From the human T2T-CHM13v2.0 reference genome, Homo sapiens, in the NCBI RefSeq assembly GCF_009914755.1, contig NC_060927.1: a stretch of DNA of 64,000 nt; one strand, 5' to 3'. A program made the position numbers and the translations under genes. This document shows, one piece after another, positions 1 to 64,000 of this stretch. Position 1 is the first letter of the stretch, and every line of letters begins with the position of its first letter. The notes beneath the pieces were generated by a model. That model was not told where the DNA came from. It saw only the letters and a program-made list of their open reading frames with translations, and did no database searches.

Positions 1-997
1 GTAGGAAGAATAAACAAAAGCAAAGGTTTTTGCAGTTGTAGCGGTGAGGCATGTCTCTGCTGTGACATTTGCTCTACAAGCCGTAATTCGGCTTCTGCCT
101 CTTTAGTTAATTGCTGCAGCGAATTTAAAGAACAGTCTCCTTGCAGGGTTTGGTAAAGATGTGTAAGTTGATAGGTAGCAGCAATACTTAACATCGGTCG
201 TAGCCAGTTAATATCTCCTAATTGTTGAAAATCATTTAAAGTCTGTAACCTGTCTTTACAGAGAACTACTTTCTGAAGCCGTACACTCCTCTCCATTAAC
301 AATACTTCCTAAGTATTGGTATGGGGAAGTTGTTTGCACTTTCTCTGGAGCAATTTTGAGATTCCATTTGACAAGAGCTCGCTTTACTTCTCTGAATAAT
401 TTATGTAAAATTTGATCTGTAGGAGGGGCCAAAAGAATATCATCCATAAAATGAATGATATACGCAGTGGGAAACATATTTTGAGGCTCCTTTAATGCTC
501 CTCCCACAAAATGCTGAGGTAATGTGGGACTGTTAAGCATGCCTTGAGGTAAAACTTCCCATTGATAGTGAGACACGTTCTCTTTGATTAACAGAAGGCA
601 CAGAGAAGGCAAATAGAGGCTCATCCTTCTCGTGTAAGGAGGGTATAGTAAAGAAACTATCCTTAAGATCTATAATTACAAGAGGCCAGTCTCTTGAAAT
701 GGCCACTGGGGAAGGTAAACCTTGCTGTAATGCGCCCATCGGTTTAATTTGTGCATTAATAGCTCTCAAATTATGCAGCAATCACCATCTTCTGGACTTT
801 TTTTGGAATAACAAATACCGGTGAATTCCAGGGGCTGACTTTTCTGTATGTCCTGCATTCAATTGCTCTTTTACCAACAGATGAAGTTGATCTAGCTTCT
901 CCTGTGTTAGGGGTCATTGATCCACCCACACAGGTTTGTCACTAAGCCATTCTAATGGTAAGGGCTTAGGCGGAGGAGAAATATCAATGACCCCCGT

Positions 998-1010
<13 letters not shown>
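1..1010 (-). pseudogene. pol: HML-6 pol (reverse transcriptase), frameshifted and with stops
   Basis: Peptides [70 protein letters not shown] and PYQYLG are spread over ORFs 914-1162, 533-781 and 256-624. Confidence 0.93.
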
Positions 1011-2255
<1,245 letters not shown>

Positions 2256-3900
2256 AACAGGGGGGTGCCATTCTGATGAAATTTTGAGTGGCACTGATTA
2301 GCCCAGTGATTTCCTTTGTTATAGGGAGGACAGTCCTGGTATTTTTTCCCCTGGGTGGGGCACTGCATTGTAAGATCCTTTCTGTCCTGAGATCTGGTGG
2401 CATTCCTTTTTACAATATCCAGTTTTTCCACAATTATAACACTTTCCCATTTTAGAGCCTGACCCTTGGCTCCTTTTAGATTTGTCAACTACTAAATTAG
2501 CTATTACTTCAGCTAGCATTGAAGAGCAATGAAGTTCAGTTCTTACATCCTGACAAGCTCTGAGAAAATTTCCCAAGTTCTTTGTACACCTCACCGGTGC
2601 CAGTGCGCGTTCATAATCTGCGTTTGCATTCTCAAAAGCTAGAGTAAAGGTTAGCATTTCTGCAGCCAAGGTATGAGGAATCTGACGCTTCACTGCATCT
2701 TGTAATCTTGCAAGAAATTGTGCCTAGGTTTCTTGCGACCCTTGCGTGATATGTAAAAAGGATTATACTGGGACTCCCTCTTAAGGAATTGTGGCCCAGG
2801 CGCATTTAGTGGCCTGTGTGCACTGCTGATAAGCAGCATTTGTGAGTATCATTTCATGTTCCAGGTCTGAATAAGGGCCATTACCCAATAGCATATCCTT
2901 TATAATGTCTCCGTTTCCAGCAGCATGGTTCTATCCAGCCTGGTCTGCACCCAGTTCTTGCCAGTTTAAATTCCATGTCAGATATGCGCTAGCAGACAAG
3001 CAAGTTTGCGCCAAGTGTTTCACATCAAAGGGTAGAAGACACATAGCACCAAACACAGATTCTAGCAATCCTAAAGTGAATGGGCTCTGTACGCCATTAT
3101 TTACCACACTCGCTTTTAATTCCTTTAACAACTTAAACTCTAGTGGAGTGTGTTCATGATTAAGCTGCTGTGGATTATTTGGATCAGGACTTACGGAAAT
3201 AGGAAAAGCACGAGGTCCTAAGGGCTCTCCAGCCATGGCAGCAGAACGTAAAATTCTTTGTATTGGGGTCTCTGTTTCTGCCACCGAAGGAGGCGGTACA
3301 GATGTTTCTGCAACTGGAGGGGGCGGTATAGGCCAATTTTTATCCTCCCTCTCCTGTTTTTTATTTTCAATTGGAGCTGTGGGTGGGACAACAGATTCTT
3401 TCAGATTTTTAGATTCAGCCTGCTGTCCCGCAGAATAATAAGGAGATAATGGCAGAAGTACAGTACGAACTAAACTCCAAGAGGAGAAAACTGAAGAATA
3501 ACTTTAAAACCTTTTTGATGAACCTGTTTTAATCCTTCTCCTGCTCTGTCCCAATTTTCCACATCAAGAGTGCCTGCCTGTGGAAACCATGGGTTATGCA
3601 TAATAACCTCCCATAGCATCTTAGTTAATGTGAGAACTAACCTGAGCACCAGTTTGTTTCAACAAAACTTTAAGCAACTGCACATAATGTTTTTCTTCAA
3701 CAGACCAATTCTGCCCCATGTTACCCTGATTCAGAAAACTTCCCATTCCCAGTACTACTTTAAGGCACTGCTCCCAGTAGCTCTTTAGGGCACTGACCAT
3801 AATTATATCCGCTGCTGGCAGACTCATCCCGGGCTCCCTGTTCGCCTTGTCAGTTTCAGTTCCTCTGCTCCAGCAGATCTTCTTCATTCACGTCCTCAAA

Positions 3901-3920
3901 GTCCCTTTTCTGGGGTGCCA
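3901..3920 (-). promoter_or_regulatory. Primer-binding site, degenerate tRNA-Lys3
   Basis: Minus strand TGGCACCCCAGAAAAGGGAC, 3 nt after the LTR end, versus the Lys3 PBS TGGCGCCCGAACAGGGAC. Confidence 0.75.
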
Positions 3921-3923
3921 CTA

Positions 3924-4352
3924 TGTAACCCACATGGACCTAGGGGGACTGAACAAAGGGGGGCAAACGCGGGAATAAAAGACAAAGACAAAAGAGCATA
4001 TTTGGAAGAAGGGGTCAGGGAGCACCTTGCCTCTAGTGGACAAGGGCCCTGAGCTTTACACAGCCCTCCATATTTATTAGGCAAAAGAGATAGCGAGAAG
4101 GTGGGTGTGGAAGAAGGGGTCAGCTGCTTGGTCCAGAGTAGGCTTGCAAGACTGCATTCTCTAGATGTCCCAGTAGATAACCTCAAGGAGCTTGAGGCCA
4201 GGAAGCGATTGCCCTCAGCAAACCTTCTGGCAGTGGGAGCAGTCGTGAGTTTGCCCAGATCCTGCGTTCATGATAAACAGTTTGTTGTTTGATCATATAG
4301 CATCCAGTGGAATGCTGAGTTGGTCAGTCCCACGGGCGTTCGGCTCCCTGCA
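3924..4352 (-). mobile_element. 5' LTR, LTR3-type (429 bp)
   Basis: TG...CA termini (TGCAGGGAGCCGAA...GGGTTACA), internal AATAAA, directly followed by the PBS. Confidence 0.88.
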
Positions 4353-4450
4353 AAGTGGGAACTAAATAATGTGTACACAAGAGTGTAGAGTGTGGAATGG
4401 TAGACAATGGACACTCAAAAGGACGAGGGGGGGGCGAGTGTGATGGATTA
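4353..4450 (+). mobile_element. L1PB-like 3' UTR fragment (HML-6 integration target)
   Basis: AAGTGGGAACTAAATAATGTGTACAC... matches the L1 3' UTR also seen at 24266 onward. Confidence 0.7.
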
Positions 4451-4451
4451 C

Positions 4452-4725
4452 TGTTACCGAAACACCAGGGGTTTGGTGTAGGTACTGCTGCTGGCTGCAC
4501 AGAAAATCAGTGACTGAGATGACGAGTATTACCAAGGAAGAAAGCTTTAATCAGGTGCTGCAGCTGAGGAGATGGGAGCTCAGTCTCAAATCCATCTCCC
4601 TGACCAACTAAAACTAGAGGTTTATATAGCAGGAAAGAAATGTAACAATGTGTAAAAAAACAGGAACTAGGGAGGGGCAAGGAAGCAATCATGATGAATG
4701 AGGGGGTCAGGCATCTCATTGGTTT
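4452..4725 (-). mobile_element. ERV1 (MER4-group) LTR fragment
   Basis: Minus strand ends ATTAAAGCTTTCTTCCTTGG...TTTCGGTAACA, with a TATATAAA box upstream. Confidence 0.65.
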
Positions 4726-4975
4726 GTGCTGGGAAGCATTGCCACCTGAATAAGAAGTGGTCCACAGACACGGATGATCAGTCAAATGCACCTAGGAGCC
4801 AATGGTCAGCCAAGATCAGGAAAAACTGACCTAAGGAAATCGATCACTGGTGGAATCCTTAGCAGAAAAGGCATATGTAACTCAGGGTGGGAGGAAGAAG
4901 GTCTCTCTTAAGTTATATCCCTTGTTGCCCTCTGCAGTGTATTGAGTTCAGGCCAGGAAGAAGTAGACAGAGTGC

Positions 4976-5579
4976 TGAAGCCATCCTTGCAGAGTTAACA
5001 AGAATTTTGGACAGAAATACATATAATGAAGCATTAATCAGGGTACACTTCCACTCACTTCTTTGTAACCAAAAGTCACGTAGCACTTGATACTGACCAT
5101 TGGCATCCCTGTTGTTCCTATAGATAGGATTTCTGATGTTAGAATCATAAGGCTTTTATTTAAGATAGATAAGATCTGAGTCATGTACATGAACAAAACA
5201 ATCATAAACAAAATCAGAAGGTTTTTGTTTAAGAATTTCTAAGATGTTTTCCAGATCCCAAATTCCAGCCAAACAGCTGTTGCCAACTAGTTTGAAGACC
5301 CCTCCAGACGAATGGATCATAATGAAAATACAGTTTCTTCATCCTCTTGTCCCATGACTTCACCCTGCACTCTTTGACCAGTCAACAGTCTCCACACTTT
5401 GGCTCACTCCAAAACCCTTAAAAACCCTAGCCACAAACTCCTCAGTGAGACAGATTTGAAGTTTCTTCCCATCTCCTCATTCAGTGGCCCTATGATTAAA
5501 CCTCTTTCTCTGCTGCAACCCGGTGTCTTGGTGTACTGACTTGCTCTGTGCATCAGGCAATGAACCTATTACAGTTACA
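4976..5579 (+). mobile_element. Solo ERV1 LTR (LTR26-like)
   Basis: TGAAG...GTTACA termini, ATTAAA polyA signal and a 4-bp TSD GTGC/GTAC. Confidence 0.75.
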
Positions 5580-5709
5580 GTACCTCAGAGGGTCCTCTGG
5601 AGACCTGGATTCCGTAATTTCAAGGTACCTTGAAGGATCCCTGCTTGTCCAGCAGTAGGGCCCATGTGGAAACATGGAGTTAAGGGAGCCACCACCACTC
5701 TGCCAAGCA

Positions 5710-5880
5710 TCAACTTAATCAGATCTCTTAACAACACTATGAAGAAGAGACAATCAATATTTGAAATTTGCAGATAAGCCAGCAGAGGTGCTCAGAGGTT
5801 AAAGTCACTCACAGTTAATCAGCAAGAAAATGGTGGTTGAGTGGGATTCAGTCCAACTTGTCTGGCTCCAAAGTCTCAGG
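5710..5880 (-). mobile_element. MIR
   Basis: Degenerate MIR core (GCTCAGAGGTTAAAGTCACTC...GGGATTCAGTCC...TCTGGCTCCAAAG). Confidence 0.55.
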
Positions 5881-6080
5881 TTTCTAGGGCTTGGTTTAAG
5901 GGGAGCCACACTTGTTTCCAAGATTGGGCTTGGGGTTGGGATTGGTTGTTAAGCAGTCTCTTGACTCCTTAGGCTGGCTGGGACTGTCTTCCTCCACTCT
6001 TCTTCCTACTGCTCTCAGAAATGTGTGGTGTAGGTGCAGTGCTTGTTATATAGGGGTCAGACTAGCATTTCAAGAGTTCG

Positions 6081-6220
6081 TTTTTTTTCTTTTTATTTTT
6101 AGTAGAGATGGGGTTTCACCATGTTGGCCAGGCTGGCCTCAAATTCCTGACCTCAGGTGATCCACCTGCCTCAGCCTCCCTAAGTGTTGGGATTACAGGC
6201 GTGAGCCACTGCAACCAGCC
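6081..6220 (-). mobile_element. AluS left arm only
   Basis: Left-monomer sequence ending at the A-rich linker. Confidence 0.85.
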
Positions 6221-6249
6221 TCAAGTTTTCATTTCAATACTTCTTTTAA

Positions 6250-6665
<416 letters not shown>

Positions 6666-7004
6666 GGCAGCTTCTTTGAAAGTTAAACAAACACCCATGT
6701 GTTTGTTTACCTAGGAGTCATCTGGCTCCTAGGTATTTACTAGAGAAAGCCAAAAACAATTTCCGTGCAAACATTTGCTCACAAAAGACCGTAGCAGCTT
6801 TACTTGTAATAAAGCAAAACTTAAAGCAGCCCTAGTGTCCATCAGTGGGTGAAAGGATAAATCAACTGTGGAATATCCACACAGTGAAATACTCTCAGCA
6901 TTAAAAAGAAACAGATTCATCATCACCCTACAATGTGAGTGAACCTCAAAATAATGATGCTAAATGCAAGAAGCAAGAAAGAGTACATAATGTATGATTC
7001 CATT

Positions 7005-7140
7005 GTTTTCCGTTTTTAGTTTTTAGAGGTGAGTCCTGCTATGTTTTCTAGGCTGGACTTAAATTCTTGAGCTCAAGAGAGTCAACTGCCTCAGCTAGCC
7101 AAGTAGCTGGGACCATAGGCATATGCTACTGCACCTGGCT
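7005..7140 (-). mobile_element. FLAM / Alu monomer
   Basis: Diverged monomer flanked by TGATTCCATT on both sides. Confidence 0.75.
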
Positions 7141-7392
7141 TGATTCCATTTATGTAAAGTTCTAGAAAATGCCAACTAATTTATAGTGACTGAAACAGAT
7201 CAGATCAGTGGTTGCCTGGGGTTTGGGATGAGGGAAAGATGGATTATAAAGGGGCGCAAAGCAACTGTTGGGGATGATGAAAAAATTGGCGTCTTGATTT
7301 TGGTGATAATTTCATGGGTTTCCACATATGTTAAAATAAATCAGAAGACACACTTTAAATAGGTGCAGTTTATTGTACTTTAATTATACCTT

Positions 7393-7760
7393 GTGATAGC
7401 CAGTTTTATGTGCCATCTAGGCTAGGCTGTATTCCACAGCTATTCAATCAGACATGATTCTAGGTGTTGTAGATGTGATTAACATCTACAATCGGTTTAC
7501 TTTATGGAAAGGAAATTATTCCTAATACTCTAGGAGGCCCGATTCCTCCTAGAGTTGAAAGGCGTGAATGCAGAACTGGTTTCCCTGAAGAAGAAATTCT
7601 GCCTGTGGATTGCAGTTAGCCTTTACCTGAGAGTTCCAGCCTGCTCTTCCCGATGGCTGCCCTGCAGAGTTTGGATTTCCCTAATCAGTCCCTACAATTG
7701 TGTAAGACAATTTCTTGCAATAAATCTCTATCTAGTACCTATTATCATCTTATCTGTCTG

Positions 7761-7804
<44 letters not shown>

Positions 7805-7934
7805 CGCATCCATCTATCTATCTATCTGCCATCTATGTATCTATCATCTATCGATCATCTATCTTGCTACCTATCTCCTACATCCTACTGGATATCCTAC
7901 TGGTTCTGTTTCTCTAGTGAAAGCCTGACTCATA
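7393..7934 (+). mobile_element. MLT2-type 5' LTR of ERV-L
   Basis: TGTGATAGCCAGTTTTATGTG start, CAATAAATCTC, internal (TCTA)n, end CTGGTTCTGTTTCTCTAG...CCTGACT, followed by the ERV-L leader. Confidence 0.82.
7757..7862 (+). repeat. (TCTA)n microsatellite
   Basis: About 11 perfect TCTA units plus degenerate flanking units. Confidence 0.95.
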
Positions 7935-9305
<1,371 letters not shown>

Positions 9306-9749
9306 AGGTACTTAAACTCTCAATCACATTATTTATAGACAGTCTCAGGGTTCAGTCCCACAAATTGCAGCCTGTGAACATTTGAATTTGCTAGTTGATT
9401 TCAGAAAGAAAATCTTAGTTCCCAATTTCTAATTTCAGTGACAATGATGTTAAAAAAAAAACTTTCACTCTTACTTCTATATAACATGCAGTATACGTAT
9501 TCCATTTCCCACTTTTAGCAAAAAAGAGGAAATGGTGCCTGGCTACTTTTCACTTCCACTTGGCTGAGGACTGAATACTCATGACCAATGTCCCTGACAA
9601 AGTTTTTGTGTTTGTGTATACACCTTTATTGAGGTGTGTGTAAATAAACGTTCCACCAAAGAAACAAAACCAGAAGAATGGATATCTACAGCTATCGTCT
9701 ATATTTATATCTATATCTATCTTTACAATAAGAAAGTCATACTTTCTAT

Positions 9750-11414
9750 TAACATGATACAACTGAAATTGTGCTAACCTTTTCCCTGGAACAGGTTGCA
9801 GTGTCCTTGAGTGATAGTAGTTCTTTCCCTAGATACCTTGTAACTTAAATACTAGGACGTAAAGTCAATCACTGTTAATACATCTTATGTTAGATGATAA
9901 GAGTATAAAGAGGGAAAAACTCAAAAATATTTGCTTAATGCATATCTATCCGTACAAACATATAACAAAATAGAAAGAAATACTCATATATAGTCCTCAT
10001 TTCTGCATCTGGTCATATGGTCATAGCTGTTTATATAACATAGCTGTATCTATTTATAGATACCTTCTTCCACTACCCATGACTTATTCCTTTTGCCCTC
10101 AGTAAGCACCTAAGCTTGCCATGGTTCTTTGCTTGGTGGGTGACCCCAATCTTCATTTCTGAAACCTGGGCCATTAGCAGTTCTTCCTGAACTCGGTTGT
10201 AGTTCTCCATTGACTTTAATCACAGGACATGGTAGTACTAATAGGTGCCCTAAGGAATCTCTTGTATTACAAATATACTTTGTCTTCTTCTATTGTGTAG
10301 TAGCAGCCCAATTTCCCTTTGGTAATCAGGATCAATCATCCCAACCAACACAGCACTCCCTTATTTGCCTGTTAATTCATAGGTAAGAGGAGCCCAAAGT
10401 GGCAGGGTGGCAGTTTTAACTTGTAATTCAATGGAATCATTGTTGAATCTCCTGGTGGAAGCATTCCTCCCTTTGTAACTAAGACCTGTAGACCAGCTGA
10501 GCATAAGGTCACAGGAACAGAAGCAAACATTTTGCTAGGGGATTACCTATGGTAATAGTGAGTGGTGCCACTCCCATTTCTATCTCCTGATTCCTGGACC
10601 GGTGACTCCTGGCTATGGAGAAACAGTATGTATATTGGATGCTGATTTACAGCACACACATCCTCCTGGAGGACGCTTCCCCAGTACTACAAGATATTGC
10701 CATCTGGCTGCCACCATAATTGAGTCTTCACAGGCCATTCCACTATTCTATCAAGCCTGCTGCTTCAGGATGATGGGGAATATGGTTAGTCCAGTAAATT
10801 GAATAGGCATAAGCCCACTGCCACACTTCATTTGGTGTGAAGTGAGTTCCTTACTCAGAAGTAATGTTATGTGGGAATACCATGATGGTGGAAAAAGTAT
10901 TCTTCAAGTCCACAGATGGTATTATTACTATTTTATTTTTTATTTTTTGCAGAAGCATTGCATTCAGAAAAAGCAAATCCTTTTTGGTGGGGGGAATGGG
11001 AGGAAAGCAAATCTGTGTCCAGAGTAAGTGTCTATTCCAGTAAGAACAAAACACTGCCTCTTCCATGATGGAAACAGTCCCGTGTAGTCAGCTTACCACT
11101 AAATAAGCTGGCTGATCACTCTGGGGAATTGTCCCTATCAGAGACTCAGTGTTGATCTTTGCTTCTGGCCAACTGAATGCTCAGCAGAGGCTGCAGCCAG
11201 GTCAGCCTTGGTGAGTGTAAGTCCATGTTGCTGAGCCCATGCATAACTTCAATTCCTGCCACCATGGCCACTTTGTCCATGAATCTGTTGGGAGATGACA
11301 GGAGTGTCTGGAGAAAGAAGCTAACTGACTCACAGAGTGGATCATCCAAACCACTTGATTATTAAAAATTTCCTCTACTGAGTTCACCCTTTGGTGAACA
11401 TTCACGTGGGACAT
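9750..11414 (-). mobile_element. ERV-L internal 3' half (RNase H end, integrase, dUTPase), opposite orientation to the 5' half
   Basis: SHVNVHQRVNSVEEIFNNQV. Integrase GHGGR...AWAQQHGL.LTKADL and VLTGIDTYSG. dUTPase GGMLPPGD.TMIPLN.KLKLPP.HFGLL at about 10300-10500. Confidence 0.85.
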
Positions 11415-12074
11415 TCCCCTGCATTCCCTTCTCTCTTATGGGATGTTGCTCAACTTCCTTGCTGAGAACCTTTGGGCTGAAGCATGGCTTCCAAGGACTC
11501 CTTAGGACAGTCCTTTTAAAATCAGAAGATACAGCCATATCTCAGTGAAGCTGGAGCCTGGGGTCCTGCGAGGGGAAAGGAATATGGGGAGTTAGAGGTA
11601 CAGAGGATGGGGGTTAGGCGGCTGATGCCAGAAGGAGTCATGGGGGTGCCAGGCCTGGGCTTCTTTCCCTGGTCTCCTGGGCATCTGGGCATGGTGACTG
11701 AGAAAGCCCCAGGTGAGTGTAAAGCATTGGAATGGGGGCTTGAATTCAGAGGCCCAGCTAGGTCCAGCACTGTGGGCAAAGCTGGATTTGAAGAGTCTGG
11801 CATAGAAGGTATCTTCTCTGGGATGGATTCCATCCCCGGAACCCCTAAGGGAAGGGTTTTGTGTGGCAAAGGATCATGAAGGGAGTGCCATAAGCTTTTG
11901 GAGGTGTCAGCCAGACTCCAATTTGGACAGTGCCCATTACATACAGAAGACGTTGAGTCAGCAGAATTGGGCCCAGGGCACCTCTGGGACTTTGGGGCTT
12001 TTTCAGTGAGTGGTTAGGGTTCAGGAGAAAATAGATGGTTTCTGAACTCCTTGGGGAGATGCAGGCCTCCTGGA

Positions 12075-12545
12075 AGCAGGACCAGTGGATGTGAGTCCCT
12101 GCAGCAGCCATGGACATGCCCGCTCAGCTGTCCTTCAGGAGACCCTGCTGCAGGATGCATGGTGGAATGATGGCCTCAGCTACTTCCACCATGAACACTG
12201 AGGCCACATGCCAGTCTCCCCACACCCCCCACTACTTCTGGCTAATGACTGAACTTGGAGCCCTCCCATTCTTGCCTGGAGCAGAACTCCTCTAAGGGCA
12301 ACTTTTGCCCTGGGTCTCCCCATTGGCCTTGCCAAGACTTCCTCAGAACTTTCTATGTTACGGTCTAAGGTTCAACCTCCTGGATCCTTTTTCCTTCCCC
12401 CTTCCTTTTATAGGTGCTGGATCTGCATCTCTGTCTAAAGGCTCTCCCTGCCTACTTTTGCTCCTTCTCCCGTTACTCTTTTGGGAATTTTCCCCAATAG
12501 TTCTCTTGTATCTCTAATTCCCTCTTGGGGTTCACTTTTGAAATT
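12075..12545 (+). mobile_element. LTR16-like ERV-L LTR
   Basis: CTTCTGGCTAATGACTGA, GGGCAACTTTTGCCCTGGG and TCCCCAATAG...CTAATTCCCTCTTGG resemble the LTR16 family. Confidence 0.55.
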
Positions 12546-12754
12546 CCAACAGAACAGGAGCTCAGGGCCATTCTGGCTTCTCAAGCCTAACATGGGCCAT
12601 CCTTTCCCCAGGAGGCAACAGGGCCTTGTGGAAAGGAGCAGAAAGGAGGTTGGCAGCATCCAGAGGGCCTGTCGTCTCCGATGGAACTCCTAGCCTATCT
12701 CTGGGCTGGGGTGGCTCTAGTGGTGGAAGATAGGAGAGTTGGTTTTGGATCTGG

Positions 12755-12921
12755 GCAGAAGTATGCAGGAGCTGGCTCATACCAGTTTGTGTTCTATTTT
12801 TAGGAAAGTTGCAAGCTTGAAATCAGCCAAAGTGGAAGTATTTGGACCTCAAGACAAACACTGCAAATCAGAGCTTTTTCCTTTAGAGACCTGGTTGTTA
12901 AAATTTACTAGCACACCACTG
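12755..12921 (-). mobile_element. MER63-like hAT MITE
   Basis: Minus strand begins CAGTGGTGTGCTAGTAAATTTTAACAACC. Confidence 0.6.
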
Positions 12922-13751
12922 AATGGAAGGTTATCATTTTCTTAGAATTGCTATTGGGATAAAGTTCCGAATTATTATCCTAGCTGCTATAGCTCTATCA
13001 TTCAGGGTCCCAGTAGGAATCAAGTGGCTCTCTCAAAAAGGTAATTGATGACAATTCAAGGAAGAGACCATTTACAAAGGTGTGGCAGGATATAGGGAAT
13101 GCAAGAAGGGATGGTAAAGTATCCCTGATCTAACAATAGTGGGAAGCTGCTACTAATCCTAGGCCTGAGCACATAGGAGAAAGAGCCATTGGAGAACCTA
13201 GTAAGACCTAAAGCCTTAGGAGAGGGCTGCTTGGCAGGGCACACAGCCGTGGGCAGAGGAACATGGTTACTTTCACCCCAGTCCAGCAGAGACGAAACCA
13301 GAAAAATACATACTCCACTTTCTTTTTCCCCCGACCCCTGAGTTCCCCTGTCTAAACTCCTGCTGGTGCCTCCACTGTCGCCAACCAGGAGAAAAGGGAA
13401 CTGTGGGTGCAGCTCATACACATCAGTCCTCAGAAGCACAAGGCAGGTGGAAAAGGTGGAAGGTGGATCTACATGAACACCCAAGGGCAGAGCCTCGGGT
13501 GATCTGTCCTTATGCCACCTGCCCAGCCTAACTCGATGCCCACTGCCCTTGCCCACTGCACTGTGGGGCACACACTGTTTCCTCTGCCTGAAAACTCTCT
13601 CACGTCCCCCTTCCCCTAGTTCATTACTTCTCATCTTTGGCTTAAATGTTAACCTCCTAAACATGTAATCCTCTTTGTTGATTGTACCCTTTGGCACACT
13701 GTTGTTTATCTGCTTATGGCAAATCTTTTTTCCCAATGGTTATTACTAATA

Positions 13752-14042
13752 TTTTTTGAGACAGGGCCTCGCTCTGCCACCCAGGCTGGAGTGCAGAGGT
13801 GCAATTATGGCTCACTACAGCCTTGACCTCCTCCCAGGCTTGAGCAATCCTCCCACCTCAACCTCCCTAGTAGCTGGGACTAAAGGTGGATGTTACCATG
13901 CCAGGATAATTTTTTTATTTTTAGTAGAGACAAAGTCTTGCTGTGTTGCCCATCCTGGTCTCAAACTCCTGGCCTCAAGTGATCCTCCCACCTTGGCCTC
14001 CCAAAGTGCTGGGATTACATGTGTAAGCCAATGTGTCTGGCC
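13752..14042 (-). mobile_element. AluJ (Jo-like)
   Basis: Full diverged dimer. Confidence 0.87.
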
Positions 14043-14306
14043 CCTAATGATTATTTAACAATAATAATACCAGTATTCAACATTGACTGAACACATATCA
14101 TGTGCCAGGCACTGCGTAATTATTTGTTAGACTCTTTTAGACTACAGTCTCCATAAGGGCAGGGATCATGTCTCTGTATTGTTCATTGGTCTGTCTCTCC
14201 AGTGCCTAGGGCAGTAGCTGGCACATACCAGGAACTCAACAAACATGTATGGAGTAAAAAAATCCCACAATGAGCCTTGCAAGTTTTTCCTAGCTCTCTT
14301 GTATCA

Positions 14307-15115
<809 letters not shown>

Positions 15116-16016
15116 ACAAGTAATATTGGTTAGGGGAAAATCCCCAACCTGCTTTTCCTTCCCACCTTCACCCATCCCACACTTTCAGGCTCCCCTTAGG
15201 GACTGTTACCTGCAGGAGTCTTGCTAGCTTTCTAGCAACTTAACTTTGATGTGGCTTTAAGAGAGGTGCCTGAGCTTCCATTTGCCACACTCTGGGGAAT
15301 CCCCCAAATGCTAACCTGTCCACTCTACAACAAGCTCCGGCAGCTGAGCTGTTCTGGGCCACCTGCCAAATATCATATGATACTCCCTTGATGTCGGGTG
15401 ACAGTAAAATTCACCGACTCCTGGGTGGAGGCCCTTTTCTTTGAAGCCTGCTCTGCTCACCCAACCACACACAGCCCACTTACACGGCATCACCAATTAG
15501 AGTTGGGGAAATGCAGGTGGTGGCCCCGGGCTACACCAAGCTCCACTGCTGCCTTGCTCTCTGGGTCAGATCTGTCTCAAGCAGAGCAAATTACTGCTGG
15601 AATCACCAGGGCTGTGAGGAGCTTCAGAGAATGACCAAGGTTAGCACTTAGAGGACTGAGCCCTGGGCGGTGTGCTCTAAATGTGTGTAGGGTCCTAGAT
15701 GAAGGCTTTTGGATATTTCTGGTAGCACCAAAGACTAAACAGGCATTTGAGAAGCTTGAGGCGTCTTTGCCTGCTCCAGGGCCTCCGGAAGAGGCCACGT
15801 AGGGATGTCCCTGGGGCATTTGCTAACTCATTCTCAGAGGAAGATCCGAGGAAAATATATTCACTCCCTTGTCTCACTCCTTTGCTGCTCAAGCACATAA
15901 GGGTGGGTGGAAGGAGGGAGGCTAGCGACAGCATTCCTGGTGGAGGGAGCGAGGGTAGTAAGCACAGAGTGTGTTGTGATGCAGCAAGACAGGCTCACTA
16001 GGACCAGACCATGTAG

Positions 16017-16411
<395 letters not shown>

Positions 16412-16434
16412 CACAGCCATCATTTCTTAGTGGG

Positions 16435-16800
16435 AAGTTGGTGTGGACTACACTAGGTGAGGCTCCTGGCATATATAGGTTCCCAGGCTCCACCCAGACC
16501 TGTAGAAACAGAAGCTCTTTGGATGGGGCCCAGGCCTCTGCATTTGTAACAAGTGTCTAAGCAGTCATGAAGAAGGAAGCCAGGCAGAGTAGAGGTTAAT
16601 TCCATGGGTCTGGAGTTAGACCACGGGGGTTTAAACCCAGGTTCTAGCATTCAGTGCCTATGCAATTTTGGCACCTCAGTTTTATTATCTGAATTGCAGA
16701 TAATTATAACACCGACTTTACTGAGTTGGTGTGAGGATTAAATAAATTAATATGAGTTAGATACTTACTACATAGATGGTGGGTCCTCAATAGCTGATTT
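16435..16800. mobile_element. MER5A fragment followed by MIR
   Basis: GGGGCCCAGGCCTCTGCATTTGTAACAAG (MER5A). CCTCAGTTTTATTATCTG...GTGAGGATTAAATAAATTAAT (MIR). Confidence 0.6.
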
Positions 16801-18142
16801 TTCCAGCAACCTGAATGATGACAGTAGTGCAATGAGGAAGCCATATACCTGCAGTACAGAGTCAGACCTCAATACATGCTTGCTGAAGGGAGGACAGGAG
16901 CATAGCATATTCAGCCAGGCCATTGGCACAATCAGGCTGTGAACATTTGTTTTCACAGCTGGGCATAGCATACCTCTAGGTGCTGGGGGTTCAAAAAGGA
17001 ATACCTGTGAAGATACTTGTGAGGTCACAGATATGGAAATGGATGATTAGGAGGCAGTGTGGTAAGTTCTATGTGAGGGGCAGGCTCTGAGCATAGCAGC
17101 TTTGAAGAGGCAGGTTAGGCTTCCTGGAGGAGGTGATGTCAAAGGGGGATCAGAAGGACAAGTAGGAGTTATCCAGGGAGAGGGGGCTGAATGCCAGATC
17201 TAGGGGAATATTCATGCACTAGTGGATATTCTGGGCCATCAGGGGGTTCAGTGTGGGTGAGGTGCATGGTGTAAGAGGCAGGAACATCAAGGTTTGAGAC
17301 TGGAAAGATAAGCAGCATTAGCTGGTTGGATTGAGATGAGTTGGGCTAAATTGGGTTCCATGCCTTCAGTTCTGGCCAGCTCATGTCACCCATAGCACAT
17401 TCTTACCACAAAGGTCACCTGTGTGTCCTTGAATAACACTCCTCCCTGGATTAGTCAATTATACACTGCTTTGGTGCCCAGAGCTATGAAAGGTCACAGA
17501 GGCCCAAATTCCTGCCCCAGGGAACACATGATCACTTTCTATTAGAGGACTGTTAACTAACTTGGGGACCATATTTCAAAACTGTCACATGGAGATTTAG
17601 GGAAAACCTCCTGGAAGAAGTGGCTTGGCTAAGTTTTGAAAAGTGCATAGGGGTGAGAACAGGGAGAGAAGAGGAAAGAGGACATGCTGTGGAGGGGCCA
17701 GCAAACGAGAAACTCAGGAGGCAGAAAATCTCAGGTCTGATTCAAAGGACTCTGGCTCAAGAGGGGAAAGTGTGTGCTAAGATGGGTGGTGGGAAAGGCA
17801 GAGGAGGGAGGCAAAGGTCTTTGTGTGTTAAGCTATAGAATTTGAAATTAGTGTTGAATGCAGAAATAATGAAAGATTTTAAGCAGGGGAATAAGGTCAT
17901 TGGTGGATTCACTAGGATGCTCTTGGCTGCCAGTAACAGAGCACATGACTAAAGTGGCTTACATAGAGGGAGGCTGATAATTTCTGTTAGGAAGGTAGTT
18001 CTAGGGCTGATGCAGCAAATTCTACCAGCCTCAGCACCTCTGTGGCATCATTCCTCATAATTACAAGGTAGCTGCTATGGCTCCAAGCATCATGGCTTTA
18101 TTACAGCATGCAAAACAGGAAACAAGGATACACATATCTATA

Positions 18143-18238
18143 CCGGTGGCTCTCATTGGGTGCAATTTTGCCACGTCTGAAAGCATTTTTGGTTATCACA
18201 ACTTGGGAGCAGCTGCTGGCATCTAGTAAGTACAGGCT
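18143..18238 (+). mobile_element. MER20 fragment
   Basis: ATTTTTGGTTATCACAACTTGGG...GCTGGCATCTAGT. Confidence 0.6.
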
Positions 18239-18651
18239 TGCTTGCTTTCTTCTTGATATATCTTTAGTTCCTGGAATTTTCCTTTCCATTGTTATGTTAA
18301 ATGCAGTGTCTTTTTTCCCTTTCAGTTTTTCAAAGGAGAATTACTTTGATTGATCTTGTTATTATGATAGAGCAGTGATGGTGGGAAGTTGGGGAAGTGT
18401 TGTCAACTTACAATAAATGCAGTTTGTCTATAGTCAACCCAGACATTGAAATATTGTCTCTGATATTTCCGCTGGAGGTTTCTGGTTTGGCCTGATTCTT
18501 TTAAAGATGCCGAGCCAACCTGATATTTTTTCTTCCTAAACAGCTTCCTTTTCCTGTTTCTTGTTTACCATGCTATCTGCCATCAGCCTTGTTTTTTTCC
18601 AAAATCAGAATTTGTTCTCTGCTGTTAGCTGCGGGTGTCAACATCATGGAC

Positions 18652-18675
18652 GTGTGTGTGTGTGTGTGTGTGTGT
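18652..18675 (+). repeat. (GT)n microsatellite
   Basis: About 12 GT units. Confidence 0.95.
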
Positions 18676-21600
18676 ATGGTTTCTTATATATTTTCATGTC
18701 AACACAATTTAGCTGACAAAATTCTAGCCTCTTTCAATAACAAAGTTGTGGTTTTCCTTCCAGCATGAAATCAACAGCTGAAAAGAACAGTATAGTAAAA
18801 ATACTAAACCAATGTACCATGCTGAAAATCTGTACCAAGTGAGTTATTGAAAAATGAATATCATATGTTTAAATAATCCAAAGGTCAAAGAAGTCTCAAG
18901 GGCAATAAAAATATACATGGAATGAAATAAAAATGAAAATACAAAATATCAAACTTTGTGAGACACAGCTAAAGTATTGCTGAGAAAACAATTTATATCA
19001 CTAAATGCTTACATTAAAAAAGAGAAAATGTCTCACATAAATAATCTAAGCTCTTATCTCAAGAATCTACAAAAAGAAGAGCAAAATAAACCCAAAGTAA
19101 GTAGAAAAAAAGGAAAAAAATAAGGAGCAAAATTAATAAAACTGAAAACATAAAAAAGAAATGACACAAAAAGATTGTTCTTTGAAAAGATCAATAAAAG
19201 TGATAAACCTTTAGAAAGACCCACCAAATAAAAAAAGAAAGACACAAATTAGCAATATCAGGAATGAAACAGGGAGTATCACTACAGACCCTGCAGACAT
19301 CAAAGGATAATAATCAAATACAGTTGACAGCTAACCCTTGTACGGGGGGGTTAGACATGGTAACCTCCTCTATCTCCATGCAGTTGAAAATCTGCATATA
19401 ACATTTGACTCTCCCAAAACTTAACTATTAATAGCCTACTATTGACCAAAGCTTTACCATAACATAAATAGTGGATTAATACATATTTTGTATGTTATAT
19501 GTATTACATGCTGTATTCTTACAATAAAGTAAGCTAGAGAAAAGAAAATATTAAGAAAATAACCTCTCTTGGTAAGTCTAGCTAGCAATTTATTAATTTT
19601 ATTTTTTCAAATAACCAACTTTCTGTGCTATTGATAATTTGTATTGTTTTCTTTTGTTTTAATTTCATTTAGTTCTGCTCTCATCTTTATTTCTTTTCTT
19701 CTGCTAGTTTTGGGTTTGTTTTTTTCTTCTTTTTCTAGTTCCTTGAGGTGTGATGTTAGGTTGTTAATTTGCGATCTATTTTTTTTTTTGGATGTAGAAG
19801 TTTAATGCTATAAACTTCTCTCTTAGCACTGCTTTTGTTGTATCCCAGAGGTTTTGGTATGTTGTGTTTCCATTTTCATTCATCTCAAAAAATTTTTAAA
19901 TTTTCATCATTGACCCAAGATTATTCAGGAGCATGTTACTTAATTTCATGTATTTTTATAGTTTCCAGAGTTCTTGTTATTGATTTCTAGTTTTATTCCA
20001 CTATGATCTGAGAATATACTTGATATGATTTTGATCTTTAAAAATGCATTGAGACTTGGTTTGCAGCCTCACAGATGATCTATCTTGGAGAATGTTCCAT
20101 ATGCTGATGAGAAGAAGGTATATTCTATAGTTTTGAGTGGAATGTTCTGTAAATGTCTATTAGGTCCATTTGGTCTAAAGTCCAATTTAAGTCCAATGTT
20201 TCTTTGTTAATTTTCTGTCTCAATGATCTATCTAATGCTGTAGGTGGGATGCTGAAGTCCCTCACTATTATTGTGTTATTGTCCATCTCTTTCTTTAGAT
20301 CTAGTAATATTTGTTTTATTAATCTGAGTGCTGTGGTGTTGGCTGCATATATATTTAGGATTGTTATATTCTTTTGTTGAATTGATCCCTTTATCATTAT
20401 ATATAATGACCCTTGGGTTTTTTTAAGGTGTGTTTTATCTGATACAACTATAGCTACTCCTGCTTCCTTTTGGTTTCTGTTTGTGTGGAATATCTTTTTC
20501 CACCCCTTTACTTTCAGTATATATGTGTCTACCAAAAAGTTGAGTTCCTCGTAAGCAGCATGCAGTTTGATCTTGTTTTTTTAATCCATTATGTCAGTCT
20601 TTATCTTGTAAGTGGAACATTTAATCCACTTACATTCAAGGTTAATATTGATATGTGACATTTTGTTCCTGTCATATTGTTAATTGTTATCTAGTTGTTT
20701 TATCAATTCTTGGCTTTTTCTTCCTTTGTCTGTTGTCTTTGTGGTTTGGTGGTATTCTGTCATGTTGCCATTTGATTCCTTCCTCTTCCTCCTTTGTGTA
20801 ATTGTTTTATGAAACCTGTGAGTTTTTATATTCTCATGTGGTTTTATGATGGTGAATACCAACCTTTTGTTTCCATCTTTAGTACTCCTTTGAGCATTTC
20901 TTGTACAAAAGAAGAGAGGAGATCCAAATAAACATACTCAGAAATGAAAATGAGACATTGCAACTGATACCACAGAAATACAAAAGATCATTAGAGACTA
21001 TTATGAACAACTATATAGTCATAAACTAGAAACCTAGAGGAAATGGATAAATTCCTGGAAATATACAGCCTACTGATATTAAACAAGGAAGAAATAGAAA
21101 TTCTGAACATACAAATAACAAGTAATGAGAATGCATCGATAATAAAAAAAATTGCCAGATTTTTTATTCCAAAAAATCCCAGGCCCAGGTGGCTTTTTTT
21201 TAAGTTTCAAAAAAAGGCCAGCACCAGATGGATTCACAGATGAAGTCTGCCAAATGTAAAGAGAAGAACTGTACCAATCTTCCTGATACTGTTCTAAAAA
21301 ATTGAGGAGGGAATTCACCCTGACTCATTCCACAAAGCCAGTATCACCCTGATACTAAAGACAAGGATACAAGAAGAAAAGAAAACTACAGAGCAACATT
21401 CCCCGTGAACATAGATACAAAAATCCTCAACAAAATACTAGCAAATAGAATCCAAGAGCATATCCAAAAGATAATACAGGATGATCAACTGGGTTTTATT
21501 CCAAGGATACAAGGATGATTCAACATATGCAAATCAATACATGTGATTCACCACATAAACAGAACTAAGGACATAAGCCATATGATCATCTCAATAGATA

Positions 21601-22012
21601 TAGAAAAACCATCTGATAAAATTCAGCATCACCTCATGATAAAAACACTCAACAAACTAGGCACAGAAGGAACATACCATAAAATAATAAAGCCCCATAT
21701 ATGACAAACCCATAGCCAACCTCATACTGAACGGTGGAAAGTTGAAAGCATTCCCTCCAAGAACTGGAACAAGTCAAGAATGTCCACATTTACCACTCCT
21801 ATTTAACATAATACTGGAAGTCCTAGCCAGAGGAATGAGGCAAGAGAAACAAATTTTAAAAATCCACATTGGAAAAGAGGTAGTAAAATTATTTCTGCTT
21901 GCTGAGGTTATGATCTTATATCTAGAAAATACTAAATCCTTTAGATTTAATAAATGAATTCAGTAAAGTTTCAGGATACAAAATCAACAGACAAAAATCA
22001 GTAGCATTTCTA

Positions 22013-22408
<396 letters not shown>

Positions 22409-23182
22409 TCCTGGAAATAAATTTAACCAAGGAGGTGAAAGAGCTCTACAAGAAAAGCAGCAAAACACTGATGAAAGAAATTATAGATGACCCAAATAAA
22501 AGGACAAATATCTCATGTTCATGGATCAGAAGAATTAATATTGTCAAAATGACCATACTGCCCACAGAAATCTACAGATTCAATGCAATTCCTATCATTA
22601 GAAAAATGATGTTGATAATTTATTGGAATTAGAAACAAATTCTAAAATTTGTATGCAACCAAAAAAGAGCCTGAATAGCTAAAGTATTCCTAAGCAAAAT
22701 GAACAAAGCTGGAGGCATCACATTATCTGAGTTCAAATTATACTACAAGGCTATAGTAACCAAAACAGCATGGTACTAGTATAAAGGTAGACATATAGAT
22801 CAGTATGACAGAATAGAGAACCCAGAAATAAAACCACATATTTAGAGACAATTGATCTTTGACAGAGCTGACAAAAACACACACTGGGGAAAAGATACCC
22901 TGTTCAATAAATGGTGCTGGAAAAATTGAATTGCGATATGCAGAAGAATGAAATTGGAACCATATCTCTCACCACATAAAAAAATCAACTCAAGATAGAT
23001 TCAAGACTTAAATATAAGACTCAAAACTATAAAAATACTAGAAGAAAACCTAGGAAAAACGAGACATTGGTATAGGCAAAGAATTAATGACTAATATCTC
23101 AAAAGTACATATGACAAAGACAAAAATAGACAAGTGGGACTTAGTTAAACTCTTCTGCACACCAAAAGAAATAAATAACAGA

Positions 23183-23480
23183 TGCTGGGTGCAGTGGTTC
23201 ACATCTATAATCCCAACACTTTGGGAGGCTGAGGCGGGCAGATCACTTGAGGCCTGGAGTTCCAGACCAGCTTGGCCAACATGGCAAAATCCCATCTCTA
23301 CTAAAATATTAGCTGGGCATGGTGGCACACACCTGTAATCCCAGCTACTTGGGAGGCTGAGGCATGAGAATTGCTTGAAGCCTGAGAGCCGGAGGTTGCA
23401 GTGAGCTGAGATCATGCCACTGTACTTCATCCTGAGAGACAGAGTGAGATTCTTAAACAAAAAACAAAAAACAAAAACAA
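23183..23480 (+). mobile_element. AluS inside L1PB
   Basis: Dimer. TSD AGAAATAAA(T/C)AACAGA. Confidence 0.87.
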
Positions 23481-24084
23481 CAGAAATAAACAACAGAGTG
23501 GACAGAGAGCCTGCAGAATGGGAGAAAATATTTGCGACTTATGCATCTGACAGGGGACTAATATCCAGAATTTACAAGGAATTCAAACAACTCAACAACA
23601 ACAAAATACAAATAACCCCATTAAAAAGTGGGCAAAGGACATGAATAGACATTTTAAAAGAAGATATACAAATGACCAAAAAGCATATGAAAAAATGCTC
23701 ATTATTACAAATCATCAGAGAAATGCAGATGAAAACCAGAACATGATACCATCTTACACCAATCAGAATGGCAATTAAAAAAAAAAAACCCAACAGATAC
23801 TGGTGAAGATGTGAAGAAAAGGGAACTCTTATACATTGTTGGTGGGAATGTAAATTAGTACAACCTCTTTGGAAAATAATATGGAGATTTCTCAAAGAAC
23901 TAAAAGTAGAACTACCATTGAATCCAGCAACCCCACTACTGGGTATCTACCCAAAGGAAAAGAAAATAGTTATATCAGAGATAACTTGCACATGCATGTT
24001 TATCACAGCACAATTTACAATATATATGCAATGGAATTATTATTCAGCCATAAAGCAGCAACACGAATGGAACTGAAGGCCATC

Positions 24085-24199
24085 TTTTTTTTTTTTTTTT
24101 TTTTTTTTTTGAGACAGGGTCTCTTTTCTGTTGCCCAGGCTAGAGTGCAATGGCACAATCATGACTCATTGCAGCCTCAACCCCCAAGGCTCAAGTGAT
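24085..24199 (-). mobile_element. 5'-truncated AluJ (3' end)
   Basis: Poly-T plus the right-arm end. Approximate TSD AGGCCAT/AGGTCAT. Confidence 0.8.
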
Positions 24200-26110
24200 A
24201 GAGGTCATTATCTTAAGTAAAACAACTCAGAAACAGAAAGTCAAATACTGCACGTTCTCCTTCATAAGTGGGAGCTAAATAATGTATACACATGGACATA
24301 GAATGTGGAGTAATACACACTGGAGACTCAGAAGAACGGGAGGTAGTGGTGGGGGGTGAAGGATGAGAAATTATTTAATGGGTACAATGTACATTATTTG
24401 GGTGATAGATACACTAGAAGCCAAGACGTCATCATTATGTAATATATCCATGTAACAATGCAATTGTACCACTTAAATTTATATTTTAAAAAAAATCATA
24501 AGGAAGAAAAATATATTTACTATTCATTATGTGGAAGTAGGTCATCATAAAGGCTTTCATCCTCATTGTCTTCACACTGAGTAGGCTAAAGGAGGAAGAG
24601 GAAGAGGAGGGGTTGGTCTTACTGTTTCAGGGGTGGCAAAGGTAGACGAAATTTTGGATTTAAGTGGACCTTCCCAGTTTAAACCCATGTTGTTCAAGAA
24701 TCAACTGTACTGTGAACAACTCTACACACATAAAACTTGTCAACTTAGATGAGATAAACCCACTCTTCAAAAAGCACAGACTACTATAACTCATCTATGA
24801 AACAGATAATTTGAATAGCCCTGTAACTACTAAGGACATTGAATTCATAATTAAAATCTCCCAAGAAAAAAATTTCCAGGCCCAGAGAGTTTAACTGGAA
24901 ACTATTTCAAATATTTAAAGAATAATTAGCACTTTGAAAAGGAATGAAATGGGAAGAATCACTCTACCCAATTTTAAGACTTATTTCATAGCTATAGTAA
25001 TATGTGATATTGGCAGAGGGACAGACACAAAGATTAATGGAAGAGAGTTAAAAAAACCCAGAAGTAGCCCCACACAAGTATGGCCCACTGGTTTTTGACA
25101 GTGGTGCCAAAGCAAGTCAATGAGGGAAGGATAGTCTTTTCAACAAATAGTGCTAGAGCAACTAGATGCTCATAGACCAAAAAAAAAAAAAAAAAAAAAA
25201 CAACAAAAATCAAAACCAAGAAACCTCAATCTAAACCTTTGACCTTATACACAAATTAACTCAAATTGGATCATTGATATAAATGTAATGGATAAACTAT
25301 AAAACTTTAAGAAGAAAACATAAGAGAAAATCTTTGAGACCTAAATCTTGGTGAAGAGTTCTTGGACATAACACCAAAAATATAATACATAAAAGAAAGA
25401 ATAGATAAACTATTAAAATGAAAAACATTTGCCCTGCAAAAGGCCCTGTTAAGACCATCTCCAGAATGGGAGAAAATATTTTCCAACCACATATCAGACA
25501 AATAGCTCATGTCTAAAATATATATAGAATCCTCAAAATTCAACATTTAAAAAGAAAACAAAACAAACAAACAAAAAACAACCAATTCAGTTAAAAAATA
25601 GGAAATGACTTGAAGAGACATTTCATGGAAGAGGATTTTTCAAATGGCAAATGAGCACATGAAAATATATTCAATGTCACTAGCTACAAGGGAAAGGCAA
25701 ATTAAGACCATGATAAGATATTATCACATATGTATCATAATAGTTAAAACAGTAAAAATAGTGGCAATACCAAATTCTGACAAGGATGTGGAAAAATCTA
25801 GATATCTCATACTTTGCTATCTAGTTTGGGGAATGTAACATGGCATAGCCACTCTGAAAAGAGTATAGCAGCCTCTTAAAAACCAAGCACGCACCATATG
25901 TGTTAGTCAGGGTTCTCCAGGAAAAAGAGCCAACAGGATAGATAGTGCTGGCCTGGGCCACCAAGATTTTTTAACAGTCACCTTCCAACCCTGCCCCAAG
26001 TGATTCCATGAGCAGCTAAGATTAAGAACCACTGCCCAGGGGAGACTTGGATTTTGTATGCAAAACAATTACTCCATGTGGTCCTACAATTTAGGCAAAT
26101 TTGAAAGATA

Positions 26111-26335
26111 CCCTTGTCTCTACCATCTGACATACCACCCACACTCAGCACTTGGCCAGCTCTGGGAACCCCTTGTATTCTTCTGGCTTTGAGAGAAATT
26201 GTTGAATGTAAGGTATGAGTCCTGCTGAAATCTGGGCCGTTCCTACTTCTTGGCTGAATATTTTGTCTGAGCTGGCCCCACATTGGCTCAAGTAAAGTCT
26301 TCAAAATTATTAATATATTTTGTGCCTCAGCTTCC
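26111..26335 (+). repeat. Permuted local copy of the provirus leader (28156-28321) followed by the 5'LTR end (28041-28105)
   Basis: Direct match, e.g. CTTTGAGAGAAATTGTTGAATGTAAGGTATGAGTCCTGCTGA and TTGGCTCAAGTAAAGTCTTCAAAATTAT. Confidence 0.9.
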
Positions 26336-27018
26336 TCAGCTGTAAAATGAGAAAGACACTCATCTTGCAGAGTTGAGTGCTTTAGATGTGATGTTGGTCA
26401 ATGATTGCCATTTTGTAGAAGCTTAACAAATGGTAGCCATTATTTTGAAAAAAAAAAAAAAAATAGGATATCATTGAAATCAGCAGCAGCAAAGTTAAAA
26501 GACAGAATTGTGGCTCCTGTTTAGTTCACATATTTCCCTGGGAAGGAGGAAAGTTTCTATGCTGGGGCATAGAAAACAAGGGGCTATACCTCAATGGTCC
26601 CAAACTGACCTTATCAGGTTGGCCTTCTTGATAGTTTCACTTTCCAGATGCTAGAGAAATTTGCTGTGGGCCACTGCCCTCTATTGAAGTAATATTGTCA
26701 CTTCTGAGGAAAGAATACTTGGACTTGCCATAGGAGAAGTCAAGGATTGCACTTGAATTTCATCTCACTGGGGTAAAGCTGACCCCTGTGTGAGCACTGA
26801 GAGAGAAAAGAAACTTTTTATGTGAGGAATACAAACCCCTTTAATATATCCAGCCCAGAAAGGCTTTGGAGTAAAAAGCTGTCACATCTCAGTCCCTGCT
26901 TGAGCTAAGTAGTTACCTCTTGAAGCCACTTGCTGTGGGCTCTGGACTAACTGATGCCACGTAGCTATAAAATGCCATATACCATAATCATGGATGCCAC
27001 AACTCATATCCTCTAGCT

Positions 27019-27524
27019 CAGGGGTCCTCAACCTCTGGGACGCAGACCAGTTAGGAACTAGGCTGCACAGCAGGAGGTAAGCAGTGGGCAGGCAAGTGAG
27101 CAAAACTTTATCTGCTGCTACCCATTTCTAGTATTACCACCGGAGGTCCTCCTCCTGTCAGATCAGCAGCAGTATTAGATTCTCATAGAAGTGCAAACCC
27201 TATTGTGAACTGTGCATGCGAGGGACCTAGGTTGCATGCTCCTTACGAAAATCTAATTCCTAATGATCTGCCACTGTCTCCCATCACCTCCAGATGGGAC
27301 CATCTAGTTGCAGGAAAACAAGCTCAGGGCTCTTACTGATTCTACATTATGGTGAGTCATGTATTTCATTATATATTACAATGTAACAATAATAGAAATA
27401 AAGTGCACAATAAATGTAATGCACTTGCTTCATCCCCAAACCATCTCCCCTACTCCTCCTAGGTCTGTGGAAAAATTGTCTTCCATGAAACTCGTCCCTG
27501 GTGCCAAAATTTTGGGGACCACTG
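27019..27524 (+). mobile_element. MER1A (hAT-Charlie MITE), in the 5' LTR only
   Basis: TIRs CAGGGGTCCTCAA / TTGGGGACCACTG. 8-bp TSD CTCTAGCT/CTGTAGCT. Confidence 0.88.
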
Positions 27525-27652
27525 CTGTAGCTCAACAACATAAAGCCAATCACTAATCAATGTTATTTCTGCAAACCAATGAGAATTCCTGTCAAATAGC
27601 TTTGTATCAGTCCACTCCTTGCTCACTTTTTGTCTTTAAAAACCTGCCTGAA

Positions 27653-27972
27653 TGGATGCAGCTGGAGACAATTATTCTAAGTGAATTAACACAGGAACAG
27701 AATACCAAATACCGCACGTTCTCACTTATAAGTGAGAGCTAAACATTAGGCACACAGGGACATAAAGCTGGGAACAACACACATTGGGGACTATTAGAGT
27801 GGGGAGAGAAGGAAAGGGGCAAAGACTGAAAAACCACCTATTGGGTACCATGGTCGCTACCTGGCTGATGGCATCATTTGTACCCCAAACTTCAGCATCA
27901 TGCAATATAGCCATGTAACAAACATGCACATGTAACCCCCTGAATCTAAAATAAAAGTTGAAATTATTTTTT
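27653..27972 (+). mobile_element. L1PA15/16-like 3' end in the 5' LTR
   Basis: TGGATGCAGCTGGAG...CTAAAATAAAAGTTGAAATTATTTT. TSD AAAAACCTGCCTGAA / AAAAAGCCTGCTCGCA. Confidence 0.88.
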
Positions 27973-28126
27973 AAAAAGCCTGCTCGCAACAAAGGCTGGA
28001 TGCGGCACTCCCCAAAGCAACTTGGAAGTGTGTCCTGAGCAGCTGGCCTCATGTTGGCTCAAGTAAAGTCTTCAAAATTATGAATATATTTTGTGCCTCA
28101 TCTTCTTCCTTTGGGGTCAGCATTTT

Positions 28127-28144
28127 TGGTGCCATGAGAAGGAT
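28127..28144 (+). promoter_or_regulatory. Degenerate primer-binding site (His or Leu)
   Basis: TGGTGCCATGAGAAGGAT, 4 nt after the LTR. It matches 14/18 to both the His PBS TGGTGCCGTGACTCGGAT and the Leu PBS TGGTGTCAGGAGTGGGAT. Confidence 0.6.
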
Positions 28145-28998
28145 TCAGAATAACCCCCTTGGCTCTACTATCTGACTTACCTCCCAGACTCAGCGCCTGG
28201 CCAGCTCTGGGAACCTCTTGTATTCTGACTTTGAGAGAAATTGTTGAATGTAAGGTATGAGTCCTGCTGAGATCTGGGCCTTTCCCATTTTTTGGTTGAA
28301 GGTCTAGATTTTGCCTGAGCTATGTTTTCCGATCCTCCCTTACTAGAATGGGAGTTTTCCATCTGTGCCTAATGGGCAGGAGATTTGGGTTCCAGAAAAG
28401 AAAAAGGGTAGGGGGAACAGCGTTTTTTCACCTCTGCCTTGGGGAAGGGAGGTCTGGGTCCAGGCATTGGCAATTTGACATTGGTGGTTTTGCTTTACAT
28501 AGCACGCTTTTAAAATTGCAGCTGCTTCCTATTGTTTGAAATTCAGACTTGGATGTTTCATCTGTGACCAATTCCTATTAGTTCTAAACTGAAAAGTGCA
28601 TGAGAGTGAGTTCTCTTGCTATGGAGAAAGGGCAGTTGCTCACTTTGACCAATTGGAGTGCTCTAGGTGACTGGAGACTTTGCAGAGTTTGCAGAGTCTC
28701 TGCAGACTTTGCAGAGGTGTCAAGGCTGTTGTCTAGGATATAAAGGACGCTCGTAGGGTATTCCTCACCACAAGAACGTTTTTTAGGGACTCGATCATCT
28801 GCATGGGCATAAAATACGGGACTGATCGCTCATACCTTTAGCACTCTGGTGCCACCTGGTGGTTAGAGGCATTCTGAGACAACGTAAGAGAGCAACTCAT
28901 GACTTTTGGGTGACACCTAGAGGAGCAGTGCTCGTAAGCACCACACTTCCACCCAAACACATCCTGGGCCTTGGTCATTTTTAAGAAGTTCCTAAGTT

Positions 28999-30006
28999 AC
29001 GGGAAATCAAGCTTGAAAATCTGAGCGCTCTTTTAAGGGACAACCATTGTTAGAAACACCATCTGGTTTTATGTACAACACTTATGAGACATCCTCTTGT
29101 AAATATCTAGGAAAACGGACCCATATAGCCCAGGATGATCATCAACAATGGCCAAAATGTGGGTCTTTTGAAATGCCCAAAATGATTCATTTGTGTGCAC
29201 AATAGAGAAAAAAGCTGGTTTTAGAACATGAAATAGGATAATTACTTCCAATGGCACCTAGAGTTTTTTTAAGATAAATTCTGAGAAAATTGCCTCAATC
29301 CAAGAGGTAAACAAAAAGATCCTAAATCTATTTCTGAATTTAAAAAGACTTTGAAGCCCTCCTCCCTTCCACTTCCAGCTGTTTCTCCTCATCCTACCCC
29401 TGCACCTTTATATCCTCTCTTATCTCAAGTCCCCTGTCCTGCCCTTCCTTCCCTCCCACTACCACCTTAGGAAATTCCCTAGAACTTGAACCCCCTCCCT
29501 GAAACCCCATTTTGGCAGCCCCTTTTCAGGTAAAACCACAGCAAGAGGTGAGACCACTATTATGTATACCCCTTGGACAAAAACTGAACTGAAGAATATT
29601 ATAAAAGACTTCCCTGACCTGCTCCAAGATCCCATAGGGTTTGCAGAACAATCTGCTTTAATTGTCCAGACTTATAAGCCCAGATATTCTGACCTTTATC
29701 AATTAGTTCACATGCTGGTATGAGAAGGCAGGGCCACTGAATGGCAAAAAAGGCAATCTGGAAAAATCCCTCAGAGGATTTGGAAAAACAAACAGAAGCT
29801 GACCATGAGAAGATCCACACTTTAGCCAAGTCTCTCTGTGATGCCATTTCCTGGGTCTTTCCTCAAATGTAGAGTGGAAGATAATTCAACAATATACTCA
29901 AAGGCCAGATGAATTTGTGCTTAATTATTTTGAACAGTTAAAAAAAAAACCTTTTAACAATATTCTGGAATGGAATGCCTGATGCTAGCCTCCAAGATCA
30001 CCTATA
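28999..30006 (+). pseudogene. gag: Class I ERV gag (MA-CA), decayed
   Basis: (ACG)GNQA*KSE start. Capsid YTPWTKTELKNIIKDFPDLLQDPIGFAEQ and YKPRYSDLYQLVHMLV. Confidence 0.8.
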
Positions 30007-30077
30007 ATCGTGCCACTGTACTCTGGCCTGGGCAACAGAACAAGTCCTTGTCTCAAAAAAAAAAAAAGAAAAAAAAA
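30007..30077 (+). mobile_element. Alu 3' stub at the gag/RNase H deletion junction
   Basis: ATCGTGCCACTGTACTCTGGCCTGGGCAACAG...TCTCAAAA. No TSD. Confidence 0.8.
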
Positions 30078-30277
30078 GCCAACAAGTCTCCAACCTCTTG
30101 GAAGCAGTCCCCAACTGAAATCTCATAAAAATATAAAAATTCCTGGTCATGCCAAATTAGATACTCCAGAGAGCAAAGGCAATCATTTCACTGACAATGC
30201 CGCTAAGAATGCAGTCCTGAAGGTTACATCAGACAATAGATACCTTGAAATGTCCTTACAGACTTATTACCCATTTA

Positions 30278-30487
<210 letters not shown>

Positions 30488-31432
30488 TTATTAGAAGCAG
30501 CACAAACAGGAGCTCTCAAGAAGGAAATCGACCTCAGGAAAGATAAAGGAACCAAGTTTTCCCCAGAAACAGGCTTATGATGTGGACTTAATGATAGACC
30601 AATCTTTCCCTTAGGGCTTCAATTACCCTTTAAATGATGTGTTTATGAGCTGACTCATTGGAATCCAGATGAAACGACAGCTTGGGGAAAGCAATATTAT
30701 TGGAAACCATCCCCTCTTGTTTATTCTTGCTGATGGTTTGTCCCAAACATAATCCTGGAAAACTCCTTCATAGGTTACAGGGACATTTTCCTTTACCTTT
30801 AGGACCCTTTGATATATGGCAATTGGACTTTATCCAGCTGCCCCTGTCTCAGGGTTATAGATATGTTCTGGTGCTAATTTATGTGTTTTCTCATTGGGAT
30901 GAAACCTGCCCGTGCCAATGAGCCATGGTCCAAGTAGTAAGAAAATTGTTATTAGAAAAGATAATTCCTTCATGGGGAGTTTCATCTGAGCTCCAGAACG
31001 GCCAAGAAACACATTTTACTGGTCAAGTAATTCAATCCATTTGCAACATTTGGCCTATATTCCAATTGTGCTTTTAACCCCCAATCCTCTGGACTGGTGA
31101 AACACACCAATGGTATAATAAAAACTCAATGGCCAAACTAATTGAAGTTTTTAACCTCTCCTGGCCAAAGGCTGTCTCATTAGTTCTGCTCAGCCTGTGA
31201 TCCACACCATTTGGAAAACACCAGCTCTCTCTCTTCAAAATAATAACAGGAAGGCCCACGTGACTAGATGAAGGAACTTATGAACTTGCATTTCTTAAAG
31301 GTGATATCCTCCATTACTGCCACAGTCTCAGAATACTTCTTATTAAGAACTCAAAATTAATCAAGAGTTCCTTCTGCAGAGAGCTCTGGGGAGATGAAAT
31401 CATCAAAAATCATGGCCTGTAACTGGAGATTT

Positions 31433-31820
31433 CTTTTTTCTTTTTAAAGGTCTCTGATGTCTAATATTTGACAGACCAGTGAAGTAGTTTTGGCATTGCA
31501 AGCATTTTTGCCCTTTGTGAATTTCCCACTAGAGTGATTTGCAACTATTCCTTTTCTTTTTTTCTTTTTTTTTTTTAAAAATCTTATTCTAGATTTGGGG
31601 ATACACATGCAGCTTTGTTATAAGGGCATATTGTGTGATGCCGAGGTTGGGGTGTGGTTGAACCCGTCATTCAGGTAGTGAGCATAGTACCCAATAGTTA
31701 GTTTTTCAGCACTTGCCTCCCTGCCTTCCTTTCCCTTCTCATAGTTCCCTGTGTCTCTTGTTTCCGTCTTTATGTTCGTGTGTACCCAATGTTTAGCTCC
31801 CACTTACAAGTGAGAATATG
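31433..31820 (-). mobile_element. L1PA15/16-like 3' end with a 3'-transduced segment
   Basis: L1 body 31577-31820, poly-T 31552-31576, non-L1 segment 31446-31551, second poly-T, TSD TGGAGATTT (31424-31432 and 31821-31829). Confidence 0.82.
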
Positions 31821-32117
31821 TGGAGATTTTGATTACTGGAAAGGATGTCGAATAAAAGATTCCTTCTCACCCAGTGGGAAGGGACCATATCAGGTACTAT
31901 TGGCCAATCCCTGTGCCACTAAACTTAAAGGCATTGATGCATAGATTCATATTTCTCATTTTAAAAAGACAACCCTACCTGAGGGGACGTCTTTCATCAT
32001 GGGAGATCTTAGTGGAATTGACTTGCAGTCTTCCTGACCAGAATGGAAAGTAGCTGACATTTGTGGTCACCTGTTTTCACCCAAGATACCAGACCAAGCC
32101 TGTATAACTTGTTCTTC

Positions 32118-33970
32118 ATGATTCTAATGCCTACCACACCTGAAATATTTGCTCTCCTTTTTCTATTGACTGGAATACTTATGGCGTTAGGCCTCCATAC
32201 TGTGAGTATCCTCTCTTGGATAAAATTGTTTTGGTAAAATCATCATATATATATTTATATGTGCATATATACATGCATACACACACACACACACACACAT
32301 ATATTCTCTTAGGATATATGTAAACAAATGCCTATAATCAGGCTCCTTTTTTTTTTTTTTTTTTTTTTCCTTTTTTTAGAGATGGGGTTTTGCTCTGTTG
32401 CCCATGCTGGAATGTAGTAACATGATCATAACTCACTGCGGCCTCCAACTCCTGGGCTCAAGCAATCCTCCCGACTCAGCTTCCCGAGTAGCTGGGGCAA
32501 CAGAAGTGCACCACCACACCCAGCTAATTAAAAAAAAAATTGTAGAGAAGGGTCTTGCTATGTTGACCACACTGGTCTCAAACTCCTGGCCTTAAGTAAT
32601 TCTCCCACCTCGGCCTCTCAAAGTGCTGGGATTACAGGCATTAGCCACTGCACCTGGCCTAGGTTTCTGTTTTTGCCGTCCCTGATAAATTTGACTGTAG
32701 CATGGAGGGATAATTCTCTGATCAGAATCCCACACACCATTGCCACTGCTGGAAATCTGAAGAGATGCTGGGTTTGCTACCCTAAACCAAAAACTACTTT
32801 TGACCACAATGACCCACTGGTACATTCTGCCCTAAATTTCACCAGTGTTCATGATAGCACTTGTAACACAACTCAGGGCCACATAAAAGCAAACCTGTTA
32901 ATCAGGTCTGCCTGACTCATCCTAACCTGTTTGTCCTATGTTTCAATGTAACTCATCAGAATTCTTTTGTCAAAAATCACTGCTGCGTTACTCACTAATG
33001 ACAGTACTAAAATCCATGATGTTGTTAGAAAATCCAAAGAAAACAGCCCCTCCAGCTATCAGGATCCTGTCTTCTTGCTTTAACATTTCTGACCCATTGA
33101 TCCAGTAATGCCTCAAAACTGATGTTCTTAAATTATAGTGTACTTATCTGTGCTCCACCAGGATTTATTATAGTCTGTGGAGAAAATCACCAGCCATGGT
33201 CCTGTAAGTGTCTAAGAGCATGGAATGTTGAAGGGCAATATGTCTTAGGATATTTCGTTACCCTTCTCTCTATATACAGCTCTGAAGAAACTCAGCACTG
33301 GACTAGTTCCCTCAAACTTTTCTCTAGGCATGACTGCAGATCTACCTTAGATGGAGATTCTATTTAGAGAAAATGTGCTAATTATCTGGCTGGCCATCAA
33401 GAAGATAGCTCCATGCATTTTTTTTTCTTTGAGAATACTTTTGCCTTTGTTGGATGTAACTTCCCATGAACACATGATCTAAAATCCTTCTAAAACCCTA
33501 GGAAACATTGCTGATGAAACTGCTGTCTCCATCACAGCTCAACAAAAAGCTACAGATTTACTGACTAAGGTTGTGCTAGACAATCACATTGCTTTAGATT
33601 CTATATTAGCTGAGCAAGGAGGTGGATATGTGGTGGCAAATACCTCTTGTTGTATATACATAAGTATTTCCCATGAAGTAGAAACTCACCTAGGAAAAAT
33701 CAGGGAAGAAGCTGCTTGACTACAGGTCTCTAAAGAAAAACTGAGATTTAATTTTCTTCAGGAGGTTTTTAGTTGACTCTTAACAGACTAGATTCCTTTT
33801 TCATTCTGGCATAAAAATTCTCTTTTTGGTTCTAATCCTATGTGCATTATATATTTCTATTATTCCAATTAATGCTAGATATCTTTCATTGTTTTATTTC
33901 TTCTGAGAAAATGAAAATCATGGTATTCCAGAGACTGGCGATGATGGAGCAAACAACAGCAGCTATGTAA
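32118..33970 (+). pseudogene. env: Gamma-type env, decayed, interrupted by (CA)n and AluJ
   Basis: Hydrophobic leader IFALLFLLTGILMALG. SU NLKRCWVC (CXXC). TM LDNHIALDSILAEQGGGYVVANTSCCIY (ISD plus degenerate CX6CC) at 33576-33659. Confidence 0.85.
32347..32659 (-). mobile_element. AluJ inside env
   Basis: Full diverged dimer. Confidence 0.87.
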
Positions 33971-34186
33971 GTCAATACTTTGTGGACTCACTTTTGCCAT
34001 TCTGTATTGTCATCCTGATTCAGCTTTTTGGTGCTCTTAAAATTCCTCACTGAGATGTCTCCACTCCCCCATGTGGGACAGGGCTACCCAGGAATGAGCC
34101 TTCCTGGTGACAAGGGACAAGCTGGCACTCAGATTTGTATCATCAGTGCTTTTGAGGAGAAAAATTTGTGATCAAAAGGAAGGAAA

Positions 34187-34979
34187 TGAGAGCAAAAGGA
34201 AACTTTTAATCATAGGAATGTGAGCCCTTTTAAATTATCAGTCCCAGAAAAGCATTGGAATGAAAAGCTATCACATCTCATGCCTCCCTTGAGCTAAGTA
34301 ATTACCTCTTGAAGCCACTTGCTATGTGGACTCTAGACTAACTGATGCCAAGTAGCTATAAAATGCCATGCACTGGACGCCATAACTCATATCCTCCAGC
34401 TCAACAATGTAAAGCCAATCCCTAATCAATGTAATTTCTATAAACCAATGAGAATTCCTGCCAACTTTTTATCAGCTCACTCCTTGCTTTCTTTTTGTCT
34501 TTAAAAATCCACTTGTACAGATGTAGCTGGAGGCCATTATCCTAGGCGAATTAATGCAGGAAAAGAAAACCAAATACTGAATGTACACGCTTATAAGCAA
34601 GAGCTAAACACTGGGCACACAAAGACATAAAGACGGAAACCGTAGACACTGGGGGCTACTAGAGGGTGGAAGAAAGGAGTGGGGTAAGAATTGAACAACT
34701 ATCTTATTGGGTACTATGCTCACTACCTGGGCGATGGCATCAGTCATACCCCAAACCTCAGCATCTTGCAATATACCCATGTAACAAATGTGCATATGGT
34801 ACCTCCCGAATCTAAAATAAAAGTTGGATTTTTTTTTTAAAGCCTGAATGCAACAAAAGCTGGATGGAGTACTCCCCAAGGCAACTTGGAAGGGTGTCCT
34901 GGGCAGCTGGCCTCACATTGGCTCAAGTAAAGTCTTTAAAATTACATTTTGTGCTCAGCTTCTTCATTTTAGGTGGACA
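34187..34979 (+). mobile_element. 3' LTR (contains the same L1PA 3' fragment)
   Basis: Follows the PPT, ends GGTGGACA, and is followed by TSD GCAC. Confidence 0.9.
34518..34838 (+). mobile_element. L1PA15/16-like 3' end in the 3' LTR
   Basis: CAGATGTAGCTGGAGG...CTAAAATAAAAGTTGGATTTT. TSD AAAAATCCACTTGTA / AAAGCCTGAATGCA. Confidence 0.88.
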
Positions 34980-35639
34980 GCACTTGCAGAAAACCTTGCC
35001 CCTCTTAAGGAGTTCCTGTAATCATGATAGCTAATACATGGAGCAGCCTATGTCTGCTCTAAGCATTTGACATATATTATTAAAAAAAAAAAAAAAAGGT
35101 TCCATCACCGCAAACACAACTCATCACACCGCGAACACAAGAGGCAGGTACTAATGTGATCTACATCTATACAGATTAGGGAACTGAGGCACAAGGAGGC
35201 AAGTAACTTGGCCAAAGTCATGCAGCCAGGGAGCATCAAAGCTGGCTTCAGTCTTTATTCCTAACCAGCCTCTTGAATTCCTCTGATGCTTTCGATCTTA
35301 TCATGACAATTGTTCTGCAGCCTGTATTGTGGTCCAAGTATTTTTTTCTCCATTTTAAACACTTTGAGTTTGCACTCCATCCTGTCTGCCCCTCCCCTTC
35401 ACAGCAAATTTCTTGAAAGAATAGGCCACGTTCACTCTCCTTCCAGCAGCAAGCCTGCCATCAGTTTTCACTCCCAAGGTCAGGAGTCTGGCCTTGGCCT
35501 GGCTCACTGATCTGCCTGTGCACTGTTCCCCAATACTCCCACTCACTTCCATGTCTCAACAATCATGCATAATGCCGGCACCCCCAACCCCATACATTCA
35601 GTCCAAACCTCCCTCTTGAGCTACAGATCTACAGTGGTC

Positions 35640-36085
35640 AACCTTGGTGTAGGGCCTCCTTACTTGGTGTAGTCCTTGGTGTGACAGCAGCATCTGGGAG
35701 CTTGTTAGAAATGCAGTTCTGGGCCCAACCCAGACATGCTGAATCAGACTCTGCATTTTAGTAGGACACTCCCCTGACCCAGCAGATTCTTGGGCACAAC
35801 AGAGTCTGAGCAGTGTGATGTCTTGTGACATAGCAGTTACTGTAATGCTCTCCCATGCCTCTACCTGCTGGTGCACCCATGCCTTAGGTGCTAAGAGTCC
35901 TGGCTGCTAACTTCTCATACCTGCACTCTTCTCTGGAGGATGGCTCAAGCCCGTCTGCACATTCCAGTCACCTGGGGATATATTAAAATGTCCAAAGCCA
36001 GGCCCCACCACAGGCCAAGGAAATCACAATCTCTGAGGTTGGGATCTGACATCAGCATTTCTGAAGCCCAAGAGTTGCCCTTAGA
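35640..36085. mobile_element. Two MER5A fragments
   Basis: CTGGGAGCTTGTTAGAAATGCAG...GAATCAGACTCTGCATTTT and CACCTGGGGATATATTAAAATG...ATCAGCATTT. Confidence 0.6.
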
Positions 36086-37064
36086 CAGACATGTTTGGGA
36101 CTCACTACCATAGCTGATGGGTGCTGCCTTGCTTAGAGGTTCTGGAGCTTTCTCATACTCCTCCCAGCTGCCCATGACTAGCGGCTGACTGATGCTGGGC
36201 CACAGAAGCTCAGCCACCTGTCGTAGCGAGGGACACCTCTGCAGTGCCTCACCTTACTCCAGCCCTGGGCGTGGCCAGGCTGAGGCCAGACTTCTGCCCA
36301 CCCTGTCCTCTGCTTTATCCTGCTTCCCTCGCTCCTACACATTTCTCCTGAGAGCCCTTCTCCATGCCTTACTTTGCACAAGAATCTCTTTCTTAGGCTC
36401 TGATTTCAGAAATCCAACCCAAGACACAAGGATAGCACCACCCCAGACTCAACTAACACCAAACTGAACTCAAATCTTCCCCTGTGCCTTCTTCTCCTCC
36501 TGTGCCACTCCCCTTCTCATCCTCTGATCCTCCACCATCCTCCCACACCCGCCCATTCTGCACATGCTGGCCTGGAGCATGCAATGTCTTGTCATGTTGC
36601 TCCTGCCTGAAGTCCCCAGTGTCTCCCTGGCATGCGCAGCAGTGTTTCCTAAAATGGGATTGTATTCTGTGTAGTCCTCAAGTCATCTGGGAGAATTTTT
36701 AATTATCTGTTGTCATTTGATAACTTAAAAAATACGTTATTTTATGAGCACATTCTTGATGTCTGGACGGCCACATCTGCCTCCTACTTCCAGTGCCCAC
36801 ACTTCAGCTTAAGATATTTTTGGAACCAAATGATCACTCAAAGAAATAGCTTTTCATTTTCAAAAGTACTGGTAGGTGAGTCTGGCTTATGTTACTTAGG
36901 CATGTCCTAATATCAAAATGACAATAGTTATCATGGACCGTACTCATATGACTACTATTACAATAATATTTACAATTTTTGAGTGTTTATCGTAGGCACT
37001 GCATGGTACATGCCTTATCTCACTTGATCTTGACACAGCTCTATGAGATAAGTATTGCAAATAT

Positions 37065-37500
37065 CGTATTTGTTTCAGTTATCTATTAGTATCTAAAGAA
37101 CCACTCAAAACTTAGTGGATTAAAACAATAACAATGTATGATTTCTCATGATTCTTTGGTCTGGAATTTCAGGTGAGGTTCAGCTAGGTAGTTCTTCTGT
37201 TCGTTTCTTCCGTGGCTCAGCTTGAAGGTTCAGGAAGAATTCAGTCATGTCTAGTGCTTCAGGTTCCTCCATGTGGACTTTTTTTCTTCATGTGGTTTCT
37301 CATCATTTGCTTGTCTAGCCCAAGCTTTACAGTCAGCAGCTGGCTTCCTAGAGACCACCAGCATCACTTCTGCCACATTGTATTTGTCCAAGTTAATCAC
37401 AAGGTAACCCTAGATTCAAAGGAAGGGAAGTAAACTCCAGATCTTGATGGGAAGACAGCAGGCATGCATGTAGAGGGATGGGAAGAACTATTGATGGCCA
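37065..37500 (-). mobile_element. MLT1 (MaLR) LTR inside a MIR
   Basis: AACCACTCAAAACTTAGTGGATTAAAACAATAAC...ATTTCTCATGATTCT. Confidence 0.6.
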
Positions 37501-37975
37501 TATGCCCATTTAATAGATGCGGAAACTGTGTCTATTTATCCCAGCCAACAAGAGGCAGAGTGAGGACTAGAACCCAGGCTGTTGGGTTCTATGGTCTATG
37601 CTTTAAGCTATTACGTCATGTTCTACTTTCATTGTATCCCCTATGCCTCACTAAGTCTCAGCTATAAAGACAGAACTCTTTTGTGTGATAGTTCACAATC
37701 CAAAGGCACTTTTCAGAGAAACCGATGTCATGAAAAACACAGGGTTCAGGAGAGGCCCAGTGGTCTCATGGTTTTTTCTCTCACACTCCCTCCTTTCTCC
37801 ATCACTCTCCCAATCACACTCTAGCTGAACTGACCCCTTTGCTCCCCCAAATATGCCTGTGCTTTCCAGTGTTCTGCTCATTTAATACATTGGTCTCTCG
37901 TATTTTTCTGTTTTGTCCACTAGAGAGAGGTCTTCTCTTCTTAAAGACAATTCCTCCTCCTGCTTCACAGCCTAG

Positions 37976-38738
<763 letters not shown>

Positions 38739-41693
38739 GGTGTAGGGGATGCCTCCTCATGGCAAACTCCAAGGTAACTCTGAAGAACCCTAAGGCTCCA
38801 AGGAACCCAGGCTGAAAACCATTAGGTTGATTTGACTCATGAGGAAACTGAGGCTGGAATTGGCCAACAACTTGTTCATGGCTATCGAAGTGGTAGAATG
38901 TTGAATTTACATGAAAACCCAGATGTTCTATGCCCTGTTTGTTTTTTTCTCTCCTATCCTGGAGGTGCTTGGATACCATGTGAGGATGTAGGCACAAGCC
39001 ACTCTGCTGGGCCTTTGAGGTCCTTCATCAGAAAGCTTCACCATCTCAAGTCTGTCTTGGCTGGAGACCCTGGAGACAAGCAGTGACTGCTCCGCCCTTC
39101 TTGCCCTCTTGTCTTAAACTACCCTTTTGACTTGCCCAATCCCAGTCCTGCTCCCAGGACCATAGTAACTCTTGCTGGAATAAGTCCAATCTAGTTGGAA
39201 GGATGAGAAAACAGAGACAGCTTGGCTTTGTCACTCGCTGACCCCATGACCACAACACTCAGCTCACTGCTGAGCACTCACATAGCCCAGGCCTCTCTTG
39301 TGCATGGGTGACTGGTATCCACATGGCCAGTGACTCACATGGGAACTGAAAGCTCCCTTTGGTGGGGCAACTTCTCTAAAGTAGCCCCATGAATCAGCAG
39401 TGTGGGGTGCTGGAAAGCAAGGGCTGACCCTGACTTGCAGTCAGTCAGGGACCCTGAGCAGAAGCCCCTGCATCACAGGCTTCCACCACAGCCCGGAAGA
39501 GTTGCAGCACTGTGGGCCAGTGGTAGTTCCATGTATAGCACGAGTGGAGGCCCAAGATGCATGTGCATGTATGGGCCTAAGAGGTCTCCATGAATTGTTT
39601 CTCTGGGTGGTAGAGAACCCAAGCAAGTGGGAGCCAAGAGTATCTACCCCCGTCCCTGACTCTGTTTCCTGTGAGAGGGGCTGTGTTGGCCCAGGCCTGA
39701 GTGTGCCAGGGTTGCTTGGGCAACCACTGCCCCATGCCTGCAGTCTCATCTCTCCTTCTGAAGCCAAATCAGAGAAGTGCAGACTCATGGGGCTATGAGG
39801 AAACCCATGTTGTGTGGATCAGCAGTCACAAGGTGAAGGCTCTCTTCCCACTTCTTCCGCAGCTCTAGCTGTGTGGCTTTGAGCTAGTTGCTATATGTCT
39901 CTGAGACTTCATTTCTAATTTATGTAATAGGTATATTAATGTTAGTTATACTTTGCTATATAAACAAATCAAGACTTCGTGGCTTAAACAATAAACATTT
40001 CTTATACAGTTTCTGTGGGTCAGGAATTTGGGAGTGACTACACAGGGTGGTTTCAGCTTAGGGTCTTTCAGGTATGGAGTTCCTTTGACAAGGTACCTGG
40101 CTTCCTCCAGAGTGAGCGATCTAAGACAGCAAGACAGAATTCACACTGTCTTTTATGACTAACCTTTGAAGTCAAGTTCTGTCATTTCTACACTACCCTA
40201 TTAGTCACAAAAGTCAATGCTATTCAAGGATGGTGCAAACGACTGTGGGCCGTCTGAGGCTGGCTAGCACAATGGAGTTATTAATATCTGCCCTGCCCAT
40301 CTTACAGAACCATTGAGAGGTTTGGTTTGCACACCCACAGCAAGGAAAATCAGCACCCAGAGGATGCATCTGTGAAGAGTCAAGGCAGCATCTGCTAAAA
40401 ACAGCTGGTGAAGGGGCTTCTGGGGCTGGAGCCTGGAGACATCAGAAGAAGCTCCGTGAGGAACACGGGGAGAGTCAGCTGTGAAGTTTGGCAGCTCAGA
40501 AGCCTTCCTAATGGGAGAGTGGCAAGGTTCCATTGAAGATGGGCATGTGGGATGGGAGAAGTCGCTGTGGTCATTTTTGGAAAATACAGTCTCTCATAAA
40601 GGACCAGAGTAATCTCCCATATTTGAAGGCCTGTATTGAGTCATGATTGAATATTTTACTATCTAAGTTAAATAATCTAATTCCAAAGGGTCAAAGACAA
40701 TTTAGAGTTTGATAGAACCTTGAAGATGCTCTGGTTTAGTCATTGGATTGTAAGATGAAAAACCCTGAGCTCTCAAGAGTTGAAATGGCTTGCCCAGTTT
40801 ACCTAGCTGGCCAGAGGCACAGCCTCATGGAGAATCCCAGGCTCCTGCTCCCCCTTGCTCCAGCCCACCCTTGGGGAACTCTGATGGTCGCCTCACTGGA
40901 ATCACCCCCCTTCTTTCTTCCAACAGGCTGATTTTGTTCAGGTATTCACCCTGCCCAAATGGCTTATGTGCTCCAAGGGAAGCTGACCGTGCCATGTTGC
41001 TCTACCTATAGCCAAGGCCAGCATGGCAGGAGCAGCTTGCCGCCAGTCTGCAGCAGTGGAAACCTCCACCCCGAGAGCCACAAAGTCAATACTGTCAGTG
41101 GAAAACAGAGCTGGGGCCACTGGATTAGGTTGGCACAGGCCTGCTCTGCTGAACTTCCCATTTTGTGAATTAACTGTCTCCTTAGTATTCAAGCCACTTT
41201 AAGTTCAGTTTTCTGTTACTTGCAGCTGAAAGAACCCTCAAGAAAGTATTCCTATTTCTGGGATTAATCCTGACTTTGGGAAGGGGAATTTAAGGAGATT
41301 TAGCTCAATACTATAGGTCTATGCATCAGGCATTGACAGTGTGCCCCTGACCTTAGCCTGGTTTCTGAGAACTTGGATTTTCTCTCATTCTCTTGATTCA
41401 AATCTCTACCTGAGAGCAGCTCCGTCCCTCCAGAACCCATTCTTGGTACTCTTGTCACTCTCAGTTGCTGCTCAGGGCTGGAGTCCTCTCTGCTTCCAAA
41501 ATTTCACGCTGATGGCTATAGCCTTGTAACCCACTGTTGTCCCAGGTGCCTTCTCACCTGCTGCTTATCCTCCTGGATTTCAGAGAATCACTACTCCTGG
41601 AGTCTTCTTTGTTGAGTGCTGAATTCTGCCCCTCTTAGCATATGTCTGGTTGGGCCCAAGTGCTATATGCTCATCTGTTTTTTTGTCTATTAC

Positions 41694-42059
41694 TGTCTTA
41701 ATCTGTTTTGTGCTTTTATAACAGAATACCACAGACTGGGTAACTTATAATGAACAGAAATTTATTGGCTCATAATTCCAGAGCCTGGGAAGTCCAAATC
41801 AAGTCATCTGGTGAGTGTCTTCTTGCTGTGTCATTGCAAAGTAGAAGGTATCACGTGGCAGAAGGCATCATATGGTGGAAGGGAAAAAAGAGAATGAACC
41901 CATTCCCTTGAGCCTGTTTTTCAGAGGCATTAATCAATTCATGTGAGCCGAGCCCCCATGATTAAAGACGTTACTTCAGGCCCTACCTCCCTACAGTGTT
42001 GCACTGGGGGTTAAATTTTAACATGACTTTTGGAAGAGACAAACATTCAAACCACAGCA
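41694..42059 (-). mobile_element. MST (MSTB/C) MaLR solo LTR
   Basis: TGTCTTAATCTGTTTTGTGC...ATAACAGAATACCACAGACTGGGTAA...ATTCAAACCACAGCA. Degenerate 5-bp TSD ATTAC/GTTAT. Confidence 0.8.
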
Positions 42060-44954
42060 GTTATTGAACTATGCAGATTCCAGACACCTAAACTTTCCTG
42101 CTGGAGTAGACTTCCTCCTTGCACCTGCAGCTAGACAGATGAAGCCTGCCACTCCCACGGTTCCCTTTGTGTCTTTGTGAGGGAGTCTTCTTGCAGATCA
42201 TCCTGGTAGACCTTGGGGGAAAGTGCTTGGTTTGGGAGGTGCAACATCCCATAATTACCCCTGCAATGTCTAAACCTTCACAGAACAAAGAATCATCACT
42301 AATGTTTCACAATGCACAAGGCTCCTTTGTATGCACTCAAGGTTCATGTTTTATCTTATTTTACCCCTGCTGTTTGGAGAGTGAGGTCCCATGGGGATTT
42401 TGAAAGCAACACAAGTTGTTCCTGTCTCCAATAAGTGTTTGAATGAAGTAACAGGTGTGCATAAATAAATATAGTTAGAAAAAGTTAATATCTTCTCACT
42501 GAGACATGTGCTTATGTTTGGTTAAGGTCTCTGTTTTCATCCTCATCATCTCTTTGTGGCTCTAAACAATTCTCTTGCATTTGAAAACATTACCTGCTTG
42601 CTAATAAATGTTTTTATTTAGGACAGAATTCATTCTGAGCCTTGCTCCTGGGGTAACTTGGATTGAGATAGCAGGGGAGTGGGTGAGTTTCCACTCTTAT
42701 CTGATGGTGGCAGCTGATAGTAACCAAAAGGAACTTTGTGGTTGTGCATGACCAAATTGTCTTAGGTCAGTTTCAACACCTGGGCAGTAGGAAGCGCACA
42801 TGCATAAATAAGCAGTGAGAATTTGCTACATATTTTAATAGAGGGACCCAGGGAAAGCTAACCTCACACATAATGTGTCTCGCAAACCCCTTGAAACCTT
42901 CCCTGGGCTATGGCAGTGCCTCCCCTCTTCTTCCCTGGCCTTTCCCACAGCACCCAGCTCTGATCCTTGTTTCTACTTCATGCTATGGAAAATCTCTTTC
43001 CTTCCACAGAAAATATGGGAACAGCCCAAAGTCCAGGCTGGAAGCTCCCTTTGACTCTTTGAGAAGTGGGCTTCTCAAAGGCCCTTTTTCCTCAAAGAAA
43101 TCCTCATGCCAGCAGCTACAAAGGTATTTCCTTGATAGTCTTTGCAATGACCATGAAAATACTGATCATTGGAAGGGAAACATGATGGTTCAAGGTTCTT
43201 GATAAAGAGTTAGGCATTGTAAATTCTGACCTCCTTGCATTTCCTCATGGTAGTTTTGGGGTGTTGTTCAGATGGATGGAGGGCTGTCAGGCTTGGTTTG
43301 CTTCCGGGTCTCTCTAGCCTTCTTATTGTGACAGCCAAAACCATACTCATGGTCCTTCCTGCTGGATTCTGGATGGCTCACCTCCATGGAGGTCCTCTCA
43401 TTGCTCTGGTTCCAATCTTGTGCTCCAGTTCTGGCTGCTAGGCCTTTGCCTCACTTCCTGGGTCTTCTCTCTCTTCCTCATGGAAATCTGCTCATTCCCT
43501 AGTCTCTCTAGAATGGGCCCTGCCTTAGACCCAAAACCCTTTCCCCACCTATTTGGGGGCTGGCTTCCTGACTTAGTGGTTGTGACCCTGAGACATGACG
43601 GATGATAGATCTTTCTGATGAAAACTGTCTTCCCCAACCCACACACACACTGAGCTTACAAGGGCACCTTCTACTTCCCAATTTGATCTTGTACAATTGG
43701 GAGGTTCTTTTTGGTTAATAAAAGCAGCCACCATTGTAGTAGGTGTTTAGGGCCAGCTCCTCCTCACAGCCTCACTGCAGGTTACCATAAAAGCAAGTCT
43801 CAGACTGAATTCTTCCCCCCAAAACAGACATTTATTAGCAAGCAGGCTCACATCAGTCACCTCCTGAGTGTGATAAAGTCCAGCATCTCTGTTCTTTAGG
43901 AGGTTCCAACGAGATCTTGCATGAAAGAGAGGTTCAGTTAAGGCAAATATCACAACAGTCTAGTAGTAGGATTGGTGAACCATCTAGTCAGACTGAGGTT
44001 GGCCCGCATTCTCCTGAACCAGAAGCTGACACAAATGTCGTGGGTGACATTCCTAAGTAGGGAGGAAGAAAGGCCCATTAGATTCGAATGGCCTGTTCAT
44101 GTAAGTTTGTGGAGTTTCTTGCTGTGGAGTTTCATGCTTCACTGATGAAAACTCATGTCCATGTTCATTATATTAATGAACAAAACTGCTGGCACTAATC
44201 AGAGAAGAAGACAGCTGAAGCACTTGTGGGTGTCCGTCTGGGGTATGGCCTTCCGATTACACTCTAATTACCACCCTGGAGTTGTCTTGATTAGGGCAAC
44301 TGGCTTCCTCTGGAGTGAAGATTTAAAAGGCTACACCCACACTTAGATTACATTTTCAGTGCCAATATATTTTTAAGTAAATTGCAGATATCATAGTACC
44401 AGGGTACTTCAGCCCCTATATTAACAGTAATGAACACATTTCTTTGGTTTACAACATGTTATTTCATGATTTCAGCTCCTTGCAAAGTAAGTCCCCTAAA
44501 GTATTTCTAAGCAGCCCCAGGCATCTTACAGAGACTGGCCAATAGTTCCATTTAGCACAGCCCTTGCTTCATCCCTTAACCACTTCCAGCTCCCTTTGCA
44601 ATGGGCATTCATTGCTTGGCTTGCCTACAACAGCCTTCCCATTCTGGGGGAAAGCTGCTTTTTCACCAATCCAACCATCCCTGTGGTGTGAGGATGAACA
44701 CACGATCTGCCTGGGCCAATCACAGTGGCCTCATCCCTTTGGCCAAAGCAATTGGCCAGGAATGGGCAAGTGGGCCCACAAAGCCAATCACGAGCCTTCT
44801 CTGGGATTTTTTTCCACCTGGAGCTGGTGAGGATGCTGATTCTCCTCCCTGCCATTGTTGGTTCAGAGCTGCCTGCAGGCATGGCTTTGACTTTGTGGGG
44901 ACAGCTGGACTGAGAGAATGAGTCCAATATGCAGAGAGAATCAGAGACATAGGT

Positions 44955-45337
44955 TGTTATGGACTGAATGTTTGTGTCCCTCACCCCAAATTCATATGTT
45001 CAAGTCCTAACCTCCTATGTGATAGTATTTGGAAGGTGGGGACTTTGGGAGGTAATTGGGTTTAGATGAAGTCATGATGGGATTAGTGCCCTTAAAAGAA
45101 GAGGAAGAGGACACACTGAAACTCTCTCTTCAAGTGTGCACACACAAAGAATTGTCATAGGAACACATACTGAGATGCTGGCCATCTGCAAGCCAGGAAG
45201 GGGGACATCACTAGAACCAAATCCGTCTCCACCTTGATCTTGGACTTCCCAGCCTCCAGAGCTGTGAAATAGATGCCTATTGTTTAAGCCACCCTGTCTA
45301 TAGTAACTTGTCATAGCAACCCAAGCTGACGAAGATG
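44955..45337 (+). mobile_element. MLT1A-like MaLR solo LTR nested in an older LTR
   Basis: TGTTATGGACTGAATGTTTGTGTCCC start. Perfect 5-bp TSD TAGGT. Confidence 0.85.
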
Positions 45338-45484
45338 TAGGTGAAGAAAGAGGAAGTCCTGGCAATATTCAAATCTTCGAATCCAGTTGTCCTTGGGTTT
45401 AGCTGCACCTCTGTACTCTGTGTGATTTGGTTACACAGCCCACAGATTCCCTTTTTTGCTAAAGCTGGTTTGAGTTGAGTTTCT

Positions 45485-45780
45485 TTCTTTCTTTCTTTTT
45501 TTTTTTCTGAGACGGAGTCTCGCTCTGATGCCCAGGCTGGAGTGCAGTGGGGCTCACTGCAAGCCCTGCCTCCCTGGTTCACACTATTCTCCTGCCTCAG
45601 CCTCTGGAGTAGCTGGGACTACAGGCTCCTGCCACCACGCCTGGCTAATTTTTTGTATTTTTAGTAGAGACAGGGTTTCACCGTGTTAGCCGGGATGGTC
45701 TCCATCTCCTGACCTCGTGATCCAACCACCTCAGCCTCCCGAAGTGCTGGGATTACAGGCTTGAGCCACCGCGCCCAGCC
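45485..45780 (-). mobile_element. AluY
   Basis: CACCGTGTTAGCC and GCAAGC diagnostics. TSD TGAGTTGAGTTTCT. Confidence 0.88.
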
Positions 45781-46576
45781 TGAGTTGAGTTTCTGATGAA
45801 TCCGTTCACTGTCAACAGTCAGTAGTTGCTTTACAGGAGCTTTCACTCCTTATTGAAGCCCTATGCCTGCTATCAAGGACCACAATCACCCACCCTGTCC
45901 TTCTGATGCTGCCCAACATGTCTGAATCCTGACCTGAGGATCATCTAGGCCAAAATGGAGACCCTAAGTGTTCCAGTGCAGTCTGCTTGTGGCCAGCTTA
46001 CCTGGCAGATGTCCACTCACAGGGTTAGGAGAAGGTCCACAGTTCTGGACTTGCCGACAACTGGTTAATGCATACCACAGATCAGTTAAGGCCTATTAAG
46101 TGATTTTGGCTTTCTATTCTCAACACTGTCCCTGGTTTGGACTACAGATTATATTGCCAGCCAAGGTATCACAATGACCATATGCTTCAGGAATCATTTT
46201 TGCCTTCTGGGAAGAACTTTCCCGGGACCTGAAGCTGATCTCGTCCACTCAGTGTGGCCAGGTCCTGGGTCCTAGGTCCCCAGTTTCTCCCCATTCTTAG
46301 GCCGCCCACCATGTACCCTGTAACTGAACTGTGATCTCTGAGTGGCTTCAGGGCAGGTTGTGGGTCTGGCTGCTCTGTGCCCATTGGAGCATCCCTGCCT
46401 CACAGCTCATCTGCTGATGTATGATGCAGCTGACTCATCCCAAACTTGTGGCCTTGGCAAGTAGGACCCTCTCAATCCCTATCCGCACTTTCCACACAGA
46501 GGAAGCCAGACAGCATTGTGTATTGATGGTTTGTTTCCATCTCACTAATCAAGAGGCTGAAAGCAACAAACTCTTT

Positions 46577-46700
46577 TTTTTCCTCTATCTCAACTTTTAT
46601 TTTAGGTTCTGAGGGTACACATGCAGATTTGTTAGATGGGTAAATTGAATGTTGCTGAGGTTTGGTGTACCAATGGTCCCATCACCAGCGATGGATATAG
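46577..46700 (-). mobile_element. L1PA 3'-end fragment
   Basis: CAACTTTTATTTTAGGTTCTGAGGGTACACATGCAG... Confidence 0.75.
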
Positions 46701-48863
46701 TCTGGAGGGCCAGACTCCAGGTTTCTTGTGGCTGAGGAATACACTCCTGTCTTGCTGAAGCCCTCCCTATGGAGTGAGCTCTGTGGACCAGCAGCTTGGG
46801 CATCGCACAGGAGCCCATTAGACATGCTGAACGTCAGGGCCAGCCCCAGGGCTTCTGAATCACGGTCTGCATTTTAACAAGATCCCCGGGTGATTTCTGT
46901 GTACAGGATGGTTTGAGAGGCACTGGTTTAAGCCACTATTTTTTTTTCCTGTTATTTGCAGCTGAACCCAATTCTTTCTTTCTTTCTTCTTCTTTTTTTC
47001 TATAGGGCTTTTAAAAAATGTTTCCTCACTGTTTTGACAATATCATGAAAAAAATTCAGTTTAGAATCTGGAACTGACCTGGATGAGATTCAGGGGCAGC
47101 TACATGGCAAGGGCGGCACAACCTCTTTGATTCCCTCCCCACGGTGGGAGCTAAGCTACTGGTAATGGAGGCGCCGACAGGCACCAAACCAGGAACTAAG
47201 TTAGTGTCTCAGGCAAGAAAGGGGAGGCGAGGCCGGAGCCACTGCGGGGACCCTCCTGGTTATAGTTAGTTGTCTCTCTCCCTCCCCACACTGGCGACAT
47301 GAAGACAGGCAGGTGGGTCAGGTGTTCCAGGACAGAAAAATAACCAGCAGTCAGCCCTCAGGCTCACACCTGAGCTTCTGGTCAATCCCCTCGGCTGAAC
47401 CCGCTTCTTGTGGATAGAGTAGATGATGTCCAGGTGGGGTCACTGAGAGAGTGGGGCTGGAGAAGGGATTTCTGAGCGGCTCACTCATGGGCACCCTCAC
47501 CTCCCTTCCCTGCATGCAGGCCTGACTTTCTAGAAAACCCTCATTTCTAGAATGAGGGGTGTGGGAGCCTTGGCTAGAGCTGTTCTGGGGCCCAGGGTCT
47601 CAAAAAGCAAGGTTCCTGTCCCCTGTGATTGCCTTGCTCCGGACCCCTATGTCTCCAGCACCAAGAGTGTCAGGGTAGACGACGGTGTGGAGCTCAGTGG
47701 AGGCGGATAAGGGGGCTGTAGTCATTTTGAAACCTTACGGTATTATAAAATAGATCATCCTTCCTGGAAGCCATGGCCTTCTGTTTTTAAACACAGGCGT
47801 TTCTAGGCTGAATTTCTGGGGCCTCCTCTATGACTCAGACTTGATTGCCTAAGAGGGTCACAATCTTTGGTACAAAATTCCAAGAAGGGTCCCTCCCAGC
47901 ACATGCACATCCACATCCACCCAGGTCTTGTACACCAGCACCTCTCAAACTTTAATGCCCAAATGTATCCTCTGGAGATTTTGGTGAAAGGCAGTCTGGC
48001 TTGTGGCCTAAGACTCTGTGTCTCATAAAGCCTCCTGGTGCTGCAGCAGCTGCTGCTGCTGCTCTGAGAACTACACTTTAAAAGGCAAGGTTGTAGACTC
48101 TCTACTAACAGCTAGTGGATATTTCTTAGTTACAGCCTCTCATCTTCAAAACCTGACCCCACAATTCCAGACACTCCAGTTAGAAAGGTCAAATTAATTG
48201 TCATTTGTTACAGGATCTCACCACGAGTGTGGCTTCTCTTGGACAGGTGAGGGTAGAAGTTTCTGTTTCTCTTTGTTTTGCTTTTATTAATAACCTACTA
48301 CACACAGAACTTCATTTTAGATAAAATCCTGGCCAAGACATGAACAGGTGTGTAAGTAACTCTGTGGACAGTGGGATTTACTTTCATCTGGGTTCCTGGT
48401 GGTGAATGATATCTCCATGTTTAGAGAGCACCTCTCAGTTTGATGTGGCAGTTTTTTGCTGTGGTTATGACTTTCAACATACTTCCTGCTTTTCTTGCAA
48501 AACAGAGAAGACTCACTCCTCTGTGGGAGGCCACAGCCCAAATGATTGCTGGCTTCTTCAAGGGCTGGAGCAGGGCTTGCAGGGGATTGCTGGCCTTCAG
48601 TGTGTGAGGTCTTTGGCCTTTTTCTACGTGAACATCAAGGTTAATCTATGTGGACTTGGCCTTCTGTTGGAGCAAGTTATTGCAATGCTGTTGGAGGAGC
48701 ATGAGGTTCTTAGCACTTCTTAGCTTCAGATATCAAGGGAGATTCTTGTCCAACAACAACAGAAAATAGAGCCCAGCCATTTTTGTCATCAAGATTGCCA
48801 GGGTCGCATGATCTCAATGGCAATGCTCACACTTGCTAGAAATTTGGATTCATAAGCTTTTGA

Positions 48864-49217
<354 letters not shown>

Positions 49218-49653
49218 GGTTCTTATTCTTTTGTTGTTTATTTGTTTCTTGTTTCTCTCTGAGAGTGTTTAGGATCTCCTTAGATTGTTGGTGCTCTGAA
49301 ATTCCAAGAGGTTATTTCTATGGATCACTCTTTGTTCATTGTGCTCAGTGCTTGGGGTCTTTCAATCCAAAGCTTATATCTTTCTTCAACTCCGGGAGAT
49401 TTTTTTCAATTGTTTCTTTGATAATTTTCTGCTTTCTGTTTTCCTTCTTCTCCTTTTCTGAAATTCCTGCAATGTAAATGTTGAGCCACCTAAATTGACC
49501 CTATGTATTTTTTTTCTCCAATTACCCATTTTATTTTGGTCATTTTACTCTGTATTCTGCAAGTTCTTCTTGAATTTTTAATGTATTTTTTCTGTCTTTG
49601 ACTTTTGGTTTCAAAAAAATTGAATGTATTATATTTGTGATAATAAAAAGTAA

Positions 49654-50030
<377 letters not shown>

Positions 50031-50412
50031 TAGAGTTTAAGGTTTTTACTTAGTTCTTTTTCCTTTCCTTGTTCTACCTCCTCCAAGTTCATTTGTTCTG
50101 TTGACTTATCTTGGTCCTTTTCTTTTCCTGAGTGAATGGTGTTTGTGGCAGCTCATTTCTATTTATGCATTCTAGGTTGGGTTGTTAAGTTGAAGTAAAT
50201 GGGGGACTGGGGTCCTTCTGCGAATGAGAAGGTGTGACTGTGAGCTCTCTGGCTGTGGAAGGGGGTGCTGATGGGTAAATCTTGCTTTCTTCTGTGAGAG
50301 TGGGAGAAGTCAAACCAATTCAAGGAGACCCCTGCTCTAAGATGTTACTCCCATGTTGGAAGCCTCAGCCCCTTCCAGTCAGCTTTTATTTGCTTTTTAA
50401 AAAGATTATTTC

Positions 50413-50572
50413 TCAAGGGTGCAAGGGTGGTAAGGGATAAAAGACTAAACACTGGGCACAGTGTACTGCTTGGGTGACAGGTGCAGCAAAATCTCAGAAA
50501 TTACTACTAAAGAATCTATCCCTGTAACCACCTGTTCCCCGAAAACTATTGAAATAAAATAAAAATAAAAAA
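50413..50572 (+). mobile_element. L1PB 3'-end fragment
   Basis: GGGATAAAAGACTA...AAAATCTCAGAAATTACTACTAAAGAA...GAAATAAAA. TSD AAAAGATTATTT/AAAGGATTATTT. Confidence 0.8.
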
Positions 50573-52019
50573 GGATTATTTTTCCAGCTTTTAAGGTAAA
50601 AGCTGCCATTTTCTGCCCATGGGATTAGGGAGAGGTGGGATGGTGAAGGCCAGTTTCCACAGCAGTTTAGGTCCAGTCATTCCATCAATCACTTCCTTTT
50701 ATGCTCACCCTGGTCTTTGTACTTTCCAACCTCCAGAGGCTCTAACGTGAAGGACATCACCCCCTGCCACTGCCCTCACCAATAACTTCCACTTTTATTG
50801 CAACCCCAAAATGTGTTCTGAGCATCTAGGAAGCTAGAAATCAGCCTTCCTCATCAACTTCCTTAAAATTGGGGATTTAAGTAATACTTTTTAGAATCTG
50901 TCCACTCAGCTTCCAGGCCACATCCCTCTGACCCAGCTCCACCCCATTTCCATCCTTATTGTTTCTGGGGGAAGCCACTTGATGATGCCAAGTATTTTCC
51001 AGTTCTGCTTTTGACCGCACTTTGCAAAGTAGTGTATGGTATGATGCTTGTTCCTTCCTTGGTTTGGAAGACTTTTGCCTGTTTTCTCAAAAACAAATGA
51101 ACAAAAATCTCTGGTGTTTTTTGGATTTGGTGGGAGGGAGAATTTTGAATCTGCTTCAAGTCCCACATCTTTCTCTGCCACCTCACACGATTAATATCAA
51201 GAAGCACAGACAACTCTCATTTATTTCCCACTTTCAGTGAAAAAGAAAAAGCACCAACCTTGCTTGTTTTGGTTCCATTTTGGTTTGTTCTGTTTGTTTT
51301 TAATAGCTGTTCACATGAATGTATTAACCTGGATGGGATCTTGATTTGACCTAGAGTCATACTAGGTGGCTGAGAGGACACTAGTCAGCTTCCTCTCAAC
51401 TATGAGATGACCTAGTGGTCAGCCTTCAGGGTCTGGATTTTCCTCAGGAGGGTCCTTGCTAAAAGTGGCAGAGTCCATTTTCAGTCCAAGACAGAATGAG
51501 ATGAAAGAGAGAATCAAGGATGTGGACCTGATTGCCTGGAGACCTGTGTTCTAGTCCCACCTGGCCTTCTTATCAACTGTGCAGGCTGGGGCAAGTGGTA
51601 GCCTCTCCCCAGCTTCATTTTCCTCCTCTGTAAAATAGTTGGGTGGGTCCTGATGTCTCCCAGATCGCTTTTACTTTCTAAAACTCCATGATTCCTTATA
51701 AAGTAGGCTTCTAAAGAGCAAGTAAGGGCAGGAGAGGATGTGAAGGGGAAGAATAATTAATATCCACATTCAGCCCTAATTTGGTTAGTATGGTTTCATT
51801 AATAATGGAAATAACAACAATTGCCATTGATGAAGACTATTTATGTTTCTGTTTCAGAAACAATATCTGCTCTTGGAGTCACTGCCACCAAGGGAATAAC
51901 TTTACCTGGAATATGGACTGGGAGCTCAAGCCAAAAGCATGGACAAGGGAGTCCCAGATTACAGGATACTATTATGACTTTTGCATAAATATAAACTCCT
52001 ATTAGATAAATTGATAAGA

Positions 52020-52228
52020 TGTGCTCTGGTTAGCTATTGCTGTGTAACAAACCACCCCAAACAGTGGTTTAAAGCAATGACATTCTAGGGTTGGCTGGGC
52101 TCAGCCAGGTGGTTCTTATGTGGTCTATCATTAAGGTGCAAAAAGATAGTGGCTGGGTTAGGGCCATTCTGAAGAGTTATTCACTCACAGGTCTAGAACC
52201 TGGGCTGAAGGACTCAAACAGCTGGAGG

Positions 52229-52279
<51 letters not shown>

Positions 52280-52585
52280 ATCTTCTATCTATCTATCTAT
52301 CATTATCTTTCAATCTCCTCCATATGATCTCTCCCCAAAGTGGCTCCAGGGTAACCAGACTTCTTACATGACAGCTGGAGCCTTGGAGTAAGTTTCCTAA
52401 AGAGACACTGGTAGAAGCTGCATGATCTTTTCTAATCTGACTTCAGAAGTCACACTTCTACTACATTCTGTTCATTAATGCAGCCACAAGGGCCCGCCCA
52501 AGTTCAAGAGGTGAGGATACTGACTCTGTCTCTTAATGTGCAGAGTGTCAAATAATTTACAAGCACGTTTCAAAAACCACCAGAA
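52020..52585 (-). mobile_element. MLT1 (MaLR) LTR with internal (TCTA)n at about 52230-52300
   Basis: TTAGCTATTGCTGTGTAACAAACCACCCCAAA...GAAGCTGCATGATCTTTTCTAATCT. Confidence 0.72.
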
Positions 52586-53191
52586 GTTGCAAGAATGAAT
52601 CAGTTAGTGTTGATGAATATCAATATAATATAGTTACAAAATGAATTATTGCAAGATTTAAAATTTGCAAACTCTGATAGTCACCTAGTGACCATCTCAC
52701 CAAGCATTTCTAGAGGTGCCCACCACTTGATTTCCAGCCTAGGTGCTGCCCTGGCCTAAGCAGAGACCCCAGTTATACATTGGAGTAGGCAATGGAGAGT
52801 CAAGATGACCTGATTCTGTCATGCTGAGTCATATGACCTTTGATATATCACTTTAACTTACTGGGCCTCATGTTTCTCCTGCATAGTGGAGATACTAGCC
52901 TTGCCTTACCTATGTTGAAGAATTGTGATGAGACTCAAATAAGAATGTACTTTATAACTGCAAAGTGTTCTACAAAGGAAGAGAATGCTCCCTCCTGTTT
53001 CTTGCCTCTTCTGAACACTGGTGAAGCCATGAGGCCTTAAGAACCTTGTCACATTAAAGGTTAACCCTCCAGGAATCTTCTGTTACACATTTCTTCCCAA
53101 TAGCCCTGGGTTCTCATGGTGTCCACTGGCGCCTATTTACTGGGTTCTTCTGGGAGGGATGGAGTGTTTGGCTTTTCCCCACGTGGCTTGA

Positions 53192-53524
<333 letters not shown>

Positions 53525-53763
53525 CTGTGTGCTCTTTATTATGGGATGGCTTTTCCAGTCCACAGGGAGGATCTTCCCTACAACTGACAGCATAAGGCTG
53601 GGTTCAAGGGGTGAAATGGACAGTGCTTTGGGACCTGGTGGCAGAAAAGCTAATGTGAAACTGACAGAAGAGAAATTTATTTACCAACTCTCCAATCTAC
53701 ACCTCCAACACAGACTTGCTTTTCTTTTAAAGGACCCAAGTTTGCTTCTTTTCAAAACATTAA

Positions 53764-54186
<423 letters not shown>

Positions 54187-55499
54187 AACCTATGGATTTA
54201 TAAAGGAAGAAAAATATGTAGCAGATTGATTAAATTATCTGACAGTGGAGGGGCATGGCCATAAATGTTTTTGTTTCTCTAATCATTGCTGTCCATTGTC
54301 CTGTGTTGAGCTTTTCTTTCCCATTCTTTGATGATATTTGGTCAGCTCCTGTGGCCTTCCAGTCACTTCCCAATATAGAAGGGACAGGTCCAGTCCAGAG
54401 CAGCGCAGGTTAAAGCTCCAGTCTCCTACACAATTTAGCCCTTGTTTCATCCTCTGCCTTAAGCACCTGCCAGATTTTTCCCTTGAAGGGAACATTGTCT
54501 TTACTGCCTGCCCCCCCGCCCCAGCTTGATTCCTTAGGGTTGGGCAGTGGGGAGAAAGAGGAGGAGAGAGATACAATCTCTAACTTCCTGGTGGGGCTGC
54601 AGCCTTCTCTTTGTGACTGTCTCCTGTTCCCACCCAGAGATGGGGGGCTGCATGGAGGAGCTCTCAAAGCCCGTCTCTGTACACTCCCTGATGTGGTTCT
54701 ACTCAGGTCTGACCCTGGCCAGACCTCACTCAGCTCCCAACCCACTGCTTCTTGTTCTGCAGGTTTCTCCTTTCTAGGTGGCCAGACTTTCTGGGTGAGG
54801 TCCTGGCAAGATGGTGCAAGTGCAGCTGCTTTCTGTGATTGTCCAACTGGTCTGTAGGAGACTCTTGCATTCTTATCTCCTAATGCTGCAAAAGCAGGCT
54901 GCTGCAGGGCCACCCCCTTGCAAGTTATTCCTGCTCCTTCTCCAATTCATCCTCTCTTTCTCAGAGTCTTCCCTCCTCCCCTGCTTAAATAGCCGTGCTT
55001 AAACAGACTCCAGCTAGGGAGCAAGATGTCAATCTCCGTTCTCAAAGCCACCTCCTAAACGCACAAGAGATTCTCTTGAAGCCCCTACTCACATGGCCTA
55101 GGGGAGTGAAGGGATGGAGGTGATCAGGAAAGCTACCTCTTCTACCAGAGAGGAAAAGCCACAGCACTCTCCCCTATGACTTTCTATTCTTAATATTCTC
55201 TTTTCTTTCTAAGTATCAGAAAAGTTCAGCTTCCTCTGAATTAGCCAAGGAAGCAGTGATTGACCCCCTAGTTGTTTGTTTCTTGATGCCCTTTGGTTCA
55301 CAGTAGCCATTTCTCAGGCAGCAAGAGAAGTGGCTGTCAACATCCTGCTACAGACACATGGTCAGTGAACATTGCAATAAGCGATGAGCCTTGCTAACAA
55401 TCAGGGCTATGCAAATTAAGAGAGGAAGAGGATGTTTTTCAGCCTATCAAATTGGTTTAAAATAAATGCATTACGTGATTATATCCGAGCTTAATAAAT

Positions 55500-55705
55500 C
55501 TGTGTGTTTGTGTGTGTATAAGTGCATAGGTGTGTATATAAGTGTTTGGGTGTGTGTGTAATTGTGTAGGTGTGTAAATGTTGGGTGTGTGTGTAAGTGT
55601 GTAGGTGTGTGTATGAGCATTTGAGCTTATGTGTGTAAGTGTGTGTGGAGTGTGTGTGTGCGTTTGGGTGTAAGCATGTATAATGAGGCATGTGAGTGTG
55701 TGAGG
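55500..55705 (+). repeat. Degenerate TG-rich low-complexity repeat inside an old L1M fragment
   Basis: Imperfect (TG)n / TGTGTAAG units. Confidence 0.9.
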
Positions 55706-55974
55706 GAACAAGCCAGTGCTGGTCAGTAGGGGCTGCTGGTGATGCTGATGGGAGAACAGGCATTGCCACACACCACTGCTGAGAGTTGAAACAGTACCCT
55801 ATCAATGGAAAGCCATTTGTCAATACATATAAGAACCTTAAAATGTGCAAACACTATAACCCAGAAATTCCATTTATCTTAAGGAAAAGTCATGGACAGT
55901 CACTGCAGTGATGCTTAGAATAGCAAACTTGACCCTTAAATGCTCAACTCTAGGGGACTATAAACAAATCAAGA

Positions 55975-56210
55975 ACAGCAGTTTGCGTAGTGCTTATATG
56001 TGCTAGACACTGTTTTAAGTGCTTTCCATATATTTGATATTCCACAACAACCTAGTGAGAGAGGTACTATTGATATCTCCTCCATTTTACAGATAAGAAA
56101 ACTGAGCTCAGAGAAGTTGAGTGATTTGCCCAAGTTCATCAAGCCAAGATTTCAACTCAGGTGATCCAACCCGAGTGCACACTTTTAATCATCATGCTCT
56201 ACTGCCTCAA
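55975..56210 (-). mobile_element. MIR
   Basis: CCATTTTACAGATAAGAAAACTGAGCTCAGAGAAGTTGAGTGATTTGCCCAAG. Confidence 0.75.
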
Positions 56211-56466
56211 ATAGACTGGTCTTTGAACACTAACATCATGTTCCAGAAGAATGTGGGAAAAATATACATCATCTGACTTAAGGGGGCAAAGCAGGTTACA
56301 AAGCAATGCATTCAGTCTGACCATTACTTTTTTTTTAAAGTATATAAAAATGCACAAGACAGAGAATGGAAGGATGTCTACCAAAATGAGAATATTTGTG
56401 ATTTTAATTCAAAACAGCTTTATTGAGTGTTAATTCACATCACATACAATTCATCCAGTTAAAGTA

Positions 56467-57006
56467 CAGGAATACCTTGGAGATACTGCAGGTTCAGTTG
56501 CAGACCACTACAAGAAAACAAATATTATAGCAAAGTAAATATCACAATAAAGTGATTCATAAGAATTTTTTAGTTTCCCATTTCATATAAAAGTTATGTT
56601 TACACTATACTGTAGTCTATTAAGTATGCAAGAGCATTATCTCTAAAAATGCACATTTTTTTCATTAAAAATATTTTATTGCCTGGAAATGCTAACAATC
56701 ATCTGAACCTTCAGTGAGTTGTAATCTTTTTACTGATGGAGGGTCTTGTCTTGATGTTTATGGCTGCTGAATGATCAGGGTGGTGGCTCCTGAAGAATGA
56801 GAATATTACATAAACTTAGTTGATAAGTCAGAGGCAAAGTTTGAGAGGATAGACTTTAATTTTAAAAGCACTGCTGCTGTGGGTAAACTGTTACCAACCA
56901 GAATCACATGCTGTAGAGTGAAATGGTATGAAAGAAAGAGTTGATGAATCTGGCAAACTTCCCTGTTATCTAACTTTAAGACATTTCCACAGCTACCTCA
57001 TTCTTC
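56467..57006. mobile_element. Tigger1 terminal fragment with internal inversion
   Basis: TA|CAGGAATACCTTGGAGATACTGCAGGTTCAGTT end. 56802-56996 is the reverse complement of the next consensus segment. Confidence 0.8.
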
Positions 57007-57036
57007 TGAAAATTTTTAAAAAAAACTATTGCATTC

Positions 57037-57244
57037 AGCCTGGGCAACATGGTGAAACCCCATCTCTACAAAAAATACAAAAATTAGCCAGCATTGTAAC
57101 ATGCCTGTAGTCCCAGCTACTCAGGAGGCTGAGGTGGGAGGATCGCTTGAGCCCAGGTGGTCAAGGCTACAGTGAGCCCAGATCATGCCACTGCACTCCA
57201 GCTTGGGTGACAGAGTGAGACCCTGTCTCAAAAAAAAAAAAAAA
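57037..57244 (+). mobile_element. AluJ, 5'-truncated
   Basis: GGATCGCTTGAGCCCAGG. TSD AAAA(C/G)TATTGCA. Confidence 0.85.
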
Positions 57245-58176
57245 GTATTGCAGTTATTTAGTTGTCCAGTTGACATGAGGATGTCATGGAAGCAAGGCAA
57301 ACACAGGCTCTGGGCTGGGGAGGGTGGGAGGTGGGCAGGATCAGAGGCAATTGGGGATGGCAGGAAAGCAGGAAAACTCCATGAAAGAAAGAGAGGACAT
57401 TTGCATTGGGCCTTGAAATGGTACAAAATTAACAAGAGAAGACCCTGAGGACTTAATGATGGGTTTGAGCTGCTTCTAAAAGCATCCACTTTTCCTAGAG
57501 TCATACTCTCCCCTCTGTGTCTGTTTTTGAGCCTCTGTGCTGCTGAGTGGGGCCACTTCTCTTGGCAGGTGGATTGGGGATGCAATGGAGTGATCTTCAC
57601 AATAGACTGAGGGCTCCTTTGGTCTTTGTGAGAGCAAGTTCCCTCCTGCTGAGGTTGCTGCAGGCTCCAGGACACCTGTGACTTGAGGTGGAGGATGGGA
57701 TGCTGTGGGCAATTTCTGTGGGTTGCGGAAGCAACTTTGGAAACGTTTGCAAGTTTCTAGTACTGGAAATGACTGCATGCCATGCAGAAATGGGGTAGTT
57801 TAGATGTCAAGAAGGGGCCCCACCAAAGAGATGCTGTGCCCCACAAAAAGAAGCCCCTCCAAGGCTGAACCTGTGAGGACGGTCGGTTTCACACCTGGCC
57901 AGGCACTTCCTGTGCATGGAGTTCTCACAAGAGCAGAGATAACACCAAACTAAATAGGGCAAGCTTCTTGAAAGAACCTTCCGTCTGATTCCCCCAGGAA
58001 AGCAGTCCCCACCTCCCAGTCTTGAAGAAATTTACTTTGTGTTGGTCTTTGGTCCTGGCCAGCTTTCTAATTGTTTCCCTCTAGAAATTTGAAAGGTAGC
58101 TGACTGTGGAATTTCCCACAGAATTTGGGGAAGGAGGCCCATGCCACACCCATGTCTCAGTGCCTCATCATCACCC

Positions 58177-58805
58177 ATGCAAGGGTAAATATAAAAATTG
58201 AACTTTCCCGGTGGTTAAATGGAAAGAACCCCTCCCCTTTCTTAGAACATTCCTGTGGGAAATCTAGTGTTTATGAATCCTTCTTCTGTCCCTTTGATAT
58301 GTTTGCAAATATTTGTAAAGTCTAAGAAAGACTCTTGTCAGCTTTACAACATGGGAATGCTTTACGGGTCTGGGAGCCGTCTCTTTGATATAAAAACATC
58401 AAGGAAGACAGCGTCCCTACTTCCTGGTCATCATGAGAGTTTGGCCTTGGCACTCTGCTTCAAGCTGTAACTACTGCCCGTCATGGAGGCAAAGGCAATT
58501 CGGATATAGGCAATTAGTAGGCTAATTAGTAGGTGAACATGGATGAATAATAAAAGAATGCACAGAAAATGGTGCTGCCAAATCCTACAGGAAGACAAGT
58601 TGCTGTTAATCTTGAGCACAGATATGTAATGGATGGTAACTGTTTGGCGGTATAAAAATTTCTTTTGGTTTTGTCATCTCAGCTACCTGCCATACACTTT
58701 GTAATCTGGTTTAACGCTTACTCAATAATAAAGCTGTTGTCTTTCTTTTCTACCTATTGTGGAGAGGATTCTCTAGGTTGGTAGGATTTTTAATTTTTCC
58801 CAATA
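58177..58805 (+). mobile_element. ERV1 solo LTR (LTR24/MER67-like)
   Basis: GTATAAAA box and CAATAATAAAGCTGTTGTCTTTC...TGTGGAGAGG...TTTCCCAATA end. Confidence 0.6.
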
Positions 58806-60424
58806 CCTCCAAGCACCAGCAAGTGCCCATGGTCTTACACTAGTAATGCCAACTTGTGGGAAGTTCTCCAACACACCATGCTTCATGCTTTTAAACACAT
58901 CACTTCCTCTCCCTACAGTTCCCTTTCTCTGTGCATCTTCCTGGACCAACCATAGGTCCCAACTTCCTGGTCCTCTGTGAGTAGGACTGTGTGGTCCTTA
59001 CCCTAGCAGTCTCTTCCCAGGCTGGGAGCAGCTCTCTGTGTAACCAAGGCTCTCTCCCTCTCTCTTTTTTTCCTGGGCCATCCACACAGTGCTTCAAGGC
59101 CTCCCAGGCCTGAGCCAGCTGGCCCAGGGCCATGATGCTGCCATTTTATTGAATTGAAGAACCCCTTCTCACAGGGCCCTGGTCATATATAAATGTGGCA
59201 TCATCCTGGCCATCCCCCTCCCTGGGCCAGCAAGCCCTGCGGGTGTGATTCGTGTCTCTCCCTCCTTTGGCAGGAAGCTGCTGTGCATGGCTGTGTAGAA
59301 AGACCACATCACCTCCCAGCTGTCACCTTTGATGGCCCTTCAAAGTCAGTGGTGACTCACTACCCCAGTGTTCTCTACGTAAGGTTTCTAAGCCAGCCCT
59401 GGCTCTTTCCAGGGTGCTGGCTGGTGTGGTGGCTAAACAAGATGGGGGGAAGGTGAAACAGAAGCATCTGGAGGATCCTGTGGTCCCCTCACCCCTCTCT
59501 CTCCTTTATTTGTTACCAATCCTATCTGGATACCCAGAGAGGAACCAGGACTGCTTTTCTCAGCTGAAAGTTTTTCTTCTGATTTTGACACACCCAGCAG
59601 GCTTCTTGCTGCCCACAGAGGTGCATTTGTGTTAATGTTCTTGAGAAACCTCAACCCCCTCTCTTCACACTGTCAAGGGGCATAAGTTACTAGGATAACT
59701 CATGACATGGCCTGACTCCAAATTTTTCATATTTGGCTTTGAAGTGGGCCACAGAGATAGGACCATAGCGGTGTCTGGTGTTTGGGGCACATCCAAAGTC
59801 ATGAAAAAGGAAGAGGTCAAACTCTTGAGTATTGATCGAGAAAAAACATTTTCACTCTCTGGACACACTCCTTCTTTTATTTACTCTTTCCTGAAGACAG
59901 AAAAGACATCAGCTCCCCTGGTTTATTGCTTCTTTAAAAAGAGAACTTCCCTCCAAGATTCTGGTGATTGGTTTGCTAATTTTTCTGGAATGAAAGAAAT
60001 TAAGATGGTGAAACACTTAAAATTTTACATAGGCACACACCTTATTTCGTATAATAGATATCTCCCGGAATAACAGTTTCTGGGGAAGGAATTATTTTTC
60101 AAATGCAGTAGGAGGGCTTTAATATTTAACTAAAGTTTGTAATGCATCTGTTTGAGGAGAACACTTTCAAGCATAATAAAATTATTGATTTAATAACTTC
60201 TTCATTTTGGAAGTTCAGATTTTTGCATAGATATTATATTTTAGTGCTTTAAAAACAATAATAATGTGGTCGGGTACAGCATCCTAAATCCTTAATTTTT
60301 AACTTTGCCTTATGATTATAAAAGTAATACATATTCAAGGTATCTTTTTTCATATATAAGTTTTAATTTTACTGTATTCAAATGTATTAATCTTTTCCTT
60401 TATGGTTTATATATTTTATCTCTC

Positions 60425-60890
60425 CTGGTAGATTGCACAAATGGATGCAATATTCTCTTTCTAGGTATTCATGACTGTACATCGTGCCTTGGTAGCTCCT
60501 CTTGTCTAGATGTGGAATCTATTTCCACTCTTTTGAATTTCTACTCCTGCTTTGGCTAAATGAATGTGGAAGTGATGCTGTGCCAGTTCTAAGCACAGAA
60601 GCCTTCCAGATTTTGCTCTCTTTTGGAACTCTGCCAGCCACCATGTAAATGACCTTAAGGTAGCCTACTGGATGGTGAGATGTATGACTCAGACTCCCCT
60701 GTTGCCCCAGCTAATAGCCAGTCCCAAGCTAAACTGGAAGCTGGCCATAGTTGCGTGAGTGTAACCATAATTGCCCTGCAGAGCTCAGCCTAAATTGCTG
60801 ACTTGCAGAATCATCAGCAATGACAAACGTTTATTACATTAAGCCACTAAGTTTTGTACTGGTTTGTTATGCAGAAATATTTGAATGACA
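60425..60890 (+). mobile_element. MLT1 (MaLR) LTR
   Basis: GTGGAATCTATTTCCACTC, GTGATGCTGTGCCAGTTCTAAGC and TAAGCCACTAAGTTTTG...GTTTGTTATGCAG. Confidence 0.72.
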
Positions 60891-60934
60891 CTTGTCTTCT
60901 TGAAGAGATACCTCCCTACTTTGCGATTATAGAG

Positions 60935-61389
60935 TGTGAGAAACACTCACCAGTCCAAACACAAAGAATGGACTTGGAGACCTGAAAAACAGCAGATGCG
61001 AGACTTTCAAAGGCGGTCTTGCAAGATTGGGTGTCTGGCAGGCAGACACACCTAGGGCAGTTACAGCAAGTAATTTGTCTCCTAGCACGCAAGTCCCTCC
61101 CCCTGTTCCTCATTGGTTGAGTATATGGGGTTACAGTCTTCCCGGACGTTGCCTAAGTTTCACTATCCCCCTTATAAGGTTATGCCCTGTCCTCTTCCCC
61201 ACTTAAGTTTCCATTTCTCAACAATGAAACTTTCTTCCCTTTTATGGGCTGACTCCTCCTCTACATTCTGTCCACTTATTGTGACTTTCTAGGTGCATGA
61301 GCCATGCAATTTGTCACATTCGCAGGCTGGCTGCCAGTACTTAGAATTATCATGCCTTGAAAATGGACCATTTAAAATATTTTCTTACA
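60935..61389 (-). mobile_element. 3' LTR, LTR10F-like
   Basis: Minus strand TGTAAGAAAATATTTTAAATGGTCCATTTTCAAGGCATG...GTGTTTCTCACA. Confidence 0.85.
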
Positions 61390-61429
61390 AATTCCCTCCT
61401 CTTTTCTATTTACTTCCTTTGGTCTCAAT

Positions 61430-63393
61430 TTCATTTAAACTCTTTTGGTCCTTGAATCACTTTAGAAGTCACTTTCTTCCTTATGGAAGAGTGAGTTTAA
61501 TTTGGATTCTACTAGTAGCAGGTTATTTTGCTGGTAAAGCATGGACATTTATTTACTAATAGCTGCTTAAATTAATCTCTGTGCTAGTCCCCTCACACAG
61601 GGGATAATACAACATCCCACAGCTGTTAAGACTCCTGCTACAATTATGAGAGATGTAAAAATTGAAGCCTTTTTATTTTTCAAACCAACCTTTTAGCCAA
61701 CCCATAAATGTGTTATTAATGCAAGCATTTTGTGCCAGTTTGTTGGCTAGAGTTGTCAGTCCTCGTAAAGTTTTTGTGATGGTCCCATCTGGGGCAGTAT
61801 TGCTGGGAATGAAAGTACATTTCCTACCCAGCATAACACATATACCCCCTTTTTCTGCTGGGATTATGTCTAGTGAAAGCCTGTTTTCCCAGGCCATTTG
61901 GCTGGTGGCATTTAATAGGCTAACCACCCCTTTGAGGGTGTCCCGAGTATAACTGATGAATCTCTGTTGATTATAATAGATGTAGTTAATCCAATTCACA
62001 TTCTTATTAATAGTTGACCACCAGAAGAGTGTTCACTTAAACTCAGCCACTATTTGGTTTTGGGCCTTAAATTCACTAGGCACCGCACTACGGACTCCTA
62101 TTGAGTCAACACATATATTGAGATTAAAAGAATTTGTCAAATCTCTCTGGTTTTGGTGGCCATGTGTATTTTGTGGTATCTTATGGAATGCCAAGGTGAA
62201 GGGAATGGCCAATTGGACTATAGCACAAGTCCCAGTCCAATTGGAGGGTAACAGGTTATGGAGGTTCCTTTTCCCACAATACCACCAGACATTAGCCCAG
62301 GGTATGTGAGGGCTGAGTAATTGCCATTGCCTGACTCACCAGTGATGTTTAGGATGTGGGTACAAGTCGAGAATTCTACCACAGGCTTATTGAACTCTGC
62401 CACGTGCCTAGAGAGGCAAGAGGAGTGGTTCATATTTCCTACAGAGAACAAGGGGATTGCTCTTGGATCTGACCTCTGCAATGTGGGAAAGAGCAATGAG
62501 AGACTCTTACAAGTCTCATTTCTTCATGCATCTTCGTTTTGGTATAGAGCCAACATGCAATGCATTCCTTCAAGATCGGTATCCCATCCTGGGGGAAATG
62601 GAACCACCTGTGCCTGAGGTTGTCCTACAGCACACGTGTAGCAGTTACTCTTGTTGAGGGCTTGTACACAAAATTTGACCCATTCCACCCAGGCATTCAC
62701 ATCCCTGTACCCTGTTTTAATTTTTAAGGTTTGCCTTAAATCCTTTACCTCAATTATTTTTACTCTTTTAGGGTTATTATTTGGTGGACTAAAGTGTTTA
62801 TTAGGGTTTGGGGTTGGAGTAGTCCCAGGCAAATGGGAGGTTGAGTTCTTGATTGGTTTGAGAACAAATTGCCGTAGGGGGGTCTTTCCTTGTGATGTCT
62901 GCCCCTAACCCATATACCCGAGATGCTACTTTTGGTTCTTGGTTTAGAACATCTGGATTGTCAATGGTGATGAGTATAGGATTGCATTCTAAATTCTGAC
63001 AGTTATTTGGCAAGGAGCCCTTCCCTTGGACAGCTGTAGTTTATTCTTTAAGGGTTTCCAGCTCAGAGTTACTCATCTCATGTTTACTCTTCAACCCTGA
63101 AATTGATCAGTTTACCATACATCATCCCAGCTGGGGCAGGATGATGCCCTACTGTAACCTGTATCTGGTTTAGGGCAAATATATTTATTCGCCTGCAAGA
63201 GCAGTCTCTGATTTTCTAAATTACCACAGAGTAAGACCTGGCAGGCATCAAATCTTACAGTCTGGGGTGCTACCATCTTGGTTACATTTATTGGGTAGGG
63301 AGAAGTCCCCTGCCATTTTACATTTTGAGCTTCTGCTCTTTGTATAGTAGCCTATCCCAGCCATATTAACTTTCAGAAATGGGGCCAGCCCAT
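61430..63393 (-). pseudogene. env: HERV-IP env, disrupted
   Basis: MGWPHF* start. LNKSNCYTCAVGQPQAQVVPFP (CXXC). MAWENRLSLDIIPAEKGGICVMLGRKCTFIP (ISD; one Cys of CX6CC lost). Confidence 0.88.
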
Positions 63394-63409
63394 TTTTTCT
63401 TTTTAGATT

Positions 63410-64000
63410 TTTCTCAAAGTTTACTTTAAGGGTTCCTCAGCTGACCCGTGCACTTTCCACTGGTCTTTTTCCTCTCTCTTCTGGGGTCTCTGTTACCAGT
63501 CCCTTGACTTGAGTATAGTGAGTCCACCCCTGTTCAGCTGTTTGCGCGGCCATCTCAGTGGTCAGGAGCACTTGATAGGGACCTTCCCAGCTTGGGTGGA
63601 GCTTGTCTTCTTTTCAAGTCTTGATCAGCACCAAGTCGCCAGGCTGGAAGTGGTGAACTGCGAATTTAAGAGGTAGAGTTTGAGTCAGAAGTCCTTTTAA
63701 CCTGAGGGATGACAGGGTGGAGGATGTGGCCAGTATGTAATTTCTTAAGAATTGATCCTTGGTTTCCATAGTAGGGAGATTTGTAGCTCTGCCTAAATAT
63801 GGGACCCCATGTAATAACTCATAGGGGAACAATCCTAAGTCTTTTCTTGGGGCTGTTGTAATCCTAAGCAGTGTATTGGGAGACATTTAGTCCAAGACAT
63901 TTTTGTTTCTAAGATTAGTTTGGTGATATGCTTTTTGAGAGTTTGATTCATTCTTTCTACCTTTCCAGAGGAAGGGGGACATTACGAGGTGTGATAATCC
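63410..64000 (-). pseudogene. pol: HERV-IP pol integrase C-terminus
   Basis: PPSSGKVERMNQTLK, LLRITTAPRKDLGLFPYELLHG, HHFQPGDLVLIKT and WEGPYQVLLTT. Confidence 0.88.

What the first reader, a model, noticed from the sequence alone, without database searches (positions are those of the whole stretch)
26798..34979. Both LTRs of one provirus carry the same L1 3'-end insertion: an L1 fragment apparently replicated as part of a retroviral LTR
Seen: a sense L1PA15/16-like 3' end sits at the same LTR position in the 5' LTR (27653-27972, 320 bp) and the 3' LTR (34518-34838, 321 bp). The 5' junctions coincide: AAAAACCTGCCTGAA|TGGATGCAGC versus AAAAATCCACTTGTA|CAGATGTAGC, where TG and CA are the two decay products of one CpG. 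Both right-hand TSD copies share AGCCTG..GCAAC, unlike the left copies. The two L1 copies look about as diverged from each other as the LTRs do. MER1A, by contrast, is in one LTR only. Established: reverse transcription makes the two LTRs identical at integration, and independent L1 insertions truncate at variable points. Inference: one L1 inserted into the LTR of a parent provirus, and the chimeric LTR was then copied by retroviral replication. It adds an AATAAA just after the TATA-like TTTAAAA. This predicts a chimeric LTR-L1 subfamily that annotators would split into separate repeats. Early LTR-LTR gene conversion is the alternative.
Basis: partly seen in the sequence, partly recalled or inferred. 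Interest (0 to 1): 0.85.

Follow-up and report, generated by a model that had tools for sequence, protein, structure and literature searches.

The report
Old provirus, same L1 piece in both LTRs
An ancient endogenous retrovirus in an XCR1 intron carries the same 320-base LINE-1 tail at the same spot in both of its end repeats; this is real and probably one insertion event, but no other copy exists in the genome, so it is a one-off curiosity, not a new repeat family.

Summary
A degraded gamma-like provirus (26798-34979, 4-bp duplication GCAC) has a sense L1 3' end in both LTRs (27653-27972; 34518-34838). Its first 87 nt encode the last 27 residues of L1 ORF2p.

Other LTRs of the family lack the L1: 0 of 35 carry it. 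Five junction searches of the whole assembly returned only the window's own two LTRs. The predicted chimeric LTR-L1 subfamily was therefore not found.

The L1 pair is not younger than the LTR pair: 21.7% against 14.5% mismatches, and 6.5% against 5.5% for transversions alone. Late gene conversion is excluded.

The insertion site, just after the TATA-like TTTAAAAA, is an L1-endonuclease hotspot: 6 of 35 other LTRs have independent Alu or L1 insertions there with the same duplication. The two L1 copies also share no excess of derived sites (7 against a null mean of 7.0).

My odds:
- copied by reverse transcription from a parental 3' LTR, about 0.45;
- very early LTR-LTR conversion, about 0.38;
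- two independent hits, about 0.07.

Interest is modest.

The parts
26794..26797 (.). left copy of the provirus target-site duplication GCAC
   Evidence: sequence; same 4 bases at 34980-34983
26798..28119 (+). 5' LTR (starts TG, ends CA), enlarged by a hAT element and the L1 piece
   Evidence: family copies
27019..27524 (.). hAT (MER1-like, name recalled) DNA transposon, 5' LTR only; 8-bp duplication at 27011-27018 / 27525-27532
   Evidence: terminal inverted repeats and CTCTAGCT/CTGTAGCT; the 3' LTR has one copy (alignment)
27635..27642 (+). TATA-like TTTAAAAA, which is also the L1-endonuclease first-nick site
   Evidence: nick rule from passages of PMC2836564
27638..27652 (+). left copy of the L1 target-site duplication in the 5' LTR
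   Evidence: the motif occurs once in empty LTRs
27653..27972 (+). L1 3' end: last 29 codons of ORF2, stop, 3' UTR, AATAAA at 27950-27955, T-rich tail
   Evidence: ORF2p 1247-1273, E 1e-6
27973..27989 (+). right copy of the L1 target-site duplication, with an extra G at 27978
28062..28067 (+). the LTR's own AGTAAA poly(A)-signal variant (role inferred)
   Evidence: sequence; AATAAA or AGTAAA at this place in other copies
28127..28144 (+). primer-binding-site-like 18-mer starting TGGTGCC (His-like from recall only)
   Evidence: sequence
28120..34186 (+). degraded internal region: weak integrase core (30673-30918), MLV integrase C-terminus (31702-31941), env TM (33483-33716); Alu-like and antisense L1 inserts; polypurine tract 34174-34186
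   Evidence: (all below Pfam cut-offs)
34187..34979 (+). 3' LTR
34503..34517 (+). left copy of the L1 target-site duplication in the 3' LTR
34518..34838 (+). L1 3' end in the 3' LTR (AATAAA at 34816-34821)
34839..34853 (+). right copy of the L1 target-site duplication, extra G at 34842
34980..34983 (.). right copy of the provirus target-site duplication GCAC

Best explanation
One L1 element was inserted by target-primed reverse transcription into the LTR of a germline provirus of this old gamma-like ERV family. It landed at the TT|AAAAA site just after the TATA-like box, 5'-truncated to about 320 bp. The insertion most likely sat at the end of U3 in the 3' LTR of the parent provirus. A transcript that read through the L1 poly(A) signal into R was reverse transcribed, which copies the 3' U3 to both ends. 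The daughter provirus therefore integrated here (4-bp duplication GCAC) with the L1 piece already in both LTRs. In the daughter, the L1 piece separates the TATA box from the old start site and places an AATAAA upstream of the old R. This probably crippled it, which would explain why it left no further copies. Shown: one L1 piece at the same place in both LTRs, a TPRT duplication, absence from other LTRs, and an L1 pair as old as the LTR pair. Inferred: which parental LTR was hit, the read-through, and the dead end.
For: (1) Collinear L1 pieces of 320 and 321 bp with the same 5' end within about 2 nt, the same 15-17 bp duplication and the same extra G before CCTG in both right-hand copies. (2) The L1 pair is not younger than the LTR pair: 67 of 309 (21.7%) against 64 of 440 (14.5%) mismatches; transversions 20 of 309 against 24 of 440 (p 0.64); non-CpG 16.7% against 12.4% (p 0.12). 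No 60-column stretch around the L1 has low divergence. Replication predicts this result without needing any special timing. (3) No excess of shared derived L1 sites (7 against a null mean of 7.0 from 325 pairs of 26 genomic copies), so little time passed between insertion and duplication, as expected for an active element. (4) The intact GCAC duplication shows the two LTRs belong to one integration. (5) Feasibility: inserts of 250 bp to 1.2 kb placed in U3 of a vector's 3' LTR are copied to the 5' LTR on reverse transcription (PMC2736623, section 5 passage).
Against: No parent or sibling was found. Only the window's own two LTRs span either junction (2 of 40 scored hits each; 1 of 40; the sister LTR was missed, so sensitivity is imperfect). 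None of 35 other LTRs carries this L1. The sense L1 AATAAA upstream of R should truncate most parental transcripts. Nothing in the human sequence distinguishes this from a conversion that happened soon after integration. A nearby patch copied from this provirus (26105-26334) shows that templated repair did act at this locus. The L1 sequences alone do not prove a common origin.
Confidence: 0.45

Rival explanations
1. Very early LTR-LTR gene conversion. The provirus integrated with plain LTRs. An L1 then hit the hotspot in one LTR within roughly the first third of the provirus's residence. A break in the other LTR, possibly made by L1 endonuclease at the same hotspot, was repaired from the L1-bearing LTR, copying the 336-bp insert with its duplication.
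For: No other genomic copy of the chimeric LTR was found (0 of 35 LTRs). The site is cut often: 6 of 35 other LTRs have independent insertions there. A 230-bp patch copied from this provirus's leader and R/U5 lies 460 bp upstream, with junctions at short shared motifs, and is unique in the genome. So templated repair using this provirus as donor did occur here. Conversion is expected mainly while LTRs are still near-identical (PMC4724089, LTR-divergence passage).
Against: A conversion tract should be younger than the rest of the LTR. Instead the L1 pair is the most diverged part (21.7% against 17.0% in distal part A and 12% in the flanks). Integration, L1 insertion and conversion would therefore all have to fall close together in time. 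The tract would also have to span a 336-bp heterology. The hAT element in the 5' LTR was never converted.
Confidence: 0.38
2. Two independent L1 insertions of the same subfamily hit the same hotspot in the two LTRs. A short match between the LTR target and L1 (GCAACA, just 5' of the truncation point) steered both to the same 5' end.
For: The hotspot is real: 4 Alu and 2 L1 insertions in 35 other LTRs at the same nick with the same duplication. L1 copies read GCAACA immediately before the truncation point, and the LTR target reads G(T/C)AACA right after the duplication. The two L1 pieces are no closer to each other than to random subfamily members: the sister ranks 13th of 27 for the 5' copy, and there is no excess of shared derived sites. 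The 12 nt at the left junction differ at 5 positions.
Against: Both LTRs would need an L1 of the same old subfamily, while 0 of 35 other LTRs has one. They would also need the same length (320 against 321 bp), the same tail and the same extra G. The two other L1 insertions at this site are about 1.17 and 1.2 kb long with different 5' ends, so the short match does not force this truncation.
Confidence: 0.07

Closest known systems
Inserts in U3 of a retroviral vector's 3' LTR ('double-copy' design)
   Same: Foreign DNA in the 3' U3 is copied into both LTRs of the integrated daughter by reverse transcription (PMC2736623, passage read). This is the proposed route here.
   Different: Here the insert would be a natural L1 TPRT event in a germline provirus. 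It is sense-oriented with its own poly(A) signal and is seen only as a roughly 40-50 Myr-old fossil. No replication was observed.
Hotspots of nested transposable-element insertion (Levy, Schwartz and Ast 2010, PMC2836564)
   Same: Alu and L1 insert at fixed positions of older repeats where a TTTT|AA nick site is followed 15-16 bp later by a second nick site (passages read). The LTR site here fits this, and 6 of 35 other copies are hit.
   Different: That paper does not, in the passages I read, describe this LTR family or an insertion shared by both LTRs of one provirus.
LTR-LTR gene conversion within a provirus
   Same: It can make the two LTRs alike after integration, mostly early (PMC4724089, passage read).
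   Different: The usual signature, a tract of lower divergence, is absent here. Here it would have to copy a 336-bp insertion.
Mosaic ('noncanonical') HERVs that proliferated after recombination or secondary integration (Vargiu et al. 2016, PMC4724089)
   Same: A provirus carrying foreign repeat sequence that may have been passed on by replication (abstract and passages read).
   Different: Those are families with several copies and mostly ERV-ERV mosaics. Here there is a single locus, the foreign part is a LINE fragment inside the LTR, and no second copy was found.
HERV-W processed pseudogenes (L1 machinery copying ERV RNA; PMC5016936)
   Same: An interplay of L1 and an ERV, with the TT/AAAA motif and duplications of 5-15 bp (passage read).
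   Different: The direction is reversed: there L1 mobilises ERV RNA, here an ERV LTR carries an L1 fragment. This provirus has full U3-R-U5 LTRs and a 4-bp duplication, so it is not a processed pseudogene.

Membership tests
L1 (LINE-1) 3'-truncated TPRT insertion | Sequence is L1: ORF2 C-terminus followed by the 3' UTR | tested here: met
   27 residues match ORF2p 1247-1273 of 1275, E 1e-6; 26 genomic copies 76-83% identical over 289-331 aligned columns, extending further 5'.
L1 (LINE-1) 3'-truncated TPRT insertion | Target-site duplication of about 7-20 bp starting at a TT|AAAA nick site | tested here: met
   a 15-17 bp duplication beginning AAAAA. The motif occurs once in 29 empty LTRs.
L1 (LINE-1) 3'-truncated TPRT insertion | Poly(A) tail | tested here: inconclusive
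   No A-run beyond the As of the duplication itself. Other old copies of this subfamily also end in only 4-7 As.
   No Dfam or Repbase library here. Only this: the two copies lie 10.4% and 15.8% from the majority of 26 relatives, which themselves lie 11-20% from it.
Gamma-like (class I) endogenous retrovirus provirus | Two LTRs with TG...CA ends flanked by a 4-bp duplication | tested here: met
   GCAC on both sides.
Gamma-like (class I) endogenous retrovirus provirus | Primer-binding site after the 5' LTR and polypurine tract before the 3' LTR | tested here: met
   Sequence at 28127-28144 and 34174-34186. The tRNA assignment is from recall only.
Gamma-like (class I) endogenous retrovirus provirus | pol and env domains of gamma type, in order | tested here: inconclusive
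   rve (E 0.0067), MLVIN_C (E 0.00049) and TLV_coat (E 0.00016) in the right order, but all below Pfam cut-offs. Matches in 3 of 20 reading frames tried. The gag-pro-RT region gave nothing.
   2 of 40 scored hits each span a junction, both from the window; 1 of 40. 0 of 35 other LTRs carry it. Only the best 40 candidates per search are scored, so this is not exhaustive.
LTR-LTR gene-conversion tract | Tract with lower LTR-LTR divergence than the rest of the LTR | tested here: not met
   L1 21.7% against LTR 14.5%. Mismatches per 60 columns range 3-17, with no low stretch around the L1. A very early conversion would leave no such trace.
hAT (MER1-type) DNA transposon in the 5' LTR | Terminal inverted repeats and an 8-bp duplication | tested here: met
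   ends CAGGGGTCC... / ...reverse complement CAGTGGTCC; CTCTAGCT/CTGTAGCT. The family name is recalled.

The most novel reading that the evidence does not exclude
A LINE-1 fragment that landed in the U3/TATA region of a germline provirus was carried through at least one full retroviral replication cycle. This gave a daughter provirus whose two LTRs each contain the L1 piece, so that most of its new R region would be L1-derived. It would be a natural 'double-copy' event and a fossil of an ERV transducing non-LTR retrotransposon sequence inside its LTR.
Probability: 0.45. Interest if true: 0.5.

Novelty: new variant of a known kind. Interest (0 to 1): 0.33.

Why it matters
If the L1 piece did pass through reverse transcription, this locus is a natural record that an LTR can pick up and transmit a LINE fragment. 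It also matters for dating: LTR-LTR comparison then dates the insert as well as the provirus. In practice it is a warning for annotation and dating. A nested repeat present in both LTRs need not be younger than the provirus. A shared insertion site is weak evidence of shared descent when the site is an endonuclease hotspot; here about one LTR in six of the family was hit at the same nucleotide. Because only one locus exists and the mechanism cannot be settled from human sequence, the finding is of modest general interest.

Tried and rejected
(1) Shared-derived-site test on the L1 pieces against 26 genomic relatives gave no signal: 7 sites against a null mean of 7.0, with 162 of 325 pairs at or above 7. 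One rare shared transversion was seen, but 53% of random pairs have at least one rare shared site. At 73 common-variant columns the two copies agree at 53, and the variants are mostly CpG-type.

(2) Pfam on the 29-residue ORF2 tail returned nothing. The PDB sequence search worked instead.

Single open frames were then used.

(4) I looked for this provirus in the supplement of PMC4724089 by coordinate prefixes. There was no hit; the table may not be held.

(6) Literature: full-text searches returned no paper whose listing, or the passages I read (PMC8156875, PMC5016936, PMC4724089), describes a secondary TE insertion shared by both LTRs of a HERV. Only the held library was searched.

(7) The late gene-conversion reading was rejected on divergence.

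(8) The T-rich tail was rejected as a private shared mark because it is a subfamily feature.

(9) I tried to show that the DNA around the upstream patch is one old SINE. One search gave only two matches of 39-40 bp, so that label rests on recall.

(10) L027 and L078 do not form an LTR-L1 subfamily of their own. Their L1 inserts differ in 5' end and in internal orientation.

(11) Repeat-family names for the LTR and for the L1 subfamily could not be assigned, because no repeat library was available.
Full report
**What is there**

The window holds a degraded provirus on the + strand from 26798 to 34979, antisense to XCR1.
- The LTRs are 26798-28119 and 34187-34979. They begin TG and end CA.
- The 4-bp duplication GCAC flanks the element at 26794-26797 and 34980-34983.
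- A primer-binding-site-like 18-mer follows the 5' LTR (28127-28144). A polypurine tract precedes the 3' LTR (34174-34186).
- Of 20 open frames tried, 3 gave weak Pfam matches in the expected order: integrase core (30673-30918), MLV integrase C-terminus (31702-31941) and env TM (33483-33716). All are below the curated cut-offs.
- I read this as an old gamma-like ERV with a largely lost gag-pro-RT region.
- The intact 4-bp duplication means the two LTRs come from one integration.

- BLAST aligns the LTRs in two pieces at 81%. The gap is a 506-bp hAT element at 27019-27524, with terminal inverted repeats and the 8-bp duplication CTCTAGCT/CTGTAGCT. It is present only in the 5' LTR.
- Each LTR contains a sense L1 3' end: 27653-27972 (320 bp) and 34518-34838 (321 bp).
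- The first 87 nt translate to a peptide matching residues 1247-1273 of the 1275-residue human L1 ORF2 protein (E 1e-6).
- Twenty-six genomic relatives, 76-83% identical over 289-331 aligned columns, continue further 5' into L1.
- The two pieces are collinear except for one 1-bp indel and a 2-bp tail difference.
- Each is flanked by a 15-17 bp duplication of LTR sequence starting AAAAA: 27638-27652 / 27973-27989 and 34503-34517 / 34839-34853.

**The family LTR lacks the L1, and the site is a hotspot**

I read the site in 35 other LTRs of the family. They were:
- the LTR-only hits among the 30 loci;
- the best 27 non-window loci (one is the same place as a locus and is counted once, and two lacked the upstream half);
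- both LTRs of the provirus whose leader is the best non-window match.

Three of the 35 are near-identical paralogues on one chromosome.

Results:
- In 29 of 35 the target motif occurs once and the LTR runs straight through.
- None of the 35 has the 320-bp L1.
- Six of 35 carry independent endonuclease-type insertions at the same nick with the same duplication: four Alu (L010, L022, L068, L076; name from recall of the Alu 5' end) and two longer L1 inserts. The L1 inserts are L027 (about 1.17 kb) and L078 (about 1.2 kb), with different 5' ends and one internal inversion.
- The site fits the published rule of a TTTT|AA nick followed 15-16 bp later by a second nick (PMC2836564, passages read).

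**Search for other chimeric copies**

Five whole-assembly searches used queries centred on the left or right LTR-L1 junction of either LTR.

| Query | First-look candidates | Scored hits spanning a junction |
|---|---|---|
| 201 bp | 3212 | 2 of 40, both from the window |
| 106 bp | 1056 | 2 of 40, both from the window |
| 206 bp | 1712 | 2 of 40, both from the window |
| 206 bp | 2077 | 2 of 40, both from the window |
| 131 bp | 902 | 1 of 40 (self only) |

- One search missed the sister LTR, so the tool is not exhaustive.
- One hit reached 11 nt past the junction. It is L023, which one search shows to be empty.
- The family is larger than my sample: 111 and 440 first-look candidates.
- Within these limits, the predicted LTR-L1 subfamily does not exist in this assembly.

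**Relative ages**

The table compares the 5' LTR with the 3' LTR.

| Segment | Mismatches |
|---|---|
| LTR part A (26798-27017) | 36 of 212 (17.0%) |
| LTR part B (27537-27637) | 12 of 97 (12.4%) |
| LTR part C (27973-28112) | 16 of 131 (12.2%) |
| LTR total | 64 of 440 (14.5%) |
| L1 | 67 of 309 (21.7%) |

- L1 against LTR total: Fisher p 0.014.
- The excess in the L1 is in transitions: 47 of 309 against 40 of 440 (p 0.011).
- Transversions are alike: 20 of 309 against 24 of 440 (p 0.64).
- With CpG-type columns removed the figures are 16.7% against 12.4% (p 0.12).
- Mismatches per 60 columns run 17, 11, 3, 9, 8, 13, 14, 17, 14, 8, 11, 7. There is no low stretch around the L1.

The L1 pair is therefore at least as old as the LTR pair. 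A late conversion is excluded, and the L1 was in both LTRs from about the time of integration. [quoted passage not shown]

**Do the L1 sequences prove one event? No.**

- Against the majority base of 26 genomic relatives, the 5' copy differs at 10.4% of columns and the 3' copy at 15.8%. The relatives differ at 11-20%.
- The two copies share 7 derived sites. The mean for 325 random pairs is 7.0, and 162 pairs reach 7.
- The sister ranks 13th of 27 for the 5' copy and 2nd of 27 for the 3' copy.
- The T-rich tail is a subfamily feature.
- This star-like pattern fits a duplication soon after insertion. It would also fit two independent insertions from one subfamily.

**What argues for one event is structural**

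- The lengths are 320 and 321 bp.
- The 5' end is the same within about 2 nt.
- The alignment across both junctions is gapless.
- Both right-hand duplications have an extra G before CCTG. This base is A in most other LTRs, though one of six independent insertions also has a G there.

Two caveats apply. L1 copies read GCAACA immediately before the truncation point, and the LTR target reads G(T/C)AACA just after the duplication, so a short match could favour this 5' end repeatedly. The 12 nt at the left junction also differ at 5 positions. Against independent hits, none of 35 other LTRs has an L1 of this subfamily, and the two other L1 inserts at the site have quite different lengths. I put independent hits at about 0.07.

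**Replication or early conversion**

Both explain one event present in both LTRs since about integration.

Replication needs no timing coincidence. An L1 at the end of U3 in a parental 3' LTR is copied to both ends if a transcript reads through the L1 AATAAA. Experimental vectors show that U3 inserts of 250 bp to 1.2 kb behave this way (PMC2736623). The daughter would then have its TATA box separated from the old start site by 336 bp and an AATAAA upstream of the old R. That offers a reason for leaving no descendants (inference).

Conversion needs integration, L1 insertion and repair to fall close together, across a 336-bp heterology. It is helped in three ways:
- LTRs recombine best while near-identical.
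- The hotspot invites endonuclease breaks at exactly this site.
- There is direct evidence of templated repair at this locus (next section).

I give replication 0.45 and early conversion 0.38. The remainder is independent hits or something not considered.

**A related oddity upstream**

- 26111-26258 matches the provirus leader 28156-28300 (88%), and 26270-26334 matches R/U5 28041-28105 (92%). The order is leader then R/U5.
- The join lies in a motif (CCTGAGC) that both source segments share.
- The patch is closer to this provirus than to any other family member (75-81%), and its structure is unique in the assembly.
- I read it as a templated repair patch copied from the nearby provirus. It says nothing about the L1, because it skips U3.

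**Comparison with what is known, and verdict**

Nested-insertion hotspots, U3 duplication by reverse transcription and LTR-LTR conversion are all known. A secondary LINE insertion shared by both LTRs of one human provirus did not turn up in four full-text searches or in the passages I read from three papers.

The finding is real and somewhat unusual, but it concerns a single locus, its mechanism is unresolved, and its main prediction failed. I rate it a new variant of a known kind, interest about 0.33.

Noticed in passing
LTR family site equivalent to window 27635-27652; loci L010, L022, L027, L068, L076, L078: The TTTAAAAA motif just after the CCAAT/TATA region of this LTR family is a recurrent L1-endonuclease target. 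Six of 35 other LTRs carry independent sense Alu (4) or L1 (2) insertions at the same nick with the same 14-17 bp duplication.
   Followed up: yes
window 26105-26334: A 230-bp patch made of provirus leader (88% to 28156-28300) joined to LTR R/U5 (92% to 28041-28105) in the 'wrong' order, 460 bp upstream of the 5' LTR. The join lies in a shared CCTGAGC motif. It is unique in the assembly and closer to this provirus than to any other family member. It looks like templated break repair using the provirus as donor. The surrounding DNA looked to me like one old SINE (recall only; one search gave no real support).
   Followed up: partly
window 26448-26463 and 35084-35099: Two clean runs of 15-16 A lie about 115 bp downstream of the patch and about 105 bp downstream of the 3' LTR. 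They are unusually pure for DNA of this age. Their origin was not examined.
   Followed up: no
window 31584-31816: A third L1 3'-end fragment, antisense, inside the provirus. It is 75-76% identical to the two LTR-borne pieces and is an independent nested insertion.
   Followed up: no
window 30007-30453 and 32346-32665: Alu-like inserts inside the provirus, matching many other stretches of the window at 72-90%. They account for part of the 6-kb internal length.
   Followed up: no
loci L061, L062, L063 (one chromosome, three places): Three LTR copies of the family with near-identical sequence and identical hit geometry. They probably lie in a segmental duplication, so I counted them with that caveat.
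   Followed up: no
locus L027, right end of its L1 insert: The L1 tail is followed by a run of about ten Cs before the duplication, instead of an A tail. Unexplained.
   Followed up: no
window 26918-26977 vs 34307-34366: This stretch of U3 has only 3 mismatches in 60 columns between the two LTRs, against 7-17 elsewhere, and is also well kept in other family copies. It may be a mutational cold spot, a constrained element or a short later conversion.
   Followed up: no
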